Source of the DNA: Malacoraja senta
Lineage: Eukaryota
Assembly (NCBI GenBank): GCA_038087875.1
Contig: CM075987.1
Coordinates: forward strand, 24,802,001 to 24,866,000
DNA: 64,000 nucleotides
Direction of reading: 5' to 3'
Shown here: piece after piece, positions 1-64,000 of the stretch
Numbering within the stretch: the first letter of the stretch is position 1
Layout of the letters: each line of letters begins with the position of its first letter
Notes under the pieces: generated by a model
What the model was told of the DNA's origin: nothing
Seen by the model: only the letters and a program-made list of their open reading frames with translations
Database searches by the model: none
Position numbers and translations under genes: made by a program

Positions 1-63
1 AGTCCATGCCGACCATCGATCACCCATTCACACTATGTTCACACTAGTCCACTCCCCATAGAG

Positions 64-568
64 CGAGTGCAGAGAAGGTTCACCAGACTGAATCCTGGGA
101 TGTCAGGACTTTCATATGAAGAAAGACTGGATAGACTTGGCTTATACTCGCTAGAATTTAGGAGATTGAGAGGGGATCTTATAGAAACGTACAAAATTCT
201 TATGGGGTTGGACAGGCTAGATGCAGGAAGATTGTTCCCGATGTTGGGGAAGTCCAGGACAAGGGGTCACAGCTTAAGGATAAGGGGGAAATCCTTTAAG
301 ACCGAGATGAGGAAAAATGTTTTCACACAGAGAGTGGTGAATCTCTGGAACTCTCTGCCACAGAGGGTAGTTGAGGCCAGTTCATTGGCTATATTTAAGA
401 GGGAGTTAGACGTGGCCCTTGTGGCTAAAGGGATCAGGGGGTATGGAGAGAAGGCAGGTACGGGATACTGAGTTGGATGATCAGCCATGATCATATTGAA
501 TGGCGGTGCAGGCTCGAAGGGCCGAATGGCCTACTCCTGCACCTATTTTCTATGTATCTATGTATCTA
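64..568 (+). mobile_element. 5'-truncated copy of the same young CR1 family
   Basis: Near-identical to 51622-52125 (ORF2 C-terminus to EKAGTGY-stop, 3'UTR, tail). Confidence 0.92.
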
Positions 569-3144
569 CACACTAGGGACAATTTATAATTAACCCACCA
601 ACCCGTACATCTTTGAGATATAGGGGGAAACTGGAGGAAACCCACGCAGTCTCAGGTAGAGCGCGCAAACTTCATACAGACATCACCTGAGGTAAGGATC
701 AAACCTGGATCGCTGGCACTGTGAGGCCTCAGCTCTACCAGCTGCACCACTGTAGTTTTTTTTAGTTTTTGTTAGTTTTAGAGATACAGCGCGGAAACTG
801 GCCCTTGGGCCCACCGAGTCCGCACCGTCCAGCGATCCCCGCGCATTAACACCATCCTACACACACTGGGGACAATTTACACATACACCAAGGCAATGAA
901 CCTACCTCTTTGGAGTGTGGGAGGAAACCGAAGATCTCAGAGAAAACCCACGCAGGTCATGGGGAGAACGTACAAACTCCGTACAGACAGCATCCGTAGT
1001 CAGGATCGAACCTGGGTCTCTGGCCCTTGCTTTCCCTCTCTCTCCATCCCCTCCCCCTTCCCAGTTCTCCCACCAGTCTTACTGTCTCCGACTACATTCT
1101 ATCTCTGTCCCGCCCTCGACCCGAAACGTCACCCATTCCTTCTCCCCAGAGATGCTGCCTGTCCCGCTGAGTTACTCCAGCGTTTTGTGTCTACCTTTCA
1201 TTCAGAAACACTTGTAAATCATTGTGATCTTATTGTTGTGATTGCTTTAAACATGGATCTTTTTGTGCTGCAACTTTTTTAATAGCACTCCACGTTCCCT
1301 GGTTAAAACCAAAGGGTGAGAATGTAACAACAAGCCCCATGACCATGCTATTGTTGAGTTGGCTCCTTTGTTTTTCCTGTTCCGCTAATGCCAGATCCAC
1401 AAAAAACTGGCCTCTGTCCGGGCATCGGTTGGCACAGTGGCTGTGGGATCCGTGACACTATAAGTATGTATTTCTGTATGTACTTAATCTATGAACCACT
1501 GTTGTATAACGTTAGTACCTCCACCAATGTAAAGCACTTTGCTCAACGAGAGTTGTGTTTTAAATGTACTATGGAAATAAAAGTGACTTGACTTGACTTG
1601 ACATTCACAGTTTTCCATGTTCAGCATCACCACCTAAAGTGCAAGTTAAATTTGCTTTTATGAAGGCAGCAGGAAGCACATTACGCTGGATATATAACCC
1701 AAATGTATAATTCAGAAGTCTATCGACCAACAGGGGGGGACTTGCAAATTTCATGATCTCAAATTATTCCAATGCACTGGAAAACCAATGAAGCAATCCT
1801 TTTCTTTTGACTTGTGTGCTGTTGTAACGTTGTGAAACCGGCTGTAAATTTGTACATGACAATGGATTGGGATAATGATTCCATAGCTCTGATTTTCACC
1901 GGCGTTGATGAAAGATGAGGTGCAGGATGTGAGGGGGGAATCTTCACATACTTCTTTTGAATTGAGCTGTGGGATGTTTTTGTTCATCTCAAAGAAATGT
2001 AAGGTGTCCCACACCAGGGGGCCACATGAGTGGCACGGGTGGGGGACAGATTTGTGAAATTTGAGAAATGTATATAGACTGTATTGAACAATTTGTAGAG
2101 CCTCCGAAAATGTCGGATGAATTTTTCGCACGGTTCACGTATTGTATATATTTATTACCTGAATAAAGTCTATTTTGGAAAAAAAAAGTACGCCTTGGTT
2201 TAATGCCCCATTCCTTCAACCCAGGCGCATGAATATTGATTTCTCTAACTTCAAGTAACCCCTCCATTCCCTTTCTCTCTCCATCTCTCCCCGACCCAAG
2301 TCACACCAGCTTCTCGTTCTCACCTAGCAAACAGCTAACAATGGCCTACTTCCTTTATTATTGTTACTTCATTGTATATCTTTCATTCATTTGTTCTAAA
2401 TCTCTCTACATCCTCATCTATATCTCTCGTTTCCCTTTCCCGTGACCTTCTGTCTGATGAAGGGTCTTGACCTGAAACGTTACCCATTCCTTCTCTTCAG
2501 AGATGCAGCCTCTCCCGCTGAGTTACTCCAGCATTTGGTGTCTATTTACAGATTCAGGGACAGTTTCTTCCTAGCTTACAGATTTAGTTTAGTTTAGATT
2601 AGAGATAGTGCGTAAACAGGCCCTTCGGCCCATCGAGTCTGCTCCGACTAACAATCCCCGCACATTAACACTATCCTACACACACACGGGACAATTTACA
2701 TTTATACCAAGTCAATTAACCGACAAATCTGTACGCCTTTGGAGTGTGGGAGGAAACCGAGGATCTCGGTGGAAATCCGCATGGTCACGGGGAGAATGTA
2801 CAAACTCCGTACAGACAGCACCCGTAGTCAGGATCAAACCCGGGTCTCTGGCGCTGTAAGGCAGCGACTACTGCTGTGCCACCGCACCACCATGTGCTGA
2901 TTCAGGGGCAGTTTCTTCCCAGCTGTTATCGGGCAACTGAACAGTCCTCTCATCAGCTTGAGTGTAGTCCTGACCTCCCATCTCTCCTATATATCGGCGA
3001 GACCTAGCGCAGGCTCGGCGGTCGTTTTGATGAACACCTCTGCTCATTCTGCGTAGGCCTACGTGGTCTCCGGTTGCTAAACACTTTACCCTCCCATCCC
3101 CACCTGTACTAATCCCTTCTTGGTTAGTACGGGTGTCAGAGGTT

Positions 3145-3755
3145 TACCCCTTATTCTTAAACCGTGGCCCCTGGTTCTGGACTCCCCCAACATCGGGAAC
3201 ATTTTTCCAGCATCTGCCCTGTCCAATCCCTTAAGAATTTTTATATGTTTCCATAAAATCCCCTCTCATCCTTCTGAATTTCAGTGAATACAAGCCCAGT
3301 CGACCTATTCTTTCATCATATGTCAGTCCCGCCATCCCGGGAATTAACGCGGTGAACCTACGCTGCACTCCCTCAATAGCAATAATGTCCTTCCTCAAAT
3401 TAGGGGACCAAAACTGCACACTATACTCCAGGTGTGGTCTCACTAGGGCTCTGTACAACTGCAGAAGGACCTCTTTACTCCTATACTCGACTCCTCTTGT
3501 TATAAAGGCCAACATGCCATTGGCTTACTTCACTGCCTGCTGTACCTGCATGCCTACTTTCATAGACTGATGAACAAGGACCCCCAGATCCCGTTGTACT
3601 TCCCCTTTTCCCAACTTGACGCCATTTAGATAGTAATCTGCCTTCCTGTTTTTGATACCAAAGTGGATAACCTCACATTTATCCACATTAAACTTCATCT
3701 GCCATGCATCTGCCCACTCCCCCAACCTGTCCAAGTCACCCTGCATTCTCATAGC
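3145..3755 (-). mobile_element. CR1 ORF2 C-terminal fragment
   Basis: ORFs read MQGDLDRLGEWADAWQMKFNVDKC and LVRPHLEYSVQFWSP, separated by a stop. Confidence 0.88.
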
Positions 3756-3783
3756 ATTATAAAGGAAACGTTGCATTAGGATG

Positions 3784-4177
3784 TGTAGGAAGGAACTGCA
3801 GATGCTGGTTTACACTGACGATAGACACAAAATGCTGATGTAACTCGGCGGGACTGGCAGTATCTGTGGATAGAAGGAATGGGTGATGTTTTGGGTCGAG
3901 ACCCTTTCTGCAGACTGAGAGTCAGGGGAGAGGGAAACACAGAGATGGGGAAGGGTAAGATGTGGAAACAAGAGATCAAAGGGGACGAAGCTCGAGGAAA
4001 ATACAGATCATTGTCAGCTTGTGGAAGGTGACCACGAGGCATACTAAGTACATTTTAATAAGGAGGACAGTCAAATTAATCAGAGAACTAGGATGGGGGA
4101 GGGATGGAGAGAGAGGGAAAGCAAGGGTTACTTGGTTAGAAAGTTAGAGAAGTCAATATTCATACTGCTGGATGTAA
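3784..4177 (-). mobile_element. Penelope-like 3' fragment
   Basis: Reverse-complement terminal repeat. Direct repeat GCATTAGGATG at 3773-3783 and 4178-4188. Confidence 0.8.
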
Positions 4178-4320
4178 GCATTAGGATGATCTTTTAAAAA
4201 AAAAATATATATATATATATATAGAGTCAATGGTCATAATATTTGAAGTGGCCACACCTCTGTAATGTCAGTCTAAGGTCCAGTCCTTTGTTCATTCTAA
4301 CTGAGAATAAGAAAAATGAG

Positions 4321-4541
4321 AGGTAGACAAAAATGCTGGAGAGACTCGGCGGGTGAGGCAGCATCTATGGAGCGAAGGAAATAGGCGACGTTTCGGGTCG
4401 AGACCCTTCTTCAGACGCGAAACGTCTCAACCCGAAACATCGCCTATTCCCTTCGCTCCATAGATGCTGCCTCGCCCGCTGAGTTTCTCCAGCGTTTTGG
4501 TCTACCTTCGATTTTCCAGCATCTGCAGTTCCTTCTTAAAC
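4321..4541. mobile_element. Penelope-like terminal repeat inserted as an inverted (foldback) pair
   Basis: ~95-bp inverted arms plus tail. 14-bp direct repeat ATAAGAAAAATGAG at 4307-4320 and 4542-4555. Confidence 0.85.
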
Positions 4542-5110
4542 ATAAGAAAAATGAGCAAAGGTTTAAATTCCCGTTGGTGTGCCAAAGAGCCGTGAAACTC
4601 CAAAATCTGGCTTCAGGAAAAGGAGCTTGCAAACAATAGTTTTGGCCACAACGTCACGCTGAAAACAGTAATTACATTAAAGGAACTCCAGAGACTAATT
4701 TCACAGAGAGAAGGGAATCCAACTGCAAATTGGACGGCCAGCAAAAATCCCAATGATTGAACACCTATTTTCACAAACACAAAAATCATTTGGCAATGCT
4801 TCCTTTTCCACTTCCAAAGAAGAAGAGGTTTAGAAGCTGCTGGCAGTCATCAATGTGTGATCATTCATCATTTACATTTCTAGTGCTTGCTGCTCTGTGC
4901 TTTTCGAAGGACAATAGCATCCATGCTTTTCAAATTCATTACGAAGGATTTAGGGTGACACGGTGGCGCAGCGGTAGAGTTGCTGCCTTCCAGCGCCAGA
5001 GACCCGGGTTCCATCCCGTCTACTTGTGCTGTTTGTGTGGAGTTTGTACGTTCTCCCCGTGACCTGCGTGTGTTTTCACAGAGTCCTTCGGTTTCCTCCC
5101 ACACTCCAAA

Positions 5111-6013
5111 TGTGAACGTGCAGGGTTTTGGGTACTTTGGGAAATGGCAGGTGTTTGTGAAGGACTGGGCTTCACTGATGGTGACATCACATTGCAAGGG
5201 GCTGGAGACCCATGTTTCCTAGCTGTCGCCATTAAAAGCCCTGTCCCACTGTACGAGTTCATTCAAGAGTTCTCCCGAGTCTGCCCTGATTCGAACTCGG
5301 AGATTTACGGTAATGGCCGCTCGTCGGTACTCGGGGCTCTCGTGGACATTTTTCAACATGTTGAAAAATCTTCACGAGTCTTCACGAGCTTACCGCGTTT
5401 CCCGAGTACCTGCCGTTAGTGTCACGAGCTGCTAAGAGACGTCCCCGAGCTCCGACATACCCGCTACGTACATTCTACTTGCTTCCACGAGTTTTTTTTT
5501 TTTTTAACTCAGGAGAGCTCTTGAATAAACTCGTACAGTGGGACAGGGCTTTATGTCTGCGCTCCTAGAGGTTTTTGTTATGTTTCAATACACTGATGCT
5601 TGTTCCGTTAGGGGAGTTTTATGTTTCTGCATCTTCCCGCCAGTACCCGTGATTGCTCCAGTGGGGTTGCCTTCCTCTGTATGTTTCGACTTTGTACTGC
5701 AGACGTTTTCACTTTGTTTCTGTGTACTGAATAGGTGCCGTGATTTGGTCTCAAGGGGTTGCCTCCCCCTGTACATTCGCGCCGTTAGTCTCCCGCCACT
5801 GTATAGGGGTATAAAAGGGTGATCATTTTGTTGTGGTCGGTTGGTTGTCTTTCCTTCTGTTCTGTTTACGCGAGGCTGCTGAGGGCTCAAGTGAGTAGAT
5901 CTGAGCCCGGCCCGCGGTGTTGTATACAAATAAAGAAGGGATTGGACTCCAGTGTTCGACTCAGTGGTTTACTGAACCAGACACGGGAGAGAGTATTAGA
6001 TCCGGAATTCACA
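5111..6013 (+). mobile_element. Solo LTR inserted in a SINE and itself interrupted by a MITE
   Basis: Termini TGTGAA...TTCACA; 4-bp TSD CAAA (5107-5110, 6014-6017); TATAAAA at 5810-5816; AATAAA at 5929-5934. Removing it restores SINE sequence CACACTCCAAAGACGTACAGG. Confidence 0.88.
5236..5551. mobile_element. PIF/Harbinger-type MITE, family A
   Basis: TIR AAGCCCTGTCCCACTGTACGAG and its reverse complement; flanks TAA/TAT. Same family as 26547-26867, in the opposite orientation. Confidence 0.82.
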
Positions 6014-6442
6014 CAAAGACGTACAGGTTTGCCGGCTAATTGGCTTGGTAATGTAAAAATTGTCTATAGTGTGTGTAGGATAGTGTTAATGTGCGGGGAT
6101 CACTGGTCGGCGTGGACCCGGTGGGCTGAAGGGCCTGTTTCCACGCTGTATCGCTCAAAACTAAAAAAGGCCTTTGACATTTCCACCCTGGGAACATGCT
6201 TTGGAATATCCTCTCTACTCCTCTCACAATCTCCTTCAGGCCGCTCTTGCAGATCTCTACACCCTCTGGAAATTGTAGTCCAAAGAAGAATCCCGAACCA
6301 AAACGTCATCGATCCATGTTCTCCAGGGATGCTGCCTGACCCGCTGAGCTTGGTTCAGGTTAGTATAGAGATAAATCGCGGAAGCAGAACCTTCGGCCCA
6401 CGGAGTCCGCACCGACCAGCGATTCCCGCACACTGACACTAT

Positions 6443-6886
<444 letters not shown>

Positions 6887-8193
6887 GGGACAATTTACAT
6901 TTTTACCGTCTTTGGAGTGTGGGAGGAAACCAAAGATCACGGAGGAAACCCAGGTCACGCAGGTCACGGGGAGAACGTACAAACTCCGTACAGACAAGCG
7001 CCCGCAGTCAGGATCGAACCCGGGTCTCAGACGCTGCAAGGCAGCAGCTCCAGCGCTGCGCCACCGTGCGGCCCTCCAGCAACGTAGTGTCCTTCTACCT
7101 CTGCTATCCCTCGGCACTGAGCAAATCAGCTGGTATCTTACGGAATGATTTTAAGCTTTGGTAACTTTGCTTTGTATAGTTCAACGGAGAAGAGAAGTGA
7201 CCTGCGATCAGCGAATCCACTCACGTCCACAGGGAATGGAGGCCAATGCGCAAATTGCCACTTTGAATGTTTCATCAGTCGCCTCTGACAATAGTTATTT
7301 TGGGTTGTTTTGACAGTTCTGATGTTCTTAAATAACTTACGTTTATGTCCCTTTCTCCGGGGTAAGAAAAACACCATCTAAAATTGCCTGCCGGAGTGAT
7401 GGACATTTCCTCTTATCCATGCTGATAAGTTTCTAGGCCTGAAGGATTATTCCACGACCAGCTACAAACTTTAGGATCATCAGTAATCCCTCAGGGCTGC
7501 GGTCGGAAAATTGACCCAAATGAGAAGATATTAAACAATTTAACGACAACCATTCTCCAGTTAAAATCGGAGATAATGCCTTTTTCACACGGAATACAAA
7601 CTACGTCTGTGATGAGTGCTGCAGCAGTGTGCTCATTGCATTGTGATAAATGCCGCTCCGTGGCTTGGTCATTATGGAGGAAATAAAGTTAACGATGGCC
7701 TTACGGTTAATTTCAATAATGGCCCACTGGGGCCATTAGCTGCAAGAATAAAATTAAAGGCACAAAAGTAATTGTTTTGGAAGTGTAACGCTTGCATTTC
7801 CAAATCGATTTCAAGAACACTGCGCCATAGCTCAGCTTTGGAACAGCAACGTAAATATGGCACAGTTCCAGTCACCCGTCTTTGGGTGCTGTCTGTGTGG
7901 AGTTTGCATGATGTGTGGCGACTGTACGGGTTTCCTTCGGGGTGCTCCAGTTTCCTCCCACGACCCCACACATCGTGTCAGTCAGTCTGTTAATAGATCA
8001 CGGCAAATTGCCCCCGACCCCCAGAAAGATCTGTGCTGGAAGGAACTGCAGATGCTGGTTTAAACCGAAGATAGACACAAAATGCTGGAGTAACTCAGCG
8101 TCTCTGGAGAGAAGGAACGGGTGATGTTTCGGGTCGAGGTCCTTCTTCAGAAGATCTGTTCTTCAGTACATGCCCTGCCTAAAACTGACTTTA

Positions 8194-8396
8194 AGGGTCT
8201 GTCCCACTTGGCGATTTCAGTGTCATATCAGTGTCGCCAAAAGATTTTGAACGTTTCAAATTCCAGCGGCGACAAAAAAAAAATGTCGCGACACTTGAAA
8301 AAACGCCGCGCGTCAATACGACACCACGCCGCAAATTTTTCAGTGACCTGATACGTCGGTCAATGATGCCAAAAATCGCCAAGTGGGACAGGCCCT
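8194..8396. mobile_element. PIF/Harbinger-type MITE, family B
   Basis: TIR AGGG(T/C)CTGTCCCACTTGGCGATTT. Perfect TTA TSD (8191-8193, 8397-8399). Confidence 0.85.
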
Positions 8397-8629
8397 TTAA
8401 TGTTAATCTGTAGTTCTTGTGGTAAAGTGGGTGTAATGGGAACCTATTGTGTGTCATTTACACTTCACTACTGGCCCCAATGAAGCATTGTATTAAAAGG
8501 GGCTGATAGATAGTTGCTGAGAGGCTGCTTACCGTGGTGGAGAACAATGCATGCACATGGGCTCATTCAAGGATGATTCATTTATTGTTCTGAATTATTT
8601 TTTTTTGTATCTGGGACCCCACAAAGATG

Positions 8630-9103
8630 AACACCTTCGCTTGGACCTACCTGATCTTTCGGTTCCTAAACACTTTAATTCTCCTTCCCATTCCCACACT
8701 GACCTTTCTGTCCTCGGTCTCCTCCATTTTCAGAGTGAGGCTAAACGCAAATTGGAGGAATAGCATCTCATATTTTGCTTGGGCAGCTTACAGCCCAGTG
8801 GTATGAATGTTGATTTTTCTAACTTCAGGTAGCCCCCGGCATTCCCTCTCTCTCCATCCCTCCATCACCCAAGTCACACCAGCTTCTCGTTCTCACCTAG
8901 CAAACAGCTAACAATGGCCTGTTTCCTTTATCATTGTTACTGTTTTTACTCATTGTTCTTTATCTCTCTATATCACCGTCTATAGCTCTCCTTGCCCTTA
9001 TCCCAAACCAGTCTGAAGAAGGGTCTCGACACAAAACGTCACCCGTTCCTTCTCTCCAGCGATGCTGTTTGTCCCACTGAGTTGCTCCAGTTTGTTCTGT
9101 CTA
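8630..9103 (+). mobile_element. Penelope-like 3' fragment
   Basis: GIY-YIG C-terminus (HFNSPSHSHTDLSVLGL) plus terminal repeat. 12-bp TSD CCCACAAAGATG (8618-8629, 9104-9115). Confidence 0.85.
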
Positions 9104-9293
9104 CCCACAAAGATGTAAATGTTTATATTCAAGATTAAAGATCACCCCACACCATTGGATCAGTGGAGTGAGGTGATTTGGATTGGAAGAATGAGTTGTT
9201 GGGATGAGGATCAAGCAACTGAATCATCCTACTACAACCAGAGAGCAGTGCTGAACTACTGTCTACCTCATTGGTGACCCTCGGACTATCCTT

Positions 9294-9655
9294 ATGGGGT
9301 TGGACAGGCTAGATGCAGGAAGATTGTTCCCGATGTTGGGGAAGTCCAGGACAAGGGGGTCACAGCTTAAGGATAAGGGGGAAATCCTTTAAGACCGAGA
9401 TGAGGAAAAACTTTTTCACGCAGAGAGTGGTGAATCTCTGGAACTCTCTGCCACAGAGGGTAGTTGAGGCCAGTTCATTGGCTATATTTAAGAGGGAGTT
9501 AGATGTGGCCCTTGTGGCTAAAGGGATCAGGGGGTATGGAGAGAAGGCAGGTACGGGATACTGAGTTGGATGATCAGCCATGATCATATTGAATGGCGGT
9601 GCAGGCTCGAAGGGCCGAATGGCCTACTCCTGCACCTATTTTCTATGTATCTATG
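9294..9655 (+). mobile_element. Young CR1 3' fragment inserted into a Rex/Babar 3' end
   Basis: Near-identical to the 3' end of the long CR1. Flanked by the direct repeat TATCCTT (9287-9293, 9656-9662). Confidence 0.9.
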
Positions 9656-9822
9656 TATCCTTGATCGGACTTTGCCGGCATCACCTTGCACTAAACATTA
9701 TTCCCTCATCATGTGTCTACGCACTGTAAATGGCTCGATTGTCATCATGTTTTATCTTTCTGCTGACTGGTTAGCACGCAACAAAAGCTTTTCGCTGTAC
9801 CTTGTGGTAAAGTGGGTGTAAT

Positions 9823-10797
9823 CTAATGGAGGGGGAGCCATCTTGGGGAACGGCTGCTAACCAGCAGCTGTCCGTTAAATTCACTTTTTTCTTAGTTTTT
9901 GTCTATGTTTGTTGGGGAATCTGACTTTTCATGTGGGGGGGGGGGGTAAGGGGGAAACTATTTTCTAGGTCCCTACCTGGTCGGTGAGGCAGCCTTTTCT
10001 CCGGGCTGCCCCATCGACCCATCCTTGCGGCCTACCAGCGGGCCTGGAGCGGCGTTTCCTGGCGGGGACCGCCCAGCACCTTCAGCTTCGGCGGCGGCAC
10101 AGTGCTGGAGCGCTATCGCGGAGTGGAGCGGGCGATGCCTTGCCTGGGTCGCCGCGCTGGATCGACGCGCTGGAGCTGTGACCGCCGAGTTCAACACCTC
10201 CGGGCTGCGGGACTGCGGGGCGGCGGCTCCGAGTCTAACATCGGGAGCCTCGGAGCTCCAAATCGGCACGGCCTTGTCGGCTTCAGAAGCCACGGACTCC
10301 GGTAGGAAACCGGCCGTTCCAGCCATCCCAGCCGCTGTGAGGACTCTCCCGACGCCGGGACAACTGCACCCGGCGAGAACGGCCAGGAACATCGGGCCTC
10401 CGTAGAGGCAACTGTGGAGGCCTCAATAGGCCTGACTTTGGGGAGAACTGGGGTTGGGGACTGGACATTGTGCCTTCCCCCACAGTGGTAACCATTGTGG
10501 GGGGGATGATTTTTGTGTGTAAATGATTATTTTATTCTGTGTCCAAGATGGCTGCCGGAAGGGAGAGTGGACACTGGCGCGTTTTAGCAGCCGCTGCTCT
10601 CTCTTTCATATTGTGTTTTTGATTTTTGTTTTCGGATTGAATTCTGTCTTTAATTTGTGTACTGGTGATGTCTTTGCTATTTATTTCATTCCGCTTACAT
10701 GTTTTTACACTATTTGTTAAATTTTGTAAGGTGTCCTTGAGACTCTTGAAAGGCGCCCATAAATAAAATGTATTATTATTATTATTATTATTATTAA
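9823..10797 (+). mobile_element. GC-rich non-autonomous retroelement with an L2-type 3' tail
   Basis: CpG-rich core shared with 32300-32865. Ends GTAAGGTGTCCTTGAGACTCTTGAAAGGCGCCCATAAATAAAATG(TAT)n. Interrupts a Rex-type tail, with TACCT on both sides. Confidence 0.65.
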
Positions 10798-11345
10798 TTA
10801 CCTCAGCACAAGTGACAATAAACTAAACTGAACTGAGCATTGTCATTTTTGGTAGACTCTGTGCAGAATTTGGATGGGAATGTAGGGAGAATAAAATGGG
10901 TTGGTGACGGATCAGTGTTGAATTGCACACATAATTGCCAGTACAGATTCAAGTGGCTGAAGGACCTACTTCTGTGATGATCTGCTGATGATTCTCTGGA
11001 CTGGCAGCCCACTTTTGCCCAGTGTTGTCTATTTGAACTTATTAAGTTATCTTTGTGGAAGACCTAACATTCAGCACCGCTGCAGGATTAAACCAAGCAA
11101 CAATATCTTCCGAAGATACACACAATAAGCTGGAGTAGATGTTTTGTATTGCTCCGCGTGCTATGGGAGAGGCCATTTTGGAAGTGTGGGAGATATTGAA
11201 GGCACATCATTTGAAAAGTGTAGGGAGTGGATATGAAAATGGGTCAACATGGAACAAGTGTGACCAGGAGGTCGATGGTTGGTGTGGACTCGGTGGGCCA
11301 AACGGCCTGTTTCCATGCTGCATCTCTCAATTAAACTAAACTAAA

Positions 11346-11761
11346 ATAGACACAAAATGCTGGAGTAACTCAGCGGGACAGGCAGCATGGACAAAAGGAA
11401 TAGGTGGCATTTCGGGTCGAGACCCTTCTTTAGACTGAGAGGTTGCCTGACTTCAGTTTAAACCAACATCTGCAGTTCCTTCCTACACATTAAAACTAAA
11501 CTGAGACATGAATTCAAAAATCTGAATTTTAAAATTGATATTTTAGGTGAGATTGAATAATTAATTCTTCTGCTCAGTCAAGCATATTTTGGGGAGCAGA
11601 TTGTTGGTGGAGGCCTATCTACTGGCTTGAGATCCAATGACACTCCCTGCTCAAACAGTATCAGAGTATTGAGTATAGAAGTTGGGAGGTCATGTTGCAG
11701 TTGTATAAGATGTTGGTGAGACCGCATTTAGAGCATTGTGTTCAGTTTTGTGCGCCATGTT
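11346..11761 (+). repeat. ~416-bp direct duplication of 34691-35108
   Basis: Near-identical composite sequence including the same internal junctions. Confidence 0.9.
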
Positions 11762-12242
11762 GAGAGAAGGAATAGGTGACGTTTTGGGTCGAGACCCTTC
11801 TTCAGACTGAGAGTCAGGGGAAAAGGAGATTTAGATGGTGATACAGAGAGATATAGAACAGACGAATGAAAGAAATGCAATAAAGAAACAGTGATGAAGG
11901 AAACAAGCCATTGTTAGCTGTGGGCTAGGTGAAAGTGAGTCACAGACAATGAGACTCAACAAGATGAATAGGCTGCCTGCTGTCTTTGCACTTTCCCAGT
12001 GGACTTTTACGATAAGAGGGACAAAGTTTAAAGGAAATGTGCTGGGCAAGTTATTTTTTCACACAGAGAGTGCTGGATGCCTGAAGTGGCGGTGGAGACA
12101 GCTACGATAGTGGCATTTATGAAGGTTTTGGATAGGCATCCTCTTTAGTCAGAGGGTGGTGAATCTGTGGAATTCACTGCCACAGATGGCTGTGGAGGCT
12201 GCCAATGGATATTTTTAAGGCAGAGATAGATAGATTCTTGAT

Positions 12243-12487
12243 CATAGAAACATAGAAACATAGAGAATAGGTGCAGGAGTAGGCCATTCGGCCCTTCGAG
12301 CCTGCACCGCCATTCAATATGATCATGGCTGATCATCCAACTCAGTATTCTGTACCTGCCTTCTCTCCATACCCCCTGATACCTTTAGCCACAAGGGCCA
12401 CATCTAACTCCCTCTTAAATATAGCCAATGAACTGGCCTCAACTACCTTCTGTGGCGGAAAATTCCACAGGTTCACCACTCTCTCTG
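12243..12487 (-). mobile_element. CR1 3' fragment nested in an older, opposite-strand CR1 3' end (12145-12640)
   Basis: Reverse-complement CR1 3'UTR and tail interrupt a plus-strand VNLWNSLP...FKAEIDRFL CR1 end. Confidence 0.8.
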
Positions 12488-14602
12488 TGTCACGGTGTGT
12501 TACGGGTGTCAGGGATTATGGGGAGAAGGCAGGAGAATGGGGTTAGGAGGGAGAGATACATCAGCCGTGGTGGAATGGCGGAGTAGACTTGATTTGCCGA
12601 ATGGCCTAATTCTGCTCCTATGACATGACTTTATGACATGGATATGCATGGACTGTAGGGATATGAATTACATGCAAGAAGAGCAGTTTAACAACTTTAG
12701 ACTTTAGAGATACAGCGTGGAAACATGCCCTTCGGCCCATCGAGTCCTAGCCGACCAGCGATCACTCCGTACACTATCCTACACACAGTAGGGGAGATTT
12801 TTTACAATTTAAACAAGTTAACCTACGAGCCTGTACGTCTTTGGAGTGTGGGAGGAAACCGGAGCACCCGGAGAAAACCCACGCAGTCACAGGGATGAAC
12901 ATACAAACTCCGTGCAGACACCACACACGGTCAGGATCTAACCCAGGTCTCTGGCGCTGAGTGGCAGCAACTCTGCCACTGCGCCGCCCGTTAGTTTCAC
13001 TTGGCAACACGTTCGGCGAGGACCTTGTGTGCCGCAGATACGATAGTGCCGTTTAAGGGGCTTTTTGCAGCAAAGAAATTCGCTGTCTGACTGCAACGCT
13101 GACGATTTAATCCCCCGGACTGAAGCGCGCCAATGGCAACAATAATTGACACTCAATTATTCCGAGCTAATTCCACGTTTAACACCACGGCAGGTCCTCC
13201 GTGTTCCAGACAGCAGAGGTTCCTACCGTAACACTTCATCCTGTCCATTGTGTTTGCCCAAGAAATTGGGAACACAGTGTTCTCGAGCCCTTCGAAATCA
13301 TAAAATACACGGTGGCTGATGGCTTTTACACATGGTATTACTTAGTCTAGCTTTTCCCCCCTCTGCCAGTTGTGGCCAAAGTCAGTTCCCATTGAACGGA
13401 ATGGAGATTTCATACATTCCTACCAATAAATAAGGAAAAAGAGGCATGCTGTCACTCTTGGCTGTTGAAGTGCCCAGCAGTACTGAAACACCATTGTTGT
13501 GCCATAGGCTTAATGTACAACATCCTCTCAGAGAGAGAGAGAGCGGCCTCCGCTGTTCTGTTAGACTGAGGTCAGGCCACAATAAAACGTACTTCCACAG
13601 CAAAGTCACCATGTTCTCTGATTGTCACACGCAATTCAATGTTAATAAATAACATTTTGTACGCAGTCTGTCAATTTCACACCCCCAGTGAATTATGTTT
13701 CGTTTAGAGATACAGCTCCTTCGGCCCACCGAGTCCGCACCGTCCAGCGATCCCCGCACATTAACACGCACCAGGGACAATTTTACATTTACACCAAGTC
13801 AATTAACCTACAAACCTGCACGTCTTTGGAGTGTGGGAGGGAACTGAACATCTCGGAGAAAACCCACGCAGGTCACGGGGAGAACGTACAAACTCCGTAC
13901 CGACAGCACCCGTAGTCGGGATCGAACCTGGGTCTCTGGCACTGTAAGGCCAAGTTTATTACTGCTATTTGATTCTCAAATTCATCTTTTAGGTTTAGGT
14001 TTATTATTGTCACACTTATAGAGTGATACAGAGTGGAAACAGGCCCTTTGGCCTAATTTGCCCACACCGGCCAACATGTCCCAGCTACATTGGTCCCACC
14101 TGCCGGCATTTGGTCCATATCCATCCAAACCTGTCCTATCCATGTACCTGTCGAACTCTTTCTTAAACGTTGTGATGGCATCAACTACCTCCTCTGGCAG
14201 CTTGTTCCATACACCCACCGCCCTTGTGTGAAAACACCTCAGATTCCTATTAAATCTTTTCCCCTTCACCTTAAACCTATGTCCTCTGGTCCTCGATTCA
14301 CCTACTCTGGGCAAGAGACTGTGTACATCTACCCGATCTATTCCTCTTATGATCTTATACACCTATATAAGATCACCCCTCATCCTCCTGCACTCCAAAG
14401 AATAGAGTCACAGCTTGCTCAATTTCTCCCTCTAGCTCAGACCCTCTAGTCCTGGCAACATCCTCATCAATCTCCTCTGTACCCGTTCCAGCTTGACAAT
14501 GTGTTTCCTATAACATGGTGCCCAGAACTAAACACAATACTCTAAATGCGGTCTCACCAACATCTTATACAACTGCAACATGACCTCCCAACTTCTATAC
14601 TC

Positions 14603-15735
14603 CAACATCCACTATAAACCTACTGATTCCCATGGCTATCTGGACTACACTTCTTCCCACCCTGCTCCCTGTAAGGACTCCATCCCCTACTCTCAATTCC
14701 TCCGTCTACGCCGCATCTCCACCCAGGATGAGGTGTTCCACACCAGGGCATCTGAAATGTCCTCATTCTTCACGGAACAGGGGTTCCCCTCCTCCACCAT
14801 AGATGAGGCTCGTGCCAGGGTCTCTTACATACCCCGCAACACTGCTCTCTCTCCCCATCCTCCCACTCGCAACAAGGGCAGAGCCCCCTAGTCCTCACCT
14901 TCACCCCACCAGCCGTCACATACAACAAGTAATCCCTCCGTCATATTCGCCACCTCCAACGTGACCCCACCACTCGCCACATCTTCCCATCTCCCCCCAT
15001 GTCTGCCTTCCGCAAAGACCGCTCCCTCCGTAATTCCCTTGTCAATTCTTCCCTTCCCTCCCGTACCACCCCCTCCCCGGGCACTTTCCCTTGCAACCGC
15101 AAGAGATGCAACACTTGTCCCTTCACCTCTCCCCTCGACTCCATTCAAGGACCCAAGCAGTCGTTCCAGGTGCGACAGAGGTTCACCTGCATCTCCTCCA
15201 ACCTCATCTATTGCATCCGCTGCTCTAGATGCCAGCTGATCTACATCGGTGAGACCAAGCGGAGGCTTGGCGATCGTTTCGCCGAACACCTCCGCTCGGT
15301 CCGCAATAACCAACCTGACCTCCCGGTGGCTCAGCACTTCAACTCCCCCTCCCATTCCGTATCCGACCTCTCTGTCCTGGGTCTCCTCCATGGCCAGAGC
15401 GAGCAACACCGGAAATTGGAGGAACGGCACCTCATATTCCGCTTGGGGAGTCTGCATCCTGGGGGCATGAACATTGAATTCTCCCAATTCTGTTAGCCCT
15501 TACTGTCTCCTCCCCTTCCTCAGCCCTCGGGCTGTCTCCTCCCATCCCTCAGCCCTCGGGCTCCTCCTCCGCCTTTTTCCTTTTGTTCTCCCCACCCCCC
15601 ATCAGTCTGAAGAAGGGTTTCGGCCCGAAACGTTGCCTATTTCCTTCGCTCCATAGATGCTGCTGCACCCGCTGAGTTTCTCCAGCATTTTTGTGTACCT
15701 TCGATTTTCCAGCATCTGCAGTTCCTTCTTAAACA
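14603..15735 (+). mobile_element. Penelope-like retroelement 3' portion: RT thumb, Cys-rich linker, GIY-YIG endonuclease and hammerhead-bearing terminal repeat
   Basis: Thumb reads HYKPTDSHGYLDYTSSHP..CKDSIPYSQFLRLRRI; linker CNRKRCNTC; endonuclease NLIYCIRC..C.LIYIGETKRRLGDRFAEH. 10-bp TSD TTCTATACTC (14593-14602, 15736-15745). Confidence 0.9.
15607..15634 (+). ncRNA. Minimal hammerhead ribozyme motif directly downstream of the GIY-YIG ORF
   Basis: CTGAAGA-AGGGTT-TC-GGCCC-GAAAC-GTT. Helix II pairing is retained through G-U pairs. Confidence 0.68.
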
Positions 15736-16883
15736 TTCTATACTCAATACTCTGGCTGATGAAGGCCGATGTGCCAAAATCTTTTTTGACCACCCGATCT
15801 ACCTGCGACTCCACCGTACGGGAACTATACACCTGCACTCCTGGATCTCTCTGTTCTACAACACTAGCAAGAGCCCTACCATTGACTGTGTGCACTGAGA
15901 TGCCGAGACAATTTAAGTTTTGCATGCTCACTGACCAAATCAGATAATGCGATACAGTGATTGAACCAAGCCAGACTCAAATATAAGACAAAGATACAGA
16001 GTGCAGAATATAACTCTCAACATTATGGTAAAACAATTTCAGAGACAGAGCCTGATGTCCAAACTGGGGTCGAGGTGAATCGGACAATACCCCAACTTAC
16101 GGAAGGGCTGTCGAGGTGACACGAGGGGCTCAGCAGTAGAGTTGCTGCCTTACAGTGCCAGAGACCCAGGTTTGATCCTGACTACGGGTGCTGTCTGTAC
16201 GGAGTTTGTACGTCCTCCCACCCACCGCGTGGGTTTTTCTCCGGGTGCTCCATTTTCCTCCCACGCTCCAAAGACGTGCAGGTTTGTACGTTAATTGGCT
16301 TCGGTAAAATTATAAATTCTCCCCAGTGTGTGCAGGATAGTGCTAGTGCACGGGAATCGCTGGTCGGCGCGGACTCGGTGGGCTGAAGGGCTGGTTTTCG
16401 CGTAGTATCTCCAAACTAAAGAAGACTGTACAAAAGTCAGATAACAGAGAGGAAGCAGCCATTCCTGTCTGGCAGTGGTTGCTTTCAAACTTCTGTCCCT
16501 TCCGATGGACAGGGGCAGTGAGAAGAAGGAATGATTTGGGTGAGACTAGTCTTTGATTATGTTGGCTGCTTTTCCAAGGCAAAATGTAGATGGAGTCGTT
16601 GGTCTGTGTGAAGGACTGGGCTACATCTTAAGTTCCATTTTTATTTAGCTCACTTCCAATTCTGCAGCTTCAAGTGCACTGCTGTTTGAACCCTTGTATG
16701 CTCTTCCGGTGTGTGCTATGTAAAGAATCATTTTGCTTTCAACAGCATTCTTTACATTGCCCGCCATCGAATCATTATGATTAATGGATGCAAGTTAATT
16801 GATTGGCGCGTTGGCTTTGATGTTCCCGTAACCGACTTCCACGGCCGATTTTGTGGACCGGTATCCCAGCACTCCCCAGACCA

Positions 16884-17212
16884 AGGCGGCACGGTGGCAC
16901 ATCGGTAGAGTCACTGCCTTACAACTCCTGCAGCGCTGGAGACCCGGGTTCGATCCCGACTACGGGTGCCCGCTGTACCGAGTTCGTACCTTCTCCCCGT
17001 CACCTGCGTGGGTTTTCTCCGGGATCTTCGGTCTCCTCCCACACTCCACAGTCGTACAGGTTTGTAGGTTAATTGGCTTGGTATAAGTGTAAATTGTCCC
17101 AAGTGTGTGTAGGATAGTGTTGATGTGCGGGGATCGCTGGTCGGTGCGGACTCGGTGTGCGGAAGGGCCTGTGTCTGCGCTGTATCTCTAAACTAAACTA
17201 AACTAAACTAAA
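16884..17212 (+). mobile_element. Full-length tRNA-derived SINE (HE1/V-SINE-like), representative of over 20 copies (e.g. 765-1022, 2585-2890, 6355-7070, 12695-12990, 13700-13950, 16120-16420, 20330-20625, 21652-21975, 24722-25020, 28490-28780, 31345-31650, 36505-36765, 39270-39605, 40440-40715, 52790-53100, 58885-59180)
   Basis: Family consensus has A-box TGGCGCAGCGG, B-box GGTTCGATCC, central GGTTTCCTCCCACACTCCAAAGAC, CR1-like tail GGGCCGAAGGGCCTGTTTCC and (AAACT)n. Confidence 0.88.
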
Positions 17213-17684
17213 CTGTGACCTCTGTTGGTCCGGTCAATCCAATACTACAGCAAGGCTTTGGAACCAATGGTGCCAGAAAATCGGTGGTGGACCGGTATAC
17301 TTTGGGATGAAAAGCTCTCAGCAACTGCAAACCTGAGTTTTCTTTTCTCTTTCTCCTTTTAGTTTAGTTTAGTTTATTGTCACGTGTACCGAGGTACAGT
17401 GAAAAGCTTTTGTTGTGTGCTAACCAGTCAGCGCAACGACAATACATCATTGCAATTGAGCCGTGCACAGTGTACAGAGACATGGTGAAGGGAACAACGC
17501 GAATAAGGTTGAGTGCAAGACAGTAAAGTCAGATCAAAGATAGGCCGAGCATCTCCAATGCGGTAGGTAGTAGATCAGGATTGATCTCTTCCTGTGGTAG
17601 GATGATGAGTCATAATTTTACAAGATTCAATCGAGCCATGACCTGCCACGAGTTACTCCGGCATTTGTGTCTAAACCAGAGTTA

Positions 17685-18440
17685 ACCATATAACCATATA
17701 ACAATTACAGCATGGACACAGGAGATCTCGGCCCTTCTAGTCCGTGCCGAACACTTATTCTCACCTAGTCCCATCTACCTGCACTCAGACCATAACCCTC
17801 CATTCCTTTCCCGTCCATGTACCTATCCAATCTAGTTTTAAATGATAAAATCGAACCTGCCTTCACCACTTCCACTGGAAGCTCATTCCACACAGCTATC
17901 ACTCTCTGAGTAAAGAGGTTCCCCCTCATGTTACCCCTAAACTTCTGTCCCTTAATTCTCAAATCATGTCCTCTTGTTTGAATCTTCCCTACTCTCAATG
18001 GAAAAAGCTTATCCACGTCAACTCTGTCTATCCCTCTCATCATTTTAAAGACCTCTATCAAGTCCCCCCTTAACCTTCTGCGCTCCAAAGAATAAAGACC
18101 TAACTTGTTCAACCTTTCTCTGTAACTTAGTTGCTGAAACCCAGGCAACATTCTAGTAAATCTCCTCTGTACTCTCTCTATTTTGTTGACATCTTTCCTA
18201 TAATTTGGCGACCAAAACTGTACACCATGCTCCAGAATTGGCATCACCAATGCCTTGTACAATTTTATCATTACATCCCAACTTCTATACTCAATGCTCT
18301 GATTTATAAAGGCCAGCACACCAAAAGCTTTCTTTACCACCCTATCTAGATGAGATTCCACCTTCAGGGAACTATGCACAGTTATTCCTAGATCCCTCTG
18401 TTCAACTGCATTCCTCAATTCGCTACCATTTACCATGTAC
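17685..18440 (-). mobile_element. CR1 3' fragment (distinct subfamily) with an open 223-aa ORF2 C-terminus
   Basis: ORF 17765..18436 reads QRDLG...QFWSP...GRWD-stop, followed by a 3'UTR and short-repeat tail. Confidence 0.88.
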
Positions 18441-18624
18441 GGCCTATTTCAGTTTGTCTTCAGCTAAGTAGGACCTTTGAGGTTCAACAGCCACAACAAA
18501 TGCACCAGACAGACTGAGAATTAGTTGGGAATGCAGGGAGAATAGACACTTCTTTCCACAAATGCAGAGTGGGGATCTTGGTACAGGAGGTAATGCGTTC
18601 ACGCCAATGAAGTGGTAATGTCCT

Positions 18625-19040
18625 TCCCATTCCCCACACTGACCTTTCTGTCCTCGGACTCCTCCATTGTCAGTGTGAAGCCCAGCGCAAATTTGAGGAA
18701 CAGCATCTCATATTTTGCTTGGGCAGCTTACAGCCCATTGGTATGAATATTGATTTCTTTAACTTCAGGTAATCCCCGGCATTCCCTCTCTCTCTCCATC
18801 CCTCTCCCACCCAAGTCGCGTTTTCACCCAACAGATACCAATGACCTGTTTCCTTTATCATCGTTACCATTTTGCATAACTTTCATTCATTGTTCTTTAT
18901 CTCTCTAGGTCATCGTCTATATCTCTTGTTTCCCTTTCCCCTAACCAGTCTGTAGAAGGGTCTCGACCCGCAACGTCACCCATTCCCTCTATCCAGAGAT
19001 CTTTCCCTGTCCCGCTGAGTTATTCCAGCACTTTGTGTCT
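18625..19040 (+). mobile_element. Penelope-like 3' fragment
   Basis: Same GIY-YIG C-terminus and terminal repeat as 8630-9103. Confidence 0.8.
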
Positions 19041-20668
19041 ATTGAATGGGAATGTGTAAGCTTTGGCTAAAAGGAGAGCCAAGCAGCTGAACACAAGACA
19101 CTCCTGGGAGGAGGAATCGCAGATGTGTGTCCAAAGCATGCAGATGTTGTTTACTGAGGGAACTGAGAGAACTGAAGAAGGGTCTTGACCCTTCGCGAAA
19201 CGTCACCTGTCCATGTTCTCCAGAGATTTTTCCCTTACCCCGCTGAGTTCCTCCAGCACTTTGTGTCCTTTTGAACTGCAGATGCTGGTTTAAATCGAAG
19301 ATAGACACAAAAATCTGGAGTAACTCAGCGGATCAGGCAGCATCTCTGTAGAAAAGGAATATATGATGTTTTTGGTCATAGAAAATAGGTGCAGGATTAG
19401 GCCATTTGACCCATCGGGCTAGCACCACCATTCAATATGATCATGGGTGATCATCTAAAATCAGTACCCCGTTCCTGCTTTCTCCCCATAACCTTTGATT
19501 CCATTAGCCCTAAGAGCTATATCTAACTCTCTCTTGAATACATCCAGTAAATTGACCTCCACTGCTTTCTGTGGCAGAGAATTCCACAGATTCACAACTC
19601 TCTGGTGAACACATTACTCCTCATCTCAGTCCTAAATGGCCTACCTCTTATCTTAAACTGTGACCCCAGGTTCTGGACTCCCCCAACATCGGGAACATGT
19701 TTCCTGAGTCAAGCCTGTCCAATTCCTTAAGACTTTTATATGTTTCTATAAGATTCCCTCTCATCCTTCTAATCCTTCTCGGACACATCTTCCGATGCTG
19801 GATGCTTTGAGGCAGGAATACAATGATAAGCAGAGCGAATTAAAAAAGCGCTGGTGATATCACAGCAGGTCTGCATTTACAATTTATTAGAAGGAACTGT
19901 AGATGCTGGTTTTCACCAAAGCTGGAATGCTGTAAATGCTGGAGGAACCCGCCCAACCCCACTGTGTTATTTCAGCACTTTGCGTCTTCTTCTGCGGCTG
20001 CTTGGACCACCTCCACATTGTAGGTTGGATATTGCCCCAGAAATGTTTCTTCAGGCAAAGAACCATGGGAAACACATGATAGACACAACAAGCTGGAGTA
20101 ACTCAGCGGGGCAGGCAGCATCTCTGCATAGAAGGAATGGGTTGGCGTTTTGGGCCTAGACCCTTCTTCAGCAAGCCCAGCTTAATGTGGCAGAGTTGGA
20201 AGGAGAAGAGGGTGACTTCAAAAAAGGACAGTGGGGAAGAGGAGAGGAGATGGAGTCAACCAGCTTTTTGTGTCTATCCAGAGATTGTCAAAAGTGATTT
20301 CATGATATTTAGTAAAGTATCATTAGTTCTTTAGTTTAGTTTAGAGATACAGCGTTGAAACAGGCCCTTCGGCCCACCGGGGTCCAGGCCGACCAGCGAT
20401 TCACTATCCTACACACACTAGGGACAATTTTTACATTTACCAAGCCAATTAACCTACGTCTTTGGAGTGTGGGAGGAAACTGAAGATCTTGGAGAAAACC
20501 CACGCAGGTCACGGGGAGAAGGTACAAACTCCGTACAGACAGCACCCGTAGTCGGGATCGAACCCGGGTCTCCGGCGCTGCATTCGCTGTAAGGCAGCAA
20601 CTTTACCGCTGCGCCACCATGACCGCTGTAATTACTGTAGTAGTTGACCAGACTTATTAGCCCCAGGT

Positions 20669-20884
20669 AGACAAAAATGCTGGAGAAACTCAGCGGGTGA
20701 GGCAGCATCTATGGAGCGGAAAAACGTTCGGGCCAAAACCACTTCTTCAGACTCATTGCCTCATTCACAGACCGAAACCTGCCTATTTCCTGTGCCCCAT
20801 AGATGCTGCCTCACCCGCTGAGTTTCTCCAGCATTTTTTGTCTACCTTTGATTTTCCAGCATCTGCAGTTCCTTCTAAAAAACC
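20669..20884. mobile_element. Penelope-like terminal repeat, inverted pair
   Basis: Inverted arms. Direct repeat TATTAGCCCCAGGT at 20655-20668 and 20885-20898. Confidence 0.82.
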
Positions 20885-21060
20885 TATTAGCCCCAGGTTA
20901 GTGTTTATCTCAGCTGTTTGCTTTACACCTGAGATACACAGGAGAAAATGATGGTCAAGAACATGTAAGATATTGTGACAATGTCCATGTGAAGACAATG
21001 GACCATTGTGGACCATTCTGTCCCTTCCCACCCTCTAGTTTCCCCCTACCAGACATCAGT

Positions 21061-21088
21061 CTGAAGAAGGGTCTCGACCCGAAACGTC
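21061..21088 (+). ncRNA. Minimal type-I hammerhead ribozyme motif (best copy) in a Penelope-like terminal repeat
   Basis: CTGAAGA, helix II (A)GGGTC-TC-GACCC, GAAAC, then GTC. The palindrome ACGT replaces helix III. Confidence 0.7.
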
Positions 21089-23154
21089 ACCTATTCCTGT
21101 TCTCCAGAGATGCTGCCTGACCCGCTGAGTTACTCCAACATATTGTGTCTGTCCAACACACAGTATTTATAATTACAAGGGTGATAAGATTGCAGAATAG
21201 AATATTTAATAGGATGTGACTGAGACCAACTAGAGAACCGGTCTACCCTGATCTTTAGTGGATGGGGTAAATATTTCAGATTATACCATAAAGCTCTGTG
21301 AACTAAGCAGCTAAGGGATGCAGTGGATTTATAGTTGAATTGACATATTGAATTTAAACAGTTACCCGATTATATAATGTTATTTGTCTAAATAGTATAA
21401 TTGAAATTGAAATGCAGAACAGGAAGACGGATCAGCCCTGATTGAATGGTGGAGTAGCCTGGATGGGCCGAATGGCCTAATTCTGCTCCTAGAACATAAA
21501 CTTATGACTTAATTTATGTGCATGAGGGGAAACATATCATCACAAAAAAAAATCATTTATTCATTACAATATTGTCTACATTATAAAGGGCTTCCCTCAG
21601 TTACATGTTGGTGGCAACGATTGATCTAACAATTGGAAAGAGGCAGGTACTTTTAGTTTAGTTTAGTTCAGAGATACAGCACGGAAACATGCCCTTCGGC
21701 CCACCAGGGCCGCGCCGACCAGCGATCCCCGCACATTAACACTATCCTACACCCGCTAGGGACAATTTTTACATTTACCAAGCCAATTAACCTGCAAACC
21801 TGTACGTCTTTGGAGTGTGGGAGGAAACCGAAGATCTCGGAGAAAACCAACGCAGGTCACGTGGAGGAGGTACAAATCTCTGTCCAGACAGCACCCGTAG
21901 TCGGGATCGAACCCGGGTCTCCGGCGCTGCATTCACTGTAAGGCAGCAACTCTACCGCTGCGCCACCGTGACTGCCCGTGTCAAATAGACATGACCTTTA
22001 AATGCACAAGACACTGTCTATTCTGCGGGTGCAAAATAATACTGTACATTGAACGAATGAAGCTGAAACAGGAATCAATAATAAAGGCGCCTACAGTCAG
22101 TGGAAGTTGATCATTTGGCTCCTCATACAGTTCAATGATCCATCATTCAATAATTTAATTGCTGATTTATTACCTTTGCCACACCTGCTGTAAAATCCCA
22201 ACCACTTGATTACCTTAACAACTAAAAAACTATTGATGTTTAGTTTAGTTTAGAAATACATCATGGAAACTGAACATGGAATACAGCATGGAGCCTTCCA
22301 AGACAGTCAGCCATTGATCGCCCATTCACATTAGATCTATGTGATCCCACTTTTTCATCCACTCCTGCACATTAGGGGCAATTTACAGAGGCGAATCATG
22401 GCGGCACGCTGGCGCAGCGGTAGAGTTTTTGCCTCACAGCGCCAGAGAACCGAGTTCAATCCTGACTACAGGTGCTGTCTGTACCGAGTTTGTACGTTCT
22501 CCCGTGACCGCGTGGGTTTTCTCCGAGATCTGTCCTATCCATGTACCTGTCTAACTGTTTCTTAAACGTTGGGATAGTCCCTGCCTCAACTACCTCCTCC
22601 GGCAGCTCGTTCCACACGCCCACCACCCTTTGTGTGGTAAAGTTACCCCTCAGATTCCTATTAAAATGTTTTATCCCTTAACCTTATTAAGTTGCATGAG
22701 TTCAACTAATGTCTGTGACAAGGGTCCTGGCACTTAGCAAAGAGCACAATCTCACTCTACATCCTGAATTCCCAATGCAGAAAGAGATGAAATTCATCAC
22801 CATAAAATCATTTGTTATTCATTTTTTATTGACATTTGATTGCACCACAAATCTCTGCCTCCCAAACAGAGGTCAAGATGAGATAGCAAACTCGGGTTTT
22901 CCTTTCCATTTCAATCACAAGAGATAACAGGAGCCAATGACTTTTAATTAGCCTTGAATAAGTGCATGGTAGACATAATAAATACAGGCAATGGACCTTA
23001 ATGGCGATCCTGGGTAACATTCCTCTCTCCGTGAAGCCATTACGCATATAGTTTGGGAAATCTGATGCATGGCTGGCTCATCCATCAGTTTTATTGGGTA
23101 AAATGGAAGTGCTATTAGTTTTGTTATAGCCTTCAGTTCTCTGGACTTGACTTC

Positions 23155-23429
23155 ATACACGCCCACACATACACACACAAACATGCACACGCACATACAC
23201 ACAAACATGCACACACACACATACACGCACACCCACACATACACGCACACACACATACAAGCACACCCACACATACATGCACACACACATACACGCACAC
23301 CCACACATACACACACACATATACATACACGCACACACACACGCACACACACGCACACACACACAAACATGCACACACACATACACGCACACCCACATAT
23401 AAACACACACACACACACACGCACGCACG

Positions 23430-23517
<88 letters not shown>

Positions 23518-23526
23518 TATATATAT
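23155..23526. repeat. Degenerate (CA)n-rich microsatellite, ~370 bp
   Basis: Directly visible. Confidence 0.95.
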
Positions 23527-24128
23527 CGGCTCCCGATGTGAACTATTGCATTTACAGTCATAGAGTGATACAGTGTGAAAACAGGCCCTTCAACTCAACT
23601 TGCCCACTCCGGCCAACATGTCTCATCTACACTGGTCCCACCTGCCTGCGTTGGGTCCAAATCCCTCTAAACCTGAGCTATCCATGTACCTGTCTAAATG
23701 TATCTCTCATAATTTCTCTCATAATTTTGCACACCTTTATAAGATCACCCCTTATCCTGCTGTGCTTCAAGGAATAGAGTCCTAGCCTGCTCAACCTCTC
23801 CCTATAGCTCAAGCACTCGAGTCCTGGCAACATCCTCGTAAATCTTCTCTGCACCCATTAACATCTTCTCTGCACCCTTTAAAAATGTTGTGTAACAATA
23901 TACGGTTAAACCTCAATCATTATTTGCCCCGTGATGGCATTAGCTTTACTGAGAGTAAACTTAGAAAGGTAGTCACCATTTTACAGCTCTGACCTCTGAT
24001 TAGATTTTGACTCTTCAAACTATTGGGGGGGGAAATTTTCAGTTATTTTGCTACTGTTCCATGCAGATGTGCATCAGCTGTTTGCCATGTAACTTTGCAA
24101 GCCTTAAGCCTCGCCAGTATGTGACTTA

Positions 24129-24365
24129 AGGGCCTGTCCCACTTACGCGTCCTTGGCTCACAAATTACGCGACCTTGTGGTCGCTTGAGGCGTACGGGCA
24201 CCGTATGGCCGCGCGGGGGCCAGTCCCACTTAGAAGCGCAGAGGGGTATGGAGTTGTGCGGGGCCGGTCCCGACATCGCGCGGCGCTCCGAAATTCTTGC
24301 AGTGATCTAAATCCTCGCGCGCCAACGGCCTGTCGCGGAACTGACGGCCAAAGTGGGACAGGCCC
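24129..24365. mobile_element. PIF/Harbinger-type MITE, family C (right end uncertain)
   Basis: TTA|AGGGCCTGTCCCACTT ... AAGTGGGACAGGCCC, with an internal TIR-like copy near 24217-24231. No right TSD. Confidence 0.7.
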
Positions 24366-26546
24366 AAGACCCTGGCGCAACGCAACGTCTCACCTCCAAC
24401 GGCAAACGATCGCCCAACTCGACCTGGGGCTCACGGCCGTTGTGGATCCGGATCCACCCCCACTTCTACTCCCAGAGCGGGGCCAAGAAAATTGAAGATG
24501 GACACAAAATGCTGGAGTAACTCAGCGGGACCGGCAGCATCTCTGGAGAGAAGGAATGGGTGACGTTTCGGATCGAGACCCTTCTTCAGCCTTAAGCCAC
24601 GCCAGTGAGTGAATAGCTAGGCTGTCACGGTGCTTCCCAGGTTTGCTACTTTCAGCACTGCGCAGAACCATTTTGTTTGGCATGTGACTTTTACAGATTG
24701 GAAGCAACAACTGAACACATTGGCGGCACGGTGGCGCAGTGGTCGAGTCGCTGCCTCGCAGCGCCAGAGACCCGGGTTCGATCCTGACTGCGGACGCTGT
24801 CTGTACAGAGTTTGTACGTTCTCCCTGTGACCTGCGTGGGTTTCCTCCGAGATCTCCGGTTTCCTCCCACACTCCAAAGACGTACAGGTACAGGTGAACG
24901 TTAATTGGCTTGGTGTAAATGTAATTATATATTGTTCGTAGTGTGCATAGGATAGTATTTGTGTGCAATGATTGCTGGTCATTGGGTGGGCCGAAGGGCC
25001 TGTTTCCGCGCTGTATCTCTCCAGGCACAGGGCTCCGTGCATACCCACAGACATATTTTCAAGGTCGAAGCGTGCCCAATAAGTAAGTGAGATTCGGAGA
25101 ATGTATGCAGAGGCTGGTCTGCCTCTGTACACGGGGCAAAGGTGAGGAATAATTTGATTCAGAAAGCTTGCCAGTCGCAGTGAGGCATTTACGTGGAGAT
25201 GATGAACGATGCAAGACTTCCAACTCTTCCACACACGGCAACGACGTGCACTGTGCAGGAAGGGAACTGCAGATGCTGGGTTAAAACCGGCGATAGACAC
25301 AAAGTGCTGGAGTAACTCAGTGGGACAGGCAGCATCTCTGGAGAGAAGGAACGGCTGGTGTTTCGGGTCGAGGCCCTTCTTCGGGCTGAGAGTCGGGGAG
25401 AGGGAAATGAGGGATATGGAAGGGTACAAAGAGCATGTACGGCATGAATCGCAGAGCGGGAACAGTGAGAGAGGCCTGAAGACTGCAACGACCAGGTTCA
25501 GGAATAGCTACTTCCCCACAGCCATCAGGCTATTAAACTCGGCTCGGACAAAACTCTGAACATTAATAGCCCGTTATCTATGTATTTGCATTTTATCAGT
25601 TTATTTATTCATGTGTGTATATATTTATACAATGGTATATGGACACACTGATCTATTCTGTATTCATGCCTACTATGTTCTGTTGTGCTGAAGCAAAGCA
25701 AGAATTTCATTGTCCTATCAGGGACACATGACAAGAAACTCTCTTGAATCTTGTTGCAGAACTCTCGTTGGAGAGAGGAGGAGAACTTGTTCAAAGTAGA
25801 CGCACCTTGAGGAGATTTCGCAGTGGAGCGGTCAAAATTTGTATGCATTTTGACAGTGACAGTAAGACATGATGGCAGCTTGGGTGTGGAATTTATGGGT
25901 TAAAGAATCGTGTAGCCAATATGAAACAGTTGCTCTGTTAATCGAGATAAGAATCTGGAGATTTGTAATTTACCAGAGGATATGCTCGACTTCTGTGAAG
26001 TTGTGTAAATAGCTCTTCATTAAAGTATCCGTGGTACGCTGGTAACCTTTAACACAATCAGTTGTCTGTTTGTTATTTAGAAAGATTGCAAACAAAGACA
26101 AGCCAGAGCAAAAATAAATGGACTGATCATTAAGGCGATGGAGTCTGAGTAATCATTCACAAGATCGGAGATGTGCGGGAAGAATGAGAAGCAGTGGATG
26201 TGACTGCAATATTGGAAACACAGATACAGTTGAATGTGCTTGGGGATGGTTGCTTCTCTATGTTGCAACCTTTTAATGAATCAGCAAGTTATCTGCTTTA
26301 TTGCTCAGCAGGCAAGATATCTGTGGGAGGAAGATATTGCCAAACAATAGCCAGCAACGAGGCTGATATGCGGAAGACTAGAGGTGCTGGACCTAAGCCA
26401 GGGGCCACAGTTTAAGAATAAGGGGCAGACCATTTAGGACTGAGATGAGGACAAACTTTTTCACCCCGAGAGTTGTGAATCTGCGGAATTCTCTGCCACT
26501 GAAGACGGTGGAGGCCAATTCACTGGATATTTTCAAGAGAGAGTTA

Positions 26547-26867
26547 AGGGCCTGTCCCACTGGACGAGGTAATTTAAGAGCTCTCCCGAGTTAAAAAAAA
26601 AATCAAATTTGTGGTAAGCACGTAGAATGTACGTAGCGGGTATGTCGGAGCTCGGGGACGTCTCTTAGCGGCTCGTAACGCTAACGGCAGGTACTCGCAG
26701 GGAAACGCGGTAAGCTCGGGAAGACTCGTGAAGATTTTTCAACATGTTGAAAAATGTCCACGAGAGCCCCGAGTACCGACGAGCGGCTATTACCGTAATT
26801 CTCCGAGTTCGAATCAGGGGAAACTCGGGAGAGCTCTTGAATCAGCTCGTACAGTGGGACAGGCCCT
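26547..26867. mobile_element. PIF/Harbinger-type MITE, family A, inserted in a CR1 3' end
   Basis: TIR AGGGCCTGTCCCACTG with TTA TSD. Excision restores CR1 sequence AAGAGAGAGTTAGATAGAGCT. Confidence 0.88.
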
Positions 26868-26891
26868 TTAGATAGAGCTCTTAGGGCTAAC

Positions 26892-27950
26892 ATTCTCTTG
26901 GCCCCATTCTCTTCTCCCTGTATATGCTCCCCTTAGGCCAAGTCATTGAAAGGCACGGCATTTCCTTCCATTGCTACGCAGACGATACACAACTCTATCT
27001 CCCCCTGAAGCCCAAAAACCAATCAAATCTGTTTAACCTTACCCACTGCCTCGAGGATATAAAGTGTTGGATGGCCCAGAACTTCCTCCAACTAAATGAG
27101 AGTAAGTCTGAGGTCATCCTTCTCGGCCCCTCGGACTCAATCAAAATGATAGCAGGCAGCCTTGGAAGCCTTACCCCACTACTCAAACCTCACGTCAAAA
27201 ACCTTGGCGTGATATTTGACTCAGCACTGAAATTTGACAAACAAGTCAATGCCGTGGTAAAAGCTAGCTTCTTTCAGCTTCGGACGATAGCTAAAATAAA
27301 ACAATTCCTCCAGTTTGATGACCTGGAAAAGATCATCCACACATTCATCTCCTCCCGCCTAGATTACTGCAACTCCCTTTACACTGGCATCAGCCAATCT
27401 TCCCTGTCCCGCCTGCAACTGGTCAAAACGCCGCAGCGAGACTCCTGACGGGCACCCGAAAAAGGGACCACATCACCCCGATCCTGGCCTCTCTCCACTG
27501 GCTCCCTGTGCGGTTCCGTACAAACTTCAAGATCCTCCTCCATGTCTACAAAGCCCTCAATGGGCTTGCCCCCACCTACATAAAAAGTCTTCTCACCCAC
27601 CACTCCACCTCCAGGCCCCTCAGATCGGCCGACTTGGGGTTGCTGAATATCCCACGGTCTAGGCATAAGCTCAGGGGCGACCGCGCCTTTGCGGTTGCAG
27701 ATAGACTGTGGAACAGCATCCCCCCTTCCCATCAGAACTGCCCCCTCCATCGACTCTTTTAAGTCAAGACTAAAGACTTATCTATACTCCCAAGCCTTTC
27801 CTGACGTCCTCTGAGTGAGGGCTGCATGTATATATGTATGTAGTTTGTTTTGTTTATATTATTCTTATAACAAATGTAAAGCACTTTGGCCAACGAGAGT
27901 TGTTTTTTAAATGTGCTATATAAATAAATGTGACTTGACTTGACTTGACT
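26892..27950 (+). mobile_element. L2-clade LINE, 5'-truncated, frameshifted
   Basis: Motifs LGPILFSLYM, YADDTQLY, VKNLGVIFD, SRLDYCNSL and LHWLPV. Tail AATAAATGT(GACTT)n. Confidence 0.88.
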
Positions 27951-29118
27951 AACAGAATCAAGGGATATGGGGAGAAAGCAAGAATGCTTTCTTGTTTTAT
28001 GTTTTATGCTTAATTGTTTACTGTGTGTCGTGTTGTTACTTGTGAGCGGAGCACCAAGGCAAATTCCTTGTATGTGTAAATACTTGGCCAATAAACTGAT
28101 TCATTCATTCATTCATTCATTGTGGCCATCTTCACTCTTGGCATTTTTCAGAAAACAACACCAAGCAGGGATTGCAAATGAGTTCAGCAAGACAATTCAC
28201 GAGTCGACTGGTTTCCAAACGTGGCTTTAGAGAAGAAGGTAAAGGCTTGAAGGAGGCAGTCGCAGAGGAACAATGAAACAAGCAACCTAAAGTCACCCTG
28301 AATTACAAAACTTACTTCAGCAATTCAGCTGAATTTAATACAATTAGTTCTTTTCTTAATTGTGTGTCAACAAAACTGCAGTTTTTGCAATCAGCGTAGC
28401 ATCCTATCATAAAATTACATAACTGGCATAGGAATCACTGATTACACTGCACATCTGTGCCACAGCACGATTGTAAACAATTATATCAGGCGCGGTTGCG
28501 CAGCGGTAAAGTTGCTGCCTTACAGCGCCTGAGACCCGGTTTCGATCTTGACTACGGGTGCTTGTCTGTACGGAGTTTGTACGTTCTCCACCGTGACCTG
28601 CGTGGGTTTTCACCGGGAGCTCCGGTTTCCTCCCACACTCCAAAGGCTTTGGTAAAATTGTAAATTGTCCCCAGTGCATGTAGGATAGTGTTAGTGTGCG
28701 GGGATCGCTAGTCGGCGCGGTCTCGGCGGGCTGAAGGGCCTGTTTCCTTGCTGTGTCTCCAAACTAAACTGAACTAAATATTAAGCGGCTTGAAATGTGG
28801 AGAGAAGGTCAAATTTTGGAGAAGAAAAACAGTATTTCTTAAAAATAATCATGGAGTCCGTTGCCCGTGGAGCCCCCACACTTTATTTCCCATTAAGTGA
28901 TCCATGAATCCTGAAGGGATAGAGGAAACAGCTGCATTTAGCCACTTATTTTCATTCTCTAGAGATTCAACTGACCTCTTTTTCCTAAAAAATGGCTGTG
29001 AAAATTCACGTCACTTGTAGATTTCAAGTTGTTCCTTTATTTCCAATTATTGGCCTTCTGTCTGAAGAAACTTAACTCTTTCTGATGGCGTATACAAAAG
29101 CACCTCCAAATGTGTATC

Positions 29119-29310
29119 AAAATGTTCAAGAAGGAACTGCAGATGCTGTTAAATCGAAGGTAGACAAAAATGCTGGAGAAACCCAGCGGGTGAGGCAGCA
29201 TCTATGGAGCGAAGGAAATAGGCAACGTCTCGGCCCGAAACGTCACCTGTTCCTTCGCTCCATAGATGCTGCCTCACCCGCCGAGTTTCTCCAGCATTTT
29301 TGTCTACCTT
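29119..29310. mobile_element. Penelope-like terminal repeat, inverted pair
   Basis: Inverted arms. Imperfect direct repeat CC(T)yCAAATGTkTATC on both sides. Confidence 0.75.
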
Positions 29311-29912
29311 CAAATGTTTATCTCCAGTTTCCCTCTCCCCTGTCTCTCAGCCTGGAGAAGGTATTCGATCTGAAATGTCACCTATTCCTCTCTCTCTCTC
29401 TCTCGAGAGAGAGAGATGTAAAAATAAAAGTTCTGGACCTGCCAGTGATACTGTTGGCGGGCATCAACCTGATGCATGCAGCCTCAGATAATGCACTGAA
29501 GTGGAGTCTTCATTTGCTACAGTCCTTGGGGTTCGGTCATCACCTTAATGGTCTGTCTAAGATGCCGACAGCAACTTCACAGGACCTGATGAAGTCCCAG
29601 GATTCTCTTACAGATACTTTAAGGCAGTGACGCATTACAGGTTTATTTTCTCAGAGTTTAGTTTAGTTTAGAGATACAGCAGGGAAGCAGGCCCTTCGGC
29701 CCACCCAGTCCGCGGCGACCAGCGATCCCCGCACGCACTAACACTAGACTAGGGACAATTTACAATTTTACCTGCAGACCTGCACGTCTTTTGAGCGTGG
29801 GAGGAAACCGGAGCTCCCGGAAAAAAACCCACGCAGGTCACGGGGAGAACGTGCAAACTCCGTACAGACAGCACCCGTAGTCGGGATCAAACCCGGGTCT
29901 CTGGCGCTGTAA

Positions 29913-30502
29913 TGCCCCTGTCCCACTTAGGAAACCTGAACGGAAACCTCTGGAGACTTTGCGCCCCACCCAAGGTTTCCGTGCGGTTCCCGGAGGTTTT
30001 TGTCAGTCTCCCTAATGGTCGAAAGTGGTTTACGCTTCTTCTATGTTCCGGCGATTATTTCAAAAAATTCAAAACCGGCCACGGATAAAAATAGGTTGCC
30101 GTTTTATAAATCGGTAATTTTTTAGTCGAAGACGGTTGCGATGCTAGTTGAAGGTGGTTGCCGGAGGTTGCAGGAAGTGGAAGGTAAGACCTTTTTTTTC
30201 ACCCAGTTCTATTCCACCAGGGAGGTCTTACCTTCCACCACCTGCAACCTCCGGCAACCACCTTCAACTAGCATCGCAACCGGCTTCGACTAAAAAATTA
30301 CCGATTTTTAAAACGGCAACCTATTTTTAGTCGCGGCCAGTTTTGAATTTTTTGAAATAATCGGCGGAGCATAGAAGAAGCGAAAACCACTTTCGACCAT
30401 TAGGGAGACTGACAAAAACCTCGTGGAACCGCACGGAAACCTTGGGTGGGGCGCAAAGTCTCCAGAGGTTTCCGTTCAGGTTTCCTAAGTGGGACAGGGG
30501 CA
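29913..30502. mobile_element. Foldback PIF/Harbinger-type MITE, family D, inserted in a SINE
   Basis: TIR starts TGCCCCTGTCCCACTTAGG; arms are ~280 bp; flanks TAA/TTA. Excision restores SINE sequence GGCGCTGTAAGGCAGC. Confidence 0.88.
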
Positions 30503-32299
30503 TTAGGCAGCAACTCTACCGCCGTGCCACCCCAGAGTTGGAGTGGAGGAGTTAGGGACAGGAAGGTGAGATGGTCTGGCTGGTAACAAATAAACAATAA
30601 AATAATTGGCTTCAGACCTAAAACGTAACTGTGATCGTTCCGCCTCCTTTAATCCCTTTAATAAATTCCGATATCACAGGCTCTTGGAGGGAGCACATAG
30701 CTATGAGAGCCGGCAAGGTAATTAGACTGAGAGGCAACGTTATTAGATGCCGGTGGTAATTCCAGTGGCTTCAGAAATGAACCATGGCTAATGGGAAAGT
30801 GAACAATTATTACTGCCTTCGCTGTGTTGATTACATTAGATTTATTGCTGTGGTAACGCTCCTTTCTCTAACATCCAGATGGGATGTATTCCCCCGCTGG
30901 GTAAATTACCAGCACAAAGCCGGCTTTGCTGTGGGGTTTTCATTTTCTTTATTTGAAAATGCGACGTCACTCTTCGCTTCCCTGGGTTTATTCACCAACA
31001 GGCATTTGAATTGGAGATTGCTGTTTTCGTCGAAGATTGGCACAAAATGCTGGAGTAACTCAGCGGGACAGGCAGTATCTCTGGGTGGAAGGAATTGGCG
31101 ATGTTTTGGGTTGAGACCCTTCTTCAGACCCACTCCTTCTCTCCAGAGATGCTGCCTGACCCGCTGAGTTACTCCAGCATTTTGTGTCTATCTTCGGTGT
31201 AAACCACCATCTGGAGTTCCTTCCTACACATGTTTCTGTTTTCATCGGAAGGGAAATATTTGATGTACATTTAAACCATTTTCCCTTGAAATTAGATTAC
31301 ATAGCATACAAACACTTGATCCAAGTTCTATATAAACATTTAGGGTGGTGCAGCGGTAGAGTTGCTGCCTTGCAGTGCCAGGGACCCGGGTTTGATCCTG
31401 ACTACGAGTGCTGTCTGTGCGGAGTTTGCACGTTCTCTCCTTGACTGCGTGGGTTTTACCCGGGTTCACCGGTTTCCTCCCACATTCCAAAGAGGTACAT
31501 ACGCGTTTGTAGATTCATTAGATTCGGGAAAGGTTGCAAATATTCCCTAGTGCGTGCAGGATGGTGTTAGTGTGCGGGGATCGCTGGTGGGTGTGGACTC
31601 AGTTGGACGAAGGGTCTGTTTCCACTCGGTAGCTCTAAACTAAACTGAACTCTCTACCAAGCTGACTCCTCTCCCGAGTTCTCCTCCGCCTGCCAGATCT
31701 TACCTCCCGATCACCTGACCCAGCGATCACCCTAGTCTCCATCTCATGGACCACTACAACCAGTGATCAACATAGAACGTAGAACAGTACAGGAACACGC
31801 AGCGGCTCCACACAGGGGAGTTTGTCCAACCTCTCACAGCTGGCATGGTGGCGCAGTGATAGTTACTGCCCTAAAGCGGCAGAACCCCGGGTTTGATCCT
31901 GACTATGAGATTCAGGCCCATCGGACCCCGAGTCCTCGTTGACCACCGATCCTCGTACACTAGCACCATCCTACACACACTAGGGACAATATACATACTG
32001 TATGTACCAAGCCAATTAACCTACAAACCGGCACGTCTTTAGAGTGTGGGAGGAAGCCAAAGATCACAGAGAAAACCCAAGCAGGTCACGGGGAGAACGT
32101 ACAAACTCCGTACAGACAGCACCTGTAGTCGGGATCGAACCTGGGTCTCTGGCGCTGTAAGGCAGCTACTCTACCGCTGCGCCACCAGTGAGAGATTGGA
32201 CCAACTTGTATTGTTTTCTCTGGAACGTTAGAGGCTGAGGGGGGGGGGGGGGGGGGGACCTGATAGAAGTATATAAAATTATGAGAGGCACAGATTGGG

Positions 32300-32865
32300 C
32301 AAAGAGTTGTTCGAGCTCCAGCGGGCGATGCCTAGCCCGGGTCGCCGCGCTGTGAGCTGAGGATCGCTGGAGAAGACATCGCGGAGCTGCAGGACTGTGG
32401 AGCGACCAGCTGCGGGCGGCGGCGCTGAACTTTACATCGGGAGCCTAGGATCTCTAGATGAGATCGCCAGTTGTGGAGCTCCAACCGGCGCGGCCTTGTT
32501 GGCTTCGGAAGCCGCGGCCCCCAGTGCGGAAACGGCCGTTCCAGGGTTCCCAGGCCGCTGGGAGGACTCTCCCGACGCCGGAACAACATCACCCGGCGAG
32601 AACGGCCTGGAACATCGGGCCTCCGTAGAGGCAACTGTGGAGGCCTCAATGGGCCCGACTGTGGGTGAACTGGGGTTGGGGACTGGACTTTGTGCCTTCC
32701 CTCATGGTGGGAGCCATTGTGGGGGGATGTTCAGTGTTAAGACTACCTTGGTGTTGTGTCTGTATTCTCTTCTCTTTTTTGTGTGCTGATAAATGGCAAA
32801 AAGCATTTCACTTCACTGCACCCGGGTGTATGTGAATGTGACTAATAAAATATCTTGAATCTTGA
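32300..32865 (+). mobile_element. GC-rich non-autonomous retroelement: same core, different tail
   Basis: Core matches ~10125-10510. Ends GTGACTAATAAAATA(TCTTGAA)2. Confidence 0.62.
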
Positions 32866-32874
32866 AATGTCAAA

Positions 32875-33187
32875 CTCCCCATTGGATTGCAACCTTGTCG
32901 TGGTCGGGGAGGTTGTGTGTCTCAGTGACCCCTAGAGCAAGGCCAGCGGGAGATTCGTCTCCTGTTAGGGTCTCCCATGCTGGACAGGTCGAAGGGTAGA
33001 GGCGAGACGAAGAGCGATCCACTGGTCCTCCAGGTTGGAGGTTGAGCACAGGGGCTAACAACCCTGTCTCGTAAAACAAATATGTTATGGAAACAGCAAC
33101 TGCAGGAATCAACACTACTGAGTGGAGGACCTTCGTTGCTGCCCTACATACCAGGAGGCATAATAGGCAATAATTAAGTAGTAAGTA
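32875..33187 (+). mobile_element. Short non-autonomous bipartite RTE-derived element
   Basis: RTE-like 5'UTR motifs (ACCTTGTCGTGG; TCCAGGTTGGAGGTTGAGCACAGGGGCTAACAACCC) fused to an RTE-like 3' end (WRTFVAALH, TAAGTA repeats). 11-bp TSD GAAATGTCAAA (32864-32874, 33188-33198). Confidence 0.78.
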
Positions 33188-35004
33188 GAAATGTCAAAGA
33201 CTAACTTGCGCATAGCTTTAAGGTGAAAGGGGTAATATTTAAAGATATGTGGGGCAAGTTCTATTAACACAGCGGGCCAGGTGGGCATCTGGAATGCCCT
33301 GCCAAAGGTGGTGATAGAGGCAGGTACAACAGTGGTGTTTAAGAGGCTCATGGATATATGGGGAATGGATGGATGTGGATCACGTGCAGGCAGAGATTAC
33401 TTTAACTTGGCATCATGTTCGGCACAGACAATGTGGGCCGAAGGGCCTGTTCCTGTACTTTGCTGTTCTGTGCTCTATCCACATTGGGCTGCCTCGAATG
33501 TGAGAACAAATGGTTTCACCCATAAATTACTCATCTTTGCCTTCATTGTCTACAACACCATGTATATCATTGGACCAGCGCTTGTTTAAAAAACAACCAA
33601 CTTGTTTTATCTAAATAGCTTCTGGCAATGGAAGCTACCAGCAATTCATCTTGGCTCTCTGTACCCTTTGACAGGCAATTCTATTCAGTTAAAAGCACGC
33701 GTAACCACCACAAAAGACAAGTCATTGTCATAACATTTTCCTGTCACCACCTGCTCATTTGCGAACTTATTTTCAACTGATGAGAAAATAATTCACCGCA
33801 ATTGATAAACTGAAAATGGCATCATTTTTTGCAGCATGGCGTTAAGAGCGAATAGCCGAACTACAAAACCCATTTCTAAATTGGCATTCTAAAGCCAATC
33901 TCTTGAAAACTAGAACAAGGACATAGAAAACTAACCACCCTACTAGAGATTACTCGAGAGCAGTCCTGAGTTGCTATCTACCTCATTCGAGACCCTCGGA
34001 CTATCTTTGATCGGACTCTACTGGACTTTATCACGCACTAAACATTATTCACGTTATTCCCTTTAACATGTATCTGTAGACTGTGAATGGCTCGATTGTA
34101 ATCATGTATTGTCTTTCCACTGACTGGTTAGCACGCAACAAAAGCTTTTCACTGTACCTCAGTACACGTGACAATAAACCAAACTCAACTCCTTGGTTGA
34201 TTCAGATCAGGTGAATGATTCACCTCCAGATTCAGGGACTGTTTCTCCCCAGCTGTTATCAGGCAACTGAACCATCCTACCAACAACGAGAGACTGATCC
34301 AGAGCTAGTATCTACCTCATTGGAGATCCTCGGACTATCCTTATTTGGACTTTACTGGACTTTGTCTTGCACTAAAGGTTATTCATGTTATTCCCTTGAA
34401 CATGATCATAGACAGGTACATGGATTGGACAGGTTTGGAGGGATATGGACCAAATGCATGCAGGTGGGACTAGTGTAGCTGGGACATGTTGGCCGGTGTG
34501 GGCAAGTTGGGCCAAAGGGCCTGTTTCCACACTGTATCACTCTATGACTCTATGTATCTATACACTGCGGATGGCTCGATTGTGATCATGTATTGTCCTT
34601 CCGCTAAACTGTCAGCATGCAACAAAGGCTTTTCACTGTACTTCGGAGCATGTGGATGAAAAACTAAACTAAACTAAATCTAAATTGAAGATAGACACAA
34701 AAAGCTGGTGTAACTCAGCGGGACAGGCGGCATGGACAAAAGGAATAGGTGGCATTTCGGGTCGAGACCCTTCTTCAGACTGAGAGGTTGCCTGACTTCA
34801 GTTTAAACCAACATCTGCAGTTCCTTCCTACACATTAAAACTAAACTGAGATGAATTCAAAAATCTGAATTTTAAAATTGATATTTTAGGTGAGATTGAA
34901 TAATTAATTCTTCTCCTGCTCAGTCAAAGCATATTTTGGGGAGCAGATTGTTGGTGGAGGCCTATCTAATGGCTTGAGATCCAATGACACTCCCTGCTCA
35001 AACA

Positions 35005-35610
35005 GTATCAGAGTATTGAGTATAGAAGTTGGGAGGTCATGTTGCAGTTATATAAGATGTTGGTGAGACTGCATTTAGAGCATTGTGTTCAGTTTTGTGT
35101 GCCATGTTATAGGAAATGTGTTGTCAATTTGGAAAGGGCACAGGGAAGATTTTACAAGGATATTGCCAGGACTGGAGCGTCTGAGCTATAGAGAGAGGTT
35201 GAGTAAGCTGGGTCTCTATTCCTTGGAGCGCAGGAGGATGCGGGGTGATCTTACAGAGGTACACAAAATCATGAGAGGAATAGATCAGGTAGACGCACAG
35301 AGTCTCTTGTCCAGAGTAGGGGAATCGAGGACCAGAGGACATAGGTTTAAGGTGAGGGGAGAAATATGTGATAGGAACCTGAGGGATAACTTTTTCACGC
35401 AAAGAGTGGTAGGTGTATAGAATGAGCTGCTGGAGGAAGTAGTTGAGGTAGGTACTATCCCAACGTTTAAGAAACATTTAGACAGGTACATGGATAGGAC
35501 AGGTTTAGAGGGATATGGGCCAAATGCTGGCAGGGCGGACTAGTGTAGATGGGGATATGTGGGCCGGTGTGGCACATTTTCACGTTGTAAAACTCTCTTT
35601 CTGTCTCTAT
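35005..35610 (+). mobile_element. Degenerate CR1 3' fragment
   Basis: Reads FTRILPGLERLSYRERLSKLGLYSLERRRMRGDL...NFFTQRVVGV. Confidence 0.85.
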
Positions 35611-38296
35611 GAGTGTCCTGGTTTGGGAGACCTGCACCACTGGCTGTCATAGTGTACACCACTCGCTCATTCATCTTGTCTTGATGTGAGACTCTGGCAC
35701 TAAGCTTTCAGGCCACCAACACACTTTCCAAATGGTAGACTTGAATGGATCTTCTCTCGACATTATGGGGAAATTGACGACCAAAAAGAAGCATCATGGA
35801 CCTCTTTCACTTCCTGCATTGGGTGCGTCAAGTCAAGAGTCAAGAGAGTTTATTGTCATGTGTCCCATATAGGAGAATGAAATTCTTGCTTTGCTTCAGC
35901 ACAACAGAATATAGTAGGCATAGAGTCAATGAAACATTCAGCATGCAATCTCCTCCATGCCAACCAAGACGCCTCATCTAAGCTAGTCCCATGTGCCTGC
36001 ATTTGGCCCATATTTCTCTAAATCTTTTCAGTCCATGTACCTGTTCAACTGTCTTTGAAATGTTGTTAAAATCTCGGCCTCAACTACCCCCTCTGGCAGC
36101 TTGTTCCATGTATCCACCACCGTCTGAATGAAAAGCTTACCCCTCAGCTCTTAAAGATAGCAGAGTCAGGGGCTATGGTGAGAAGGCAGGAAGGGGGTAC
36201 TGATTGGGGATGATCAGCCATGATCACAGTGAATGGCGGTGCTGGCTCGAAGGGCCAAATGGCCTACTCCTGCACCTCTTGTCTATTGTCTTCCAATTAA
36301 GTCTTCCTCTCTCACCTTAATCCTATAATTTTCACTTTTTGTTGTACCCATCCAAAATAAGCATGGACATGAAATTATTAACCGTGGCATCTGAAGGGTA
36401 CTTTACCTTGTGGACTTTGATGGAAATTGGAAAGGAGTTGAGGGGAAGAGAAGAGAATCACAGCAAGATGGAATAATGCAGGAAAGAAGAAAAAGACGGT
36501 GTGTTTAGTTTAGTTACAGATACAGCGTGGAAACAGGCCATTCGCTAATGCTATCCTACACACAATTTACAATTTTTACTGAAGCCAATTTACCTGCAAA
36601 CCCGCACGCCTTTGGAGTGTGGGAGGAAACCCGAGAGCCAGGAGAAAACCCACGCAGGTCACAGCGAGAACATATACCTAAATTCCACACAGACAGCACC
36701 CGTAGTCAGGATGGAACCCGGGTCTCTGGCGTTGGAAGGCAGCAACACGACCGCTGCGCCACCCTGCCTTCCTGTGTCCGTTCTCTGACAGATCTAATGT
36801 TTAGTGCCAGCCTGTGATCCTTTTCCCACAGACCGGTAATAGGCGGCAATTTAACATCTGACGCAGATCTGAATCCAATTAAAGTACAAATGCAAATGCA
36901 ATTTCACTCGGGGAAGAGATTTCATAATTAAACCCTTATTCACACTTGCCACCGCCTCTCGCGTAGAACTTGATTTTACAGTTTGTTGCTCTTCCCTGAG
37001 ATTCATTGATCAGTTTAATAATCGGGTCAGGAGATTCTTGGGAGCTGTCACTGTTCCATGGTGCATCTCAAATGGCAGAAACCGGAGATCCCGGAGAAAA
37101 CCCATGCAGATCACAGGGAGAACGTACAAACACCGTACATACAAGCACCCGTAGTCAGGATCGAACCCGGGTCTCTGGCGCAGCGAGGCAGCAACTCTAC
37201 AATTATACCACCATGTCGCCCAGGCATGTAGGTGATTTCCCATTCCTACGCCAGAGACCCGGGTTCGATCCTGACTACGGGTGCTTGTATGTACGGAGTT
37301 TGTACGTTCTCCCCGTGACCTGCGTGGGTTTTCTACGGGATCTCCGGTTTCCTCCCGCACTCCAATGACGTACAGGTTTGAAGGCTGAGTGGCTTGGTAT
37401 AATTGTAAATTATCTCTAGTGTGAGGGACAGTGTTAGTGTGCAGTGATCGCTGGTCGGCGCGGACTCGTGGAGGCCGAAGGGATTGTTTCCGCTCTGTAT
37501 CTTGATCTGTAAACTGAACCTGCTTCTCTTGGACATCTCAGCTGATCTCAGCTCTGTAAATTTAGTATTTAGTTCAGAGATACAACGTGTGATATCATCA
37601 CTTGATTCATACCTTAGTAACTGAAGTCCTCAACCACATTTAGTTTAGTTCACTATCAGATTGAGTACACAGGGAAATTGGAGGAACAGCATCTCAAATT
37701 TTGCTTGGGCAGTTTTGTAACCAAGTGGCATGAATATTGAATTCTCTAATTTCAAGTAACCATTGCATTCCCTCTCTCTCTCCATCCCTCCCCAACCCTA
37801 GTCCTCTTGCTAAACTCACCGCTTGTATCCCTTGGCTATCCGCAGCCCACAATGGATCATTGTGGGCTCCACCTTTCCCGAGTCAGGAAAATGCAGGCTC
37901 TGCTTTGTCCTGTACCTTCTCATACCTCCCGTTTCCCCCTCCCTGACTCTGAAGAAGGGTCTCGACCCGAAAACGTCACCTATTCCTTTTCTCCAGAGAT
38001 GCTGCCTAACCCGCTGAGTTACCCCAGCATTTTGTGTCTATTTTTAGTTTGGGTCCATTTAGAGATACAGCATGGAAACGGGCCGTTTGGCCAACCGAGT
38101 CCACACCAACCATCGATCTCCGATTCACACACGTTTCATGTCATCCCATTTTCAGATCCACTCCCTACACTTCTCAAACTATGGGCCCCCAACATAACAA
38201 CTCACACATCCTCGAAAAGGCCTCTCCCACAGCACAAGGAACAACACAAAACATCTGAGTTCAAACAAAATGATGAAACTGTAATGCATTTTCATC

Positions 38297-39190
38297 GTCA
38301 AGTCACATTTATTTCTATAGCACATTTAAAAAACAACTCTCGTTGGCCAAAGTGCTTTACATTTGTTATAAGAATAGTATAAACAAACAAATTACATACA
38401 TATATACATATAGCCTCGCTCAGAGGACGTCAAGAAAGGCTTGGGAGTATAGATACGTTTTTAGTCTTGACTTAAAGGAGTCGATGGAGGGGGCAGTTCT
38501 GATGGGAAGGGGGATGCTGTTCCACAGTCTAGGAGCTGCAACCGCAAAGGCGCGGTCGCCCCTGAGCTTATGCCTAGACCGCGGGATATTCAGCAACCCC
38601 AAGTCAGCCGATCTGAGGGACCTGGATGTGGAGTGGTGGGTGAGAAGGCTTTTAATGTAGGTGGGGGCGAGCCCATTGAGGGCTTTGTAGACAGAGGAGG
38701 ATCTTGAAATGTATACGGAACCGCACAGGGAGCCAGTGGAGAGAGGCCAGGATCGGGGTGATGTGGTCCCTTTTTCGGGTGCCCGTCAGGAGTCTCGCTG
38801 CGGCGTTTTGGACCAGTTGCAGGCGGGACAGGGAAGATTGGCTGATGCCAGTGTAAAGGGAGTCGCAGTAATCTAGGCGGGAGGAGATAAATGTGTGGAT
38901 GATCTTTTCGAGGTCATCAAGCTGGAGGAATTGTTTAATTTTAGCTATCGTCCGAAGCTGAAAGAAGCTAGCTTTTACCACGGCATTGACTTGTTTGTCA
39001 AATTTCAGTGCTGAGTCAAATATCACGCCAAGGTTTTTGACGTGAGGTTTGAGTAGTGGGGTAAGGCTTCCAAGGCTGCCTGCTATCATTTTGATTGAGT
39101 CCAAGGGGCCGAGAAGGATGACCTCAGACTTACTCTCGTCTAGTTGGAGGAAGTTCTGGGCCATCCAACACTTTATATCCTCGAGGCAGC
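38297..39190 (-). mobile_element. Second copy of the same L2 family
   Basis: Reverse complement of ~27045-27940 at high similarity. Confidence 0.88.
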
Positions 39191-41135
39191 GGGGATCCTC
39201 TGTGCTATTTTCACTTCTTATTTCCTTTGTGCCAATACCAGCTGCGAGCACTGGTTTATTTCCTTTATTTTAGTTTAAAGAAACAGCATGGAAACAAGCC
39301 CTTCGGCCCACCGAGTCCTCGCCGACCACCGATCACCCGTCCACACTGGCTCTGTGCTATTCGATTTTCATATTCACTCCCTACACACCAGGGGCAATTT
39401 ACAGACGGGCCAATTGACCTACAAACCCGCACGTCTTTGGGATGTGGGAGGAAACAGGAGCATCTCGGAGAAAACCCACGCGGTCACGGGGAGAACGTAC
39501 AAACTCGTGTTTCCGCGCTGTATGACTCTATGACCGCACCCGATGTCGGGATCGAACCCAGGTCTCTGGCGATGTGAGGCAGCAACTCTACCGCTGCGAC
39601 GCGGTGCCTCCCATTTTCCGAAGGTATTTTACAAGGATGCAAACCATATGCTCCTATCCACAAGTAAATGCTGTAGTCATGGACAGGTATTTACTACACA
39701 ACTGCAAAGAGCAACGGGCATATTTTTTTTCTAAATCACATCTTTGGAATTGCAACGTCTAATCCAATAACTTCACACACACTGGCCCATTTATCACGCT
39801 GAGGTTGATTTATATTCATGACGTGATATCTTAACATCATCTGACTCCCCGTTTAAACCAGCAGTAAACAGAGCATCTCAATTGTGACTGCTACTGATTT
39901 CATATACGTGACTAATAATTCGCCAAATACATTCGCCGCACGCCCCGGTTACTTCAAAGTTACATCAGCATTAATTTCACCGCACATTCTCCCTCGGGCT
40001 GGCGTAATGGTTGACACCTCATTATTCTTTTGGCGTAAATGCAAGAGGTCGGCCCCAGCGCACTTTGAAGATAGATGCCAAAGGGAGGCTGAATTTTCGA
40101 ATGCTCCTTCAACAATTTTCACTTCACTTCAGTTTCAGTTTAGTTTATTGTCACGTGCACCGAGGGACAGTGGAGAGCCTTTGTTGCGCGCTGACCAGCC
40201 GGCGGAAAGACAACACACGATTACAATCTCTGAAGAAGGGTCTCGACCCGGAACGTCACCCATTCCTTCTCTCCCGAGACGCTGCCTGTCCCGCTGAGTT
40301 CCTCCAGCTTTTTGTGTCTGTACACAATTACAATCGAGCTATCCCACTGAGGCTTCTTTTGTCCATGTCCTTGTGTTGGTGATCTCAATCTCCAGCTGCT
40401 CCCATGCACTCACTGCCCATACCATTCAGTTCAATGTAATTTAGAGATACAGCGCGGAAACAGGCCCTTCGGCCCACCGAGTCCGTGTCGACCATTACAC
40501 TAGAACACACTACCCACAGTTTACAATTTTACCAAAGCCAATTAACCTACAAACCTGTACATCTTTGGAGTGTGGAAGGAAACCGAAGCACCTGGGGAAA
40601 ACCCACGCGGCCAGGTGGAGAACGTACAAACTCCGTACAGACAGCACCCGAAGACAGGATGAAACCCGATCTCTGTCGCTGTAAGGCAGACACTCTACTG
40701 CTGCGCCGTCGTGCCGACCCTATATTTGTTTACAGATTATCACCACAGTCACCTCAGGTTTACTGGCAGTCTCCCTGCAGTTTAACAAACTTCTTTTCTC
40801 TCCTTTCCCATTATGACAAAGGATCTTCAACCTGAGGCATGTCAAAAATGCTGGAGAAACTCAGCTCCATAGATGCTGCCGCACCCGCTGCGTTTCTCCA
40901 GCATTTTTGTCTACCTTCGATTTTCCAGCATCTGCAGTTCCTTCTTAAACATTCAACCTGAGGCATAATGGTTTCTCTTCCCACAGATGCGGCCCGACCC
41001 GTTGATTGTTTCCAATATTTTTGGTTTTATTTTGTCATAAGTGATAGGAATAGAATTAGGCCACTCAGTCCGTCACTCAATTATGGCCGATCTATCTCTC
41101 CCTCCTAATCCCATTCTCCTGCCTTCCCCCCATAA

Positions 41136-41671
41136 CATAGATACATAGATACATAGAAAATAGGTGCAGGAGTAGGCCATTCGGCCCTTCGAGCCTGCAC
41201 CGCCATTCAATATGATCATGGCTGATCATCGAACTCAGTATCCTGTACCTGCCTTCTCTCCATACCCCCTGATCCCCTTAGCCACAAGGGCCGCATCTAA
41301 CTCCCTCTTAAATATAGCCAATGAACTGGCCTCAACTACCCTCTGTGGCAGAGAGTTCCAGAGATTCACCACTCTCTGTGTGAAAAAGTTTTTCCTCATC
41401 TCGGTCTTAAAGGATTTCCCCCCTTATCCTTAAGCTGTGACCCCTTGTCCTGGACTTCCCCAACATCGGGAACAATCTTCCTGCATCTAGCCTGTCCAAC
41501 CCCATAAGAATTTTGTACGTTTCTATAAGATCCCCTCTCAATCTCCTAAATTCCAGCGAGTATAAGCCAAGTCTATCCAGTCTTTCTTCATATGAAAGTC
41601 CTGACATCCCAGGAATCAGTCTGGTGAACCTTCTCTGCACTCCCTCTATGGCTATAATGTCCTTCCTCAGA
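41136..41671 (-). mobile_element. Young CR1 3' fragment nested in an older CR1 tail
   Basis: Reverse complement of ~51593-52125. Older CR1 tail sequence lies on both sides. Confidence 0.9.
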
Positions 41672-41839
41672 CACCCGCAATAATCAAGAATCAGTCTATC
41701 TCTGCCTTAAAAATATCCACTGACTTGGCCTCCACAGCCGTCTGTGGCAAAGAATTCCACAGATTCACCACCCTCTGGCTAATGAAATTTCTCCTCACTT
41801 CCTATCTAAAAATAACTTCCTTTAATTTTGTGTTATGAG

Positions 41840-42614
41840 TGTAAATCATGGCTAAAATAGAGCCAAAATAAAGTAGAGGATTCATGCATTTACAAGGTCT
41901 GTTAGCTCTTTCTGTGTGAAAAGCCACAGGCTGCTAGCTGGTGCCGGGAAGTCTAGGTCCCAGATCAGTACATCAGATAAGGAAGGTCCAAGTATCTTTG
42001 CAATTGTTAGTATGTATGAGAATCTTGCAGAGGAACTCCAAGGTATTGTAAATGCATGGGTTTAATTGGATTACTGCAAAGGAATTGTAAATAATGTTGC
42101 AAGACAGTTACCCTGCTGTTTGTTGATTGGCCAGAGTGTTAAGCCCTGGCAGAATTGGTTTGTGTTCCAGGGTAAATGTTGCACTATTCAGTTAACTTGA
42201 CTTCCTTCCAGAAGCTTCTATAAGAAACATTGTTTAAGACTTTTTGTAATTGGGTTGAGGAACTGTCAATAATGTATTGATGTAATTGATATGGATGATT
42301 AGATTGTAAGGAGAATCACCCCTATGTACTTCGGCCCCTCAAGGTTCGCGGACCTATAAAAGGTAGCCCCCCTTTTTAGAACGGTGTCGATCTTCTGGAA
42401 GGGCGCTTGGGACTGAGTGACCTTTTGGTCAGTGTCTGCTTGCACGAGGCTGAAGGGCTTGGCCGAGCAGAGACGAGGATCGAACCCGCGATGGTTAGTT
42501 ATCGTATAGGGGAATTTGTGTTTGTTCTAAAAATAAAGATGAGTTGGTCCAGTGCTTGAGTCAGTGTTTTACTGAACTAGTCTAGGGGGGTTAAGCTTTA
42601 GGAGCGTATTTACA
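41840..42614 (+). mobile_element. Solo LTR (775 bp)
   Basis: Termini TGTAAAT...ATTTACA; 4-bp TSD TGAG (41836-41839, 42615-42618); TATAAAA at 42355-42361; AATAAA at 42532-42537. Confidence 0.88.
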
Positions 42615-43797
42615 TGAGGAGGTGCTGGAGGAGCAGATTGGTCACAGGCTTAGGGAACTGAATGTCTGCGTGCCACCCTGCCACCAAATACCACTGTGTT
42701 GGTGTCAATTGAATTGAATTGAATTGAATTTAATAAATTGTATTAGCCAAGTATGTATACATACAAAGAATTTGCCTTGGTGCTTTGCTCGTAAGTAGAC
42801 AATTAAAAATAAAACATTGTAATTTAAACATGTGAAGAATTAAATAAGATACCAGAGCAAAAGGAGGCTACAGACTTTTGGCTGTTGAGCTACTGCTCGT
42901 GAAAAAAAAAATCAGTTTTTACGTCTGGCTGTGGTGGCTTTGACAGTCCGGAGTCGCCTTCCAGAGGGAAGTGCTTCAAAGAGTTTGTGTCCAGGGTGAG
43001 AGGGGTCAGAGATTGTCTTACCTGCTCGCTTCCTAACCATGCTTACTCAAGAGTTAAGGGTTAGACACTCAAAACTTTAACTGTTATCTGCATTGACTCC
43101 TGAACAATGGGAGTCTTCCTTGTAGCACCATTATTGGCCCGTAAACAGAGCACTCATAGATAATATATCATAAATGAAAAAATTAATTAGTTAATATCCA
43201 CAATACTGCCGCAGAAACATCCCTGAACTCCCTAGTGCAACCAAAGAGAGTCCATAGTTGAGGACAGTGTTTAGTTTAGTTTAGTTTAGTTTAGTTTAGT
43301 TTAGTTTAGAGATCCAGCGCAGAAACATGCCCTACACCCCACCGAGTCCGCACCAACCAGCGATCCCCGCACACACTAGGGACAATTGTAAATTGTGTAG
43401 GGTAGTGTTAATAGACAATAGACAATAGGTGCAGGAGTAGGCCATTCGGCCCTTCGAGCCAGCACCGCCATTCAATGTGATCATGGCTGATCATCCCCAA
43501 TCAGTAGCCCGTTCCTGCCTTCTCCCCACATCCCTGAACTCCGCTATCCCTAATGTGCGGGGATCGCTGGTTAGGTGCAGACTCGGTGGGCCGAAGAGAT
43601 TTTTTCTGCACTGTATCTCTGAATTAAACTAAACTAAAACATCGTGTCGGAAGGAACTAAAAATGTATTGGGCGTCACATGGGCCTTCAACAATCATAAT
43701 GGGATTTCCTATCCCCATTTACAGGAGATACCAACATGCAATGTAAAGGTATGAAACAAAACCAATCAGGTCATTTCTAAACACGTGCTCGACTCAC

Positions 43798-43986
43798 CGA
43801 AAGGTCATCTGGAAGACCTGACCCTGATTGACCTGCTGAGATTTGTTGTTGTAGCCGTGCAGCATTTCCACAAAGAGCGTGTCGTTGAGCTTGGCATCGA
43901 GCTTCTGGCACTTGGCACCATCACACGACTCGGAGAGGAGCAGGCAGGACTTGCTGTCGGATGCCAACCTGTACTCCTCCACACAG
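43798..43986 (-). CDS. ASTN2: Internal coding exon of astrotactin-2 (end of EGF-like segment and following linker), 189 nt, phase 2-2
   Basis: Translates (G)CVEEYRLASDSKSCLLLSESCDGAKCQKLDAKLNDTLFVEMLHGYNNKSQQVNQGQVFQMTF(R). This closely matches my recollection of vertebrate ASTN2 (GCVEEYKLAPDGKSCLMLSDVCEGPKCLKPDSKFNDTLFGEMLHGYNNRTQHVNQGQVFQMTFR) and less so ASTN1. Acceptor is a CT-rich tract plus GCAG (AG at 43988-43987); donor is GTGAGT (43797-43792). Confidence 0.93.
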
Positions 43987-45544
43987 CTGCCAGCAGAGAG
44001 AGCGAGAGAAAGGGAGAGAGAGAGAGGTACACCAATCAGACACAGCATTCAGAAGAGAAGGAACCTCTCAAAGATCGATCAATGTGGAAAATCACCATCA
44101 AAGGCTGTTTTACGATTTGGAATATTTACAGATCCTAACGTACATTTTTTGATATAAAATTGCTGCCAGTTGGTGTAACAGACAACTCTCAGGTTCAGCA
44201 CCTCTCATATGTGGCCAATACTTTAGTTTGGCTTAGAGATAAAGCACGGAAACCGGCGCTTTGGCTCACCGAGTCCGCGCCGACCACTGATCCCCGCACG
44301 TTAACACTATCCTACACACACCAGGGACAATTCTACAATTTTTACCGAGGCCAATTAACCAACAAACCTGTACGTCTTTGGAGTGTGGGAGGAAACCGGA
44401 GCACCCGGAGAAATCCCAGAGAACGTACAAACTCCGTACAGAATTGCTGCCTCACAGAACAGAGACCTGGGTTCGATCCTGACTACGGGTGCTTGCAGTT
44501 TGTAGTTTGGAGTTGGTACATTCTCACGATGACCGCGTGGGTTTTCTCCGGGTGCCCCGGTTTCCTCCCACACTCCAAAGACGTTGTCGGTCAATTAGCT
44601 TTGGCAAAAATCATAAATAGGCCCTAGTGTGTGTAGGTTAGGTTAGTGTTAGTGTTACTGTGCCGGATGATTGCTGGTTGCCGCGGACTTGTGGGCCGAC
44701 GGGCCTGTTTTTGTGCTGTATGTCTAAAGTCTCAAGTCTAAAGCCAAGCCTCTTTGGCTGTGCAGCTGAGAAAATGAAGCATTATATCTATTACCCAGGG
44801 GAGACATTGTGAAGAATGTCCTTGTGAATATTGAAATTTGCTCACAAATAAAATGAATCCCAGGAGGAGAGAATGTTCAACATTCGATAAGAAGTTGGTG
44901 ACAGCGAGAAAAACACCTGACGTAATTAAAAAGTGCCCAGACTCAATCATATCTATTTTGCCCGACTCGCCTTTACATGTTTTTACATCTCAGTAATACA
45001 AATGCACACATTTGTTATCAAGACTCCATTACTAATATGATAAGTAAAGGCAGGCTTTCCTTTTAAACCGGTTGGAAAGAATAATATAATCTCAAAACTC
45101 TATTAATGTTACAACATTGTAAGCTGCATAACCAGTTTGGCGCAGTAACTATGCATTTTAAACAAACACTATTTTTTTCTATATCTTCTTTGCATTCCAT
45201 TGACTCACTTTGAAATGAGCTGAAATTGGAAAACTTTATTAATTCTATTAATATGCACCCAGTGGTAAAATCAAAATATCACCACACTGACAGTAGATAA
45301 AAAACACTCCATCTTATTTAACGTGCAGTGTTTCAAATGGCGATTAATTGCTTTTGTTCCCCGTTTGTTTACATAATAAATCTTTGTCATTAAACCCTTT
45401 GAAATCTCTAAAGAGCGATCTGTATTCAAACAGCGGAAACATCCAATAAAACTGGCACCTTGTTGATAAAGTGAATCTGGATCTTGTTTTTATGTATTTT
45501 GTTATTAATCGAATTACGTCATAAGCACTACTCTAATCTCATCT

Positions 45545-46070
45545 AGTTTAGTTTGGTTTATTTTATTATTGTCATGTGTACTGAGGTTCAGTGAAAAGCT
45601 TTTGAGGTGCATGCTATCCAGATAGCGATAAGACTGTGAGTAAGTAAGTAAGTAAGTTTATTGGCCAAGTATTCACGCACATGATGACAATCAAGCTGTC
45701 CATGGTGTACAGACACAGGTTCCTGAGTTACTGAGTTTAGTTTCTTGTCACGTGTACCAAGGTAGAGCTTTTGTGCTAAATAATGCTTAGTGCAAGATAA
45801 AGTCCAGTAAAGTCTGATTAGAGAGAGTCCGAGGGTCTCCAATGAGGTAGATGGTAGTTCAGGACTGCTCTCTAGTCGTTGGTAGGATGGTTCAGTCGCC
45901 TGATAACAGCTGGGAAGAAACTGACCCTGAATCTGGAGATGTGCGTTTTCACACTTCTGCACCACTTGCCTAATGGGAGAGGGGAGAAGTGGGAGTGAGC
46001 GGGATGAGACTCGTCCTTGATTGTGCTGGTGGCCTTGCCGAGGCAGCGTGAGGCGTAGATGGAGTCACGC
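45545..46070 (-). mobile_element. Rex1/Babar-type LINE 3' fragment; related 3' ends at ~9210-9800, 17360-17610, 25470-25750, 33940-34190, 34215-34680, 46345-46570 and 48180-48427
   Basis: C-terminal motif HPAHSHFSPLP.G...SVKT...RFRVSFFPAVIRRLN. Shared tail AAAAGCTTTTCACTGTACCTCGGTACACGTGACAATAAAC. Confidence 0.72.
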
Positions 46071-47204
46071 GTAGTTTCAGAGCCATTCACTTGTCAACAA
46101 AAGCATCTTGCTGCCATTTTGAAATGTCGTTAAATAGACAGGGCTCTGCAGTCAGTACAGCATATCATACAGGTAACTTGGGGAATTGGTTACAAACTTG
46201 AATCTCTAACCCACCCCCAGCATACATGGAGCAGAGCGGAGCAGAGAGCTGAAAATCTGTTGCATCAGGTGTGCATGTTTGCATTTAATGAATAAAAATT
46301 ATGTCAAAGCTTTTAATAGTAACTGACCAGGAAGAGGGGATTAGTTTTAGTTGTAGTTTAGTTTATCGTCACGTGTACCATGATACAGTCAAACACATTT
46401 CTTGCGTGCTAACCAGTCAGCAGAACGCCAATACATGATTACAATCAACCCATTTACAGTGTATAGATACACGATAAGGGAATAATGTTCCGTGCAAGGT
46501 AAAGTCAATTCCAATCAAGGATAGTCCAAGGGTCACCAAAGAGGAAGGTTGCAGTACAGCACAGCTCTTGAAGAAGATTCTAGATTGCTCACACATGGAC
46601 TTAATGCAACACATTGCACGGCCGCTCCAGACATTCCATGCTGCTGAGGAGTGTTCACCCGACGCCGGAGTTCCATCTTCCCGGCAAGAGGGCCTGAAAA
46701 CATCGGACTGGCTGCGGAGGCCACAAATATAGGCCCCGACCTCGGGTGGTCACAGAGGAAGAGGACTAAACTTCTGACGCCTTTCCCCACATTTTGATTC
46801 TGTTGTGGGGGGGGGGGGGGGGGGACGTTCATGTTGAATTCTATAATGTGTTGTGTCATTTTTATTTATTTTTTATTTTTCTATGGATGTACGGATACTG
46901 AATTATTTCTTCTATGAAAAGCACTTTGGTTTCAACGCGAGTTGATTTAAACGTGCTATATAAATAAAATTTACTTACTTACATTTAAAATGCTCTTGTA
47001 AAGGGACATGGATATGCTAGAAATTGGAGGGTATGGACAACATGCAGGCAAAGGAGATTAGTTTAACAGGGCATGATATTTGGCATGGGCATTGTGGGCC
47101 CAAGGGTAAAGGGACGAATTCTGTTCCTGTGCAGTACCGTTCTCTAAAGCTCACAGAGGGATGGAGTAACTCAGCTTGTCAGGCAGCATCTCCAGAGGAC
47201 ATGG

Positions 47205-47700
47205 GTAGAGTCATAGAGTGATACAGTGTGTAAACAGGCCCTTCTGCCCAACTTCCCCACACTGGCCAACAATATCCCAGCTACCCTAGTCACAGTTGCC
47301 TGTGCCTGGTCCATATCCCTCCAAACCTGTCCTATCCATGTACCTGTCCAACTGTTTCTTAAATGATGGGATAGTCCCAGCCTCAACTACCTCCTCTGGC
47401 AGCTTGTTCCATACACCCACCATCCTCTGTGTGAAAAAGTTACCTCTCGGATTCCTATTAAATCTTTTTCCCTTCACCTTGAACCTATGTCCTCTGGTCC
47501 TCGATTCCCCTACTCTGGGTAAAAGATTCTGTGCATCTACCCGATCTATTACTCTCATGATTTTGTACACCTCTATAAGATCTCCCCTTATCCTCCTGCA
47601 CTCCATGGAATAGAGACCCAGCCTACTCACCCTCTCCCTGTAGCTCACACACTCTAGTCCTGGCAACATCCTCATAAATCTTTCAAGCTTGACAATATCA
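47205..47700 (-). mobile_element. CR1 3' fragment
   Basis: Reads RMLPGLECVSYRERVSRLGLYS...DRTGLEGYG, followed by a 3' tail. Confidence 0.85.
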
Positions 47701-48427
47701 AAGGTATGATTCAGGTCAGGATACTTCTGTAGACCCTTCTTGAGTCTGCAAAAGGTCCCCGACCTGAAACATCTTCTGTCCAAGTCCTCCAGAGATGCAC
47801 TCCAGCCCTTATTCCAGCAATCCCTGGACATATTGGGGATTTTGTGCACGTTAGTTAAGGTTGCAGACATCTCCCTACTTCTCCGGAAAGTAACGGCAAA
47901 GCTGCTGCGAAAGTGCGGAAAGCTCGGCGGAGGTGGAATTCCGTGAGAGAGTCGCTGGAAACATCGGGAGTGGAGAGCAGGGGCCGGTGGGAGGGGGGAA
48001 CTGGGGTAATCCCTCCAGCGCATAAGGTAGGCCGCTGCCGGGACACACGATGGCTGGGCGATGAGGAGAGAGGGACGACGGTCTGTAGTCCGAGTTGGTC
48101 GTGGGCGACGGAGGGGATTCGGGAGCTGCTCCGGAAGACCGAACACGTGGGGATCCGGACTTTAAACTCAATGAAATCAGTTTAGTTTATTGTCACGTGT
48201 ACCGAGGTACAGTGAAAAGCTTTTGTTGCGTGCTAACCAGTCAGCGGAAAGACAATACATGATTACAATCGAGCCATTTACAGTGTATAGATACATGATA
48301 AGGGAATAACTTATAGCGCAAGGTAAAGCCAGCAAAGTCTGATCAAGGATAGTCCGAGGCTCTCCAATGAGGTTGATAGTTGTGGTCGGATGCTCGCTTG
48401 TTGTGGTACGACGGTTCATTTGCCTAA

Positions 48428-48912
48428 TAGTTAGGGGGTCAGACAGGCGATTCTGTGGACGCAGTCGGGAGACCCGGATGGTAGTTTGCCTCCCTGGTGC
48501 CAGGGTCTGTGATGTGTCCCAACGTGTCCAAGACATCCTGAAAGGGCAGGGAGAGGAGCCCGAGGTCGTGATACATATAGGTACCAATGACATAGGTAAA
48601 AAAAGAGAAGAGGTCCTGAAAGGAGAATTTAGGGAGTTAGGAGGGGAGTTAAAGAGAAGGACAGCAAAGGTAACAATCTCGGGATTACTGCCTGTACCAC
48701 GCGACAGTGAGAGTAGGAATGGAGCGAGGTGGAGGATAAATGCGTGGCTGAAGGACTGGTGCAGAAGGCAGGGATTCAAATTTCTGGATCATTGGGACTT
48801 CTTTTGTGGAAGGTTCGACCTGTACAAAAAGGATGGGTTGCGCTTGAACCTGAGGGGGACCGATATCCTGGCGGGGAGATCTGCAAAGGCTACTGGGGAG
48901 ACTTTAAACTAG
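48428..48912 (+). CDS. CR1 ORF1 C-terminal part (SGNH/GDSL esterase-like domain)
   Basis: Motifs VVCLPGARV, VVIHIGTNDIG, ISGLLPVP and DGLRLN (DxxH histidine replaced by R), ending ETLN-stop. Confidence 0.85.
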
Positions 48913-51900
48913 AATGGTTGGGGGGAGGGACTCAAATAGAGAATGCTATTAGACAGTGTGTGAGGCAGGAGGCAGAGAAGGAAAGCACTCAGACCCAACA
49001 TGTAGGGGGGAAAGAAGAAAACAATAATAAACAGAGAATAAGAGGTGGTGGGGTTCTTAAATGGGTGAGCAGAGAAACAGAGGGGTGTAAAATGCGGGCG
49101 GAAGCAATAGGTAGCAAGGTGAAAGGTAAAAGTGGCAGGCAGACAAATCCAGGACAAAAATCAAAAAGAGCCACTTTTCAACATAATTGTATAAGGGGTA
49201 AGAGCGTTGTAAAAACAAGTCTGAAGGCTTTGTGTCTCAATGCAAGGAGCATTCGTAATAAGGTGGATGAGTTGAACGTGCAGATGGCAATTAATGATTA
49301 TGATATAGTTGGGATCACGGAGACATGGCTCCAAGGTGACCAAGGCTGGGAGCTGAACATCCAGGGATATTCAATATTCAGGAGGGATAGAGAGAAAGGA
49401 AAAGGAGGTGGGGTGGCGTTGCTGGTTAGAGAGGAGATTAACGCAGTGGAAAGGAAGGACATTAGCTTGGAGGATGTGGAATCGGTATGGGTAGAGCTGC
49501 GAAACACTAAGGGGCAGAAAACGCTGGTGGGCGTTGTGTACAGGCCACCTAGCAGTAGTAGTGAAGTTGGGGATGGCATCAAACAGGAAATTAGAAATGC
49601 GTGCAACAAAGGCAAAACAGTTATAATGGGTGACTTCAATCTACATATAGATTGGGTGAATCAAATTGGCAGGGGTGCTGAGGAAGAGGATTTCTTGGAA
49701 TGTATGAGGGATAGTTATCTAAACCAACATGTAGAGGAACCAACGAGAGAGCAGGCTATTCTAGACTGGGTATTGAGTAATGAGGAAGGGTTAGTTAGCA
49801 GACTTGTTGTGCGTGCCCCCTTGGGCAAGAGTGATCATAATATGGTTGAGTTCTTCATTAGGATGGAGAGTGACATTGTTAATTCAGAAACAACGGTTCT
49901 GAACTTAAAGAAAGGTAACTTTGAGGGTATGAGACATGAATTGGCCAAGATTGACTGGCAATTAGTTCTAAAAGGGTTGACGGTGGATATGCAATGGAAG
50001 GCATTTAAAGACTGCATGGATGAACTACAAAAATTGTTCATCCCAGTTTGGCAAAAGAATAAATCAAGGAAGGTAGTGCATCCGTGGATAACAAGGGAAA
50101 TCAGGGATAGTATCAAAGCAAAAGATGATGCGTACAAATTAGCCAGAAAAAGCAGCATACCAGAGGACTGGGAGAAATTCAGAGACCAGCAGAGGAGGAC
50201 AAAGGGCTTAATTAGGAAAGGGAAAATAGATTATGAAAGGAAACTGGCAGGGAACATAAAAACTGACTGCAAAAGTTTTTATAGATATGTGAAGAGAAAG
50301 AGATTAGTTAAATCAAATGTAGGTCCCTTGCAGTCAGAAACAGGTGAATTGATCATGGGGAACAAGGATATGGCAGACCAATTGAATAACTACTTTGGTT
50401 CCGTCTTCACTAAGGAAGACATAAATAATCTGCCGGAAATAGCAGGGGGCCGCGGGTCAAAGGAGATGGAGGAACTGAGTGAAATCCAGGTTAGTCGGGA
50501 AGTGGTGTTGGGTAAATTGAATGGATTAAAGGCCGATAAATCACCAGGGCCAGATAGGCTGCATCCCAGAGTACTTAAGGAAGTAGCTCCAGAAATAGTG
50601 GATGCATTAGTGATAATTTTTCAAAACTCTTTAGATTCTGGAGTAGTTCCTGAGGATTGGAGGGTAGCAAACGTAACCCCACTTTTTAAGAAGGGAGGGA
50701 GAGAGAAAACGGGGAATTACAGACCAGTTAGTCTAACATCGGTAGTGGGGAAACTGCTAGAGTCAGTTATTAAAGATGGGATAGCAGCACATTTGGAAAG
50801 TGGTGAAATCATTGGACAAAGTCAGCATGGATTTACGAAAGGTAAATCGTGTCTGACGAATCTTATAGAATTTTTCGAGGATGTAACTAGTAGAGTGGAT
50901 AGGGGAGAACCAGTGGATGTGTTGTATCTGGACTTTCAGAAGGCTTTCGACAAGGTACCACATAAGAGATTAGGATACAAACTTAAATCACACGGTATTG
51001 GGGGTTCAGTATTGATGTGGATAGAGAACTGGCTGGCAAACAGGAAGCAAAGAGTAGGAGTAAACGGGTCCTTTTCACAATGGCAGGCAGTGACTAGTGG
51101 GGTACCACAAGGCTCAGTGCTGGGACCCCAGCTATTTACAATTTATATTAATGATCTGGACGAGGGAATTGAAAGCAACATCTCCAAGTTTGCGGATGAC
51201 ACTAAGCTGGGGGGCAGTGTTAGCTGTGAGGAGGATGCTAGGAGACTGCAAGGTGACTTGGATAGGCTGGGTGAGTGGGCAAATGTTTGGCAGATGCAGT
51301 ATAATGTGGATAAATGTGAGGTTATCCACTTTGGTAGCAAAAACGGGAAGGCAGACTATTATCTAAATGGTGGCCGATTAGGAAATGGGGAGATGCAGCG
51401 AGACCTGGGTGTCATGGTACACCAGTCATTGAAAGTAGGCATGCAGGTGCAGCAGGCAGTGAAGAAAGCGAATGGTATGTTGGCCTTCATAGCAAGAGGA
51501 TTTGAGTATAGGAGCAGTGAGGTTCTACTGCAGTTGTACAGGGTCTTGGTGAGACCACACCTGGAGTATTGCGTACAGTTTTGGTCTCCAAATCTGAGGA
51601 AGGACATTATAGCCATAGAGGGAGTGCAGAGAAGGTTCACCAGACTGATTCCTGGGATGTCAGGACTTTCATATGAAGAAAGACTGGATAGACTTGGCTT
51701 ATACTCACTAGAATTTAGGAGATTGAGAGGGGATCTTATAGAAACGTACAAGATTCTTATGGGGTTGGACAGGCTAGATGCAGGAAGATTGTTCCCGATG
51801 TTGGGGAAGTCCAGGACAAGGGGTCACAGCTTAAGGATAAGGGGAAAATCCTTTAAGACCGAGATGAGGAAAAACTTTTTCACACAGAGAGTGGTGAATC

Positions 51901-52028
51901 TCTGGAACTCTCTGCCACAGAGGGTAGTTGAGGCCAGTTCATTGGCTATATTTAAGAGGGAATTAGATGTGGCCCTTGTGGCTAAAGGGATCAGGGGGTA
52001 TGGAGAGAAGGCAGGTACGGGATACTGA
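48903..52028 (+). CDS. CR1 ORF2: apurinic-like endonuclease plus reverse transcriptase, no stops or frameshifts; first in-frame ATG at 49092
   Basis: APE motifs LNARSI, ITETW, GGGVA, VYRPP, GDFN, SDH. RT motifs PGPD, YRPVSLTS, QHGF, LDFQKAFDKV, GVPQGSVLGP, FADDTK. Confidence 0.95.
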   Translation, partial: FKLEWLGGGTQIENAIRQCVRQEAEKESTQTQHVGGKEENNNKQRIRGGGVLKWVSRETEGCKMRAEAIGSKVKGKSGRQTNPGQKSKRATFQHNCIRGKSVVKTSLKALCLNARSIRNKVDELNVQMAINDYDIVGITETWLQGDQGWELNIQGYSIFRRDREKGKGGGVALLVREEINAVERKDISLEDVESVWVELRNTKGQKTLVGVVYRPPSSSSEVGDGIKQEIRNACNKGKTVIMGDFNLHIDWVNQIGRGAEEEDFLECMRDSYLNQHVEEPTREQAILDWVLSNEEGLVSRLVVRAPLGKSDHNMVEFFIRMESDIVNSETTVLNLKKGNFEGMRHELAKIDWQLVLKGLTVDMQWKAFKDCMDELQKLFIPVWQKNKSRKVVHPWITREIRDSIKAKDDAYKLARKSSIPEDWEKFRDQQRRTKGLIRKGKIDYERKLAGNIKTDCKSFYRYVKRKRLVKSNVGPLQSETGELIMGNKDMADQLNNYFGSVFTKEDINNLPEIAGGRGSKEMEELSEIQVSREVVLGKLNGLKADKSPGPDRLHPRVLKEVAPEIVDALVIIFQNSLDSGVVPEDWRVANVTPLFKKGGREKTGNYRPVSLTSVVGKLLESVIKDGIAAHLESGEIIGQSQHGFTKGKSCLTNLIEFFEDVTSRVDRGEPVDVLYLDFQKAFDKVPHKRLGYKLKSHGIGGSVLMWIENWLANRKQRVGVNGSFSQWQAVTSGVPQGSVLGPQLFTIYINDLDEGIESNISKFADDTKLGGSVSCEEDARRLQGDLDRLGEWANVWQMQYNVDKCEVIHFGSKNGKADYYLNGGRLGNGEMQRDLGVMVHQSLKVGMQVQQAVKKANGMLAFIARGFEYRSSEVLLQLYRVLVRPHLEYCVQFWSPNLRKDIIAIEGVQRRFTRLIPGMSGLSYEERLDRLGLYSLEFRRLRGDLIETYKILMGLDRLDAGRLFPMLGKSRTRGHSLRIRGKSFKTEMRKNFFTQRVVNLWNSLPQRVVEASSLAIFKRELDVALVAKGIRGYGEKAGTGY

Positions 52029-53335
52029 GTTGGATGATCAGCCATGATCGTATTGAATGGCGGTGCAGGCTCGAAGGGCCGAATGGCCTACTCCTGCACC
52101 TAATTTCTATCTATGTATCTATGTATGACAACAAAAAATCTCATGTGCATAGAAACCATAGAAAATAGGTGCAGGAGGAGGCCATTCGGCCCTTCGATCC
52201 AGCACCGCCATTCATTGTGATCATGGCTGATCGTCCCCTATCAATAACCCGTGCCTGCCTTCTCCACATATCCCTTGACTCCACTAGCCCCAAGGTTGCG
52301 AGGGAGATGAACTGGGGGGGGGGGGGAGATAGAGGGGTCAAGTGAGTCAAGGAATGGTGTAGGGAGCCCGGTGGGGGTGGGTTCACATTGTTTGGGGGTG
52401 GGGAGGATGGGGGAGGGAGCAAAGGGGGGTAAGGAGCCGTATGTGGCAGGGGTAAGGGGCAGGGAGCCACAGGGAGGAAGTCACATTGGGGGTGGGGAGG
52501 GTGTTGCAGTTTAGGAAGTCAAACCAGGGCAGGGTCTTCACTGTGAATGGCGGGGCGCTGGCGGAATGTGTGGAGCCGAGGGATCTAGGAGTGCAAGTAC
52601 GAGTTGGGCCGAAGGGCCTCTTTCCAACGCTGTATCACTCTATGAATCTATGACAAAGTGCTGGAGTAATTCAGCGGGTCAGGCAGCATCTGTGGAGAAG
52701 ATAGACACAAAGTGTTTGAGTAACTCAGCGGGTCAGGCAGCATCTGTGGAGAGAAGGAATGGGTGACATTTTGGGTCGAGACCCTTCTTTGGTTTAGTTT
52801 AGTTTAGAGATGCAGCGCGGAAACAGATCTTTTGGACCACGGACTCTGCGGCGACCAGCGATCACCCCGTACACTAGCACTATCCAACACACATCAGGGA
52901 CAATTTAACAATTTTGCGGAGTCCGATTAATTTACAACCCTGAACGTCTTTGAAATGTTGGAGGAAACTGGAGCACCCGGAGTAAAAACCCACGCAGGTC
53001 AAGGGGAGAATGTGCAAACTCTGCACAGACAGCACCCGTAGTCAGGATCGAGCCTGGGTCTCTGGCGGTGAGGCAGCAACTGTACCGCTGCGCCCCTGTG
53101 CCACGCAGAATTATATAACGGTTTCCTCCACCATAAATGCACCCAATATGTGCTAGTAATGTCCTGTTTGCCGGCTTGTTGACCGTCTGTGTTCCCCTCC
53201 TACAGGGTTTAGGAGTCGTTGCTGTGGAGGGAGAGACGGTGACGTGAGTGTCCATTGAGGGCGGCCAGGGTGCCGGTGAGCCCCCCCCCCCCCCATCTGC
53301 TCGGTGTGGGCTGAGCTTCGAGGGGCTGAGATTCG

Positions 53336-55048
53336 ATGGGGGACCACATGACCGGGCACAACAAGGAGAAGCGATATGGGTGTGATGTGTGTGGCAAGGC
53401 CTGCCGGTGCCCGAGCCGGCTGGACATCCACCGGCGGGTGCACACGGGAAAACGCCCCTTCGACGGCTCGTGCGACAAGAGCTTCAACATGGTGAAACAG
53501 CTGAAGATGCACCAGCGGGTTCACACTGGCGAGAAGCCCTATTGCTGTGGCACCTGCGGCAAGAACTTTGCCCAGTTGTCGGGGCTGAGGAACCACCAGC
53601 GGGTGCACAGCAGTGAGCAGCCCTTCACCTGCTCCGACTGCGGCAAAGGCTTCAAGTCGTCGCTGGACCTGAAGGTGCACAGGCGTGTGCACACCGGGGA
53701 GCGGCCCTACACCTGCGTCCAGTGCGGCAAGGGTTTCGCCCTCTCCGGCAAACTGCTATCCCATCAGCGCACCCACACCGGCGAGCGCCCCTACACCTGC
53801 AGCTACTGTGGCAAGGGCTTCACCCAGTCTAATTACCTGCTGTCCCACCAGCGCACCCACACTGGCGAGCGCCCCTACACCTGCACCCAGTGTTGCAAGG
53901 GTTTCACCCTCTCCGGCAGCCTGCTGAGGCACCAGCGCACCCACACCGGCGAGCGCCCCTACATCTGCGTCCAGTGCGGCAAGGGCTTCACACAGTCCAG
54001 TCACCTGCTGTCACACCAGCGCACCCACACCGGCGAGCGTCCCTACACCTGCAGCTACTGCGACAAGGGCTTCATCTGCTCCAGTCAACTGCTGTCCCAC
54101 CAGCGCACCCACACCGGCGAGCGTCCATTCACCTGCAGCTACTGCGACAAGAGCTTCATCTGCTCCAGCCACCTGCTGTCCCACCAGCGCACGCACACCG
54201 GCGAGCGCCCCTTCAGCTGCACCCAGTGCGGCAAGGGTTTCACCCTCTCCGGCAGCCTGCTGAGGCACCAGCGCACCCACACCGGCGAGCGCCCCTACAC
54301 CTGCATCCAGTGTGGCAAGGGTTTCACCCTCTCCAGCAGCCTGCGGTCCCACCAGCGCACCCACACCGGTGAGCGCCCCTACACCTGCATCCAGTGCGGC
54401 AAGGGTTTCACCCTCTCCAGCAGCCTGCGGTCCCACCAGCGCACCCACACCGGCGAGCGTCCCTACACCTGCAGCTACTGCGGCAAGGGCTTCATCTGCT
54501 CCAGCCACCTGCTGTCCCACCAGCGCACCCACACCGGCGAGCGTCCCTACACCTGCGCCCAGTGCGGCAAGGGTTTCACCCTCTCCGGCAGCCTGCTGAG
54601 GCACCAGCGCACCCACACCGGCGAGCGCCCCTACACCTGCATCCAGTGTGGCAAGGGTTTCACCCTCTCCAGCAGCCTGCGGTCCCACCAGCGCACCCAC
54701 ACCGGTGAGCGCCCGTACACCTGCTTCCAGTGCGGCAAGGGCTTCGCCAGCTCCACCAGACTGCTGTCCCACCAGCGGGTGCACACCGGCGACCGTCCCG
54801 TCCCCAGCCCGGTGTGTGGAGTGCGCTTTACCATGGCCTCCAACGCCCTGTCTCACCAGTGCGTGCACACCAGTGGCCAGCCCTACGACTGCCCGTACTG
54901 CGGTGAGGAGTTTGACAGCTCGCGGGGGTTGCGGCAGCACCGGCGGAACCACGCCGGCGAGCAGCTGCTCCCACTGCGACAAGAGGGCATGGGGTCTGCG
55001 GGAGCATCAGCGGTTACACACCGGAGAGAGACCTTATGTGTGCGCTGA
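53336..55048 (+). CDS. Tandem C2H2 (Kruppel-type) zinc-finger ORF: 19 finger units in frame (2 degenerate), ending in out-of-frame sequence after a frameshift; gene or young pseudogene
   Basis: 570-aa ORF of CxxC-x12-HxxxH repeats with TGERPY linkers. A candidate splice acceptor GTTCCCCTCCTACAG ends at 53205. No KRAB or SET domain is visible. Confidence 0.85.
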
Positions 55049-55193
55049 GTGTGGCAAGGGTTTCACCCGCCTTGACCACCTGCTGGAGCACCGACGAGTC
55101 CACACCGGCCAGCGCCCCTTCACCTGCCTGCTCTGCAGCAAGATCTTTGCCCGCACCTCCAGCCTGCTGGCACACCGCCACGTGGATAGATAG
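54962..55193 (+). pseudogene. Frameshifted 3' continuation of the zinc-finger gene (3 further fingers)
   Basis: The alternative frame reads [72 protein letters not shown], with TAG at 55191-55193. Confidence 0.8.
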
Positions 55194-55271
55194 GGGCTGT
55201 TTAGGAAGACACAAAATGCTGGAAGGAATGGGTAACGTTTCAGGGTCGAGACCCATCTTCAATGTCGACGT

Positions 55272-55465
55272 GAAACATCACCCATTCCTTGTCTCCAGAG
55301 ATGCTGCCTGTCCCGCTGAGTTACTCCAGCACTCTGAAATGTCACCTATCCCTGTTCTCCAGAGATGCTGCCTGACCCGCTGAGTTACTCCAGCACTCTG
55401 TGACTGTCACCTATCCATGTTCTCCACAGATGCTGCCTGACCCGCTGAGTTATTCCAGCACTCTT
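55272..55465 (+). repeat. Three tandem ~63-bp units of the Penelope-like terminal repeat
   Basis: Repeated GTCACCTATCC..TTCTCCAGAGATGCTGCCTGACCCGCTGAGTTACTCCAGCACTCT. Confidence 0.85.
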
Positions 55466-56129
55466 TGTTAGTCATAGAGTGATACAGTGTGGAAACAGGC
55501 CCTTCGGCCCAACTTGCCCACACCGACTAACATGTCCCAGCTACACTAGACCCACCTGCCTGTGCTTGCCCATGTCCTCTGGTCCTCGATCCCCCCACTC
55601 TGGGCAAGAGATTCTGTGCATCTAACTAAATTGTGTTCTATGCAAGATTCCAGCATCTGCAGTATCATGTGTCTCCCTCACCTATATCCACCTATCACTT
55701 CTGAAGAAGCGTCTCAACCTGAAACGTCACCCATTCCTTCTCTCTAGAGATGCTGCCTGTCCCGCTGAGTTACTCCAGCATCTTGTGTCCACCTGTCACT
55801 TGCCAGACTTTGTGCAGCCCCCATCTCTCTTTTCCAGCTTCCTCCCCCCACCCTCTCCACTCAGTCTGAAGAAGGGTCCTGACTCAAAACGTTGTCTGTC
55901 CATTCCCTCTAAAGCGGTGGAGGAACTCAGTAGGTCAGGCCGCATCTGTAGAGGGAAGGGAATCTAAGGCGACCACTCCCTCCTCTCCTTTCCAACTTTC
56001 TCCACCCCCCACACCAAGCAGTCTGAAGAAGGGTCCTGACCTAGAATGTTGCCTGTCCATGGTCTCCAGACATGCAAGTTACTCCAGGAGATTGTGTCTC
56101 TCTTTGTAAACCGGCATCTGCTTTTCCTT

Positions 56130-57585
56130 CTTTACGTATGTGAAGAGGAAATCATTAGTTAAGAGCAAAGTTGGACTCTTGAAGACTGAAAAAGGTGAAT
56201 TTATTATGGGGAACAAGGAAATGGCAGATGAGTTGAACATTTATTTTGGATCCGTCTTCACTAAGGAGGACACAAACAATCTTCCTGATGTACTAGTGGC
56301 CAGAGGATCTGGGGTGACGGAGGAACTGAAGGAAATCCACATTAGGCAGGAAATGGTGTTGGATAGACTGATGGGACTGTAGGCTGATAAATCCCCAGGG
56401 CCTGATGGTCTGCATCCCAGAATACTTAAAGAAGTGGTTCTAGAAATTGTGGACGCATTGGTGATCATTTTCCAATGTTCCATAGATTCAGGATCAGTTG
56501 CTGTGGATTGGAGGGTAGCTAATGTTACCCCACTTTTTAAGAAAGGCGGGAGAGAGAAAGCAGGGAATTATAGACCAGTTAGCCTGACATCGGTGGTGGG
56601 GAAGATGCTGGAGTCAATTATAAAAGATGAAATAGCCGCATATTTGGATAGCAGTAACAGGATCGGTCCGAGTCAGCATGGATTTACAAAGGGGAAATCA
56701 TGCTTGACTAATCTTCTGGAATTTTTTGAGGATGTAACTAGGAAAATGGACTTGGGAGAGCCAGTGGATGTAGTGTACCTGGAGTTCCAGAAAGCATTTG
56801 ATAAGGTTCCACATGGAAGTTTAGTGGGCAAATTTAGGGCACAGGGTATTGGAGGTAGAGTGCTGACACGGATAGAAAATTGGTTGGCAGACAGGAAACA
56901 CAGAGTAGGGATTAACGGGTCCATTTCAAAATGGCAGGCAGTGACTAGTGGGGTGCCACAAGGCTCGGTACTGCGACTGCAGCTATTTACCATATACATC
57001 AATGAAGAGATTTAAAAGTAACATTAGCAAATTTGCAGATGACAAAGCTGGGTGGCAGTGTGAACTGTGAGGAGGATGCTATGAGAATGCAGGGTGACTT
57101 GGACAGGTTGGGGGAGTGGGCAGATGCATTGCAGATGCAGTTTAATGTGGATAAATGAGGTAGATTATTATCTAAATGGTGTCAAGTTGGGAAATGTGGA
57201 GGTACAACGGGATCTGGGGGTCCTTGTTCCTCAGTGACTGAAAGTAAGCATATAAGTAATTTAGGGCATAGGGTATTGGGAGTAGAGTGCTGACATGGAT
57301 AGAAAATTGGTTGGCAGACAGGAAACACAGAGTAGGGATTAACGGGTCACAGACTGGGAAACATTCTGTAAAAGGGCTGGATGGTTTGGAGTTTGTAAAA
57401 TGTGTGCAGGATAGTTTTTGCAGCAATACATAGAGGTACCTACTAGAGAAGGGGCAGTGCTGGACCTCCTGTTAGGAAATGAGACAGGTCAGTTGACGGA
57501 GGTATGTGTTGGGGAGCACTTCGGGTCCAGTGATCACAATACCATTAGTTTCAATATAATTATGGAGAAGGTCAGAACTGGATCT
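56130..57585 (+). mobile_element. Older, rearranged internal CR1 ORF2 fragment
   Basis: RT motifs are present but broken by stops and frameshifts. 57260-57348 re-duplicates ~56830-56920, and an endonuclease-region piece (PTREGAVLDLLL...SDHN) lies out of order at 57350-57585. Confidence 0.85.
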
Positions 57586-59406
57586 CCCGGTTCCCAACCA
57601 TATTAACTCCCCTTCCTACTCCCACACTGATGTTTCTGTCCTGGGCCTCCATTGCCAGAGTGAGGTGACACGCAAACTGGAGGAACAGCACCTCATAGCT
57701 TACAGCCCAATGACATGAACATTGAATTCTCCAAATTAAGGAAACTCCCCCCTCCTAATCAGGTCCTGGAGTCTGTCCCAACCGCCTCTCTTTTTCCAGC
57801 TTTCTCCCCCGACTCCATCAGTCCAAAGAAGGGTTCAGACCTGACACGTCGCCTGTCCATTCCCCTCCAAAGTGCTGGTAGTACTCAGCAGGTCAGCCAT
57901 CCGGGGTGAGAACTTTGGCCCTTCCAGCCAGCACCGCCATTCAATGTGATTCCGCTGTGTGGATGTTTATGTTAGATTTTATTTTATGTGGCTGTGTGTC
58001 TTGTTGCTTTTTACTCAGTATGGCTGTATGGTAACTCAAATATCACTGTACCATAATTGGTGCATGTGACAATAAATTCCAACTTGAACTTGATCAGCTT
58101 TCGTCTATATATTAAAAAAAGGATAATGCTGACTGATCGTGCACAATTGTGACGGCTTGATTTTAAAGACAGGACAGGACAGGGGCATTCCCTGAGGGAT
58201 TCGGGTGGTTGGAAGAGGTTTCGTCTGTGTTTTTCCCCTCGGTTGTTGTCAGGTGAGGAAGGCGGCGGCACTCGGCCCGTCGGGGCTAGGATGCGCGGGA
58301 GGAAGGCTGAGCTTGGATTGAGGCTTGGAAGGCTGAGCTCGCCTCCCCTGCCCCGACCCGCATCCGGTCCACCACGGAGGGGGAAGCGATCAAACTCCAC
58401 ACGGAGAGCGTCGGTGGTTGCCCTGCCCGGCGACAGGCCCTTCGGCCCCTCGTCCGTGCTACCTCGGGCTTTCTGCAACACAATCTTGCACTGTTCTGCC
58501 CTGGATATTGCATTTATTGCGTTTGTCATCACTGTATGTACACTGTTTGCTCTGGTGGCTGCATGTGAACGGGTGATTTCATCGCCTCCCGATCGATGTG
58601 CAGAACAACAAACTAATGAAGCATCTGGAACACAGTTCTCCTGGGTTGCTGCAGGCTGAAGCATCAAACTACCCTGTTGAGCCCCGTCAGTCCCACAGCA
58701 CAGAAACACACAGCCATGCCTATCGAAGCTAGTCCCACATGCCCACGTCTGGCCCCTCACCCTCACTGCCTTTCCCACTCATGTCTTTAGAAAGGAGATG
58801 AGGAGGAATTTCATTAGCCAGAGGGTGGTGAATCTGTGGAATTCATTGCCACAGAGGGCGGTGGAGGCCAAGTCACTGGGTATTGTTTAGATTTTAGAGA
58901 TACTGCGCGGAAACAGGCCCTTCGGCCCATCGAGTCATCGCCGACCAGTGATCACCCCGTACACTAACTCCATCCTACACACATTAGGGACAATTTTACA
59001 GAAGCCAATTAATCTACAAACCAGCAGGTCTTTGGACTGCGGAAGGAAACCGGAGCACCCGGAGAAAACCCACGCAGGTCACGGGGAGAACGTGCAAACT
59101 CCGTACAGACAGCACCCATATTCAGGATGGAATCCGGGTCTCTGGCGCTGTGAGGCAGCAACTCTACCGCTGCACCACTGTGTATTTTTGCTATCTATCA
59201 TTTCTTTTATTACTCACACCAGCAGAGTTGTGCACAAATGGTTCACATTAATAATGTCAATCTGAGGGGCAACTTTTCCACACAGAGGGTGGTGGGTGTT
59301 TGGAATGAGCTGCCGGAGGAGATAGTTGAGGCAGGGACTATCACAATGTTTAAGAGACACTTGGATAGGACAGGTTTGGAGGGATATGGGCCAAACGCGA
59401 GCAAGT

Positions 59407-60088
59407 GGGACTAGTGTACATTGGGCATGTTGGTCGGGGTGGGACTATTGTAGATGGGGCATGTTGGTCGGGGTGGGACTAGTGTAGATGGGGCATGTTG
59501 GTCGGGTTGGGACTAGTGTAGATGGGGCATGTTGGTCGGGGTGGGACTAGTGTAGATGGGGCATGTTCATTAGGGTGGGACTAGTGTCGATGGGGCATGT
59601 TGGTCGGGGTGGGACTAGTGTAGATGGGGCATGTTGGTCGGGTTGGGACTAGTGTAGATGGGGCATGTTGGTTGAGGTGGGACTAGTGTAGATGGTAATG
59701 TTGGTCAGGGTGGGACTGGTGTGGATGGGGCATGTTGGTCGGGGTGGGGCTAGTGTAGATGGGGCATGTTGGTCAGGGTGGGACTAGTGTAGATGGGGCA
59801 TGTTGGTCGGGGTGGGACAAGTGTAGGTGGGGCATGTTGGTCGGGGTGGGACTAGTGTAGATGGGGCATGTTGGTCGGGGTGGGACTGGTGTAGATGGGG
59901 CATGTTGGTCGGGGTGGGGCTAGTGTAGATGGGGTATGTTGGTCGGGGTGGGACTAGTGTAGATGGGGCAAGTTGGTCGGGGTGGGACTAGTGTAGATGG
60001 GGCATGTTGGTTGGGGTGGGACTAGTGTAGATGGGGCATGTTGGTCGGGGTGGGGCTAGTGTAGTTGGGGCATGTTGGTCGGGGCGGA
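59407..60088 (+). repeat. 34-bp minisatellite, ~20 copies, unit GGGACTAGTGTAGATGGGGCATGTTGGTCGGGGT
   Basis: Period is 34 (59407, 59441, ...). Embedded in a CR1 3' end spanning 59265-60125. Confidence 0.95.
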
Positions 60089-60564
60089 CAAGTTGGGCCG
60101 AAGGAAGGGCCTGTTTCCTGTGACTATGAACTTCCAAGAGTAACATTCTCCTTTCTCTGGGTCATTCATTGTTAATAAAGAAAGTTTACTTTTCAGGTTT
60201 AAATGTCCACAGTAAAGTGTAGTCAGAAGTGAGCCCACCTGCTTCAGCCACGATGAATTAACAAATCATCACTATTCACTTCTCAGACATTAGAATTGGT
60301 CAGAACATTCCCCCCACCGTGACCCTCGACACCATGGGGTCATGACCTTGCCACCCACAACTTGTGGCCAGGTCTCAGGCCAATGGGATCGAGACGTCTG
60401 TCCACTGGTCAGAACAGTATTTCAGCCACATGAGCAGCAAAGATGAGATAGAGTATGGGAAAGACATTGAGACCCTTCTGTTCTGAAGGGCCGAATGGCA
60501 CACTCCTGCACCTATGGTCAGGATAACAATCCATCCCTCAGCATCAGCAAGACAAAAGAGTTAG

Positions 60565-61030
60565 CGTTTACAAGAACGATCCCAGGAACGAGTGGGTTAA
60601 CGTACGATGAGCGTTTGTCGGCGCTGGGCCTGTACTCGCTGGAGTTTAGAAGAGTGGGGGGTGGGGGCATTGAAACGTCACCGAACAGTGAAAGGCCCGG
60701 ATAGAGTGGATGTGGAGAGGATGTTTCCACTAATGGGAGTGTCTCGGACCAGTGGGCACAGCCTCAGATTTAGACTTTCCTTTAGGAAGGAGATGAGGAG
60801 GAATTTCTTTAGCCAGAGGGTGGTGAATCTGTGGGATTCATTGCCACAGACGGCAGTGGAGGCCACAAGTCAGTGGATATATTTAAGGCAGAGATAGATA
60901 GATTGTTGATGAGTGCGGGTGTCAGGGGTTGTGGGGAGAAGGCAGGAGAATGGGGTTAGGAGAGATAGATCAGCCATGATTGAATGGTGGGGTAGAATCG
61001 ATGGGCCGAATGGCCTAATTCTGATTCTGC
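60565..61030 (+). mobile_element. Degenerate CR1 3' fragment
   Basis: Reads FTRTIPG..LTYDERL..LGLYSLEFRR and NFFSQRVVNLW, followed by a 3'UTR. Confidence 0.8.
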
Positions 61031-61275
61031 GTGTCGTCTCTGACTTAAGGAAATGCAAGCAGCCACTTTGTGTAAAAAGCAACAAGTCGGAGGGCAATTA
61101 TTCTCCTGCAGACATCTACTGCTCCAGGTCGATATCATGATGTGTGCAACAAACATTGATTAGCTACTGGTGGGCGAATGGTTAATGTGGTAATCAGCTT
61201 GATTGAAGCTGATTAGAAAATTGTCAGCTGCTGTGTATAAAAGGGGGAGTTGTGGGAGTGTTTGAGTGTAGTTTT

Positions 61276-61583
61276 CCTGGGCTGTGGATGGGAGCAGTGG
61301 TCCTGGGCTGTCGTGAGGAGCAGTGGTCCTGGGCTGTGGATGGGAGCAGTGGTCCTGGGCTGTGGATGGGAGCAGTGGTCCTGGGCTGTGGATGGGAGCA
61401 GTGGTCCTGGGCTGTGGATGGGAGCAGTGGTCCTGGGCTGTGGATGGGAGCAGTGGTCCTGGGCTGTGGATGGGAGCAGTGGTCCTGGGCTGTGGATGGG
61501 AGCAGTGGTCCTGGGCTGTGGATGGGAGCAGTGGTCCTGGGCTGTGGATGGGAGCAGTGGTCCTGGGCTGTGGATGGGAGCAG
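61276..61583 (+). repeat. 26-bp minisatellite, ~12 copies, unit CCTGGGCTGTGGATGGGAGCAGTGGT
   Basis: Period is 26; units are almost all identical. Confidence 0.95.
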
Positions 61584-61812
61584 AGCTCATGGTAGAGACA
61601 GGGAGTCTCCCCGTGTGTCTGATGTGGATCTACATCTCCAGGGCATGAGGTCGGTGAGAACACTACAGCTCTCTACTGAATTGTGTTTGCTTCTTTGATT
61701 AATTCTGCTGACTTTTCCTTTCAATTGTTGTCATTTGAAGTGTCCAGGGTTTTTAATGATTATTTCTTCTGGTGCAACTGTAATTGTGCTGATTCTGTGC
61801 TGATTCTGTGCT

Positions 61813-62080
61813 GATGAGGAAAAACTTTTTCACACAGAGAGTGGTGAATCTCTGGAACTCTCTGCCACAGAGGGTAGTTGAGGCCAGTTCATTGGCTATA
61901 TTTAAGAGGGAATTAGATGTGGCCCTTGTGGCTAAATGGATCAGGGGGTATGGAGAGAAGGCAGGTACGGGATACTGAGTTGGATGATCAGCCATGATCG
62001 TATTGAATGGCGGTGCAGGCTCGAAGGGCCGAATGGCCTACTCCTGCACCTATTTTCTATGTATCTATGTATCTATGTAT
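61813..62080 (+). mobile_element. Young CR1 3' fragment
   Basis: Matches 51863-52125 and carries the TATGTATC tail. Confidence 0.9.
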
Positions 62081-64000
62081 ATTTGAACTAAAAGGATGTT
62101 TCTACTAGTGGGAGAGTCTCGGACCAGAGGGCACAGTGTCAGAATAAAAGGATGTATCTTTGGAATCTTATTTGTGGAATTCCCTGCTACAGAGGGCAGT
62201 GGAGGCCAAATCACTGGATGGAATTAAGAGAGAGTTAGATAGAGCTCTAGGGGCTGGTGGAGTCACGGGATACGGGGAGAAGGCAGGCACGGGTTATTGA
62301 TTGGGTTAATCAGCCATGATCGCAATGAATGGTGGTGCTGGCTCGAAGGGCCGAATGGCCTCCTCCTGCACCTATTTTCTATCTTTACTAAAGTGATGAT
62401 ACCCTAACCTTATCACAACTGAAATTGAATCTGGCTGATGTAAAATGTAGAAACCAAGACCTGTAGATGCTGGTTTATATCAAAGATAGACACATTGCTG
62501 GAGTCACTGAGTGGGTCAGGCAGCATCTCTGGAGAAACAAGTGATTTTGGGATGGAATAGAAGAAGGGTTTTTACCCAAAATATCACCCATCCTTTTCCT
62601 CCAGAGATGATGCCTGACCTGCTGAGTTTCTCCAGCACTCTTGTCATAGTCTTCTCTATATCCCGCAGCTCTGCTCTTACTCCTCATCCCCCTACTCGTA
62701 ACAAGGACAGAGTCCCCTATGTCCTCACCTTCCACCCTACCAGCCGTCACATACAACAGATAATCCTCCAACATTTTCGCCACCTTCATCGGGATCCCAC
62801 CACTGGCCTCATCTTCCCATTCTCCAATTTCAGTGGTTTCTCCCTCCTTCCCCTTCCCAGCTCTCCCACAGCCTACTGTCTCTGCCTTTATCCCGCACCC
62901 CCACCCCAACTTCAGTCTGAACAAGGGTCTCGACCTGAAACGTCACCTAATCCTTCTCTCCATAGATGCTGCCTCACCCGCTGAGTTACTCCAGCATTTT
63001 TGTCAACCTTCGATTTTTCCAGCTTCTGCAGTTCTCTCTTAATCCACACGGTGGGCGTGTTGACCACAGATTGGACGGGCCTGCAGTGCAGCAGATCCCC
63101 ACACGGTGGAAGTGTTGACCACAAATTGGAGCGACCTGTTATGTGAATTCACTGCACATTGGGAGCGCTGTCTACAAATTAGATATTGTGCTCTTTACTG
63201 CAAGATGGTTCTTTATTGCTCTGTGACCCTTTACCTTTCCCCGTAATGCACCAATTGCACAGATGCCAAACTTAGTAAAAGCCCTGAAACCAGGGAAGAT
63301 TTGGGATGAAAATCAAGGAACTGCAGGTGCTGATTTACAACAAAAAAAAACACAAAGTGCTGGAGTAACTCAGCGGGTCAGGCAGCATCTGTGGAGAACA
63401 TGGATAGGTGACGTTTCACAGAGTGCTGGAATAACTCGCGTTTGATGCCCATAGTAAGAGTTACAGCATTGGGCAGCTCATTCAGGGAGTTCATTGTATG
63501 TGTGAAGTGTGTCTTTGATATAGCTGGCATGTTGCTGAGCCAGTTTGATTATGAAAATAGACAATGTGTTCTTCTGCCCTGTAGGATTCACTACTGCAGA
63601 CACATTTGAATTTCACTGTACCTTAATTGGTACATGTGACCATAAACTGACCTTGAAACATTGGGCCTAGAGTTATTTTTCCAGACCCTGCCCACCCAGT
63701 GTTTGATATTTTGAAGTGAATGTAGAATCTTCTCACCTGCTGCTGTTTCTCCCTCTACAGTTATTCTACTTGTTTCTGGTTGATGTGCCAAGGTCGTTGG
63801 AGATCTTCTAATGTCCCCAGTTTTCTATGGTTTGTGATAGATGGGCTTTGTCAACTTGCTGTTCCAAGTACTGCTTGTAAATAGAGGGTGTGGTCAAGGA
63901 TGTCAGGAGATTTCAATCATTAAAGTGATTTTATTTTGCTATAACCAAGTCTATCTAATCTAGTCTTTGTGGAGATGATATGAAGATAAGGCCCTTGTTT

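Follow-up and report, generated by a model that had tools for sequence, protein, structure and literature searches.

A conserved slippery heptamer at the ORF1/ORF2 junction of esterase-type CR1 retrotransposons and its probable role in -1 ribosomal frameshifting

A truncated CR1 element and its reading frames

We analyzed a stretch of 64,000 nucleotides from Malacoraja senta (the window), which contains a CR1 copy with the only ORF1/ORF2 junction in the window (Table 1). Pfam identified an SGNH esterase domain in the 3′ half of ORF1 and an apurinic endonuclease and a reverse transcriptase in ORF2, and the element ends in a short tandem repeat instead of poly(A), all of which mark esterase-type CR1. 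The closest ORF1 proteins come from Leucoraja erinacea (82-86%), and further 3′ ends about 97% identical to that of this element are present elsewhere in the window. From the ORF1 similarity and a resemblance, judged by eye, to consensus rows of sharks and rays labelled CR1, we classify the element as a CR1-clade LINE with an esterase ORF1. It resembles the canonical vertebrate CR1 elements with an esterase (type IV) ORF1 in its SGNH ORF1, its APE and RT ORF2, its short tandem tail and its 5′ truncation, but differs from their descriptions in that a conserved slip site links the two ORFs in its family; the words 'frameshift' and 'overlap' are absent from the main text of both descriptions (PMC13343379; PMC4120745).

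The copy is 5′-truncated: a tblastn match to the full ORF1 protein P0002 begins at 48427 and covers residues 151-311 only, with 87% identity. This truncation had been overlooked in the first-pass annotation. Without an ORF1 start the window copy cannot itself produce a fusion protein, and the claims made here therefore concern the CR1 family.

Table 1. Features of the CR1 element and of its 5′ flank, in window coordinates
Feature	Position	Strand	Evidence
Multi-copy repeat, unrelated, abutting the 5′ truncation point; flank, outside the element	48179..48429	.	Several 79-88% matches in the window
3′ half of CR1 ORF1 (SGNH/GDSL esterase domain), ending ...ETLN*	48427..48912	+	Pfam Lipase_GDSL_2, E=4.6e-11; tblastn
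T TTA AAC slippery heptamer, phased X XXY YYZ relative to ORF1	48903..48909	+	Letters; CR1 versus non-CR1 loci
Open -1-frame linker from shift site to endonuclease start motif	48909..49220	+	Frame reading; comparison of intact elements
ORF1 stop codon, directly 3′ of the heptamer	48910..48912	+	TAG in the window
G-run (G5-6-A-GGG type) beginning at +11 from the heptamer; candidate stimulator	48920..48929	+	Comparison of loci
First in-frame ATG of ORF2 in this subfamily; unconserved	49092..49094	+	Sister contigs; L005, L002 and L062
ORF2, apurinic-type endonuclease and reverse transcriptase, 0 stops	49221..52028	+	Exo_endo_phos, E=2.9e-13; RVT_1, E=7.1e-32
3′ UTR and short tandem tail (TATCTATG)n	52029..52126	+	Tandem Repeats Finder: x2.4 at 52108-52126

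The first-pass annotation had pointed to a slippery heptamer at the end of ORF1, and its coordinates were exact: positions 48901-48912 read ACT TTA AAC TAG, and the -1 frame continues as FKLEW. Its further claims, that the -1 linker is open up to an ATG and that a G-rich tract follows, were also borne out; the frame has no stop between 48717 and 52028, its first in-frame ATG is codon 64, and the tract is GGTTGGGGGGAGGG at 48916-48929. The endonuclease motif LKALCLNARS lies at codon 107 of this frame. The heptamer is the sole TTTAAACTAG within the window and the sole in-frame X XXY YYZ among the last 145 ORF1 codons. Given Leu-Asn and the element's own codon usage, T, TTA and AAC would occur together with a probability of 0.017, and by composition the probability that the linker stays open as far as the endonuclease motif is about 0.0004.

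Conservation of the heptamer across CR1 loci

The first-pass annotation had proposed an alignment of junctions across CR1 families. We ran a metagenome scan whose pattern ignored synonymous choice and required TRR at the stop position. Among the matches listed (72 loci), TTTAAAC plus stop was found, with its phasing conserved, in 10/10 CR1 loci versus 0/62 non-CR1 loci; TTTAAAT occurred in ten of these 62. The stop was TAG or TAA in all ten listed CR1 loci, at a position where the pattern itself demanded TRR. Seven of the 72 listed loci had an endonuclease match downstream; all seven carry TTTAAAC, and the endonuclease starts in the -1 frame in six of them. The ten CR1 loci count as about five lineages, not ten, seven having the same assembly prefix and six belonging to one subfamily (74-86% identical).

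We compared six lineage representatives at silent sites. The single invariant third position of 24 upstream was the first T of the heptamer, which lies under four amino acids, while the codons of the catalytic motif change silently. Nine consecutive bases are invariant across lineages, although the ORF1 proteins diverge to about 33% identity. Conservation at the nucleotide level in a phased X XXY YYZ thus exceeds the amino-acid need, as expected of a programmed -1 shift in frame by the ribosome (-1 PRF).

A published table of vertebrate consensus sequences gave a similar picture: 19 of its 44 TTTAAACT matches lie at the ORF1/ORF2 junction, and four synonymous variants of the heptamer gave no junction match there. 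The rows showing the motif are CR1 elements of sharks, coelacanth, frog, lizard and crocodilians, with the stop directly after the heptamer in 18 of the 19. At the protein level, LN* is found at the end of 79 of the 131 ORF1-like proteins, a count that may be raised by a profile which itself ends in LN, and four of seven read-through proteins have FKL at the junction. The search for ORF2 homologues returned 6 proteins only. Neither the searched files of the Suh 2015 supplement (3′ alignments) nor the viral contigs scanned yielded a match, at junctions in the former case. A quick version of the esterase-domain tree was used, and P0086 fell into eukaryotic GDSL clusters only in the ESM Atlas.

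The linker, the ORF2 start codon and alternative explanations

The linkers of four intact elements measure 29-106 codons and are unalignable, yet in frame. As in the window, the -1 frame is open from the heptamer to the endonuclease in three intact, divergent elements (L005, L002 and L062), which have their first Met at codons 44, 89 and 115, inside the endonuclease, whose motif starts at codons 30, 44 and 70, respectively. Upstream, the ORF2 frame of these elements closes 15, 6 and 6 nt before the heptamer and contains no ATG there; L005 is also devoid of CUG, GUG, UUG and ACG, and has only AUU. In sister contigs of the window element, the three deepest linker joints delete 141, 147 and 147 nt in frame, including the ATG at 49092, and 14 + 45 contigs pass directly from 49063 to the endonuclease motif, keeping to the -1 frame. 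For four of eight joints in the linker region the length is not divisible by three (depths 4.6, 36, 108 and 196; two with unknown fill).

Among the listed sister-copy changes (40 of 75 variant rows), 11/12 upstream of this ATG are non-synonymous and evenly spread over codon positions, and 6/8 downstream are synonymous. By this pattern the linker appears to evolve neutrally at the protein level; the substitutions around 49092 fit a start there in this subfamily and an unconstrained spacer equally well. The first-pass annotation had held that stops in the -1 linker of sister copies would speak against frameshifting. None of the 20 listed substitutions (40 of 75 variant rows) creates a stop and the three intact elements are open, but decayed amniote-type copies do carry stops, and a TGA at linker codon 16 is common to two of six such copies. 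Among decayed copies, L038, L018, L025 and L059 have stops and L060 has a frame break. On the whole, then, this check mostly left the frameshift reading standing.

These observations bear on whether ORF2 is translated by termination-reinitiation, in which ribosomes would restart after the ORF1 stop at a near AUG (UAAUG), at the farther AUG (49092) or without an AUG, as has been suggested for mammalian L1, the motif acting as a termination/reinitiation signal. SART1 provides a UAAUG precedent (PMC3708506), and ORF2 initiation in L1 is described as AUG-independent (PMC5009743). A UAAUG with its AUG in the ORF2 frame occurs in 3/19 junction consensus rows (ScyCan_CR1-1a, SquAca_CR1-17a and SquAca_CR1-6c) and is absent from the window and from all ten listed CR1 loci. 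Linker codon 5 is ATG in L059 and L056 and TTG in L018, L025 and L060; the synonymous bias starts only near the ATG at 49092, and the annotated ORF2 proteins P0185-P0187 begin at a linker Met. However, a perfectly phased X XXY YYZ whose silent sites are fixed is not what reinitiation would predict, and an AUG is missing before the endonuclease in L005, L002, L062 and the short-linker sister subfamily. In the window, the ATG of TAG-A-ATG falls into the +1 frame, and sister copies have not retained it. We therefore regard reinitiation as an unlikely main route to ORF2. L1 and SART1 share with CR1 a bicistronic LINE RNA and a low ORF2 output, but make a separate ORF2p, whereas several CR1 families have no usable AUG and a slip site instead (PMC5009743; PMC3708506).

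It is more improbable still that the motif is conserved for another reason, be it a need for a C-terminal Leu-Asn or a DNA or RNA signal (a TATA-like promoter with G-rich flank, a splice acceptor, packaging or recombination), with ORF2 translated from an RNA of its own or a processed one. A TTTAAA between G-rich flanks is reminiscent of core promoters, and TTTAAAC also occurs in CR1 5′ regions away from the junction (SquAca_CR1-18 and -3), but a DNA signal has no need to be locked to both reading frames, and L005, L002 and L062 would still be without an AUG even if ORF2 had its own RNA. A protein need for Leu-Asn cannot explain why TTA, AAC and the wobble T before them are fixed. The terminal ORF1 residues are coil in a structure model (pLDDT about 55), and this low-confidence end argues weakly against a structural need for LN. 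A splice acceptor is rejected because the TAA and TGA variants exclude AG. Inheritance of a functionless heptamer by chance or shared descent, suggested by the non-independence of related elements (6/10 loci being one subfamily), is largely refuted by fully diverged flanking silent sites in the six lineage representatives and by unalignable linkers, and has hardly any probability left.

Candidate stimulators and the proposed frameshift

As the first-pass annotation had remarked, the window has no clear stimulatory hairpin (z -0.5 to -1.0 for five folded segments). Among 70-nt folds of 11 loci, only L002 had a clear hairpin (z -2.46), L038 reaching z -1.98. No stem-loop 5-9 nt downstream emerged when the window and most vertebrate loci were folded, long-range partners from a duplex search were no better than controls, and an Rfam scan returned no frameshift element. 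By contrast with the control loci, at least 4 G at +11..+15 were found in 7/9 vertebrate-type loci versus 0/62 controls (among the matches listed), and all nine have 3-5 G at these positions. This conserved G-run, about 10 nt downstream, is a candidate stimulator; it is absent in L002 and L062. In two divergent families a hairpin sits roughly in the G-run's place instead.

We propose that in esterase-type CR1 LINEs ORF2 is probably made for the most part as an ORF1-ORF2 fusion through -1 PRF, as the first-pass annotation had suggested; the proposal draws its support from silent-site invariance, the heptamer's fixed phase relative to the stop, the location of the endonuclease in the -1 frame and the lack of an AUG in the linkers of divergent intact elements. 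Most ribosomes would decode UUA AAC and halt at the next codon, giving an ORF1p of about 311 aa. A minority would slip one base back on U UUA AAC, tRNA-Leu re-pairing with UUU and tRNA-Asn with AAA, and cross a variable lysine/glycine-rich spacer into the endonuclease and RT, yielding a protein of about 1350 aa in the window family. The shift might be stimulated by the adjacent stop codon, through slow termination, and in vertebrates by the linear G-run 10 nt downstream, which could either recruit a protein or fold into a two-tier G-quadruplex.

U_UUA_AAC is listed as one of the heptamers most prone to shifting (PMC5009743). The same heptamer, and the pairing of an abundant structural protein with a rare polymerase fusion, are known from gag-pol of retroviruses and LTR retrotransposons and from coronavirus 1a/1b (PMC5009743; PMC7618472). 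Unlike these systems, CR1 is a non-LTR LINE, its stop directly follows the heptamer, and folds of its vertebrate loci gave no clear stem-loop 5-9 nt downstream, where canonical -1 PRF signals have a stem-loop or pseudoknot. In PRRSV, a C-rich motif 10-11 nt past the shift site is bound by nsp1beta and PCBP (PMC5009743; PMC7618472). CR1 likewise has a conserved motif, short, linear and homopolymer-rich, after a spacer of 10 nt, but this is G-rich, its protein binder is putative and it is lacking in two divergent families. Precedents for recoding without LTRs are the HeT-A gag frameshift (PMC5009743), which lies within gag and does not join an APE-RT ORF2 to ORF1, and Penelope-like elements with an ORF1, a frameshift and a pseudoknot (PMC8557442), which are not APE-RT LINEs.

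A broader reading, which we offer tentatively and with less than even confidence, is that a retrovirus-style -1 shift yields an esterase-endonuclease-RT fusion in an ancient lineage of esterase-type LINEs to which the dominant retrotransposon of sharks, reptiles and birds belongs, that in vertebrates the adjacent stop codon and a protein-read linear G-run, a G-rich counterpart of the C-rich switch in PRRSV, drive the shift without an RNA fold, and that a sister clade swapped heptamers. ORF1 proteins of that clade end in GN* (fitting G GGA AAC), KN* or FF/FL/GF (fitting U UUU UUN and G GGU UUU), as seen at the protein level only. A genome scan for DNA of the GN*-ending clade gave 3 bacterial chance matches, and neither of the two GGGAAACTAG matches in the consensus table is a heptamer at a junction.

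The first-pass annotation had allowed that the junction motif might already be noted in other CR1s. We found no report of a CR1 frameshift in the literature searched, the classic CR1 papers lying outside its scope. Reviews describe ORF2p production in LINEs as unclear or AUG-independent (PMC3708506; PMC5009743), and one paper argues that ORF1p must remain apart from ORF2p. CR1 has been described as the dominant retrotransposon group in most vertebrates. If true, a conserved CR1 -1 frameshift would offer a testable answer to the ORF2p question for a whole clade and place gag-pol logic inside a non-LTR element. The 10-nt-spaced G-run would be a candidate for a natural G-rich stimulator, a kind that was anticipated but not known in the account of a 2016 review (PMC5009743). 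ORF2 annotation from the first Met would often be wrong, ORF2-only or codon-optimised CR1 constructs would be predicted to misbehave, and CR1 could be subject to restriction by frameshift inhibitors such as Shiftless.

The CR1 copy in the window

The first-pass annotation had proposed that a -1 frameshift heptamer joins CR1 ORF1 to ORF2. Its coordinates for the heptamer phase, its assignment of ORF2 to the -1 frame and its first ORF2 ATG were all confirmed. The element ends in a TATCTATG repeat, and the nearest proteins to its ORF1 are Leucoraja erinacea entries (82-86% identity), a similarity that marks the window as DNA of a cartilaginous fish. A full 311-residue ORF1 aligns to the window only from residue 151 (48427). 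The copy is thus 5'-truncated and unable to make a fusion itself, so that the question is one about the CR1 family. At 48841-48843 the window copy has an Arg codon in place of the one for the catalytic His of the esterase motif DGLH; nearly all aligned contigs have His there (site 48842), and judged from these contigs the Arg is a private change of the decaying window copy.

Features of the CR1 element and its ORF1-ORF2 junction (positions within the window)
Feature	Position	Strand	Remarks
CR1-type LINE	48427-52126	+	3' half of SGNH esterase ORF1, endonuclease-RT frame, tandem tail
ORF1 end, ACT TTA AAC TAG	48901-48912	+	read directly from sequence
Heptamer, T TTA AAC	48903-48909	+	X XXY YYZ phase; -1 frame is the ORF2 frame
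First in-frame ATG of ORF2	49092	+	endonuclease start motif further on, codon 107
Endonuclease-RT frame	to 52028	+	unbroken, no stop

An inverted copy of a CR1 3' end lies directly past the tail, 83% identical (52071-52197 and 52158-52295); the pair folds as a hairpin with weak microRNA-model scores, below gathering thresholds. A multi-copy repeat (48179-48429) adjoins the 5' truncation point, its minus strand resembling the 3' end of another LINE, which we take to be Rex1-like. The plus strand also carries a 572-codon ORF with tandem C2H2 zinc-finger repeats and HTGERPY linkers (53330-55048).

Conservation of the heptamer

We looked in metagenomic contigs for an esterase motif with Leu/Phe-Asn-TRR at the usual distance, permitting every synonymous codon, and obtained at least 72 loci. 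An endonuclease search over the 72 listed loci gave matches at seven, and three further loci, whose contigs stop 84-152 nt beyond the ORF1 stop, are CR1 by ORF1 similarity. Among the matches listed, the phased T TTA AAC was present in 10/10 CR1 loci versus 0/62 remaining loci, extending the first-pass observation across CR1 families; TTTAAAT occurred in 10 of the 62 non-CR1 loci listed. The ten CR1 loci represent about five lineages: the sturgeon-like L005, whose ORF1 end matches members of a cluster containing Acipenser entries, six copies of one amniote-type subfamily, L024 as a second, separate amniote-type copy, and the divergent L002 and L062. The label amniote-type is presumptive, drawn from a resemblance to consensus rows of crocodilians. 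In a set of six representatives, the window among them, 24 third codon positions upstream were compared and a single one, the heptamer's first T, never changes; the codons that it closes are for Thr, His, Ala and Tyr. The catalytic-motif codons (Asp, Gly, Leu, Gly) differ silently among these representatives. Given Leu-Asn, T-TTA-AAC has a chance of 0.017 per element.

A term search of the PMC13343379 supplement (cells to 400 characters, rows gappy, junctions placed by eye) gave 44 TTTAAACT matches in the searchable portion, 19 of them at the esterase-end junction; of the remainder, 3 lie at other places in CR1 rows and 22 belong to LINEs of other types. The search is circular as a test of motif presence. 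A stop directly follows the motif in 18 of these 19 junction rows, which by their row codes come from alligator, crocodile, Pogona, bullfrog, coelacanth, bowfin, Callorhinchus, Hypanus, Pristis, Scyliorhinus and Squalus, with an AldAff row. Four synonymous variants gave no junction matches in the same portion. There, TTTAAACTA(A/G) is also found upstream of ORF1, in the 5' region of the dogfish rows SquAca_CR1-18 and SquAca_CR1-3.

At the protein level, we aligned the window ORF1 with 29 of 36 homologues (7 frameshifted, truncated or other-type proteins omitted). The last aligned column is Asn in all 30 rows and the preceding residue Leu in 29, with variable residues just upstream; one row extends three residues beyond the Asn column. 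A broader profile search brought in 148 more proteins, and of the resulting 184, 143 extend to the catalytic His region. Among the 131 terminating within 20-45 residues of it, the last two residues are LN in 79 and GN in 9; because the profile itself ends in LN, these counts may be biased towards LN. A quick tree built without terminal residues contains two clades (10 and 9 rows) lacking the terminal N, so the LN/N end is not general to retroelement esterases. FKL, the -1-frame product of TTT AAA CTN, stands at the junction in 4 of 7 proteins extending past the motif (P0010, P0023, P0029, P0078), and P0023 and P0029 run stop-free on to the endonuclease motif.

In another, distinct clade of esterase ORF1s the end is mostly GN* (9 rows of the first tree and 6 of 14 newly added proteins); relatives show KN*, or else FF, FL or GF with up to a few residues after it (P0086, P0088, P0093, P0095, P0096, P0099, P0101, P0137, P0145, P0203, P0204, P0210-P0213). 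Codons agreeing, such ends may fit G GGA AAC, A AAA AAC, U UUU UUN and G GGU UUU. The contig and genome scans found no DNA encoding the GN*-ending clade.

Entry into ORF2

The -1 frame is stop-free from the heptamer into the endonuclease in L005, L002 and L062, where the domain was identified by Pfam (in L005 partial and slightly below the curated cut-off) and the first Met lies inside it, past the first conserved motif. In these loci the ORF2 frame closes 15, 6 and 6 nt upstream of the heptamer, with no ATG there, and the L005 linker contains AUU but no CUG, GUG, UUG or ACG. Linkers span 29-106 codons and are unalignable, yet the frame is maintained; the endonuclease starts in the -1 frame at 6 of 7 loci.

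Sister subfamilies were examined in contigs from two runs aligned over 48640-49340. There, 14 and 45 contigs depart from the window sequence at 49063 and enter the C-x-Y-F-N-A-R-S motif directly in the -1 frame; the window's version of the stretch upstream of this point has no ATG. The three deepest joints delete 141, 147 and 147 nt (depths 524-890), ATG 49092 included, and a fourth in-frame joint deletes 162 nt (depth 16), which places the window's ATG in a dispensable stretch. Counting against frameshifting, four of the 8 joints in the linker region have lengths not divisible by three (depths 4.6-196). In the window, the linker (49063-49230) resembles that of the short-linker family plus about 165 extra bases of other origin, joined in frame where the sister family's endonuclease begins; recombination between two CR1 subfamilies may have produced it.

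The open linker described in the first pass thus held for the window, L005, L002 and L062, and none of 20 linker variants in sister contigs creates a stop (40 of 75 variant rows); it did not hold for decayed amniote-type copies, which carry stops. A TGA at linker codon 16 is common to L018 and L025, two such copies; it counts against frameshifting and is not explained away. Reinitiation at ORF2, perhaps alongside frameshifting in some families, would match the UAAUG, with AUG in the ORF2 frame, of 3 of the 19 consensus rows in the searchable supplement, the same layout as in SART1 reinitiation (PMC3708506). In the same 40 of 75 rows, 11 of 12 variants upstream of ATG 49092 are non-synonymous and spread evenly over codon positions and 6 of 8 downstream are synonymous, a pattern that fits a free spacer and equally translation from 49092 in the window subfamily. 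L1 ORF2 translation is described as AUG-independent in PMC5009743, so an absent AUG alone is no proof of a slip. We regard reinitiation as unlikely. Retention of the motif as another signal is more doubtful still, and coincidence is hardly credible.

Downstream context and the predicted fusion

As in the first pass, the window has no stable fold after the heptamer (z -0.5 to -1.0) and a G-rich tract follows. Folding of 11 loci gave one clear hairpin, in L002 about 10 nt downstream (z -2.46), and a weak one in L062; both of these loci keep T TTA AAC TAG, with the hairpin replacing the G-run (L002, 428-500; L062, minus strand, downstream of 868). The G-run begins at +11 in 9/9 vertebrate-type loci, with 3-5 G at +11 to +15. 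At least four G occupy these positions in 7 of the 9, versus 0/62 controls among the listed matches and 3.7% of ORF2 5-mers, and a run of at least four lies nearby in about 14 of the 19 supplement rows, judged by eye. No long-range pairing partner for the G-run scored better than controls, and no Rfam match was found at the junction. The spacing agrees with that of the protein-bound C-rich motif of PRRSV, 10-11 nt downstream of its shift site (PMC5009743, PMC7618472), and exceeds the usual 5-9 nt of stimulatory RNA folds (PMC7618472); synthetic G-quadruplexes can stimulate frameshifting (PMC5009743). The G-run or the adjacent stop codon is a candidate stimulator.

The conserved phased heptamer and AUG-free linkers make -1 programmed frameshifting, as first suggested, the best and a probable reading: ribosomes would slip -1 at the heptamer to give an ORF1-linker-endonuclease-RT fusion, of about 1350 residues in the window family. 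Frameshift precedents are HeT-A (PMC5009743) and Penelope-like elements (PMC8557442). Full-text literature searches, their results judged mostly by titles and the openings of abstracts, turned up no report of CR1 frameshifting; 1997-2003 CR1 papers and Repbase reports, outside their reach, could mention one. The passages matched by term in PMC3708506, PMC4120745, PMC3905857, PMC8557442, PMC5408684, PMC7618472, PMC11835228, PMC4255032 and PMC13343379 and in the searchable files of the PMC4316615 supplement contain none, and 'CR1' has no match within the first 300,000 of 449,034 characters of PMC5009743. We conclude that the junction carries a genuine signal of recoding type, conserved over deep divergences within one of the major LINE clades.
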